A program made the position numbers and the translations under genes. From positions 1 through 37,055 of the forward strand of contig JBFRWI010000001.1 in NCBI GenBank assembly GCA_051439505.1: a stretch of 37,055 bases of DNA, written 5' to 3'. The notes below the pieces were generated by a model. That model had not been told where the DNA came from and did no database searches. It saw only the letters and a program-made list of their open reading frames with translations. Below, piece after piece: positions 1 through 37,055 of the stretch. Origin of the DNA: Hormoscilla sp. Its GTDB lineage: Bacteria; Cyanobacteriota; Cyanobacteriia; Cyanobacteriales; Desertifilaceae. Position 1 is the stretch's first letter. Each line of letters starts with the position of its first letter.

Positions 1-1044
1 CTGCGTAAAGGAGATGGTATCCAATACCCGGAGTACCAACAGCAAGTCATAGAACTGCAAGATAAATTGAAAAAAGCGGGTGTACTTGCGGCTAACGTGC
101 CATCCGATGGTCGATTTGACACCATAACTGAGGATGCGGTTAAACGTTTACAGCAGTATAACGAGTTATATGTGGATGGAATTGTTTATCCAGAGACATG
201 GGCAGTCTTAAACCGAACATCCCCCACACCACCCCAGAGATATCCTCTACTCCGCCTCGGTGATGGCATTGATTACCCTCAATTGCAAAGTTCTGTCAAA
301 ACCCTTCAGGATTTGCTGAAACAACAGGGAATAATTTCCCAAAATGAACCATCAGATGGGAGATTTGACTCAAAAATAGAGTTGGCGGTTAAACGTTTCC
401 AGCAGAGTAAGGGTCTACTTGTTGATGGCATTGTAGGTGAAAACACTTGGTCAGCTTTGGAGTCAAAATATGTAGAAGCTTATCGGCCCTACAACAAGCA
501 AGTTGGTGCTTTTGACTTGGACAGGATTGTCGCTTCGATTCCTGAGAGTTTTCGTTCCTATGCACGGGAGTCTATTCCCTTAATATTGCAGGAATGTGAC
601 GCGAATGGGGTTACAGATACTGGACAAATTGCCTATATTTTTGCGACAGCAGATCATGAATCTCGTCTGGGACAATGGATGATAGAATTTGCTAGCGGTT
701 GGGCCTATGAAGGGCGATCGGATTTAGGCAATACTCAGCCTGGAGATGGCCCCCGCTATAAGGGACGCGGTTTCGTTCAAATTACGGGACGGTACAATTA
801 TACGGATTGGGCTAACCGCTTGGGGATCGATCTGGTGAATAATCCCGAACGAGCAGCCGAACCCCAGAACGCTGCTAAGATCCTGGTAATCGGCATGCGG
901 GATGGCACCTTTACCAGTTACAAGTTAAATGATTACATCTACGGGGAAACCAGGGATTTTTACAATGCGCGGCGCATCATTAATCATCTCGATCGCGCTG
1001 CTGATATTGCCGCGATCGCCCGCGAGTATTATAGAGTTCTTTAA
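1..1044 (+). CDS. Peptidoglycan-binding domain repeats + glycoside hydrolase family 19 (endolysin/chitinase-like); 5' partial
   Basis: Frame is open from base 1 (LRKGDGIQYPEYQQQVIELQDKL). It has two PG-binding repeats (AVKRxQQ...LxVDGIVxxxTW) and GH19 motifs ATADHES, YEGRSDLGNTQPGDGPRYKGRGFVQITGRYNY and ARRIIN. Confidence 0.85.
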   Translation: MRKGDGIQYPEYQQQVIELQDKLKKAGVLAANVPSDGRFDTITEDAVKRLQQYNELYVDGIVYPETWAVLNRTSPTPPQRYPLLRLGDGIDYPQLQSSVKTLQDLLKQQGIISQNEPSDGRFDSKIELAVKRFQQSKGLLVDGIVGENTWSALESKYVEAYRPYNKQVGAFDLDRIVASIPESFRSYARESIPLILQECDANGVTDTGQIAYIFATADHESRLGQWMIEFASGWAYEGRSDLGNTQPGDGPRYKGRGFVQITGRYNYTDWANRLGIDLVNNPERAAEPQNAAKILVIGMRDGTFTSYKLNDYIYGETRDFYNARRIINHLDRAADIAAIAREYYRVL

Positions 1045-1144
1045 CTCTCTATGTCTACAGGATGATATCTAGCTACTGTAACAGAGTTGGATCTTATAAT
1101 AATCAGAAGGTGGTTAGTGGTTAGTGGACAAGCAACAGCTGACA

Positions 1145-1167
1145 GGGTGGGCAATGCCCACCCTACC
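1145..1167. repeat. REP-like palindrome AGGGTGGGCAATGCCCACCCTAC
   Basis: Perfect short inverted repeat. Same family as the 29-bp units at 28971-29367. Confidence 0.7.
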
Positions 1168-1195
1168 AACGGACAACTAACATCGGATTATTATA

Positions 1196-1723
1196 TTGTT
1201 AGATAAAGAAGCGATGCTTGAGTATTTGTCAACAAAATTAGACAGCTTACAATTATCACAATCGGACTCGATCTGGCTAGTATGGATTGTTGCTATTGTA
1301 TTTATAGCTGTACTGTTCTTGGTTATCTTTCTAGTGTCGGTTTTGCCAGTAATTAGAGTCTTCAGAAAAGCCAGTATCCGGGGCAAAAAGGAAATAGTTG
1401 GTCCTCCCTATATAGGAATTCAGATGATGACGCTGACGCCAGAGTGGGCAGAACGGAATAACAAAGATCCCAATGCTTTTTATCTGTTACCATCAAGTGG
1501 AGTATTGGTGACATTACTTTCCGAGGATGGACCTGCGGCAGCAGCGGGAATTCGTCGAGGCGATACCATTACACAAGTAAATAGACAAAAAATTACTACT
1601 GTCGATCAGGTGCAGAATATTGTCGCTGACAGTATCGTTGGTTCTCGGTTGCAGTTTAAGCTCAAACGGGGCGATCGCTTCCTCAAGTTAAAAGTCCGCA
1701 CGGCGTCACTACCAAGTGGTTAG
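1196..1723 (+). CDS. Membrane-anchored PDZ-domain protein (HtrA/DegP-type PDZ, no protease domain)
   Basis: One TM helix (IWLVWIVAIVFIAVLFLVIFLVSVL), then PYIGIQMMTLTPE...GPAAAAGIRRGDTITQVN. Confidence 0.75.
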   Translation: MLDKEAMLEYLSTKLDSLQLSQSDSIWLVWIVAIVFIAVLFLVIFLVSVLPVIRVFRKASIRGKKEIVGPPYIGIQMMTLTPEWAERNNKDPNAFYLLPSSGVLVTLLSEDGPAAAAGIRRGDTITQVNRQKITTVDQVQNIVADSIVGSRLQFKLKRGDRFLKLKVRTASLPSG

Positions 1724-1787
1724 CGGTTAGCGGACAACCTCCGGGGAGGCGAGACGCCCGCCCTACGCAAGAGATCGAGGTAGAAAC

Positions 1788-1860
1788 ATGACGAACACCA
1801 TTAAGAAATACTCTCTGTTTATCCTCTGTGCGGTATTATTCGGTATAGGGGCGATCGGGC
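1788..1860 (+). pseudogene. Probable 5' fragment (signal peptide) of the dienelactone hydrolase gene disrupted by IS607
   Basis: GAGG at 1777-1780 precedes ATG 1788. MTNTIKKYSLFILCAVLFGIGAIG looks like a signal peptide and runs into the IS left end. Confidence 0.5.
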
Positions 1861-1915
1861 TGAAAATTTCTATATTTTTCCGGAAATATAGTCCCGGGTG
1901 TGGTAGATATAGATA

Positions 1916-2520
1916 GTGCAAGAAAAAACTATGAGATATGTCACCCCGAGAGAAGCGTCACAAATCCTTCAGGTCTCGCAGAAAACACTCCGAAACTGGG
2001 ACAAGGACGGAAAAATACATACAGTTAGAACTCCCGCTGGTCATCGACGATACGACATCGACTCCGTCATTAGTCCAGGCGGCGACACCAGAATCAGAAT
2101 CCTCTACGCCAGAGTCAGTTCATATAAACAAAAGTCAGACCTCGAACGGCAAGCAGACTACTTGCAATCGTTGTTCACAGAGGTCAAACTTGGTCATTGC
2201 TTATCGGATCAGGTCTCAACTACAAACGAAAAGGACTTTTATCCATTTTGGGACAAGTCCTGTCAGGAGATGTCAGAGAAGTTGTGGTCTGCCACAAAGA
2301 CCGACTTGTCAGGTAAGGTCAAGACCTTATCGAATGGCTCTGTCAACAAAAAGATTGCCAACTCGTGGTTCTCAACAGAAGTGACCTATCTCCAGAACGA
2401 GAAATGGTTGAGGATATCCTTGCCATCGTCCATGTCTTCAGTTGCCGACTCTACGGACTCAGAAAGTACAAATCTACTATCAAAGAAGATTCGAGTTTAC
2501 CCGGAAACAGCACTAGCTAA
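1916..2520 (+). pseudogene. tnpA: IS607 TnpA serine recombinase, frameshifted, with internal stop
   Basis: Frame 2 reads YVTPREASQILQVSQKTLRNWD...ILYARVSSYKQKSDLERQ. It continues in frame 1 from 2203 as IGSGLNYKRKGLLSILGQVLSGDVREVVVCHKDRLVR*(TAA 2314-2316)GQDLIEWLC...EMVEDILAIVHVFSCRLYGLRKYK, ending at TAA 2518-2520. Confidence 0.88.
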
Positions 2521-3631
2521 AACTTGGTATCAATGGATATCAGCAGCCAGATGGTGCTTCAATCAGGCTATTGCCATACTCAAAAAACAGAAGATTGGCA
2601 AATATGACCTACGGAAAACGGTCATGAATATGGCTCCATCTTGGGTAACCCAAACTCCATATAACCCCCGCCAATTGGCGGTATTTCAGGCTTATGAGGC
2701 ACATAAAGCAGCAAGAAAATCAGGAGGAGATGCCAAATTTAGCTCAGTACGTACACCTGTTAAGTCTATCCGGTTTCAAAAAGATAACTGGAAGAAAGGA
2801 ACGTTTTATCCAACACAGACCAAAGGATTAATGTTCAAAGCAAGTGAGCCAATTATAGACAAAATGCATCATGAGCCTACTTTGGTATTAGATAGGGGAC
2901 GTTGGTTTATCTGTTATGCCATAGAAGCACCATTACCAGAACCATTAGACAGTTGTCTAGCCATTGCCCTTGATCCAGGCGTTAGGACATTTATAACTGG
3001 GTTTGACGGTCAAGAAATTTGGGAAGTTGGCAGGTCGGATATGGGTCGGATATATCGGTTAGCCAGTCACCTTGATAAGCTAATGTCTCGGATCGGTTTA
3101 TCTAAAGGACGACAATTCAAGCGGCTACGGTACCGTCTGCGAAAAGCGGCACAAAAGATTCGGATTAAGATTCGTAATCTTGTAGATGAACTTCACAAGA
3201 AAGCAGCAAACTATCTATGTACAAAATACAAGGTCATATTTTTGCCTACATTTGAGGTGAAAAATATGGTCAAACGAGGCAAGCGACGGTTGTCAACTAA
3301 GACAGCACGTAAAATGGTTACATGGTCGCATTATCGTTTTAAACAAACGTTGAAGCATCAAGCAGCTAAATACGGCTGTGTTGTAGTAGACGTGACAGAA
3401 GAGTACACCAGTAAAACTTGCTCAAAGTGTGGGCACATTCACCTAAAGCTGGGAGGCAACAAACAATTTGTTTGTCCCTCCTGTGGTCATACTATTGGTC
3501 GAGATATCAATGGCGCCTTCAATATTTTGTTGAAGGCTTTGAGAGATACCTCCACATCTGGCATGATCGACTCATTCCAGATTGTGCCATACTCAGAAAC
3601 TTCCGGCAATTGCCAGATTTTTCCGGGTTAA
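1916..3631 (+). CDS. tnpB: TnpB RNA-guided nuclease, pro-Fanzor/Fanzor2-like, read here as a TnpA-HTH::TnpB fusion ORF (TnpB proper may start at ATG 2270 or 2432)
   Basis: RuvC-I ALDPGVRTF (D 2972). RuvC-II FLPTFE has P at the canonical E position, with an alternative E in VTEEYTSKTC. Zn finger CSKCG/CPSCG. RuvC-III RDINGAFNI. Confidence 0.88.
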   Translation: MQEKTMRYVTPREASQILQVSQKTLRNWDKDGKIHTVRTPAGHRRYDIDSVISPGGDTRIRILYARVSSYKQKSDLERQADYLQSLFTEVKLGHCLSDQVSTTNEKDFYPFWDKSCQEMSEKLWSATKTDLSGKVKTLSNGSVNKKIANSWFSTEVTYLQNEKWLRISLPSSMSSVADSTDSESTNLLSKKIRVYPETALAKTWYQWISAARWCFNQAIAILKKQKIGKYDLRKTVMNMAPSWVTQTPYNPRQLAVFQAYEAHKAARKSGGDAKFSSVRTPVKSIRFQKDNWKKGTFYPTQTKGLMFKASEPIIDKMHHEPTLVLDRGRWFICYAIEAPLPEPLDSCLAIALDPGVRTFITGFDGQEIWEVGRSDMGRIYRLASHLDKLMSRIGLSKGRQFKRLRYRLRKAAQKIRIKIRNLVDELHKKAANYLCTKYKVIFLPTFEVKNMVKRGKRRLSTKTARKMVTWSHYRFKQTLKHQAAKYGCVVVDVTEEYTSKTCSKCGHIHLKLGGNKQFVCPSCGHTIGRDINGAFNILLKALRDTSTSGMIDSFQIVPYSETSGNCQIFPG

Positions 3632-3638
3632 ATGTATC

Positions 3639-4244
3639 TGGATGGGACTGGGAGATTTTTATCAGCAAAAAGCGGAAAAATTGGCCCAGATGGGCTATGT
3701 GGCGTTTGCTGCGGATATCTACGGTAAGGGCGTGAGACCAAAAAATAGAGAAGAGGCCAGAACTCAAGCAACTATCTATAGATCCGATCGTCAGTTGATG
3801 CGCGATCGGGCGAACGCTGGGTTAAAGCTATTGCGAGACCATCCCCTTTCCCAAAACAACCGCCTGGGGGCGATCGGCTATTGTTTCGGCGGCGGCACAG
3901 TGCTAGAATTAGCCCGTAGCGGTGCGAAAGTAGCGGGTGTAGTCAGCTTCCACGGCAATCTGGATACACCCAATCCCAGAGATGCTAATAACATTAAAGG
4001 TAAAGTCTTAGTATTGCATGGTGCCGACGATCCCTTAGTACCCAAAGAACAGGTTGCTGCCTTTACCGAAGAGATGCGCCAAGCTAATGTTGACTGGCAA
4101 ATGATATCTTACGGCGGCGCAGTCCACAGCTTTACCAATCCCAAAGCTGGCAGAGATCCCTCTCAAGGTTCAGCTTACAATCGAGATGCCGATCGGCGTT
4201 CTTGGTCGGCCATGCAGTTGTTTTTTGCTGAAATATTTGATTAG
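3639..4244 (+). pseudogene. Dienelactone hydrolase family protein, 3' part (N-terminus lost at the IS junction)
   Basis: WMGL...LAQMGYVAFAADIYG, nucleophile motif GYCFGG, LHGADDP and GGAVHSF. Homology begins abruptly at the IS right end. Confidence 0.85.
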
Positions 4245-4254
4245 CCTCAAATAA

Positions 4255-4294
4255 TTAATGGTTCGTGGCTGTTAACCCGGCCATGAACCATTAA
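4255..4294. terminator. Probable bidirectional terminator hairpin
   Basis: TTAATGGTTCGTGGC...GCCATGAACCATTAA lies between two convergent genes. Confidence 0.65.
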
Positions 4295-4319
4295 CTATTG
4301 GCATTATCTCACAGAATGG

Positions 4320-4484
4320 TTATTCTTTCCTGGCAATCACCCACACGGCGTGAATAATTCCGGGAAGATAACCGAAAAAGGTCAAGATGATATTGATCCA
4401 AAAGTCCTTGCCAAGACCAACTTGTAAGAATACTCCCAAGGGGGGCAAAAAAATCGCACACAAAATTCTAATTAAATCGCCCAT
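4320..4484 (-). CDS. YqaE/Pmp3 family small membrane proteolipid (54 aa; not in ORF track)
   Basis: Manual translation: MGDLIRILCAIFLPPLGVFLQVGLGKDFWINIILTFFGYLPGIIHAVWVIARKE*. GGAGG lies upstream. Confidence 0.92.
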   Translation of the reverse strand: MGDLIRILCAIFLPPLGVFLQVGLGKDFWINIILTFFGYLPGIIHAVWVIARKE

Positions 4485-4516
4485 TTAAGCCTCCTTCAAA
4501 ACATAAACGCTAGCTC

Positions 4517-4670
4517 TATTGCATTTCTCAAATTGATGTGTTACCGCAAATTTCCTATTTGTCATTGCGAGGGGGGGGGGTAAGTAGCGATCAACTTATA
4601 CTTTATGAGTTAACCCCCCCCCGAAGCAATCTCCCCAATAGCATATCACAGTAATTTGAGAACTCCTATA
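4517..4670. mobile_element. MITE-like element with imperfect TIRs, enclosing a GTCATTGCGAG...CGAAGCAATCTC repeat
   Basis: Start TATTGCATTTCTCAAATTGATGTG matches the reverse complement of the end, TATAGGAGTTCTCAAATTACTGTG. There is an internal poly-G/poly-C stem. A related end occurs at 21232-21264. Confidence 0.6.
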
Positions 4671-4829
4671 TCTGATGTCCGAGTGTTAACCTATCTTTAG
4701 ATTAGCATGAGAACGCTCAATTGTCAAGGATTTTTTTTGCGGATAAAAGGACATTCTAGGACATCGGTCCAGTAGAAGCTAGAAACCGGGTATAAGAATG
4801 CCGTTATTGACGAGATATCAACGATCTGA

Positions 4830-5390
4830 CTAGAGTGCTTGTGCTTTAACTGACTCCACCCGATCGGGAAAGAAAGATAAGGGATGATATGCAGGAAAAG
4901 TATTGCTTTCGAGCAATAATACGGCCCAATAGTGGATTAACATCGACCAAGCACTCCAACGATCGGGATATATGAATTGTGGTTCTGTTGCTGTTAACTC
5001 TCTGGCATATACTTCCGGCGGGATAATTTGGCGTTCTTCCCAGACCTTTGCTGGCTGAAATTTGTAATCTTTTTCGATCTTGTCAATCACAATTTTTCCC
5101 ACTGACTGCCACGATCGTCCCCGGTTAAAATCAGATGACTCTACTAGATATTCTACGATAAAATCATTGAATTTTGTTCGAGTTAATCTGAGATGAACAA
5201 AAGGAATCTCCCGACCAACTCCTATGGGGGGGGGCTTTGGCAAACCCACAGGTCGAGACACAACTCTGTCTGCATATTGTTTCTCAATTTCCTTAGCGCG
5301 GGCAAGTATTTTGTTCATATCGCCATCGCATTCCGCTTCTATTTCCAGTCTGATTTTGTGAATTTCTTCTACAATTGGGTCTGACTGCAT
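4830..5390 (-). CDS. PIN-associated putative antitoxin N-terminus fused to an unknown C-terminal domain
   Basis: MQSDPIVEEIHKIRLEIEAECDGD resembles the small partner proteins found downstream of this PIN class. It starts 1 nt after the PIN gene's stop codon. Confidence 0.55.
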   Translation of the reverse strand: MQSDPIVEEIHKIRLEIEAECDGDMNKILARAKEIEKQYADRVVSRPVGLPKPPPIGVGREIPFVHLRLTRTKFNDFIVEYLVESSDFNRGRSWQSVGKIVIDKIEKDYKFQPAKVWEERQIIPPEVYARELTATEPQFIYPDRWSAWSMLIHYWAVLLLESNTFPAYHPLSFFPDRVESVKAQAL

Positions 5391-5391
5391 A

Positions 5392-5865
5392 TTAGATCTC
5401 CATGAGTGTTTCTGGCGTACATATTACTGGCGTGTGTATAGCCTCACTACCATTAATTTCTGTGATGATTCTGCGAACGCGAGCGCTAACAATGTGCTTA
5501 CAATTCCAGCTTACCAAATAGTCCATCCTGTGCCAAGCTGCTATAGCTAGGTGAAAGGCGTCTAGTTTGGCTTTATCGGGAATTTGGAGAGCAGTCAAGT
5601 ATCTATTAGCTAATTCGCTTATTTCATCATTTGATTGTAAGAACTGTAAGTTGGCAATTGCCTCAATCCGTTTTTGCGCTGCATCCCGATCCCCTTTTGA
5701 TATTTCATCAATCACAAATGGCGAGATGAAACCTTGCACTTGAGGAAGGATGTTTTCCCACCAATTAACGGTAATTTGCTGATGAGCAGCTACGATCGAG
5801 TCCCGGCTCGGTCTAGCTGTCAGGTAGCTGACGATCGCGGTTTCGATGTAAACTGTAGGTTTCAT
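5392..5865 (-). CDS. PIN-domain (VapC-like) toxin
   Basis: VYIETAIVSYL, FVIDEISKGD, DAFHLAIA, YLVSWNCKHI and PVICTPE. Confidence 0.85.
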   Translation of the reverse strand: MKPTVYIETAIVSYLTARPSRDSIVAAHQQITVNWWENILPQVQGFISPFVIDEISKGDRDAAQKRIEAIANLQFLQSNDEISELANRYLTALQIPDKAKLDAFHLAIAAWHRMDYLVSWNCKHIVSARVRRIITEINGSEAIHTPVICTPETLMEI

Positions 5866-5975
5866 AGTGCCATATTATCATACTTTCCCTGAATCTGGCA
5901 ATGGGAGATCGGCTTCCTGACTGTGCTACCTCATATCCAGGATCTTGCTTGAGATCTGCTAACACCGTCGGCGTC

Positions 5976-6041
5976 TCAAACAAAATCATCGGATCAATTT
6001 TCCCAGGTTACTTCATAAGGATCTGTTAATGCTAACATCAT
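5976..6041 (-). pseudogene. Possible N-terminal remnant of a Uma2-family gene
   Basis: MMLALTDPYEVTWEN*SDDFV* resembles the recalled Uma2 subfamily start (xxWEKLPDDFVL). Very short. Confidence 0.35.
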
Positions 6042-6055
6042 CTTACCATCTTGCC

Positions 6056-6418
6056 CTATCTACCACTTATTTTAGCTTTGTATCCCATATTTGTCAAAAT
6101 TTCCAGCAGCTTTTCAGTATGATCTCCCTGAATTTCAATCGTATTTTCCTTCAACGCGCCCCCAGCGCCACACTGAGTTTTCAATTTTTTCAGCAACTCT
6201 GTTAAGCTTTCCGGTTCCTGCTGAAAACCACTGATTGTGGTCACGGTTTTCCCCTTGCGTCCCTTCCGAGATGCTTGCACTCTCAGATTTTGCTGGTTCG
6301 GAGGTAGTTGCCGTTTGCCCCTAGCGATCGCCTCTGAGTTATCTGTCGGACCAAATTCCCGGTAGACGATGCGATCGCTTTTTTCTGACTGACTATTTGC
6401 TGTTTTGTTTCTGGCCAT
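6056..6418 (-). CDS. yciH: Translation initiation factor SUI1 family (YciH)
   Basis: LRVQASRKGRKGKTVTTISGF...LKTQCGAGG...IEIQGDH. ATG 6418 is preferred over the longer ORF. Confidence 0.9.
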   Translation of the reverse strand: MARNKTANSQSEKSDRIVYREFGPTDNSEAIARGKRQLPPNQQNLRVQASRKGRKGKTVTTISGFQQEPESLTELLKKLKTQCGAGGALKENTIEIQGDHTEKLLEILTNMGYKAKISGR

Positions 6419-6455
6419 CTTGTTTTTTTTATCTTTATCCACCCTCTTTCTCCTC

Positions 6456-8033
6456 TCAAACATCCTTAGTTTTTTCCAGGTAATAAAATCCCTTAATAAA
6501 ATCAGCTATCAAATTCATAGGAGGCAGAGGTGATGTCAAGTATTTCATAGAGTTTACCCCATCACCTTTAGGCAGGGCAACTGTATTTAAGAAACGCTTA
6601 CCAAAATTGGGATGATGATAGACAGTTAAATTATGAGCGCTGGAATTTGTCAATACTACCTGGGTGGGAACATCAAAGAATTTCACTGATTTTAAGGGGT
6701 TTGGCAGATTTGAGGGCAGTGATATTTTTCCCACTTTGCCCATAATCTTACTCAGATACTTATTAATTTTCCTAATCTGATTGTGGTCTTTTATACTCAG
6801 ATATTCGTCCATACCGGGCGATCGGATCATATCCATCAAATCGCTCAGACGCCCCTGAGTAGCGGCAGCATCCTTAAAGGGAAGAATGGCAACGTAGGCA
6901 ATGGGAAATAAATGCTCATCGCTGTCCAGAACAAATGTGAGGGTAGTGCGGCGGTGACCCACTTTAATACTGGGGGGACTGCTCATGGCTGAGTATTGCC
7001 GCGCTATTTGATAATAGGCGTTAGCCAAGGCCAAGCTAGCTAAGTGATCCAACTTGGCATCGATAACAACATCTACCTTAGGGGGAGTGGGGTTGAAAAA
7101 CTGCTGAAATTCTTCTGGGGTGAAATGATAGACATAAGAGTGGTCCCCATCAGGGCTAAGGTCAACCCATTCACAGGTCATCCCTTCTGTCTTCAGGCCA
7201 AACCGCGAGACCCCATAAAGTTTTGCTCCAGTTAAAGTAGCACCACTCAGGTCCGCACCGCTCCAATCTGCCTTAATTAAATTTGCCTGGGTCAGGTCGG
7301 CATGGACCATGCTAGCATTCACCAAGTTAGCATTGCTCAAGTCCGCTCCAATTAAGTTCGTGCCGCTCAACTTGGCCTCGCTCAGATCTGCCCAACTGAG
7401 ATTCGCTCCACTCAGATCGACCCATCTCAGGTTAGCACCACTGAGGTTAGCGCCACTGAGATTAGTGCGATTCAAATTGGCATGTCTCAGGTCCGCTTCT
7501 CTCAGGTCTACCCCGCTCATGTCAGAGCGACTCATATCGGTACCGTGCAAGTTAGCTCCCTGTAAGTTGGCTCCCGTCAGGGAAGTTCCCCTTAAATCCA
7601 CCTCAGACAAGTTCGCTCCGCTCAGATTTGCTTGTCTGAGGGTAGCTTCTCTGAGATCTGCTCCAGTGAGGTTGGCGCGAGATAGGTCCACATAAGAAAG
7701 TTCGGCTCTAATTAGCTCTGCTCTAATTAACCCAGCTTGAACTAATGTCGAACCAGTCAGATCGGCTCGCACTAGGTTAGCTACATTCAGGATGGCGCCG
7801 TTGAAGTTGGCATGGGTGAGATTGCAACCGCTGAGTCTGGCCACATTCAGCTTGGCGTTCGACAGGTTCGATTTACTCAGATTGGCACCACTGAGGTTGG
7901 CTACGCATAAGTTTGCACGACTGAAATTGGCTTCGCTGAGATTGACGCCGCTCAGATTCACTTCAGTCAGCTTGATTGCACCAAAGTTCCGTTCTCCATC
8001 TGCATAGCTTTTGACTATTTCCTCTGCTTTCAT
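6456..8033 (-). CDS. Pentapeptide-repeat protein with conserved C-terminal domain
   Basis: YADGERNF start, about 50 A(D/N)LXX repeats, then CEWVDLSPDGD. Confidence 0.9.
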   Translation of the reverse strand: MKAEEIVKSYADGERNFGAIKLTEVNLSGVNLSEANFSRANLCVANLSGANLSKSNLSNAKLNVARLSGCNLTHANFNGAILNVANLVRADLTGSTLVQAGLIRAELIRAELSYVDLSRANLTGADLREATLRQANLSGANLSEVDLRGTSLTGANLQGANLHGTDMSRSDMSGVDLREADLRHANLNRTNLSGANLSGANLRWVDLSGANLSWADLSEAKLSGTNLIGADLSNANLVNASMVHADLTQANLIKADWSGADLSGATLTGAKLYGVSRFGLKTEGMTCEWVDLSPDGDHSYVYHFTPEEFQQFFNPTPPKVDVVIDAKLDHLASLALANAYYQIARQYSAMSSPPSIKVGHRRTTLTFVLDSDEHLFPIAYVAILPFKDAAATQGRLSDLMDMIRSPGMDEYLSIKDHNQIRKINKYLSKIMGKVGKISLPSNLPNPLKSVKFFDVPTQVVLTNSSAHNLTVYHHPNFGKRFLNTVALPKGDGVNSMKYLTSPLPPMNLIADFIKGFYYLEKTKDV

Positions 8034-8108
8034 TGCTGCTACCTATGTTTTTTTGGGGGTAAAACGGCTATCATGCCGTTGGGGCCGATCTAATTAAACT
8101 GATTAAAA

Positions 8109-8957
8109 ATGACGCAGATGAATATTGGGATTGTCGGACTGGGGTTGATTGGCGGATCTTTGGGCTTGGATTTGCGGCAGGTGGGATTTAAGGTTTTGGG
8201 AGTCAGCCGCCACCAACATACTTGCGAACTGGCGATCGCGCGCGGGGTTGCCGACGATGCTAGCGTTGCTTTCAGCCTGCTGGCCGCCGCCGATATCGTG
8301 TTTATTTGCACCCCGATCGCATCAATCGTCCCCATTGTCAAGCAAATCATTCCCCATTTATCTCCCGAGACAATTTTAACAGATGTGGGTTCGGTCAAGA
8401 CGCCAGTGGTAGAAGCAATTACCCCCATCTGGTCTAATTTTGTCGGCGGACACCCGATGGCGGGCACTACCCAAAGTGGTATAGATGCGGCACAGCGACA
8501 ATTGTTTGCTGGCAGAGCTTACGTTTTCACACCTGTGACCTCAACCCCACCGGCTGGAGTGCAAACCCTTTCAGAGATCGCCCGATCGCTCCAAGCTCAA
8601 GTTTATCACTGTAGCCCCTCAGAACACGACCGGGCCGTGGCCTTAATTTCCCACTTGCCGGTGATGGTCAGTGCCAGTTTGATTGACACCTGCATGGCCG
8701 ATCCCGAAATACTCAAGTTAGCACAACAGCTGGCCAGTTCTGGCTTTCGGGATACCAGCCGTGTGGGAGGCGGCAATCCCGAATTGGGTCTGATGATGGC
8801 ACAGTACAATCGGGAAGAATTGTTGCGATCGCTCCATAATTATCGCCATTCCCTCGACCAACTGATTTGGCACATCCAGCAGGAAGATTGGCAGGCCCTC
8901 GAACAGCTATTGCAGCAAACCCAGCTAGGGCGGTCTCAATTTACAGGTTTTCAATGA
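8109..8957 (+). CDS. tyrA: Prephenate/arogenate dehydrogenase
   Basis: IGIVGLGLIGGSLG, TDVGSVK, GGHPMAG, EHDRAVALISHLP and SGFRDTSRVGGGNPELG. Confidence 0.93.
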   Translation: MTQMNIGIVGLGLIGGSLGLDLRQVGFKVLGVSRHQHTCELAIARGVADDASVAFSLLAAADIVFICTPIASIVPIVKQIIPHLSPETILTDVGSVKTPVVEAITPIWSNFVGGHPMAGTTQSGIDAAQRQLFAGRAYVFTPVTSTPPAGVQTLSEIARSLQAQVYHCSPSEHDRAVALISHLPVMVSASLIDTCMADPEILKLAQQLASSGFRDTSRVGGGNPELGLMMAQYNREELLRSLHNYRHSLDQLIWHIQQEDWQALEQLLQQTQLGRSQFTGFQ

Positions 8958-8985
8958 TTAGCAATAATCAGCCCTTAATGCGGCT

Positions 8986-9543
8986 CTAACTTTGCTGCAA
9001 TCTATCCAGACTTTCCAGCACCTCTAGAGAGTGAATTGCGGGTTTGACATCAGTGTATCTTTCCCGCACGATGCCATCCGGGTCAATAATAAAGCTGTGG
9101 CGGAGGGAGAAGGACAACAAGATATTCCAAGAACCATAGGCTTTACTAACTTCGCCATTAGTATCAGCTAACAGGGGGAATTTCAATCCTTCATCATCGC
9201 AAAATTCTGCGTGGGAGTCCACCTCATCAACGCTAATGCCCAGGATTTCAGTATTAAGTTCGATATATTTGGGCAAATCTCTCTGAAATAGACGGGCTTC
9301 CAGGGTGCATCCAGGGGTAAAATCTTTGGGATAGAAGTAAACTACTACCCACTGACCGCGATAATCGGAAAGGGATATTTCTCCATCACCCGTGTTAGTG
9401 GGCAGGGTAAAGTCTGGTGCTGGTTGGTTAAGTTCCGGTAGTTTGCCTCCCAGGGCCAATGCTGCTGGGGTGAAGTTAAATGAGACCAGCATTGCCAGAC
9501 AGCTGGCCAGTAAAATGGAAAACAAACGACGACGAGAGGTCAT
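8986..9543 (-). CDS. Peroxiredoxin Q (BCP family) with signal peptide
   Basis: APDFTLP and YFYPKDFTPGCTLEA. The N-terminus has RRR followed by a hydrophobic stretch. Confidence 0.92.
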   Translation of the reverse strand: MTSRRRLFSILLASCLAMLVSFNFTPAALALGGKLPELNQPAPDFTLPTNTGDGEISLSDYRGQWVVVYFYPKDFTPGCTLEARLFQRDLPKYIELNTEILGISVDEVDSHAEFCDDEGLKFPLLADTNGEVSKAYGSWNILLSFSLRHSFIIDPDGIVRERYTDVKPAIHSLEVLESLDRLQQS

Positions 9544-9627
9544 ATCTGTGACATGGAATAAGTTTACTTAACATCAGTTTACCACCATATGATATTTGCT
9601 GGGATATTTTCCCCTTAGGGGGCTATT

Positions 9628-9894
9628 TCATGGTGACAAATTCTTCATCTGCCGCAGGATGGATGCCAATGGTGGCGTCCAGGTTGGATATCGCGCCCCG
9701 AAGCTATCGGCAAAGGCCCGACCTTCAGCAATGGCCACGGGAGTGAGATTGCGGCCCGAGGTGCCGTCTTCCACGACGCCAAAGTGAGATGGCACCCACC
9801 CTATCATCTGTCTTAAGTAAGATGCAGCCCGTTGAGCAGCCGCCATTCCCCCCGAACCGGCACCAATAACAAACAGGTCGCAATCAAATGCCAT
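9628..9894 (-). pseudogene. gor: Glutathione reductase remnant with a large internal deletion
   Basis: N-terminal FAD motif FDCDLFVIGAGSGGMAAAQRAASY is joined within about 20 aa to the much later motif NLTPVAIAEGRAFAD. GGAGG lies upstream. Confidence 0.8.
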
Positions 9895-9955
9895 ATGCAG
9901 CCTCCTACTTACTACGATAACTATTTTAATTCACCTACCATGCTTTTCCCCGATC

Positions 9956-12427
9956 TCAAGTCATCATCGTGCCACCCATAAGCCGCTGATACCGACGATC
10001 TAACTCAGCTTTCAACAAAGGAAAATTGTTAAGTGTCTCATCTTGAAGCATAGTCTTTTCTGCCGCATCTCTTGCCAATACTAACACATCTTCGTCTTCT
10101 ACCAAACTCGCCAAGGCAAAATCTGGTAGTCCTGATTGACGAGTTCCCAAAACTTGCCCTGGTCCCCGCAATCGCATATCCATTTCGGCAATAAAAAAGC
10201 CATCTTGGGACTGTTCCAAAACATTTAACCGCTGACGGGCATCAGATGTTTTGGAACCACTAATCAGCAAGCAATAGGATTTACAATCGCCTCGACCCAC
10301 GCGACCCCTCAGTTGGTGTAGCTGGGATAATCCAAAACGTTCGGCATTTTCGATCATCATCACCGTGGCATTGGGCACGTCTACTCCCACTTCGATCACG
10401 GTCGTGCTCACAATAATTTGAGTTTTATTATCCCGAAAATTATTAATTGCTTCTTCTTTTTCCGCCGAACTCATGCGACCGTGTAACAGACCGACATTGT
10501 CTTCGGGAAATACTGTTTTAGACAGTCGCGTATGTTCTTCTACTGCCGAACGCAAATCGAGTTTTTCCGATTCCTCAATTAAAGGGAAAACTATATAAAC
10601 TTGGCGACCTTGAGCTATTTCCTGGCGCATCAAGTTATAAGCTTTTTTCCGTTGTCTGCTACTTAACACTGTTGTCTGAATGGGTTTTCTTCCTGGGGGA
10701 AGTTCGTCAATTTGACTCACGTCTAAATCCCCATGAATGGTCAGGGCCATGGTACGAGGAATTGGGGTTGCGGTCATGGTTAGGACATGGGGGGCGTCAC
10801 CTTTTTGCAGCAACAATGCCCTTTGTCCGACTCCAAAACGGTGCTGTTCGTCTATTACCACTAAACCTAAGCGGTGAAAGTTGACTGTGTCTTGAATTAA
10901 GGCATGAGTGCCAACTAATAGCGGCAGTTTTCCTGTCTCCAATTGAGCGTGAATTTCTCTACGTTTAGCAGTTTTGGTTGAACCTGTCAGCAATTCAACT
11001 GGTAATTTCAGGAGATTAAACCAACCTAATAATTTGCGATAATGCTGTTCTGCTAGCACTTCTGTGGGTGCCATTAATGCTGCTTGATAGCCTGATTGAA
11101 TCGCAGCTAGGATTGCTATTACTGCTACTACCGTTTTACCAGCCCCGACATCTCCTTGCACCAAGCGATTCATGGGTGTGGTTGATTTCAAGTCATTCAG
11201 GATTTCGTCAATTACCCGATTTTGAGCACCAGTTAGCTGAAAAGGCAGCACTTTGTAAAATTTTTCGATCAGTTTTCCTTTGTCAGGACTTTTAATTTTC
11301 ATCCCGCTTTTTTCATGTTTTTGCTGATAGCGACGCTGGATAAATCCGAGTTGCAGGTAGAAAAATTCATCGAAAATTAATCGGCGGCGGGCTGTTCTTA
11401 AAACTTCCTCATCATCGGGAAAGTGAATCGACGCGATCGCTTCTTTTAATGCCACTAAATCATACTGTTTTTGCAGAGGAGATGGCAGGGGGTCTTTCAG
11501 GTTTTGGGCAGCGGGTAATGCTGTCATTACCGCATTTCTGACTACAGTGGCTGTCACTCCTTCTGTTAAGGCATAAACTGGGAACAACCGCCCCACATTT
11601 AGTGATTCGATCGCATTGTCGTTCTCCTCTTCTAAAACTTCTAATTCTGGCTTATCTAGGGTGAGACCATATTTATTTTTCTTCACCAAACCAGAAGCAG
11701 CCACCAAAGCCCCGACCGGATAGGAACGCTTAGTTTTTTCTTGCCAGGATTTGGTACTGAAGTAACTACCTGCAAAAAAGCGGGACACTTTAATTTGTCC
11801 CGTGCTATCTTTCATCAACAAATCCAGGATCGTTAATTTCTTGTTACGGGCCGAACTAAAGCATTTGACTCGCTTCACTTCTCCCACTATGGTCACCGTT
11901 TCCCCTGGTTGCAATTGCTCGATCGGCACCTGACGAGCATAATTAATATAGTCACGGGGGTAGTAAAAAAGCAGATCCTGGACCGTCAACAAATCCAGCA
12001 GTCCCAACAGCTGACCATTTCTGAATCCCACCCCTTTGAGCTTGACTAGAGGTTGGTCTAAACTTACAGTCTCAGCTGATGCTACGACGTTTTTGATTCC
12101 ACAAACCTCAATTTGACTCTGTTCTCCGGACGAAGTTTTCCCCTTCGATCCATTTTCCCAGGCTTGCTGACAGCTATGGATATACTGACGTGCTTGTTTT
12201 ACTAATTCCTCTCGGAGAGTAAAACTGAGGTCAGGATAGCTAGCAAATTTCTGAGAAAATTTCTGCCACTGACATCGATCGGCTGGGGTTAGGTCCGCAG
12301 GTGGCTGGCTAAACTGGTCTTGGAGAAACTGGCTAAAGGGTTGCTTGCCGACGATGTTGCTAAAGTTATGTTTTTCTTCTACAGCCAAGGCTTTCTTTAA
12401 TCTCTCCCAATCTGGTGCTTCTATCAT
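9956..12427 (-). CDS. recG: ATP-dependent DNA helicase RecG
   Basis: MNRLVQGDVGAGKT, DEQHRFG, TATPIPRT, QLHQLRGRVGRG and cyanobacterial N-terminal extension. Confidence 0.97.
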   Translation of the reverse strand: MIEAPDWERLKKALAVEEKHNFSNIVGKQPFSQFLQDQFSQPPADLTPADRCQWQKFSQKFASYPDLSFTLREELVKQARQYIHSCQQAWENGSKGKTSSGEQSQIEVCGIKNVVASAETVSLDQPLVKLKGVGFRNGQLLGLLDLLTVQDLLFYYPRDYINYARQVPIEQLQPGETVTIVGEVKRVKCFSSARNKKLTILDLLMKDSTGQIKVSRFFAGSYFSTKSWQEKTKRSYPVGALVAASGLVKKNKYGLTLDKPELEVLEEENDNAIESLNVGRLFPVYALTEGVTATVVRNAVMTALPAAQNLKDPLPSPLQKQYDLVALKEAIASIHFPDDEEVLRTARRRLIFDEFFYLQLGFIQRRYQQKHEKSGMKIKSPDKGKLIEKFYKVLPFQLTGAQNRVIDEILNDLKSTTPMNRLVQGDVGAGKTVVAVIAILAAIQSGYQAALMAPTEVLAEQHYRKLLGWFNLLKLPVELLTGSTKTAKRREIHAQLETGKLPLLVGTHALIQDTVNFHRLGLVVIDEQHRFGVGQRALLLQKGDAPHVLTMTATPIPRTMALTIHGDLDVSQIDELPPGRKPIQTTVLSSRQRKKAYNLMRQEIAQGRQVYIVFPLIEESEKLDLRSAVEEHTRLSKTVFPEDNVGLLHGRMSSAEKEEAINNFRDNKTQIIVSTTVIEVGVDVPNATVMMIENAERFGLSQLHQLRGRVGRGDCKSYCLLISGSKTSDARQRLNVLEQSQDGFFIAEMDMRLRGPGQVLGTRQSGLPDFALASLVEDEDVLVLARDAAEKTMLQDETLNNFPLLKAELDRRYQRLMGGTMMT

Positions 12428-12630
12428 TTTTTAAAACTCTCTCTTGAGATCTTGTCTGCTTGCATACCTATCTTACCGCTTGAGGCGGTAAATGGCAAGT
12501 TTTCAATTGCCATTTTTCCTCTAATTATGCTTTCCCATTTCCTCCCTCAAAATATTATATCCATCATCTTCTCTATTTATTACGCCATTGCTATTTACTA
12601 ATTTTCCGGTAGGTTTCTGCTGTCATGATA

Positions 12631-13545
12631 TCATTCATCGAACCAGCTAGAACGCCATGCGGCTTCTGCCAGGGCAACAGATTGTTCCCGTTGTTTCTTC
12701 TGATACTTGCGCCCTAGGGTTTGTAATTTCGTCTTGAGGTTACGAATTTTCTGACGCCAAGAACTCACCGTCGAGTCGGCAAATTCTAGTTCCGATAGCC
12801 GCAAATGAATTTCCATGATCCCGATGGGCATCCGCAGCTTCCCCGTCGAGGTCGAGGCGGGGTATTCAGCAGATCCTTCTTCTTTTTTCCCAGAACCTTC
12901 AGCTTCTATTAACATATTAATAATGTTGGGCGGTCCAGCGGGGACATTTTCCGAGGCATTAGCAGCAGACTTAGCTGCTTCTATAATCGATTCTGGTAAC
13001 TGATGGTTAGGGAGAATGTTTCCTTGCTTGAGTAACAGGTTAGTCTGACGAGAAACTGTATCTAATGTCGAGGCGATCGCTTTTTCCAATTTCTCCTGCC
13101 ATCGGGCTAATTCTACTGGAGTTAGTGGTTGGTTTTCCGAGGGCTTTTCGGACTGGGGCAATACCTGGGATTCGTCGCTTAAAATATTTTCGGAGGGTTT
13201 ATTTAACAAGCCAGGTAAAAACGTCTCCACCTTAGTTTCCTTTTGCTTCTCATGTGCTGGTTGCCCAGGAGTATGTAATTGAGCCAGCAACTGTGGCAGT
13301 GCCTGGGAAGCCACTTGTATGATAGCTTGCTGCAACTTTTGTCTGCTATTTAAACTCAAACGCAGAAACCGCTCTGGATACCCATGAGTGCAGATCTGAT
13401 AGCTTGCCATAATTAGTCCCTGCCGCACTACCTGTCCCAGAGATTGGAGATATTCTGAGTAGGTTTGGTGGAATTCTGCCGCTAATGCTTCGATCTCTTT
13501 TTCCAATGCTCCTAGTTCCTGAGCTATCTGCTCCGCTCTATCCAT
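12631..13545 (-). CDS. Conserved cyanobacterial hypothetical protein (tsf-recG neighbour)
   Basis: ASYQICTHGYPERFL, LRLSELEFAD and C-terminal EAAWRSSWFDE. Confidence 0.75.
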   Translation of the reverse strand: MDRAEQIAQELGALEKEIEALAAEFHQTYSEYLQSLGQVVRQGLIMASYQICTHGYPERFLRLSLNSRQKLQQAIIQVASQALPQLLAQLHTPGQPAHEKQKETKVETFLPGLLNKPSENILSDESQVLPQSEKPSENQPLTPVELARWQEKLEKAIASTLDTVSRQTNLLLKQGNILPNHQLPESIIEAAKSAANASENVPAGPPNIINMLIEAEGSGKKEEGSAEYPASTSTGKLRMPIGIMEIHLRLSELEFADSTVSSWRQKIRNLKTKLQTLGRKYQKKQREQSVALAEAAWRSSWFDE

Positions 13546-13767
13546 AAGCTCATGTCAATAATTACTATCACAGATGTACAATAATCTTTAATGATTATCG
13601 ATACTGTCCGATTTCTGCTATCAACTATCTACCTGATGACCGACAAACATGTAGTTTTTTACCTTCTTTGTTCTCCAACCTCTTCGACCTTAACAGCAGC
13701 TATAGGTTGGGTAAGGAACCTCAACCCAACCTACAACTCAAGCATCCTCTGCCTGTCCTAGGACTGT

Positions 13768-14424
13768 TTATTTGCCCATCTGAGCTGCTACTTCGGATGC
13801 AAAATCCTGGGCTTCCTTTTCTATTCCTTCACCCAGCACAAACCGAGTAAAGCGACGCACCTTGATGTTTTCACCCAGCTGGGCAATGCTTTGCTTTATC
13901 AACTCTGACACTGTGATATTTTGATCTTTAATGTAGGGCTGATCCAGCAAGCACATCTCTTTCAATCGCTTCTCTACCCGACCTTGAACAATCTTTTCTT
14001 TGATGTTGTCCGGCTTTTTGGCCAGGTCTTCTCGTCCCATTTCGATTTCCTTTTCTTTGGAGCCTATTTCCTCGGGAATATCTTCGACACTTACGTATTC
14101 CACGTTAGGACAAGCTGCAATTTGCATCGCAATGTTCCGCACCAGAGATTGAAACTCTTCGCGACGGGCGACAAAATCTGTTTCGCAGTTGACTTCCACC
14201 AGGACGCCTATTCTTCCTCCCGTGTGGATGTAGCTATCTACTAGCCCTTCTGCTGCTACCCGCCCTGCTTTTTTACCAGCCGAGGCAAGACCTTTTTGCC
14301 TCAGCCATTCCATGGCTTTTGTCTGATCTCCATCTGTTTCCTTGAGGGCCTTTTTGCAATCCATCATGCCAGCGCCCGTTCTTTCTCGTAACTCTTTGAC
14401 GAGTTTTGCTGATATTTCCGCCAT
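13768..14424 (-). CDS. tsf: Elongation factor Ts (short cyanobacterial type)
   Basis: [24 protein letters not shown] and [11 protein letters not shown]. Confidence 0.98.
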
Positions 14425-14442
14425 TTTGCTTTTGTACCCTTG

Positions 14443-15234
14443 CTATTCTGCTGTTTCTTCGGAATCAGAGTATTCCGACATATCGACATCGTCGTAGTCG
14501 TACTCCTCTTCTGCCTCTACGAACTCTTCGTAATCCTCTTCCACATACACTTGACCGTGACGCCCTTCATAGATGGCATCTGCCAACTTACCCACGATTA
14601 GTTTAATCGATCGGATGGCATCGTCATTGGCGGGGATGGGAATATCCACCCTGTTGGGGTCGCAGTTCGTGTCTAGCAGGGCGACGATCGGGATTTTCAG
14701 CTTTTCGCATTCCTGAACGGCATTGTACTCCCGTCGCTGGTCTACTATCACCACGATGTCGGGAACTTTCCGCATCATTTTAATGCCGCCCAGGTATTTC
14801 TGGAGCCTTTCCATTTCCCGGCGCAGCATGGAGCCTTCTTTTTTGGGGCGCAGGGCGAGTCCGCCACTTTCCTCTAGCCGCTCTAATTCTTTGAGCCGCT
14901 CTACCCGGTTTTTGATTGTCGTCCAATTGGTCAGCATTCCCCCCAACCAGCGCTGGTTTATGAAATAAGCCCCACAACGGGTGGCTTCTTGGGCGATAAT
15001 TCCAGCTGCTTGACGCTTGGTGCCGACGAATAGCACTTTTTTTCCCTGTTCTGAGGCCGCGCGCATGTATTCATAGGCTCGCTCCATGAGCTGGGCTGTC
15101 TGCACCAAGTCTATGATGTGGACGCCGTTGCGGGCCGTGAAGATGTATTGATCCATCCGGGGGTTCCACCGACGGGTTTGGTGTCCGAAGTGGACTCCCG
15201 ACTCTAGTAATTCTGCTAATGAGACAACTGGCAT
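14443..15234 (-). CDS. rpsB: 30S ribosomal protein S2
   Basis: [34 protein letters not shown] and [10 protein letters not shown]. Confidence 0.98.
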
Positions 15235-15315
15235 AGATTTCGATCTCTCCTTTCGGGTTTAGCCTCCATCCAGGTGCATTTCCAGTGGAAACACCCGAAA
15301 TCCTGGATGTGTGAG
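15235..15315 (-). promoter_or_regulatory. rpsB (S2) leader, probable autoregulatory structured 5'UTR
   Basis: Minus strand reads CACACATCCAGG...GGGTG...CACCTGGATGGAGGC...CCGAAAGGAG, forming a long stem with the GGUG and GGAGG elements typical of S2 leaders. Confidence 0.65.
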
Positions 15316-15657
15316 TTTGACAACTTCCCTAGATTAGCACAGAGATCGATCTTTCGCTCAACTAGATGAAATTTATTTTTTTTCGCATTATACCATATTT
15401 TCTCTCTCTGTCAACCAGTTTATGGGCGATCGCCTGTTTGATTTTGCCGGCCTTGGTTCATTGGTTCCGATGATTGAATTATGTTTGTACTACATTTGTA
15501 TAGATAAGGCATTTACTCCCAAGGGGATAGTCCCAGGAGATGGATGTGACGTTTGTTGCCAGCCAAAACTGGCCCTTATGCTCGAACAAGGAGATGTAAA
15601 TCGCTAATGCGATCGGCTTGCGTTTGTGGCAGGATAAGCTATATTGGAATTGCCTGA

Positions 15658-15731
15658 CTTCGCTGTTAGCCCGCCGGGGGTATCCCACCCCCGGCTAATA
15701 GCTAAAGTCGGTTGAAACCGACTAATACCAT
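15658..15731. repeat. Dispersed double-hairpin repeat (CCGCCGGGGG...CCCCCGGC / AGTCGGTT.AAACCGACT)
   Basis: Near-identical copies at 21264-21365 (inverted) and 22651-22705. Confidence 0.8.
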
Positions 15732-15798
15732 AATACCATAATGCTTAAAATACCTGTAGTTATCTACATGAAAACATTCATAGCTTGAGGTAGTTGTT

Positions 15799-16227
15799 AT
15801 GGAAGAATTGTTGGCACTCAAAGATTTACTGCTAAAAGGCGATCTACCAGGTTCTTTAGCCATTGTCGAAGAACTTGAAGAAATGAGCAAAAAGGATATC
15901 ATTAACAATATTCGTCGTTTTGCCGTTATTCTACTGCTGCATCTGATTAAGCAGCAAGTTGAAAATCGCTCTACCGGTTCTGGGGAGGTTTTCATTCGCA
16001 ATTCGGTTCTAGAAATTCAGGAGTTAAATCGGCGCCCTCAATCTAAGGGTTTTTACTTGGATTCAGAAGATTTGCGTCTCACTTTAGAAAAAGCTTTTCG
16101 ACAAGCTATTAACAAGGCTTCCTTAGAAATAGATGCAGAACGCTACGAGGTTAGGGTTTTAGAACAAATGGTCGATCGGGAGGAAATTCTCGATCGGGCT
16201 TTGGCATTGATTTTACAGTCTGAGTGA
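15799..16227 (+). CDS. DUF29 family protein
   Basis: MEELLALKDLLLKGD...EELEEMSKKDIINNI...ILLLHLIKQQVE. Confidence 0.8.
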   Translation: MEELLALKDLLLKGDLPGSLAIVEELEEMSKKDIINNIRRFAVILLLHLIKQQVENRSTGSGEVFIRNSVLEIQELNRRPQSKGFYLDSEDLRLTLEKAFRQAINKASLEIDAERYEVRVLEQMVDREEILDRALALILQSE

Positions 16228-16317
16228 GTCTGAGTCCATACATTTAATCAGCGGGGTTGAATTAAAAAGGAGCTTCGCGAACCGGCTATTCTCGATTGTG
16301 TCTGGGTTTAATCCCAT

Positions 16318-16977
16318 TTACCGTAATTTAGCAGCCCACCATTCTACCTTTTCTTGCTGTTCATCTCTATGTTTAACCTGATGTTTTTCCTGATGAACTT
16401 TTTCGGAGTAGCACCGAAGTTCATCAAAAATTTTCCACTGTAGTAAGGTATTAACCCAAGTAATTACCTTGACTTTTTCAGAATCATAATTATCAACTTT
16501 GTGGCAGACATAGAATAAAGTTTCCTCCAGAGCCTTGTTGTAGACATCAGGAGGAAATTTAGACGGATCCATACCGTAGAGCTTACTGGATTCTTTGATA
16601 GCACGAATCAACTGGGTTAGAGCTATCCGGCGCTTATTGCTTTGGCGTGGATGCTGTTGAGCTTTTAGGGCTAGATATTCAAGGGTTGGTTGAGTTTTTT
16701 TCACTTGGCTATCCAGTAGCAAATCGCTGATTTCGTCCGATTTGGTAGCAGACCAAAGCATGTTAGGTTTAGTCAACCGCTTATGTTCGCTCCAAGCAAC
16801 AAAGGCAACTCCCCCAACAAAACTCAACGCCACGGTATAGCCTGGTGGTTTACCGCCAGTTAGCAGCAGCATCACCAGAAAACTGGCACCAACCTGAGCC
16901 GTTTGCTTGACCAAAGAACTTAATCCTGCCTTGGCTTCCTCGTAAAGACTAATTGTTTCACTGTTTACTCTTGTCAT
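16318..16977 (-). CDS. Membrane-anchored protein with a truncated sigma-70-like (region 2) domain
   Basis: Two hydrophobic segments precede LALKAQQHPRQSNKRRIALTQLIRAI...YNKALEETLFYVCHKVDNYD...VITWVN, a pattern recalled from cyanobacterial sigma-like proteins. No region-4 HTH. Confidence 0.5.
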   Translation of the reverse strand: MTRVNSETISLYEEAKAGLSSLVKQTAQVGASFLVMLLLTGGKPPGYTVALSFVGGVAFVAWSEHKRLTKPNMLWSATKSDEISDLLLDSQVKKTQPTLEYLALKAQQHPRQSNKRRIALTQLIRAIKESSKLYGMDPSKFPPDVYNKALEETLFYVCHKVDNYDSEKVKVITWVNTLLQWKIFDELRCYSEKVHQEKHQVKHRDEQQEKVEWWAAKLR

Positions 16978-16989
16978 ATCCCGTTTATC

Positions 16990-17412
16990 CTATGAGTCGA
17001 TCAAATCTTTGAGGTTTTTCCAGAAACGGATAATAATTCGACCAGCTATAACGATCCAAAGCAAAAATTTAGATGTAACGATGATGTAACAAGCATAACG
17101 GGACGCGCCCAAGGCATTTTCCAGGAGACATATATCATAACTGGAGAAATTTTTTCCTAAAATTAACTCACCGATGAAACCAGGTATTGTCAGGAGAATG
17201 CTGAGGGCGATCGCATCCTGAATTGACCCGTAAACTGTTCTCCCCAGCTTACCCATCACCGCCCACAATAGCTGATCCACTACCTCTAAAATGTTGCTCA
17301 GCACCTTTTTTGTCAACAGACCCAACCGCGTAGTTGCTGGGGGAGATTGCTGTACGGGGGGTGGACTTGACTGGAGTCCTGTTTGCTGAGGGTTTGGCGG
17401 TGGCTGAGTCAT
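16990..17412 (-). CDS. Hypothetical membrane protein
   Basis: Pro/Gln-rich N-terminus and hydrophobic helices. Ends 12 nt before the next gene, suggesting an operon. Confidence 0.6.
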   Translation of the reverse strand: MTQPPPNPQQTGLQSSPPPVQQSPPATTRLGLLTKKVLSNILEVVDQLLWAVMGKLGRTVYGSIQDAIALSILLTIPGFIGELILGKNFSSYDICLLENALGASRYACYIIVTSKFLLWIVIAGRIIIRFWKNLKDLIDS

Positions 17413-17502
17413 TTGGGCATGATGGTGATGTTGATGTCCTTCGATTCTACTATTATAGTCCGCCCAGACCGAATTGTGTGTGGACGTGGAATTTCAATCC
17501 CC

Positions 17503-18084
17503 TTATATCTCCCCTGGAAATATTTTCCCTAAATTTAGAGCCCGATCAGGGAAACCGGGGATAGCAATAGCTGCATCGGGCAAAAAAATCCCCTTGCTAG
17601 CATAGCCAAACTTGCCCTGCAAATCTCGATAGGGTTCGCTGTATGCTTCCAGTTGCTGGTCTTGCAAGTTGAATATCCAGTAATCTGTAATCCCATCTTC
17701 CGCATAGATGGATAACTTCCTGTTGCGATCGTAACTCAATGTCGTATCTGCAATTTCCACCACCAAGAAGATATCCGCCGGTTCGGGATGACTCGATAAA
17801 TACTCGTCTGGGCGATCGCGTGCTATTACCACATCGGGCTGAGGTTCGCTATCAGCAGATAATATAATTGGTTCTCCTGCCCGCACAATGGCCCGATCGC
17901 CCACTAGCTGGAATAACTCCTTCCACAAACGGGTATTGCAGACTGAATGGGGTGGTTGCTTCCTTGGCATCTGGATAATTTCGCCCCGCATCAATTCTAA
18001 GCGATCGTCCGCAGCAAAGAATCCCAAATCCCCCATGCGGTGATATTCTTCTCTGGTAAAATATTTGCGAGTTACAGCCGTCAT
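17503..18084 (-). CDS. Uma2 family (DUF820) endonuclease-like protein
   Basis: FTREEYHRM, RLELMRGEI, SEPQPDVVI, LVVEIADTTLSYDR and YAEDGITDYWI. Confidence 0.9.
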   Translation of the reverse strand: MTAVTRKYFTREEYHRMGDLGFFAADDRLELMRGEIIQMPRKQPPHSVCNTRLWKELFQLVGDRAIVRAGEPIILSADSEPQPDVVIARDRPDEYLSSHPEPADIFLVVEIADTTLSYDRNRKLSIYAEDGITDYWIFNLQDQQLEAYSEPYRDLQGKFGYASKGIFLPDAAIAIPGFPDRALNLGKIFPGEI

Positions 18085-18115
18085 CTTAATACCTTGCCAA
18101 TGTTATTCTATCATT

Positions 18116-19162
18116 TTACTCACAAATCGCCCCGCCCTCCATCAGGTCAATTTTCATCTGCCGAGAAATACCTGATGTTTCTCTGAAGTCCACATTTTCT
18201 ACATTGGCCCCCTTGAATAACGCCCCTTTGAGTTTAGTTCCTACCAACTTAGCCTCCTTCAGGTTAGCATCGATTAAGTCGGCATTTGTCAAGTCTGCCC
18301 CACTCATATCTGCATTACTTAGATTGGCTTTCTGTAAATAAGCACTGCTCAAATTTACTCCCTGCAATTGTGCGTAACTCAGATTAACTCGGGGGAGGAT
18401 ACTGCGCAAATCTGCTCCCGTTAGATTGGCATAGCTGAGGTCTGCATTCCGGAGATTGGCATTACTTAACTTGGCATTACTTAGATTAGCTTTATTTAAT
18501 TTCGCATTGTTCAGGTCTGCTAATCTCAAGTCGGCATTACTCAAATTTGTATCCCGTAAATCTGCCCAGCCTAAGTTAGCATAGTACAGGTTTATTCCAC
18601 TCATGTCCGCCCCTCCAAAGTCTTCCAGCGGGTTTAAGCCTACCTGTTCCGCGATTTCTAGAAAATCACCCGTTTCTACTGCGGAAAACCTCTGCCGCGC
18701 GATCGCCCATTGTTCCTGAAAACAGGCCCTCTCCTCCCGATCGTTTCCCATCTGGTGATAAGTCAGTCTCAGGTTCCCCAGGATCCTGCCGGATGCCTCA
18801 ATGTCCTGCTGTTGGAGGGCGATCGCCAACAGCAGCTGATAATATTCTATTGCTCTTGACAGTTCTCCTAAACTATGGTATACATTAGCTATATTTTCCA
18901 GAGCATTGGATTGTCCCCGCCAGTCCGAAATTGACTGGGCGATCGCCAGATGCTGCTGATAGTAATCTAGGGCGACTGGCAAATCTCCCAGGGCCTCATG
19001 GGCCGCCCCCAAATTGCCTAAAGCTGCCCCCATGCGCTTGCGATCGTCCGCTTCCCGATAGAGGGTGAGGGCTTGCTGCCAAGACTCTAATGCTGCTGCT
19101 ACGTCACCGGTCTGATATTGCCCAATTCCTTGTTTCAGTAAATCGTCTGCTGCTTTAGACAT
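18116..19162 (-). CDS. TPR + pentapeptide-repeat protein
   Basis: ALGNLGAAHEALG-type TPRs, then ADLRDTNLSNADL repeats. Confidence 0.88.
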   Translation of the reverse strand: MSKAADDLLKQGIGQYQTGDVAAALESWQQALTLYREADDRKRMGAALGNLGAAHEALGDLPVALDYYQQHLAIAQSISDWRGQSNALENIANVYHSLGELSRAIEYYQLLLAIALQQQDIEASGRILGNLRLTYHQMGNDREERACFQEQWAIARQRFSAVETGDFLEIAEQVGLNPLEDFGGADMSGINLYYANLGWADLRDTNLSNADLRLADLNNAKLNKANLSNAKLSNANLRNADLSYANLTGADLRSILPRVNLSYAQLQGVNLSSAYLQKANLSNADMSGADLTNADLIDANLKEAKLVGTKLKGALFKGANVENVDFRETSGISRQMKIDLMEGGAICE

Positions 19163-19219
19163 GGTTAATTCTCTTTCCTCTATATATAATAGTACATCAA
19201 TAAATGCGATCGTAACCTG

Positions 19220-20092
19220 ATGAAAAAATTATTAGTCACGGGAGCTAGCGGTTTTTTGGGATGGAACCTGTGCCAGTTGGCCCAACAAGAGTGGGAAGTT
19301 TACGGCACCTACCTTTCACAACCCCTGGCCATTCCCGGCGTCACCCTCCTGCAAGCTGACTTGCGAGATTTTCAGCTTCTCAAAGTACTCTTCCAGGAAA
19401 TTCAACCAGCAGCAGTTATCCATACTGCTGCTCAATCTAGTCCCAATTATTGTCAAACTCACCCCACGGAATCATATCATATTAATGTCACGGCCTCTAG
19501 CTATATTGCCGGATTGAGTGCCGATCGCCAAATTCCTTGTGTTTTTACCTCCACGGATCTGGTATTCGATGGCAGAAACCCTCCCTATCGGGAAACTGAC
19601 CCCGTCTCTCCTATTAGCTATTATGGCGAACAAAAGGTTCGGGCTGAACTGGAGATGCGATCGGGCCATGGGCAAGTAGCAATTTGCCGGATGCCATTAA
19701 TGTTTGGGGCAGCGCCGCCCCATGGGAGTAGCTTTATCCAACCCTTCATCAACAGCATGAGGGCAGGAAAAGAACTGAATTTATTCATCGACGAATTCCG
19801 AACGCCAGTCAGCGCTACAACCGCAGGGCGGGGACTGCTGTTGGCCTTGAAAAATCCAGGGATCCTGCACTTGGGAGGGAAAGAACGAATATCGCGGTAT
19901 GATTTTGGCAGGATAATGGCAGAAGTGCTGGGACTTCCCCAAGCAAAACTGAAACCTGGTCGCCAACAAGACATCCAAATGGCAGCACCCAGACCACCGG
20001 ATGTTTCTTTAGATAGTTCTAAAGCCTTTGCTTTGGGATATCAACCCTTGTCCATCAAATCAGAATTAACAGCCTTGCGAGGTAAAGTTTAA
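19220..20092 (+). CDS. RmlD-like extended SDR oxidoreductase
   Basis: LLVTGASGFLG, STDLVFDG, YGEQK and RPPDVSLDSSKA. Confidence 0.85.
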   Translation: MKKLLVTGASGFLGWNLCQLAQQEWEVYGTYLSQPLAIPGVTLLQADLRDFQLLKVLFQEIQPAAVIHTAAQSSPNYCQTHPTESYHINVTASSYIAGLSADRQIPCVFTSTDLVFDGRNPPYRETDPVSPISYYGEQKVRAELEMRSGHGQVAICRMPLMFGAAPPHGSSFIQPFINSMRAGKELNLFIDEFRTPVSATTAGRGLLLALKNPGILHLGGKERISRYDFGRIMAEVLGLPQAKLKPGRQQDIQMAAPRPPDVSLDSSKAFALGYQPLSIKSELTALRGKV

Positions 20093-20121
20093 TGAAAACA
20101 TCACAGAGAGGTTATCGCTAA

Positions 20122-20772
20122 GTGTCTGAATTTCACCTACTACTTGCACTACTTGCACTACTTCAGGGCTTCACTCTGTTAGCCGGAATAATTATCGCCA
20201 TCGGACCGCAAAATGTATTTGTGCTGCGTCAAGGACTCAAGCAGCAATATGCTTTCCCAACAGCCAGCGTCTGCTTTCTGTCCGACGTTACTCTCATTTC
20301 CCTGGGCGCGATCGGGTTTAGCACGCTGAAATCAAAGGTGCCAGAAATCACATCTGCGATCGCCTATGTTGGCATAGCATTTCTGCTGTTTTATGGCTTC
20401 CATTCATTTAAGTTAGCTTTCGCTCCGGTAATAAATATAGAGATAGTGGAAGCCGAGTCGAAAGACAGTCTCAGTAAGACTATTCTGGCAGTGCTAGCAT
20501 TATGTTTGTTTAACCCGAACATTTACCTTGAAGATCTGGTAATTTTAGGCGATATAGCATCCAGTTATCCAGCAAGTCAACGACTATTCTTCAGCCTGGG
20601 CGCGATGCTAGCGTCCTTCGTCTGGTATTTCGGACTCGCCTATGGCGCTAGCTGGCTAACTCCCTTGTTTCAACGTCCCTCTGCTTGGCGCATACTGGAC
20701 GCGATCGCTGGCTGCATCATGTGGACTATTGCTGGAACCCTAATCTTTTCTGTCTTGAACCACTCCTTCTAG
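20122..20772 (+). CDS. LysE/ArgO family amino-acid exporter
   Basis: IIAIGPQNVFVLRQGL, NPNIYLE and AWRILD. Confidence 0.88.
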   Translation: MSEFHLLLALLALLQGFTLLAGIIIAIGPQNVFVLRQGLKQQYAFPTASVCFLSDVTLISLGAIGFSTLKSKVPEITSAIAYVGIAFLLFYGFHSFKLAFAPVINIEIVEAESKDSLSKTILAVLALCLFNPNIYLEDLVILGDIASSYPASQRLFFSLGAMLASFVWYFGLAYGASWLTPLFQRPSAWRILDAIAGCIMWTIAGTLIFSVLNHSF

Positions 20773-20845
20773 GGATAACCCGATCGATTAACATTAGTAG
20801 ATGAGATAACATTCGTTACCTCATCTACAGAATATTAATAATTCG

Positions 20846-21101
20846 CTATTGGCAATTTGCCATTTCCTCAGCTAATTATTCAGCGGTATATTGCAGAAAA
20901 TAGACTTGGTAGCGAAATAAAGCATCCAGAAACTCAGCCCGGGTTAAACCAGCAATTTCCGCTGCTTTTCCTTGAGATATTTCTCCGAGTTCGTACCATT
21001 TTACGGCTGCCGAAATCCGCATTTCTCGGACAAATTTATCGGGTGCTTTTCTCAGGGCTGTAAATACGCTTTTTGGTAGGGTCAATGGAGACTGTTGTCA
21101 T
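20846..21101 (-). pseudogene. UPF0175 family (putative antitoxin) pseudogene
   Basis: AGGAG precedes ATG 21101 (MTTVSID). An apparent +1 frameshift leads into LPKSVF...AAVKWYELGEISQGKAAEIAGL. A premature TAA at 20876-20878 (YTAE*LAEEM) follows. Confidence 0.75.
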
Positions 21102-21176
21102 ATTAACTCCTGAATAAAATGTAGTTCAAATATGGTTCGTAAGCTGGGAGTTTGCTTTTCTAGCTGTCAAGTGACA

Positions 21177-21229
21177 CCAGAGGCAGAGCCTCCCGAAGCC
21201 GTTCCCTGCCAGAGACAGGGAACGAGAGA
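21177..21229. repeat. Dispersed repeat family (GAGGCAGAGCCTC / CGTTCCCTG...GGGAACGAGAGA)
   Basis: Related copies at 22761-22880, 24325-24350, 24767-24792 and 28138-28250. Confidence 0.7.
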
Positions 21230-21369
21230 ATAAACTGTACCACATCAATTTAAGAAACGCTATATGGTATTAGTCGGTTTTAACCGACTTTAGCTATTTA
21301 GCCTCGTTACCTGGCTCCCGCCTGGTAACGCGGGGGTTTGAACCCCCGGCGGGCTGACAGCGAAGACAA

Positions 21370-22608
21370 TTAATCTTCAAAAATTGCCCCGCGTTGCTGC
21401 AAGTCATGCTTCATTTCTTCTGTCAACCCGGGATTATCCTTAAACCGGGCATTCTCTACTTTCGCATCACTTAACTGCACGTCAGTTAAGTTCGCTAATA
21501 CTACCCCCGCACCTGTTAAATCTGCACTTGTCAAGTTGGCACCATTCAGGTTACTATCGCTCAAGTTGGCATTGCTGAGATTGGCTTCGCTCAGATTTGC
21601 TCCCACTAGGTAAGCACCGCTGATATTCGCCAATGCTAAACTGGCACGATGCAAATCAGCTCTTCCTAAGTCCGCATCGCTCAAATAAGCTCCACTCATG
21701 TCCGCACCCCCTAAGTTGGCCTCATTTAAATCCGCATTGCTCATGTCTATATCGCATAAGTCAGCCCCCCGCAGGTACACCCGCCGCAAGTTGGCTCCAC
21801 TTAAGTCCGCACTGCTTAAATTTGTCCCCAGCAGCTTCGCACCGACAAAATCTTCGGCGGGTTTTAATCCTACAATTTTTGCTAACTCCACAAAGTCATC
21901 GGTTTCGGCTTTCATTATCCTCTCGATCGCCCCTTGGATCTGAGCAATATCCAAACTTGCTTGGGGGGTGGGTTGCTGTGGGACTTCAGCATCCGATCGC
22001 CACCAGGCCCGACTCAGATAAGGCTGTAACTTCTCGGACAGCAGAACTAAGGCGATTTTTCTATCTAATATAGCCAATTTATTCGGGCTGATGCTGTGGG
22101 ACCACAATCCCTCGGCATCACTTACCTGCAGTTCCGACGCGGAGACGGTAAATGTGGCTTCGACAATTGCTGGCGTACCCGTTAGTTCCACTGTTGGCAA
22201 CTGCAGCTGGTTGAGGCTACCATTCAATATCTTGCCACTGTTGGCGCTCAATGCCCAGATGGGGTTCTCTGCTGTCCCTTCCGCGATCGCGCGACAGTCG
22301 AGTTCTGCCAGTTCTAGGGGATGACTGCGAGAGGGAGGCATTTTACAGTTGGACAACTTGAGGTGAAGCTGTCCCCCCGTAAGACCGAGTTTAACGCGAC
22401 CTGCACCCAAATTTTCCCAATGTTCCTGAAAGCGGAGGGTGACGTTGAGTTCGAGAAGTTCGGGGGTAGATGACTGCACTGGTGTGACAGCCAATTCCAG
22501 AGCCAAGCAGTCTGGGTATCTGTTCTGTGAAAGGGGTTGTGGCATTGCTGTGTCTAACTTGTTTAGGAGTGGTTTACTATCTAGCTTAACATTACCTCTG
22601 ACAAGCAT
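21370..22608 (-). CDS. Pentapeptide-repeat protein with unique N-terminal domain (start possibly 22545)
   Basis: GLWSHSISPNKLAILDRK domain followed by ADLSGANL repeats. Ends LQQRGAIFED. Confidence 0.85.
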   Translation of the reverse strand: MLVRGNVKLDSKPLLNKLDTAMPQPLSQNRYPDCLALELAVTPVQSSTPELLELNVTLRFQEHWENLGAGRVKLGLTGGQLHLKLSNCKMPPSRSHPLELAELDCRAIAEGTAENPIWALSANSGKILNGSLNQLQLPTVELTGTPAIVEATFTVSASELQVSDAEGLWSHSISPNKLAILDRKIALVLLSEKLQPYLSRAWWRSDAEVPQQPTPQASLDIAQIQGAIERIMKAETDDFVELAKIVGLKPAEDFVGAKLLGTNLSSADLSGANLRRVYLRGADLCDIDMSNADLNEANLGGADMSGAYLSDADLGRADLHRASLALANISGAYLVGANLSEANLSNANLSDSNLNGANLTSADLTGAGVVLANLTDVQLSDAKVENARFKDNPGLTEEMKHDLQQRGAIFED

Positions 22609-22981
22609 AACATAAAATTATAATTAATTTCAATTCTCGATTTGTCTCGTGGCCCGCCGGGGGTTCAAACCCCCGGCTAATAGCTCAAGTCGGTTAAAAC
22701 CGACTGCAAACATTATCGATGAAAACTCCTTTTTTTATGTATCATATCAAAGAATCCATATCTCTCGTTCCCTGACTCTGGCACGGAACGTCCACCAAGA
22801 GGCTCTGCCTCCTGGGAATCACGGGGAAGCAGAGCCTCAAAGGCGATCGTTCCCAGCGGGGACCGCCCTCCATCGAGGAACCTGTTTAAACGATTGACAT
22901 TCATACAGATATTCATTATAGTTAAGAAGATTAGGAAATTTAAGTAATTGCGCGTTACCAGGCGGGAGCCAGGTAACGAGG

Positions 22982-23246
22982 AATCTGGAAATTTTACACC
23001 AATACCGTGACGATATCCTCAATTTAGCAGGACAATATCATTCTGCAAATGTGGTTCGGTTCCGTGGCCAGGGGTGAAGCAACGGAAACTAGCGATGTTG
23101 ATTTTATCATCGATCGCACTCCCGAACAGGATTTGTTTGATTTTATTCGCTTTGCTGGCGCTCTGGAAGAGCTTTTGGGGTGTAAAGTTGATGTGGTGCA
23201 TAGCAGCGCCTGGCATCACTCGATTCGAGAACGGGTTTTTCAATAG
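22982..23246 (+). pseudogene. Minimal nucleotidyltransferase (MNT) antitoxin, frameshifted
   Basis: LEILHQYRDDILNLAGQYHSANV in one frame, then FGSVARGEATETSDVDF...LEELLGCKVDVV in another frame from about 23055. The start region is occupied by a 29-bp palindrome. Confidence 0.75.
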
Positions 23247-23257
23247 GCGATCGCTCT

Positions 23258-23690
23258 ATGAGTTCGTCATCTAAAAGTCCTTGGTTTTTTCTGTATCAGA
23301 TGAAAGAATCCATTGAGGCGATCGCGTCCTATCTTCAAGATGGAGGTAAGGATGGGTTTTTGCACGGGCCCATGGCAATACTTAACAATCTGTCATTGCG
23401 AGGGGGAAACCAAAACCGACATTTTAGGGATCCAAGCGACGATACCCCCGTTAGCGCAGCGGCCCGACGCAGGAGGGCTAGCAATCTCACCGACTTATAC
23501 TCGACGGGGGGATTGCTTCGGGGGGGTTAATTCAATTGAGCAGGCCGTTATCGCTACGTACCCCCCCCCCTCGCAATGACAAATGTACCTGCCGTTGTGC
23601 TTAACCGAGAAGTATTGAGGCCCATGGTGCAAATGGCTGTTTTGCACGAACTGGTTATTATTGGAGAAGCGGCGAATAACCTATCTCGGA
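23258..23690 (+). pseudogene. HEPN/HepT (DUF86) toxin, interrupted by a MITE and 3'-truncated
   Basis: LYQMKESIEAIASYL...GFLHGPM | VQMAVLHELVIIGEAANNLS rejoins in frame when the MITE and one target duplication are removed. No RxxxxH motif remains. Confidence 0.75.
23376..23617. mobile_element. 242-bp MITE with CAATACTT...AAGTATTG ends and 10-bp target duplication
   Basis: GGGCCCATGG (23366-23375) and AGGCCCATGG (23618-23627) flank it. The right end is CTTAACCGAGAAGTATTG. The interior carries the inverted pair TGTCATTGCGAG...CTCGCAATGACA. Confidence 0.8.
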
Positions 23691-23696
23691 GGAACG

Positions 23697-23984
23697 TTAG
23701 CTTTCCGCTTGGCGATAGAACTCTACATAAAATTCCACCGGGCCGAGAGGTTCGACTTCATGTGGTGTCTGGGGCTCCACAATACCTGGTGAATATGGTG
23801 TTAGCACGTGTTCTTCTGGGGGTTCTGTGAGGATTCGATAGCAAAGTTGGCCAGATATGACACAAATTTTGCCCCAACTCCCCTCTTTTGTCCTGTGGCG
23901 ATCGAGCAGTCCTTTGGGAATAGTATCTTGCGTAAAAACAGGTGTTTCTCGGTAGGCTGTTACATTAGGGGGCAGTGTTTTCAT
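23697..23984 (-). CDS. DUF1971 (YeaR/TehB N-terminal-like) cupin protein
   Basis: YRETPVFTQDTIPKGLLDRHRTKEGSWGKI...VEPQTPHEVEP...FYVEFY. Confidence 0.85.
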   Translation of the reverse strand: MKTLPPNVTAYRETPVFTQDTIPKGLLDRHRTKEGSWGKICVISGQLCYRILTEPPEEHVLTPYSPGIVEPQTPHEVEPLGPVEFYVEFYRQAES

Positions 23985-24017
23985 TTTCGATCTCCAATTT
24001 TCAGTCTAGATATCACC

Positions 24018-24887
24018 AAAGTATCCAGCAGGCGATGCCCCACCTGTAGGGGCGAAGCATTTGGGCGATCGCCTATGGAACAAACCGAGAATTTCTATTC
24101 CCAAATGCTTCGCCCTCTACCTCACCGACAAGCCCACCGTACAAGTGTTATGATACAAATTAAGGAGGTGAAAGTGGGATATGTTCGGGGGGCGTGAAGG
24201 TGGGGGCCGGGCGTTAGCGCAGCGGCTGCGCAGCAGCTAGCATTGCGGAACCAAGATAAGGGATGGGTATCAAACCTTATCGCCGCAATGCTTCGCCCCT
24301 ACAATGGTATCGTCTTTCCCTACCCCCTGACTCTGGCAGGGAACGAGAGATTAGTCAACGCCCATATAAACTGAGGATTTCATTGATTTTGCTAATTCGT
24401 AATCTCATTTGGGCTAGTTCCCGATCGAACTCTGCTCGACTGAGCAACCGCTTTGCACAGCCGCATGGTGCAAAGTAAAGTATCCAGCAGGCGATGCCGG
24501 CGATGCCCCACCTGTAGGGGCGAAGCATTTGGGCGATAACCTATGGAACAAACCGATAATTTATATTCCCAAATGCTTCGCCCTATACCTCACCGACAAG
24601 CCCACCGTACAAGTGTTATGATACAAATTAAGGACGTGAAGTGGGATATGTTCGGGGGGCGTTCCGGTGGGTGCCGGGCGAAGCATTGCGGAACCAAGAT
24701 AAGGGATGGGTATCAAACCTTATCGCCGCAATGCTTCGCCCCTACAATGGTATCGTCTTTTCCTACCCCCTGACTCTGGCAAGGAACGAGAGATTAGTCA
24801 ACGCCCATAAGGATTTCATTGATTTGGCTAATTCGTAATCTCATTTGGGCAAGTTCCCGATCGAACTCTGCACGACTGAGCAACCGC
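24018..24887. repeat. Tandem segmental duplication (about 430/410 bp; 24018-24451 and 24477-24887) containing GTAGGGGCGAAGCATT...AATGCTTCGCCC REP pairs
   Basis: Direct alignment by eye. Both copies include the 3' end of the 24794-25369 gene. A 25-bp hairpin lies at the junction. Confidence 0.9.
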
Positions 24888-25369
24888 CCTTCCAGATAAC
24901 AGGTATTCCCTTGATTCCAGTGCTTGTTACAGTCTGCTTGAGCTGCAATACATTTCATATGTGCTATACGCCGCTCTAGATCGTACAGTTCGTTTTCCAG
25001 CTCAGATGATCTTTCCCCCGCCATTTCTGCTTCAGCGCAACTGGGAATTGGATCTGGCTGAGTCCTAGCCTTATCGGCAGTTTCCGGCTGTATGGCAGGA
25101 GGAACAGTTGGGACAGTAAAGCCAGACATTCCTTTCTCAACACGATCGGGAGTTTGATCTGGCTGAGTCCCAGTCTTATCGGCAGTTTCCGGCTGTATAG
25201 CAGGAGGAACAGTAGATCGAGAATTCTCCGCGCATGACAAACCCATTTCGCATTTTATTTCATCTTGAAAAAAATCAATCACACTACTAGCGATCTTAGT
25301 ACCAAGCCCTATAATGGCAATAATTAGCGCTAGCAGACTAATTATAGAATCTCGACTCCATCCATTCAT
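24794..25369 (-). CDS. Membrane-anchored hypothetical protein with internal repeat and Cys/Trp C-terminal domain
   Basis: N-terminal TM helix, TVPPAIQPETADKxxTQPD twice, and C-terminus DCNKHWNQGNTCYLEGRLLSRAEFDRELAQMRLRIS. Confidence 0.7.
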   Translation of the reverse strand: MNGWSRDSIISLLALIIAIIGLGTKIASSVIDFFQDEIKCEMGLSCAENSRSTVPPAIQPETADKTGTQPDQTPDRVEKGMSGFTVPTVPPAIQPETADKARTQPDPIPSCAEAEMAGERSSELENELYDLERRIAHMKCIAAQADCNKHWNQGNTCYLEGRLLSRAEFDRELAQMRLRISQINEILMGVD

Positions 25370-25727
25370 CCTTTCTCTCCCTATCAGATTCGCGCCTTTA
25401 CCTCAAGTAAAAAATAGCACTGCTGCGCTGCCCACCTACATAGATCTCATTTTATCCAAAATTCTCTAATTTGCGGATCTTGGGGCCGCTGGAGCGGAAA
25501 CTGCAGATAGAGCCAGTCAAGTAACCGCTCGATGGGAGAGGATGGCTGGCAACCAGCTGCCAGCAAACTCCTCTGAGAAATTCCATACAGACCCCTTGTC
25601 AATGAGCGAGTGTCGTGCTAGCATAAGTTTATGCTGTTTTACGGCTACCTGACTGTAACAAGCGTAGGCAGTAGCTGTCTACGAACGGATACAAATGTAT
25701 TGCTGTTGACCAAAGGACAAGAAGATC

Positions 25728-26471
25728 ATGTACGAGAACCAGAGAAAGGACAAACTTGAGCGAGGATTCACACTGGTTGAATTATTAGTGATAATCATAT
25801 TTCTAGGTATGATTATGACAGGTTTTGCAAGTTGTGGGAAAAAGCCGGAAAAAAGGGAGTCCACTAACCGCCCCACTCCCACTAAAAGCACTCCACCAGT
25901 AGTAAAAAAGGCCCCGACGACTCCACCAGTAGTAAAAAAGGCCCCGACGACTCCCCAAAAGCCTGCATGTGATGAGAGTTGTATCAATGGAAAAATTAAA
26001 GCAGCGGAAAAAGCAGTGTCGTCACTAAAATCAAAGCGAAGGAGTGAACTTCAACCTCTCTACGATAAATATTCACGTGATTACAAACTTCACCATTATA
26101 AGCTGGGAGTAAAATTAAAGAATTTGGGGATTAACAATCATGAGGAATTTGAGAGAAATTGCGATCGGCATAGAGAAGCCTGTAACATCCTTAAAAGGAC
26201 GGCAATTTTGCAACAGTCGATGTTGTTTATTGAAGACAAAATCAAGAAGTATGATAGAAAAATTGATAAAATCGAACAAAATGTGTGGGTGTTAAATATC
26301 AAGCTTGAAATGGAAAAAATAGCAGATTCGCCAGAAGAGCAAAAGCAAGTCAACGAAATCATCAATTCCACAAATCAGATTATTCAAGAAGAGATTACCC
26401 CACCTGAAGCACAGGACATTGGGAAATTACAGCAGACAATCTTTGACGAAATTATGGGAGGAAATAACTGA
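25728..26471 (+). CDS. Exported protein with prepilin-type N-terminus, lipobox, Pro-rich linker and coiled coil
   Basis: ERG|FTLVELLVIII, then FASC, then a 30-bp tandem repeat (TPPVVKKAPT x2). Confidence 0.7.
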   Translation: MYENQRKDKLERGFTLVELLVIIIFLGMIMTGFASCGKKPEKRESTNRPTPTKSTPPVVKKAPTTPPVVKKAPTTPQKPACDESCINGKIKAAEKAVSSLKSKRRSELQPLYDKYSRDYKLHHYKLGVKLKNLGINNHEEFERNCDRHREACNILKRTAILQQSMLFIEDKIKKYDRKIDKIEQNVWVLNIKLEMEKIADSPEEQKQVNEIINSTNQIIQEEITPPEAQDIGKLQQTIFDEIMGGNN

Positions 26472-26473
26472 AA

Positions 26474-27145
26474 ATGCTGATGTTGAAAAAAAAAACCGCT
26501 GCTGATAACATCCATCCTTATCGAGAAGCCTTGCATACCCTACTTTCGGGCGATCCCGAGGGACTCTCGGCGATCGCGATCGCATCCCATCTAGGGCTAT
26601 CAGAGAAAGAGTGCGATCGCCTGCTGCACTCGGAACAGATGAGAGACGCCATAGAAGCAGATCCCTACAGCGGGAAATTGCTATTCCGCAGCAAAAGCAA
26701 CAGTCAACCCGACCTTACTCTCGAAGAAGAGTTAGAAAGGGCCCGTCAAAAACTGCGGCGCCGGAGAATAAAAGTAGCATTCCTTTCATCCCTGCTGTCC
26801 GGTGCAGCGATCGCATTAGTAGCAGTAGTCCCCGCCATCAGAAGGGCGATCGAGCCACCGGCAGCAACATGGGATCCAGAATGGAGCCAAATTAGTGCTG
26901 AACTAGAAATAGCCGCGCAAAAGCGACTTGAATTAGAAGAAGAACGCCGGGATCTAGCTCAACGCCTAGCACATATGAAAACTATAGCAGCAAAAGCAGA
27001 CTGTAGCACGGATTGGAGTCAAGGAAAAACCTGCTATCTGGAAGGGCGGTTGCTGAGTCGAGCAGCATTCGATCGGGAACTAGCGCAAATGAGATTGCGA
27101 ATTAGCCAACTCGACGAAATCCTCAGCAGTTCCCCCCGTTCGTAG
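26474..27145 (+). CDS. HTH-like + TM + Cys/Trp C-terminal domain protein
   Basis: LSAIAIASHLGLSEKECDRLL, a TM helix, and a C-terminus paralogous to 24794-25369. Starts 2 nt after the previous stop codon. Confidence 0.7.
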   Translation: MLMLKKKTAADNIHPYREALHTLLSGDPEGLSAIAIASHLGLSEKECDRLLHSEQMRDAIEADPYSGKLLFRSKSNSQPDLTLEEELERARQKLRRRRIKVAFLSSLLSGAAIALVAVVPAIRRAIEPPAATWDPEWSQISAELEIAAQKRLELEEERRDLAQRLAHMKTIAAKADCSTDWSQGKTCYLEGRLLSRAAFDRELAQMRLRISQLDEILSSSPRS

Positions 27146-27268
27146 TAAAGACTTTAGTCTTTCCCCGATCGTTCGTAGTAAAGACTTTAGTCTTTCCCCG
27201 CCCGTTCGTAGTAAAGACTTTAGTCTTTCCCCGATCGTTCGTAGTAAAGACTTTAGTCTTTCCCCGAT
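27137..27268 (+). repeat. 4 x 33-bp tandem repeat CGTTCGTAGTAAAGACTTTAGTCTTTCCCCGAT
   Basis: Internal hairpin AAAGAC-TTTA-GTCTTT. A fifth copy lies at about 28086-28115. Confidence 0.92.
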
Positions 27269-27419
27269 AGATGCATCTCAATGCATGTAATCTAGCCCGC
27301 GCAGGCGGGCTTTGTTCCTGTAGCCGGGCCCTTTAGGGTTCGGGTGCGGGGTTCTTCCCCGATCGCGCACAGAGATAGTACAATAAGGAGAGACTAAAAT
27401 TTGCTTAGAAAAGATTGCC

Positions 27420-27893
27420 ATGACTCAAGAACTGACAGACATCAGAACCTGCATCCTGGAAGGTCGGTATAACGAGGCATTAATGTTAGTAGACGAACTG
27501 GAAGGGATGAGTAAGAAAGCGATAAGACAAAATATCGAGAGTTTTCTCGTGAGAATGCTAATTCATTTAATCAAAAACCAAGTGGAACAGCGTCTAACAA
27601 ATTCTTGGGCAGCTTCAATTAGAGATTCGATTCTGAAGATCGGAGGATTAAATATTAAGGAAAATAAAACATCATACTACATAAAACAAGATGAATGGGA
27701 TGAATTCCTAGAGAATGGTTTGTCAGATGCGATTTTCACCGCCAGCGACGAAGTGGCCAATGGTGTTTATACTCCACGTCAACTCCAGAAACTGGTAGAC
27801 AAAACCCAGATTGTCAAGACAGCATCTTCGTTGCTGAATTTGACTTATTCTCAGTCGGGTAATAATTTACGATCATCTATTCCGAATTATTGA
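27420..27893 (+). CDS. DUF29 family protein (C-terminus probably frameshifted)
   Basis: DELEGMSKKAI...MLIHLIKNQVEQRLTNSW. A plausible tail LLKLPGAEEWDREN* continues in another frame to about 27931. Confidence 0.75.
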   Translation: MTQELTDIRTCILEGRYNEALMLVDELEGMSKKAIRQNIESFLVRMLIHLIKNQVEQRLTNSWAASIRDSILKIGGLNIKENKTSYYIKQDEWDEFLENGLSDAIFTASDEVANGVYTPRQLQKLVDKTQIVKTASSLLNLTYSQSGNNLRSSIPNY

Positions 27894-28292
27894 AATTACC
27901 CGGTGCCGAAGAGTGGGATAGAGAGAATTGAACAGGGATAAAGGAGCGATCGGGGTACACTGCATATTTGCCGAATGACCTGTAGGGGCGAAGCTGAGGC
28001 GCGATCGAATTACAACATCAAGTGATAAACATTGTGCCGGAATGCTTCGCCCGTGCCGGCATTGAGATACACCCGAGCGATCGCCCGTTCGTAGTAAAGA
28101 CTTTAGTCTTTCCCCTCGTTCCCCCGTTCCCTCGTTCCCTCGTTCCCTGACTCCGGCAGGGAACGTCCACAAGAGGCTCTGCCTCCTGGAAATCACGGGG
28201 AGGCAGAGCCTCAAATGCGCTAGTTCCCAGCGGGGACGCTGGGAACTAGAGATAGGAGCGGGGGCCCTAAGAACGATCGCATAACTGACAAA

Positions 28293-28330
28293 TGACAAAG
28301 GGCGCTTCTTAGAGAAAACGCCCTTTGTCT
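28293..28330. terminator. Hairpin downstream of the gifA pair
   Basis: GACAAAGGGCG...CGCCCTTTGTC. Confidence 0.6.
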
Positions 28331-28361
28331 GCTCATTATTCAGTTTTACCAATCGCCTAAC

Positions 28362-28562
28362 CTAGCTCATCGTAGCACGACTGCGATCGTAGCTCGATCT
28401 GAAACCAGAATGAGGTTTTCCTTGAACGTGATTCCAATAGTTAGCTGCATCCATCGGTAAACCAACTTCCATCGCCAATCGACCCAACATTGATTGTTCC
28501 CGATTCTTGACTAGATGATGATGACGCATCATTAAGGCCCGTGCTTGTTCTTGAGCAGACAT
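28362..28562 (-). CDS. gifA: Glutamine synthetase inactivating factor, IF7-like (copy 2)
   Basis: MSAQEQARALMMRHHHLVKNREQSMLGRLAMEVG. GGAGG RBS precedes ATG 28562. Confidence 0.85.
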   Translation of the reverse strand: MSAQEQARALMMRHHHLVKNREQSMLGRLAMEVGLPMDAANYWNHVQGKPHSGFRSSYDRSRATMS

Positions 28563-28623
28563 TTTTACTTCCTCCAATCCTGTAATTTATCTGTGATTAA
28601 CTTTTGACTATCAAACCAGTTTT

Positions 28624-28824
28624 TTAGCTCATGGTCGCGCGACTGCGACCGTAGTTTTTCGCGAAAGTCGGATGGGGTTTTCCTTGAATGTGATTCCAAT
28701 AGTTCGCCGCTTCCGCCGGTAATCCCACTTCCATTGCCGATCGACCCAGCATCGACTGCTGGCGATTCTTGACCAGATGATGGTGACGCATCATTAGGGC
28801 CCGAGCTTGTTCTTGAGTAGACAT
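28624..28824 (-). CDS. gifA: Glutamine synthetase inactivating factor, IF7-like (copy 1)
   Basis: MSTQEQARALMMRHHHLVKNRQQSMLGRSAMEVG. AGGAGG RBS upstream. Confidence 0.88.
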   Translation of the reverse strand: MSTQEQARALMMRHHHLVKNRQQSMLGRSAMEVGLPAEAANYWNHIQGKPHPTFAKNYGRSRATMS

Positions 28825-28883
28825 CCTAGGATCCTCCTTGGCTTTTGCTGACCAGTGGTTAACTTTTTTCCCTTACATTTATA

Positions 28884-28913
28884 ACTATAGCAAAAAAATG
28901 TAGCGAAATTAAC
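28884..28913 (-). promoter_or_regulatory. gifA promoter: -10 TATAGT and overlapping NtcA-like site
   Basis: -10 box at 28884-28889 (minus strand). GTA-N8-AAC at 28900-28913 has one mismatch to GTA-N8-TAC and sits in a repressor position. Confidence 0.65.
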
Positions 28914-28970
28914 AAAATAGCCTTAATTTACAAAAATTTACACAATTTTAATTTTACGACTAGCGAAAAG

Positions 28971-29367
28971 CAGTAGGGTGGGCACCGCCCACCGGTGTCC
29001 AGTAGAGGAGGCACCGCCCACCGGTGTCCAGTAAGGGAGGCACCGCCCACCAGTGTCCAGTAGGGTGGGGTGTGGTCAAAAGTAGTTGTAGAGGATCCCC
29101 CCCCAAACCCCCCCTTCCAAAAGGGGGGGCTCCGGAAGCCCCCCAATAAAGGGGGGTTTCGGGGGATCCGGCGACTGGGAAGGCCGCCCGAACGATTAAC
29201 TGTTTTTGACCACACCCAGTAGGGTGGGCACCGCCCACCGGTGTACAGTAGGGTGGGCACCGCCCACCGGTGTACAGTAGGGTGGGCATCGCCCACCGGT
29301 CTCCAGTAGGGTGGGCATCGCCCACCGGTCTCCAGTAGGGGATGCACCGCCCACCGGTCTCCAGTAG
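28971..29367 (+). repeat. About 8 x 29-bp tandem REP-like units CAGTAGGGTGGGCA(C/T)CGCCCACCGGT, split by a MITE
   Basis: Three units before and five after the 29068-29217 insertion. Each unit is a GGTGGGC/GCCCACC hairpin. Confidence 0.9.
29068..29217 (+). mobile_element. 150-bp MITE, TIR GGGTGTGGTCAAAA, 9-bp TSD AGTAGGGTG
   Basis: TIRs at both ends. TSD at 29059-29067 and 29218-29226. Confidence 0.88.
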
Positions 29368-29440
29368 CTACCGGTGTCATAGCTATCGGAAGGACGTTCG
29401 TCCTGACTACAAACCTGAAAACGAACCTGACTGGAAACGG

Positions 29441-29591
29441 GGGTGTGGTCAAAACCAGTTGATCGTTCGTGGGGCTTCCCAGTCGTGGGATCCCCCCAAA
29501 CCCCCCTTAAAAAGGGGGGCGCACCGGTTGCCCCCCTTTCGGAAGGGGGGGTTTGGGGGGGGATCCGCCGCAACTACTTTTGACCGCACCC
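29441..29591 (-). mobile_element. Second, inverted copy of the same MITE, TSD CTGGAAACG
   Basis: TIRs GGGTGTGGTCAAAA / TTTTGACCGCACCC. TSD at 29431-29439 and 29592-29600. Confidence 0.85.
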
Positions 29592-29667
29592 CTGGAAACG
29601 CGGCTTGCTCGGGACTGCCATGCTGCGGTAAGCTCTGGAGAATCAGTAATAGTACAGGAAAAAATAA

Positions 29668-30519
29668 GTGTCAGCAGTTGAGGAGCATTTTCTGAAGGTC
29701 GGAGCCCTAGATTGGTTTTATCGGGAGTCCTTACCGGCAAATGACAGCGACAAACCACCGGTGCTGCTGCTGCACGGCTTGGTCTCCCAGAGTTACAGCT
29801 ATCGGGAAATTATGCCGGTCTTGGCAGCACAGGGGTTTCGCGCGATCGCCCCAGACTGGATCGGTTTCGGTTTTTCTGGCAAACCGGGCAAGCGGGACTT
29901 TGCCTACACCCCCGATGCCTTCGTCACCGCCTTGGCAGCATTCATCGATGCCTTAGAACTCGATCGCTTTTCCCTGGTGGTGCAAGGATTTGTCGGATCT
30001 GCCGGTTTACAATATGCTCTGCGTCACCCCGAAAAGATCGCACGCTTGGCAGTTCTGAATACCCCCCTTTCCACCGAGGCCAAATTGCCCTGGAAGATGA
30101 AGCAGTTAGGGTTGCCCTTACTGGGAGAGGTCTTTACCCAAGATCCCCTGTTAGTCGATCGCACCTTGGAAGGCGGCGGCCCCTACCAGGTAGCAGACAA
30201 AGATTTGGATGTCTATCGCCGTCCCTTCCTCCAGAGTTCCGCCGCCGGACGTTCCCTGTTCATCACCATCCGCAACCTCCAGCTTCAGCAGGTGACAGCA
30301 GAAATAGAGAAAGGCTTTAACCAATGGCAGCAGCCAACTATCATAGCTTGGGGCACCTCAGACCCCTGGCTACCATTAACCCAGGCCCAAAATTTTGCTA
30401 ATTCTCTGGCCAATGCCGAAGTAGTCCCCCTAGAACAAGTAGGCCATTATGCTCAAGAGGACTGGCATGAAAAGGTTAGCGAGGTTCTCCTGCCCTTTCT
30501 GCGCCGTCAAGAGACTTAG
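29668..30519 (+). CDS. Alpha/beta-fold hydrolase (haloalkane dehalogenase-like)
   Basis: LLLHG, IAPDWIGFGFS, VVQGF at the nucleophile elbow, and GHYAQED. Confidence 0.85.
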   Translation: MSAVEEHFLKVGALDWFYRESLPANDSDKPPVLLLHGLVSQSYSYREIMPVLAAQGFRAIAPDWIGFGFSGKPGKRDFAYTPDAFVTALAAFIDALELDRFSLVVQGFVGSAGLQYALRHPEKIARLAVLNTPLSTEAKLPWKMKQLGLPLLGEVFTQDPLLVDRTLEGGGPYQVADKDLDVYRRPFLQSSAAGRSLFITIRNLQLQQVTAEIEKGFNQWQQPTIIAWGTSDPWLPLTQAQNFANSLANAEVVPLEQVGHYAQEDWHEKVSEVLLPFLRRQET

Positions 30520-30617
30520 TTAGTTAAATCTAATGCCGAATTCTGATATATTTCTTTAACAGATCGCCCCCATTTAGGGGCAGTTTCATTTGTTGAACAG
30601 CAAGATGGGATGAAGTT

Positions 30618-31061
30618 ATGTCACGATATCGCTCTTTTCTAGCTTTAGTATTGGCACTGGTGACAGTTTTTGTAGTCAGCTGTGCCACCCCCACCGCCCA
30701 GAAGCCCCTATACGACCAGTCCAAGCTAGCCCAAGTTGAAATATTCCTTCCCACAATACTTGCCACCCGCGATCGGATGCCAGAACTAGAGGATCTGATC
30801 GAAGAACGCGACTGGATATTTGTCGGCAACTTTATCCACGGACCCCTGGGAGACTTGCGACGTGAGATGAAAAGTTTGGCTCGTAACCTGCTTCCCCCAG
30901 ACGACAAAGCAGCTTCAAAAGCTGCCGATCGGCTGTTTAAGGACATCGTAGCCATTGACAAAGCAGCTGAAGAAAACAACTATGCCGCAGCAGCTGTTAA
31001 TTACAAAGCTGCCATTACCGATTTTGATAGCTTCTTGGATCTGGTTCCCGAAAAGAGTTAG
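30618..31061 (+). CDS. psbQ: Photosystem II extrinsic lipoprotein PsbQ (CyanoQ)
   Basis: Lipobox VVSC, then RDWIFVGNFIHGPLGDLRREM..LARNLLP. Confidence 0.92.
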   Translation: MSRYRSFLALVLALVTVFVVSCATPTAQKPLYDQSKLAQVEIFLPTILATRDRMPELEDLIEERDWIFVGNFIHGPLGDLRREMKSLARNLLPPDDKAASKAADRLFKDIVAIDKAAEENNYAAAAVNYKAAITDFDSFLDLVPEKS

Positions 31062-31175
31062 TCTCTCTTAAGAAACCTGAAATTCTGTTGTTGTCATTCT
31101 CTCTCGCTGTATCACTTGACAGGCATGAAATACGGCGCTGCTGATGTCTGTCAAGTGATACAATATTCTATAATT

Positions 31176-32243
31176 ATGACTCTTGTAATCATCATTGGCT
31201 GCGGCGTTATTGGGGCCATGACAGCCTACGAACTCAGCCAAGTTCGGGGACTAGATATCACTGTCCTTGACAAGCAACCCCCCGCCCAAGCAGCAACGGG
31301 TGCGGCCCTCGGCGTGCTGATGGGCATTATCTCTGGCAAAATTAAAGGTCGGGCGTGGGAACTGCGTCAAGCTAGCATCCGACGCTATGAAACTTTGATC
31401 CCAGAACTAGAAGAAATTACACAAAACAAAATACTTTTTAATCGTCAAGGCATTCTCAAGCTTTGTACTGAGTCCGAGGAGTTAGAGAAAGGACAACAGT
31501 TGGCAGAAAAACGTCGGTCTCAGGGCTGGCATCTGGAAATTTGGGATGCCGATCGCTTATTATCTCATTGTCCCCATTTAAGCGATCGCTTTTTAGGTGC
31601 GATCTATTCTCCCCAAGATAGACAAGTAGATCCTACTGCTCTCACTCATGCCTTGGTTACCGCAGCCCAAAAGAATGGCGTTACATTTAAGTTTGGTGTT
31701 AATGTCGAGGGGTTAGAGTCTGGAGGCAGCTGTCAAGTTCGGACTAATGAGGGATATATGAAGTGCGATCGCCTAGTAATTGCCGCCGGGTTGGGGTCCA
31801 CAGAGTTAACAAAATCTTTACAAAGAACTATTGACATTCGCCCAGTATTAGGGCAAGCTGTACAGTATGGGGGCGTGAGCTTGGGAAATCCCGAGTTTCA
31901 GCCCGCCATGACAGCAGATGATGTTTATATAGTTCCCGTGGGGGATAATAATTACTGGGTGGGGGCCACGGTGGAATTTCCCACAGTTGCAGGTGAAATA
32001 GTAGCAGACCCAAGTAATTTGCAGGTGGTGCAGGAAAAGGCGATCGCCCTTTGTCCCGCCCTTGCAGAAGCTAGCATAATCAAGCAATGGTCTGGTTTAC
32101 GTCCCCGTCCCGAAGGACGGCCAGCCCCCATTATCGGTCATCTACCAGGTGATGATAACATATTGCTAGCCACAGGTCACTATCGCAATGGCATCTTACT
32201 CGCACCCGCCACCGCCCAAGCAATTAAACGGGCGATCGCGTAG
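31176..32243 (+). CDS. FAD-dependent oxidoreductase, DAO/glycine oxidase (ThiO-like) family
   Basis: IIIGCGVIG, ATGAALG, WSGLRPRP and ATGHYRNGILLAP. Confidence 0.88.
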   Translation: MTLVIIIGCGVIGAMTAYELSQVRGLDITVLDKQPPAQAATGAALGVLMGIISGKIKGRAWELRQASIRRYETLIPELEEITQNKILFNRQGILKLCTESEELEKGQQLAEKRRSQGWHLEIWDADRLLSHCPHLSDRFLGAIYSPQDRQVDPTALTHALVTAAQKNGVTFKFGVNVEGLESGGSCQVRTNEGYMKCDRLVIAAGLGSTELTKSLQRTIDIRPVLGQAVQYGGVSLGNPEFQPAMTADDVYIVPVGDNNYWVGATVEFPTVAGEIVADPSNLQVVQEKAIALCPALAEASIIKQWSGLRPRPEGRPAPIIGHLPGDDNILLATGHYRNGILLAPATAQAIKRAIA

Positions 32244-32306
32244 TCCAGGCATCTTCCCTGTCAGACTAACACTGACTTTAATTTACAATTTACAATTTAC
32301 AAATAT

Positions 32307-32789
32307 ATGTCAGATCGACCTTTAGGTAAACCCCGTCCCCTATGGCGAGTGCTGCTCCTATCTGCGGCCACTTTCACGTTATACTACGGCTGGTACAAGT
32401 GGATCATCCAAGAAGAACTACGACAGTATAATGGCTATGGTTGGTCGGGAACCCTGTGCTTACTACCCTTTATGTTGGGTATAACAGTTCCCCAGGCGTT
32501 ATGGATCCTCGATCCGGATGTTCCCGGTTGGTTTGGTTGGTTTTCCTTGCTAGGGGTTGTCTGGATTTATATTGTAGAGTTCCGGCTGTACAGGACCGTT
32601 AACGAACTTTATCGCGGAGAAGAGATGGAAGAACCGCTAGTGGTTTGGTGGATTTTTGTCCCCGGTTTAAATTTAATTGTAGGATTGAGACAATTTCACT
32701 TCTTGAGTCAATTCTGGGCCATGAAGCAGAAGATAATAGTTAAAGATCCAGTGGCCCAAAGTATTCTGTTTCTTTCAGCTAATCCTTAG
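32307..32789 (+). CDS. Conserved membrane protein of unknown function
   Basis: Three to four TM segments; LLSAATFTLYYGWYKW. Confidence 0.7.
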   Translation: MSDRPLGKPRPLWRVLLLSAATFTLYYGWYKWIIQEELRQYNGYGWSGTLCLLPFMLGITVPQALWILDPDVPGWFGWFSLLGVVWIYIVEFRLYRTVNELYRGEEMEEPLVVWWIFVPGLNLIVGLRQFHFLSQFWAMKQKIIVKDPVAQSILFLSANP

Positions 32790-32851
32790 TATGTAAGTGG
32801 GGATATTGGCATATTGTCAATTGCTTAGTAGTTGTAGTGAGGAGAGAGAGT

Positions 32852-33562
32852 ATGACCGTATTATCACAGAAACAGAGACGTCCGGTCCGGGAGATCCTCG
32901 CAAGTTTAGCAGTATTGACAATCTTGGTGGTGGTATTTTTTATCGCCCCTAAATTCGGAACAAAAATAGAATTTAAGCCGGAGATAAATGATGAAATTGC
33001 GGGGTTGGTCGTTGTCCTATCCTTTGTTTCCTTAGCGGTCCGCAGCGCCGTCAAAAACTTTGTTGGTGCTGTCCGCGATGTCGGCCAAGAACGTCTAGAA
33101 AAACTGCAAAAAAAGCAAGAAATTGACCGTAATTTTATAGAAAATTTTCTGAATAATCTAGAAGATCTAATTAAAGATAGTCAGTCTCGTTCGGCTGAAG
33201 AAATGAATTCGGTATTTGAGCAGGAATTAGATCCGTTGTTATTAAAAGGAAAGCAATTATATCAAGAGCAAAATGAAATAATGGCGGAGATCAATGAATA
33301 CGAAGCGAACACGGAACTGATCTCTAACCTGGCAACAATCCTAGCAGGTGTGCTAGTCAGTATGGTAGGGGTGCGCACTCTGGGCGCTTTTTGCGCGATC
33401 GAGGCGCTGTCGGGCTTGCAGCTGCGGATTTTCCATGCTGTTGATATTCTGCTGACTGCGGGATTGGTTTTGGGCGGTAGAGAAGCGATTAATGGGTTAA
33501 CTGCTATAATTCAAACTACTACGCCAAACACTACGAGTCAGTCCGCGTCCACGCGCAATTAG
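32852..33562 (+). CDS. Hypothetical membrane protein (TM-coiled coil-TM)
   Basis: AGGAGA RBS. C-terminal VGVRTL...VDILLTAGLVLGGREAI. Confidence 0.65.
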   Translation: MTVLSQKQRRPVREILASLAVLTILVVVFFIAPKFGTKIEFKPEINDEIAGLVVVLSFVSLAVRSAVKNFVGAVRDVGQERLEKLQKKQEIDRNFIENFLNNLEDLIKDSQSRSAEEMNSVFEQELDPLLLKGKQLYQEQNEIMAEINEYEANTELISNLATILAGVLVSMVGVRTLGAFCAIEALSGLQLRIFHAVDILLTAGLVLGGREAINGLTAIIQTTTPNTTSQSASTRN

Positions 33563-33571
33563 CGATTCATA

Positions 33572-33695
33572 GTAGGGTGAGCATTAAGCAATTCAAAATT
33601 CAAAATTCAAAATTCAAAATGGGGAAAGTCATTGAGAGCAAGGTTTTCAGCATTTGGATCCATGCAATTTAAATGCGCGACAGCTTAGCCCACCC
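33572..33695. repeat. GTAGGGTG..GCCCACCC REP interrupted by a TA-flanked insertion containing (AATTCAA)n
   Basis: GCATTA|AGC...(AATTCAA)x4...AAATGCGCGACAGCT|TAGCCCACCC. Confidence 0.55.
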
Positions 33696-33854
33696 GATCG
33701 TTGCTAATATAAGAGGAAGAGCCTGGGTTTAATAGTAAATTGAGAATCGCAAATCGCTCGGATAAAATAGATAAATATTTTCTAACAATACCGCAATGGT
33801 AATTTTTGTAAAAAATCCATACAATGATTTGATACCAGAAATTGATATTAGCCA

Positions 33855-34859
33855 ATGAAAGTAATTTTCTTCGGAACCCCGGAATTTGCCGTCCCCAGCC
33901 TCGATCGCCTGCTGTCCCATCCCGAATTTGAAGTTGCCGGCGTAGTTACCCAGCCAGATAAACAGCGGGGACGCGGCAAGAAACTCACACCTTCGCCAAT
34001 AAAAAGTTTAGCACTGACTCACAACTTACCAGTTTGGCAGCCCCAACGGATCAAAAAAGATGTCGCTACTCTCAGCCAATTAGAACAGGCAAAAGCAGAT
34101 GTATTTGTCGTAGTAGCCTACGGGCAAATTCTTTCTAAAAAGATTCTGGACATGCCCCAACGGGGATGCATTAACGTTCACGGTTCCATTTTACCCCAGT
34201 GTCGGGGGGCGGCACCAATTCAGTGGTGTCTATATCATGGCCAGACGGAAACTGGCATTACTACCATGTTGATGGATGCAGGCATGGATACAGGTGATAT
34301 GCTATTGAAAGCCTTTACCCCGATTGGTTTACTCGATAATGCTCGGGAATTGGCTGGAACCCTGGCCAGTACGGGGGCTGATTTGTTGCTAGAAACCCTG
34401 CTGAAGTGGGAACGTTCTGAAATTACACCCATTCCGCAAGATGGGTCGGCAGCAACCTATGCCCCGCTGATTAAAAAAGAGGATTATTTGTTGGATTGGT
34501 CGCAAAGCGCGATCGCCCTGCACAATCAAATTAGAGGATTTTTCCCCAACTCTGTAGCCTCATTTCGCGGTCAATCCTTGAAAATTACTGCCACAGTCCC
34601 CCTCGGCGATCGCTACTGGCATCAGCTACCGTCGGAATTGGGCCAATTAGAACAGAATTGGGCCTCACTCTCTGCCAATACTGGGCGTCCTGGAGAAGTA
34701 GTCAGCATTGCCAAGCGGATAGGACCAATTATGCAAACTGGCGAAGGATTATTACTATTGCGGCAAGTCCATCTGGCGGGTAAACGCGCTCAGTCTGGGT
34801 GGGATTTTGCTAATGGCGTCCGCTTGGCAGTAGGAGAGATGTTAGAAAATGGGCCGTAA
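33855..34859 (+). CDS. fmt: Methionyl-tRNA formyltransferase
   Basis: [33 protein letters not shown] and MDAGMDTG. Confidence 0.96.
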
Positions 34860-34871
34860 GGCGAACAATCT

Positions 34872-35228
34872 TTAGGAAGATTTTTCATAAAAACGGCAAG
34901 AATCGCATGGCCCCACGGGATTGACTGCACAGCGCACCAGTTCGGAATGAGCATTGAAGCGACAACTGGCGTCTCCCAGCACCCAGCGTCCATCGATCAG
35001 ACTTTGCTCAGCTGGACGTGGGGCGGACTGGACAATGAGGGCAACTTTGTGCAAGCGATAGCGTCCTGACTTCAGCTGGTAGCGGTGGCGACGTTCTAGG
35101 ACAGCGTAGGTTTTACCTTTGAGGTCGAGATAGTGACCGGGTTGGGGGTTCCAATTTAGTCGGACATTTCCAAGGGTCTGACGCGGATGCGTCAGAATCA
35201 CCTCCGTGGGTAGAGAATCTGGCTCCAT
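34872..35228 (-). CDS. Conserved cyanobacterial Cys-rich protein (DUF6464-like)
   Basis: VLERRHRYQLKSGRY...GDASCRFNAHSELVRCAVNPVGPCDSCRFYE. Confidence 0.75.
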   Translation of the reverse strand: MEPDSLPTEVILTHPRQTLGNVRLNWNPQPGHYLDLKGKTYAVLERRHRYQLKSGRYRLHKVALIVQSAPRPAEQSLIDGRWVLGDASCRFNAHSELVRCAVNPVGPCDSCRFYEKSS

Positions 35229-35422
35229 AATCAATGTGTTCCTGAATACATAATTATCCAAGATATCGCATCAATGCCGAAAGCCTGCCACTGTTTAGAT
35301 TCTCAATAGATTTGCCAGCAAGTAGGAAGTCTGCGGATCTGGCCGTGGCGCGATCGCGTCCTGCTGCGCTAGTCTCACCTGCCCTATTACCTCCTCTCTA
35401 TCATCCTCGACATCGAATGTTT

Positions 35423-35647
35423 TCAACCCACTCCTAGCTGTTTTTGAGAATCTTCCAACCTTTGCCATAGGACTTCAATGTCAGAGAATGCCTGCTCTAA
35501 GCTGATCTTTCCATTCGTTGCCAAACCGCTGAGATAACTCACCCGTTGGGCGAATTCCTGTAGATTAGCATTAAAGACCAAATTCTCTGGTTTAACTTCC
35601 CCGTAGTAGCGGCTTTTGGGATACAGGACATTAGATATAATTGACAT
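35423..35647 (-). CDS. Small conserved cyanobacterial hypothetical protein
   Basis: LYPKSRYYGEVKPENLVFNANLQEFAQRVSY. AGGAG RBS. Confidence 0.8.
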   Translation of the reverse strand: MSIISNVLYPKSRYYGEVKPENLVFNANLQEFAQRVSYLSGLATNGKISLEQAFSDIEVLWQRLEDSQKQLGVG

Positions 35648-36141
35648 TTTTATAACTCCTTGTTCTCTCGATACTTTACCTATATTTATATTTTAAACCA
35701 CGATCCCCAACCTCTTCGTGATTGTAGTCGCCCCAGCCATGTGATATTTTATTGCCGATTGAGTGATGGCAATAGGCTATACCAGAGGATCTCCAACAGC
35801 CCTTTCAGTGATGGCAGTCAGCAAGGTCTGTGACAAGCATTACTTGAATTCCCAAGGAGAAATTTGTTGAAAATTGCTAATTGAAAATGGCTAATTGAAA
35901 AGAGTCAATAAATATAGTCATTACTACTAATGACTGGTTTCTCTAGTAAAAGTATTGATTTGGAGTTGCTTGCCTAACGAGAAACCCGGCTTCTAGCTTC
36001 TACTTGACCGATGCTCTAGAGAAATTAACCATTGACAATTAGCAAGCCCGCAACCCTTATCATCGGTGTCGTTGTGCAACTTAATTTTCATCTGTAACTG
36101 ACTTGACAGGATAACCACTGTAAGCTATTATGTCATGCTAA

Positions 36142-36741
36142 ATGCCTTACAGGAGTAAAGAAATGAAGCCAAATGCTATGATTCTATTTATGACCGGGCT
36201 GAGTCTAGCAGTAATGCTTGCCATCCCATCGCAACTAAAGAATAGCAAGGCTCTAGAAGTTGCGGCCAACCCAGCAGTAAATAATATTTGGCAAAAGGGC
36301 TCCTTTCCAGTAGAAAATTTTCAGGACTACACTTCCGGTTTTGGCTACCGTGAATATCCATATCAGGGCTTTCATTATGGCTTAGACCTGGCAGCGCCCC
36401 AAGGTAGCTACATCCGCAGTTGGTGGAGTGGTAAAGTTGTCGAGGTTTGGTCGGATAGCACATGTGGCACCGGAATTATAATTCAATCGGGCGATTGGAA
36501 ACATATCTATTGTCATCTTAAAGGTGATGTATTCTCGGCAGACGATCGCCCCTATTTGCTCGATCGCGATGGCGGGATCCAACTTTGGCAGGGTCAACAA
36601 GTGTTAACTGGCCAAAGAATTGCTCGGGTAGGTATGAGCGGTCGCACTAATGGCCCCCACTTGCATTGGGGGCTGAAGTATGCTAACCAATGGGTAGATC
36701 CAGCTCTCGTGCTGAAAGCGATGTACGATTCTCTTGCATAA
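36142..36741 (+). CDS. M23 family metallopeptidase, exported
   Basis: FHYGLDLAAP (HxxxD), YCHL and GPHLHWG. Confidence 0.9.
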   Translation: MPYRSKEMKPNAMILFMTGLSLAVMLAIPSQLKNSKALEVAANPAVNNIWQKGSFPVENFQDYTSGFGYREYPYQGFHYGLDLAAPQGSYIRSWWSGKVVEVWSDSTCGTGIIIQSGDWKHIYCHLKGDVFSADDRPYLLDRDGGIQLWQGQQVLTGQRIARVGMSGRTNGPHLHWGLKYANQWVDPALVLKAMYDSLA

Positions 36742-36799
36742 AATCCGGTAATTTCTGGCAATTTCGGGAATTATCTCCCTCGGGAAGATGCTTGATGCA

Positions 36800-37032
36800 G
36801 GTCCAGGATTAGACCTACGTTAGGGGGGTCATGACACCTACGGGTGATAGCGCTGCGCGCGGGCTTTTTCCCCAAAAGGCGCAAGAGCCGTTTGGGGAAA
36901 AATCCCGCGCCAGCTCGTAGCTCTGTCATCTGGCTTTAAGGAACGGAACGAATGGATTTGTGGTCCCTTGTGAGTCAGATGTAAAAAGCCCCTTTAACAT
37001 GACCGAGGCAAACTTTACCCCTTTTTAGGGAG
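36800..37032 (+). ncRNA. HEARO/IscB-type omegaRNA-like scaffold with an inserted hairpin
   Basis: Ordered motifs CCAG..., CTACGTT, GTCATGACACC, GCCAG..., GCTCTGTC, AAAAGCC, TAACAT..CGAGGCAAACTTTACC, with mutually pairing stems. Confidence 0.75.
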
Positions 37033-37055
37033 AGCCGAAAGGCAGCAAAATAGTC

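Follow-up and report, generated by a model that had tools for sequence, protein, structure and literature searches.

An IS607 pro-Fanzor locus in Hormoscilla points to a TnpB amino-terminal domain written over the transposase gene and a probable source of the Fanzor2 RuvC-R domain

The pro-Fanzors described by Yoon et al. (2023; PMC10711439) form the published class closest to the locus analysed here. In the portions of that paper available to us, they share with our locus DPG in RuvC-I, a glutamate six residues before the zinc finger, an IS607 tnpA, a cyanobacterial host, a pseudoknotted right-end RNA and a dinucleotide core. The words 'overlap', 'frame' and 'N-terminal' do not occur in its main text, which describes neither a +1 overlap of tnpB with tnpA nor an amino-terminal extension. 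Unlike the described pro-Fanzors, the relatives we gathered lie also on phage and giant-virus contigs, and the copy studied here is broken in tnpA and at its left end.

The closest solved protein is ApmFz2 (L79; PDB 9B0L) of Acanthamoeba polyphaga mimivirus, the best match of our protein both by sequence (E = 3e-26 with the single sequence and 6e-72 with a profile) and by fold, at approximately 24% identity; the next natural TnpB follows at E = 8e-10. In the parts of the description accessible to us, the ApmFz2 triad D324/E467/D501 corresponds to our D348/E490/D525, and the two systems are alike in an N-terminal domain carrying RuvC-R motifs, a pseudoknot and a short target-adjacent motif (TAM), predicted in our case. 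They differ in the TAM itself (GGG in ApmFz2, predicted RSTG here) and in the omegaRNA (247 nt versus a conserved stretch of approximately 105 nt), and ApmFz2 has a nuclear localization signal and a basic thumb. According to the accessible text of Schargel et al. (PMC11832414), the ApmFz2 N-terminal domain (residues 53–130) is not seen in other TnpB structures, and this extension is termed unique to Fanzor2; within it, residues 65–91 (RuvC-R) form the piece that makes the RuvC fold complete, with N82 and S83 as the contacts to the pseudoknot.

Canonical TnpBs of IS605 and IS607 elements (ISDra2, 8H1J; ISFba1, 8IAZ; families NF038280 and NF038281) have the same WED/REC/RuvC/zinc-finger core and a right-end guide RNA. 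They differ from our protein in the RuvC-II glutamate that proline replaces here, in aligning with it only from residue ~180 and in tnpAs whose +1 frame is closed. In IS607a, as the consulted portion of PMC9956272 states, tnpB overlaps the end of tnpA by a short stretch.

A pro-Fanzor nuclease in a decaying IS607 element

We analysed a 37,055-nt stretch of a Hormoscilla sp. contig (JBFRWI010000001.1; hereafter the window), the features of which are collected in Table 1. The host is cyanobacterial: the nearest titled loci are cyanobacterial, the window contains a PsbQ gene and the element lies on a chromosome contig. Empty alleles in two other genomes (G002 and G003) placed the insertion in a gene of the dienelactone-hydrolase family between GACTG and GATGG; in L171 and L187 the host gene reads through as a single open reading frame, and one contig of run X11 also carries the empty allele. 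Compared with these alleles, 134–143 nt of the host gene between 1859 and 3638 are missing from the window. The right end is intact and terminates in AATGTATCTG at 3640, with the TG core at 3639–3640, and all close copies diverge beyond this point (conservation stops after ATCTG). At the left end the outer ~23 nt are absent, which removes the TG core and leaves only one of the two TTTCCGGAAA repeats, and the deletion junction shows a two-base GC overlap; contigs of runs X1 and X3 (one study, perhaps of the source sample) carry this junction without differences. Intact copies have the TG core at each end, the empty site has it as well, and insertion occurred at this shared dinucleotide with neither terminal inverted repeats nor a target duplication, as expected for IS607. 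The tnpA gene matches the model NF033518 (112 bits for its 3′ part alone) and contains a frameshift and a stop. An autonomous element would have an intact tnpA and both ends; with its tnpA broken and its left end clipped, the window copy is an immobile, non-autonomous, decaying element.

Table 1. Features of the element and of the interrupted host gene, in window coordinates
Feature	Coordinates	Strand	Basis or details
5′ stump (signal-peptide region) of host dienelactone-hydrolase-family gene	1788..1859	+	broken by insertion and adjacent deletion; empty alleles L171 and L187
Clipped IS607 left end	1860..1930	+	L001, L170 and G002 copies, whose left ends are intact, as reference
tnpA pseudogene (IS607 serine recombinase)	1931..2520	+	+2 frameshift at ~2193–2203; in-frame TAA 2314–2316; natural stop 2518–2520
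Single open frame of 566 codons, TnpA(1–~88) joined to the TnpB frame	1931..3631	+	
Displaced 5′ part of the original +1 frame	1938..2384	+	ATG 7 nt after the tnpA ATG; ends at a stop here
Probably overprinted N-terminal TnpB domain, +1 frame of tnpA	2237..2520	+	PFW 2243–2251, helix, KLW 2279–2287, NSWF 2360–2371; homologous to Fanzor2 N-terminal domain/RuvC-R
TnpB core (WED/REC, RuvC, zinc finger)	2480..3631	+	D348 (2972), E490 (3398), D525 (3503), P439 (3245), R271S (2741)
Right end, predicted omegaRNA scaffold	3536..3640	+	hairpin 3541–3552; conservation in close copies and compensatory changes
Predicted guide (host flank)	3641..3660	+	predicted target: the empty allele, where ACTG stands before it
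3′ part of interrupted dienelactone-hydrolase-family gene	3641..4244	+	Pfam DLH, E = 1e-43; empty alleles

An earlier note, made from the letters alone, had proposed a pro-Fanzor-type TnpB with a rearranged active site, and the catalytic landmarks that it named are all where it placed them (DPG at 2972, the proline of FLPTFE at 3245, the glutamate pair at 3398–3403 and the aspartate of RDING at 3503). RuvC-I reads D348-P349-G350, and D348, E490 and D525 are invariant in all 94 aligned homologues. HMMER alignment put P439 at the canonical RuvC-II glutamate position of ISDra2-like TnpBs, a proline in 93 of the 94, so that the proposed replacement is borne out, and aligned E490, six residues before the zinc finger, with E467 of the mimivirus Fanzor2. 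Of the acidic pair before the zinc finger, the first member is E490, and the second, E491, varies (51/94). The glutamate of LPTFE, E442, varies as well (74/94); since E490 is invariant while both others vary, the LPTFE glutamate is not the ordinary RuvC-II residue, a possibility that the note had named as fatal to its reading.

Further comparisons agreed with the class. The pro-Fanzor regular expression of Yoon et al. matched the window protein and 105 of the 121 proteins of the comparison set, and the gene is associated with an IS607 serine-recombinase tnpA, pseudogenized in this copy. The canonical arrangement, D-hydrophobic-G in RuvC-I with a glutamate ~50 residues before the zinc finger, is absent, and the family cut-offs of NF038280 and NF038281 were far from reached (56 of 350 and 81 of 425 bits). 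A tree of nuclease cores (53 rows, without ApmFz2) placed the window protein with giant-virus proteins into a 39-row group with DPG and the alternative glutamate, apart from canonical TnpBs (support 100/98), and within it into a six-row, mainly cyanobacterial subgroup (100/99). Taken together, the regular expression, the tree and the closest structure support the class first proposed, and the window TnpB is a member of the published pro-Fanzors (PMC10711439). Fanzor2 proteins are those of eukaryotes or their viruses, and the window protein is encoded on a cyanobacterial chromosome contig. The further label 'Fanzor-ancestral' is consistent with the data, although the branching leaves it unfixed.

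The right end is a predicted omegaRNA scaffold. The loop GATAC (3545–3549) of its 3-pair hairpin can pair with GTATC (3634–3638) to form a pseudoknot. Hairpin and pseudoknot covary across 38 right ends, with 94% of cells paired and 17 double changes, a level reached by none of 500 shuffles and set against 25–55% pairing in slid registers; the structure was derived from the same sequences, so the test leans its way. RNAalifold on these right ends recovered the 3-pair hairpin only, the middle stems being unalignable across subfamilies, and Rfam gave no match between 1500 and 4500 at E up to 1. The sequence flanking the insertion was RSTG in all 14 cases scored (five G002 copies, L001, L011, L012, L013, L030, L035, L047, L170 and the empty site; L168 was left out as unclear), which predicts the target motif, probably a TAM of 5′-RSTG. 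The length of the predicted guide follows the accessible parts of PMC10711439 and PMC13565253. None of the 18 other genomic matches to it (16 nt with at most 2 mismatches, assessed by eye) is a second TAM-flanked target: one is preceded by a sequence ending in ATG, none by STG.

The present state of the nuclease is doubtful. Residue 271 is serine in the window alone and arginine or lysine in 92 of the 94 rows; the active ApmFz2 appears to have tryptophan at this place, so R271S need not be fatal. Comparison of tnpB with six of seven near copies gave pN/pS of 0.09–0.19, indicating purifying selection, and L170, a copy of 98% identity that lies at a different site in G001, differs by three amino-acid changes and one silent change, small numbers both. 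The catalytic triad and the right-end pseudoknot are intact. From these sequences, the chance that the window nuclease still works seems even at best, and the earlier description 'compact, possibly active' is doubtful for a 566-residue fusion read from the tnpA start, with R271S, in an immobilized element. As a candidate enzyme the window copy is poor on its own, and intact relatives are better.

A second frame kept open across tnpA

In the sister copy L001 (contig C213, 91% identical to the window), the TnpB frame has 563 codons when read from an ATG 7 nt behind that of tnpA and is open across the entire transposase gene, and many database homologues are called at 540–578 residues. We examined 167 loci, gathered by TnpB queries, a sampling that favours intact +1 frames and includes relatives that are not independent; on viral contigs a scan with a single protein gave nothing, and alignment queries gave matches. 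An intact same-strand tnpA and a TnpB occurred together in 81 loci, and in all 81 TnpB lies in the +1 frame of tnpA, with an overlap of at least 347 nt that exceeds 90% of tnpA in 61. Phage contigs and giant-virus contigs (L116, L118, L231, L250, L269 and L277) are among the overlapped loci. The out-of-frame overlap pointed out in the earlier note is thus real: it is in +1 and, in the window, runs over the 3′ half of tnpA. That note passed over the TAA in tnpA, the clipped left end, R271S and the overlap as a selected feature of the whole family.

The +1 frame is open well beyond what codon usage provides. Among 44 representatives (less than 80% identity, median 45%), it contained 68 stops, compared with 228 expected from codon permutation and 508 from uniform codons, whereas the +2 frame of the same genes contained 566 against 606. 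As a control, we searched 121 genomes of the phylum for IS607 tnpAs with the family model; 19 had a match, giving 30 loci with 27 intact genes. The six linked to the pro-Fanzor clade had 1–2 stops in +1, all outside the 3′ half, whereas the other 21 had 13–24; a closed +1 frame was seen also in control genomes outside the cyanobacteria. The residues encoded in +1 are conserved in their own right. In 61 overlapped representatives, P105, W107, L118, S145, W146 and F147 were kept in fractions of 0.84, 0.97, 0.98, 0.93, 0.85 and 0.82 of the rows, against 0.21–0.32 expected from the tnpA residues; the overlapped group is defined by its lack of stops, and this conditioning lifts the expectation to ~0.5 for W107 and ~0.33 for W146, still below the observed values. 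In 18 non-overlapped tnpAs the same +1 columns held these residues in 0–0.11, except for L118 (leucine in 0.50), and had stops in 28–50%.

The fate of degraded copies points the same way. Over the shared stretch of 131 distinct loci, stops were found in tnpA alone in 32 (natural terminal stops left out), in both frames in one and in +1 alone in none. About 30 of ~34 distinct loci that have lost the 5′ part of tnpA retain PFW in the TnpB frame (judged by eye; the exceptions are L048, L071, L075 and L123), often behind a new methionine 4–21 codons before PFW. The +1 extension is therefore conserved far beyond the demands of tnpA, that is, selected family-wide, and these patterns suggest that it is translated as part of TnpB.

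The alternative that the protein is an ordinary pro-Fanzor TnpB of ~390 residues, as annotated, and that the open +1 frame is an untranslated by-product of codon usage or of DNA or RNA constraints, has some observations in its favour: 24 of 25 named database proteins, among the 120 matches listed, start downstream of PFW; for several genes taken singly, permuting the codons is enough to yield an open 3′ half with P ≥ 0.1; and much of the extension is rich in serine and threonine and predicted to be disordered. A by-product would not explain why other IS607 tnpAs of the same phylum have so many +1 stops, why conservation at some columns holds for the +1 residue and not for that of tnpA (serine at column 145 in 0.93 of rows, the tnpA leucine in 0.48), or why the motifs outlast the loss of tnpA and recur in Fanzor2, where they are structured. 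We regard it as highly improbable.

Annotation itself may account for the short database proteins. Of those 25 among the 120 matches listed, one contains both PFW and NSWF, one NSWF only and 23 neither (two spurious pattern matches were removed by eye). For the copy on a Nostoc PCC 7120 plasmid, the annotated protein begins 107 codons into the match, in a frame open for 578 codons, and in a Microcoleus phage record the 562-codon TnpB is annotated and tnpA is not, though a 200-codon tnpA frame is present. This suggests that most database versions of pro-Fanzor TnpB are cut short at the N-terminus. Since gene callers retain only one of the two frames, an annotated pro-Fanzor, if cloned, would yield a truncated enzyme.

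The start of TnpB and the fused frame of the window copy

Where TnpB begins can be judged from the 5′ half of the +1 frame, which is free of stops in 12 of 17 cyanobacterial representatives versus 6 of 27 viral ones. The +7/+10 ATG arises from a tyrosine codon of tnpA, which is TAT in 13 of 16 cases, against 49 of 105 tyrosine codons elsewhere (P = 0.014), a preference that fits a start codon of TnpB's own. TnpB thus appears to start inside tnpA, upstream of PFW, in cyanobacteria usually at an ATG 7–10 nt after the tnpA start; start offsets differ among viral members. M114 (MSEKLW) was rejected as the start: methionine is found there in only 34 of 94 rows, and it lies downstream of the invariant W107. 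A promoter scan gave 2 sites against 3.7 expected by chance, and two RNA runs yielded contigs of relatives only.

Compared with L001, the window has two extra bases near 2193–2203. The net +2-nt lesion joins the frames into a single TnpA(1–88)–TnpB frame of 566 codons, the first ~88 residues of which are TnpA (a MerR-type helix–turn–helix and the start of the serine recombinase), so the open reading frame does not begin near 2200, as first supposed, but at 1931. We ruled out assembly error as the source of the frameshift and of the left junction from the X1 and X3 contigs and from read depth at 2193–2197, where the sister form lacking the two bases accounts for only about half, as two copies would give (one study, possibly of the source sample). 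The lesion diverts the +7 ATG to the stop at 2384, and the window sequence contains no start codon between the lesion and PFW; a TnpB bearing the motifs could therefore be made only from the tnpA start.

Such a fusion could be functional. TnpB might normally be made from tnpA by programmed +1 ribosomal frameshifting, with the window copy a hard-wired, selected version that has its own DNA-binding domain. The frameshift and the TAA are both common to L170 at its different site, so the variant has moved at least once; in the deletion derivatives L013, L032 and L053 the TnpB frame continues from the start of tnpA or from a leader ATG; and the variable start offsets of viral members would also fit. 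This reading nevertheless seems to us quite unlikely, because the stop-free 5′ half in most cyanobacterial representatives and the TAT bias speak for a separate start codon, because L170 and L168 carry further frameshifts and a broken TnpB, and because the three amino-acid changes to one silent since the split from L170, small numbers as they are, do not favour it. Frameshifts have likewise linked the two frames in L168 and L170, both with a broken TnpB, so these fusions look most like side effects of decay in dual-coding sequence, and that of the window like the automatic outcome of a frameshift where both frames are open.

Relation to the Fanzor2 RuvC-R domain and its origin

A profile of the cyanobacterial proteins aligned NSWF on N82-S83-W84 of ApmFz2, inside RuvC-R, and a profile of 11 viral proteins without overlap aligned LWLP on ISKWIPT of ApmFz2 (E = 1e-83); ApmFz2 lacks the PFW motif. 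Between these lies a graded series, from overlapped proteins to decoupled ones that have PFW, LWLP and NSWF with shortened linkers. In a template-free structure model (94 rows, mean pLDDT 80.6), the only ordered parts of the extension were the PFW helix (86) and the strand after NSWF (76). The best match of this model was 9B0L (Z = 27.2, rmsd 3.8, 407 aligned residues), superposing from model residue 7 and chain residue 53; canonical ISDra2 and ISFba1 TnpBs aligned with the model only from residues 83–85 (Z = 24.6 and 22.4). A first model from 23 rows had pLDDT below 50 for residues 121–177 and ranked ISDra2 and ApmFz2 nearly alike. A structured N-terminal domain with RuvC-R, a mark of Fanzor2, is thus indicated by the profile and by the superposition of the predicted model, and on this evidence the extension is homologous to that domain.

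The domain probably arose by overprinting on tnpA. The serine-recombinase gene is older and widespread, and its +1 frame is closed elsewhere, which makes overprinting on tnpA the economical reading. The trees agree with it loosely and leave the direction of origin to inference: the 39-row group is a polytomy that requires at least 8 changes of overlap, the cyanobacterial members are not placed closer to Fanzor2 than phage-borne ones, and overlapped and decoupled proteins form sister pairs at starred support (L145/L227 and L231/L240). In a tnpA tree, five giant-virus tnpAs on the opposite strand form one clade among overlapped ones, with unstarred support and no clean root. A search for a tnpA fossil under the N-terminus of fully decoupled giant-virus proteins gave no convincing match (best 6.8 bits).

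The reverse order is conceivable, in which the N-terminal module was first an ordinary Fanzor2 or TnpB domain that came to overlap tnpA later, as is convergence towards RuvC-R. The unfixed direction of the trees allows for both, the match to ApmFz2 consists of two short motifs and a predicted superposition, and the mimivirus-like elements L156, L158, L164 and L275 have the module without any overlap. We consider these possibilities unlikely, because the motifs stand in register with the most conserved strands of a serine recombinase that is widespread with a closed +1 frame, because a functional recombinase is far less likely to have been written over a domain already present, and because of the graded series from overlapped to decoupled proteins and the mixed starred pairs.

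Overprinting on tnpA therefore remains our preferred reading. It is very probable, in our judgement, that intact IS607 pro-Fanzor elements encode a serine transposase in frame 0 and, in +1 from a start inside tnpA, a TnpB with an overprinted, RuvC-R-like N-terminus, the window copy being a decaying example. In such elements, tnpA would make the transposase that inserts the element at the TG core within 5′-RSTG, and TnpB would be read in +1 from a start upstream of PFW. The part encoded over the 3′ half of tnpA may fold back on RuvC, as RuvC-R does in Fanzor2, and contact the omegaRNA pseudoknot; by analogy with other TnpBs, the right-end RNA would guide the nuclease to cut the empty site, favouring retention of the element. 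In giant viruses, the overprinted domain would have been kept when tnpA decayed, was deleted or switched strand.

The nuclease class is known; from the literature consulted, the dual coding and its implication for Fanzor2 appear to be new. The portions we consulted of Yoon 2023, Bao and Jurka 2013, Jiang 2023, Saito 2023, Altae-Tran 2023, Xu 2024, a 2026 review, PMC12923547 and PMC9956272 contain no description of dual coding, only of omegaRNA overlap and of the short tnpA/tnpB overlap of ordinary IS607, and no cyanobacterial pro-Fanzor is assayed in them; relevant statements may stand in subscription papers, ISfinder notes, figures or bioRxiv supplements. It is likely, if less so than the gene arrangement itself, that a common ancestor of pro-Fanzors and Fanzor2 gained the RuvC-R domain de novo, by same-strand +1 overprinting of an IS607 tnpA, that RNA binding or the rearranged active site came to depend on it, and that giant viruses and eukaryotes later released it from tnpA. 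Pro-Fanzors in databases would then mostly lack the domain, and the full-length proteins of ~470–560 residues would be candidate programmable nucleases with short TAMs (predicted RSTG for the family of the window). If true, this would explain the source of the 'unique' Fanzor2 N-terminal domain, and would be an old and rare instance of a folded domain born by same-strand overprinting in bacteria, one for which the structure of a descendant has been solved.

Copies in the same genome and tnpA lesions of the window element

Several additional elements of the window element's clade were present in its genome (G000) on contigs C213, C147, C174, C125, C35 and C170, comprising loci L001–L006. These elements fell into two families that share about 36% identity with each other. 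In L001, L003 and L004, tnpA is damaged and the TnpB frame is open, L006 carries a truncated TnpB together with an intact tnpA, and L002 is a remnant of the right end. Both tnpA lesions of the window copy contain TT/AA swaps, and one of them lies in the loop of a small palindrome that reads GGTC-AA-GACC, versus GGTC-TT-GACC in relatives; the lesions look as if produced by template-switch micro-inversions. Elsewhere in the genome, near position 2941 of contig C153, the predicted guide was matched perfectly over 16 nt, with the predicted TAM absent in front.

Coordinates of the tnpA lesions and of other genes in the window
Feature	Position	Strand	Remark
tnpA lesion	2193–2203
tnpA lesion	2310–2326
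Peptidoglycan-binding domains and glycoside hydrolase 19-like domain	67–1044		Endolysin-like architecture, chromosomal setting
Two neighbouring ORFs	4830–5865	−	No Pfam matches
Part of the same interval	5392–5865	−	Presumably resembles a PIN-domain toxin–antitoxin protein, judged by motif alone

Phage and giant-virus relatives

Relatives bearing the N-terminal PFW/LWLP/NSWF extension were observed in cultured Vibrio phages, namely L308 (Vibrio phage F100, OZ195714.1) and H2–H21. L308 has DVG and lacks the zinc finger, and its annotated start lies downstream of the extension motifs. In the giant-virus elements L156, L157, L158, L164 and L275, tnpA is encoded on the opposite strand and has regained 26–42 stops in the +1 frame, and the nucleases retain LWIP/NSWF-like motifs. 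Two giant-virus Fanzor2 genes, L240 and L247, carry a long acidic insert 5′ of PFW; in L247, frameshifted tnpA remnants precede PFW.

Starts and right ends across subfamilies

In one subfamily (L046, L051, L055, L064, L070, L076 and L080), the expected tnpA start lacks an ATG, and the same position is occupied by ATTG preceded by a purine-rich stretch. This ATTG could provide overlapping starts, ATT for tnpA and TTG for TnpB. Because right ends in subfamilies (L046, L050–L087 and L041) read TATCAG or TATCCG rather than TATCTG, the core dinucleotide and the TAM probably differ by subfamily (AG, CG or TG).
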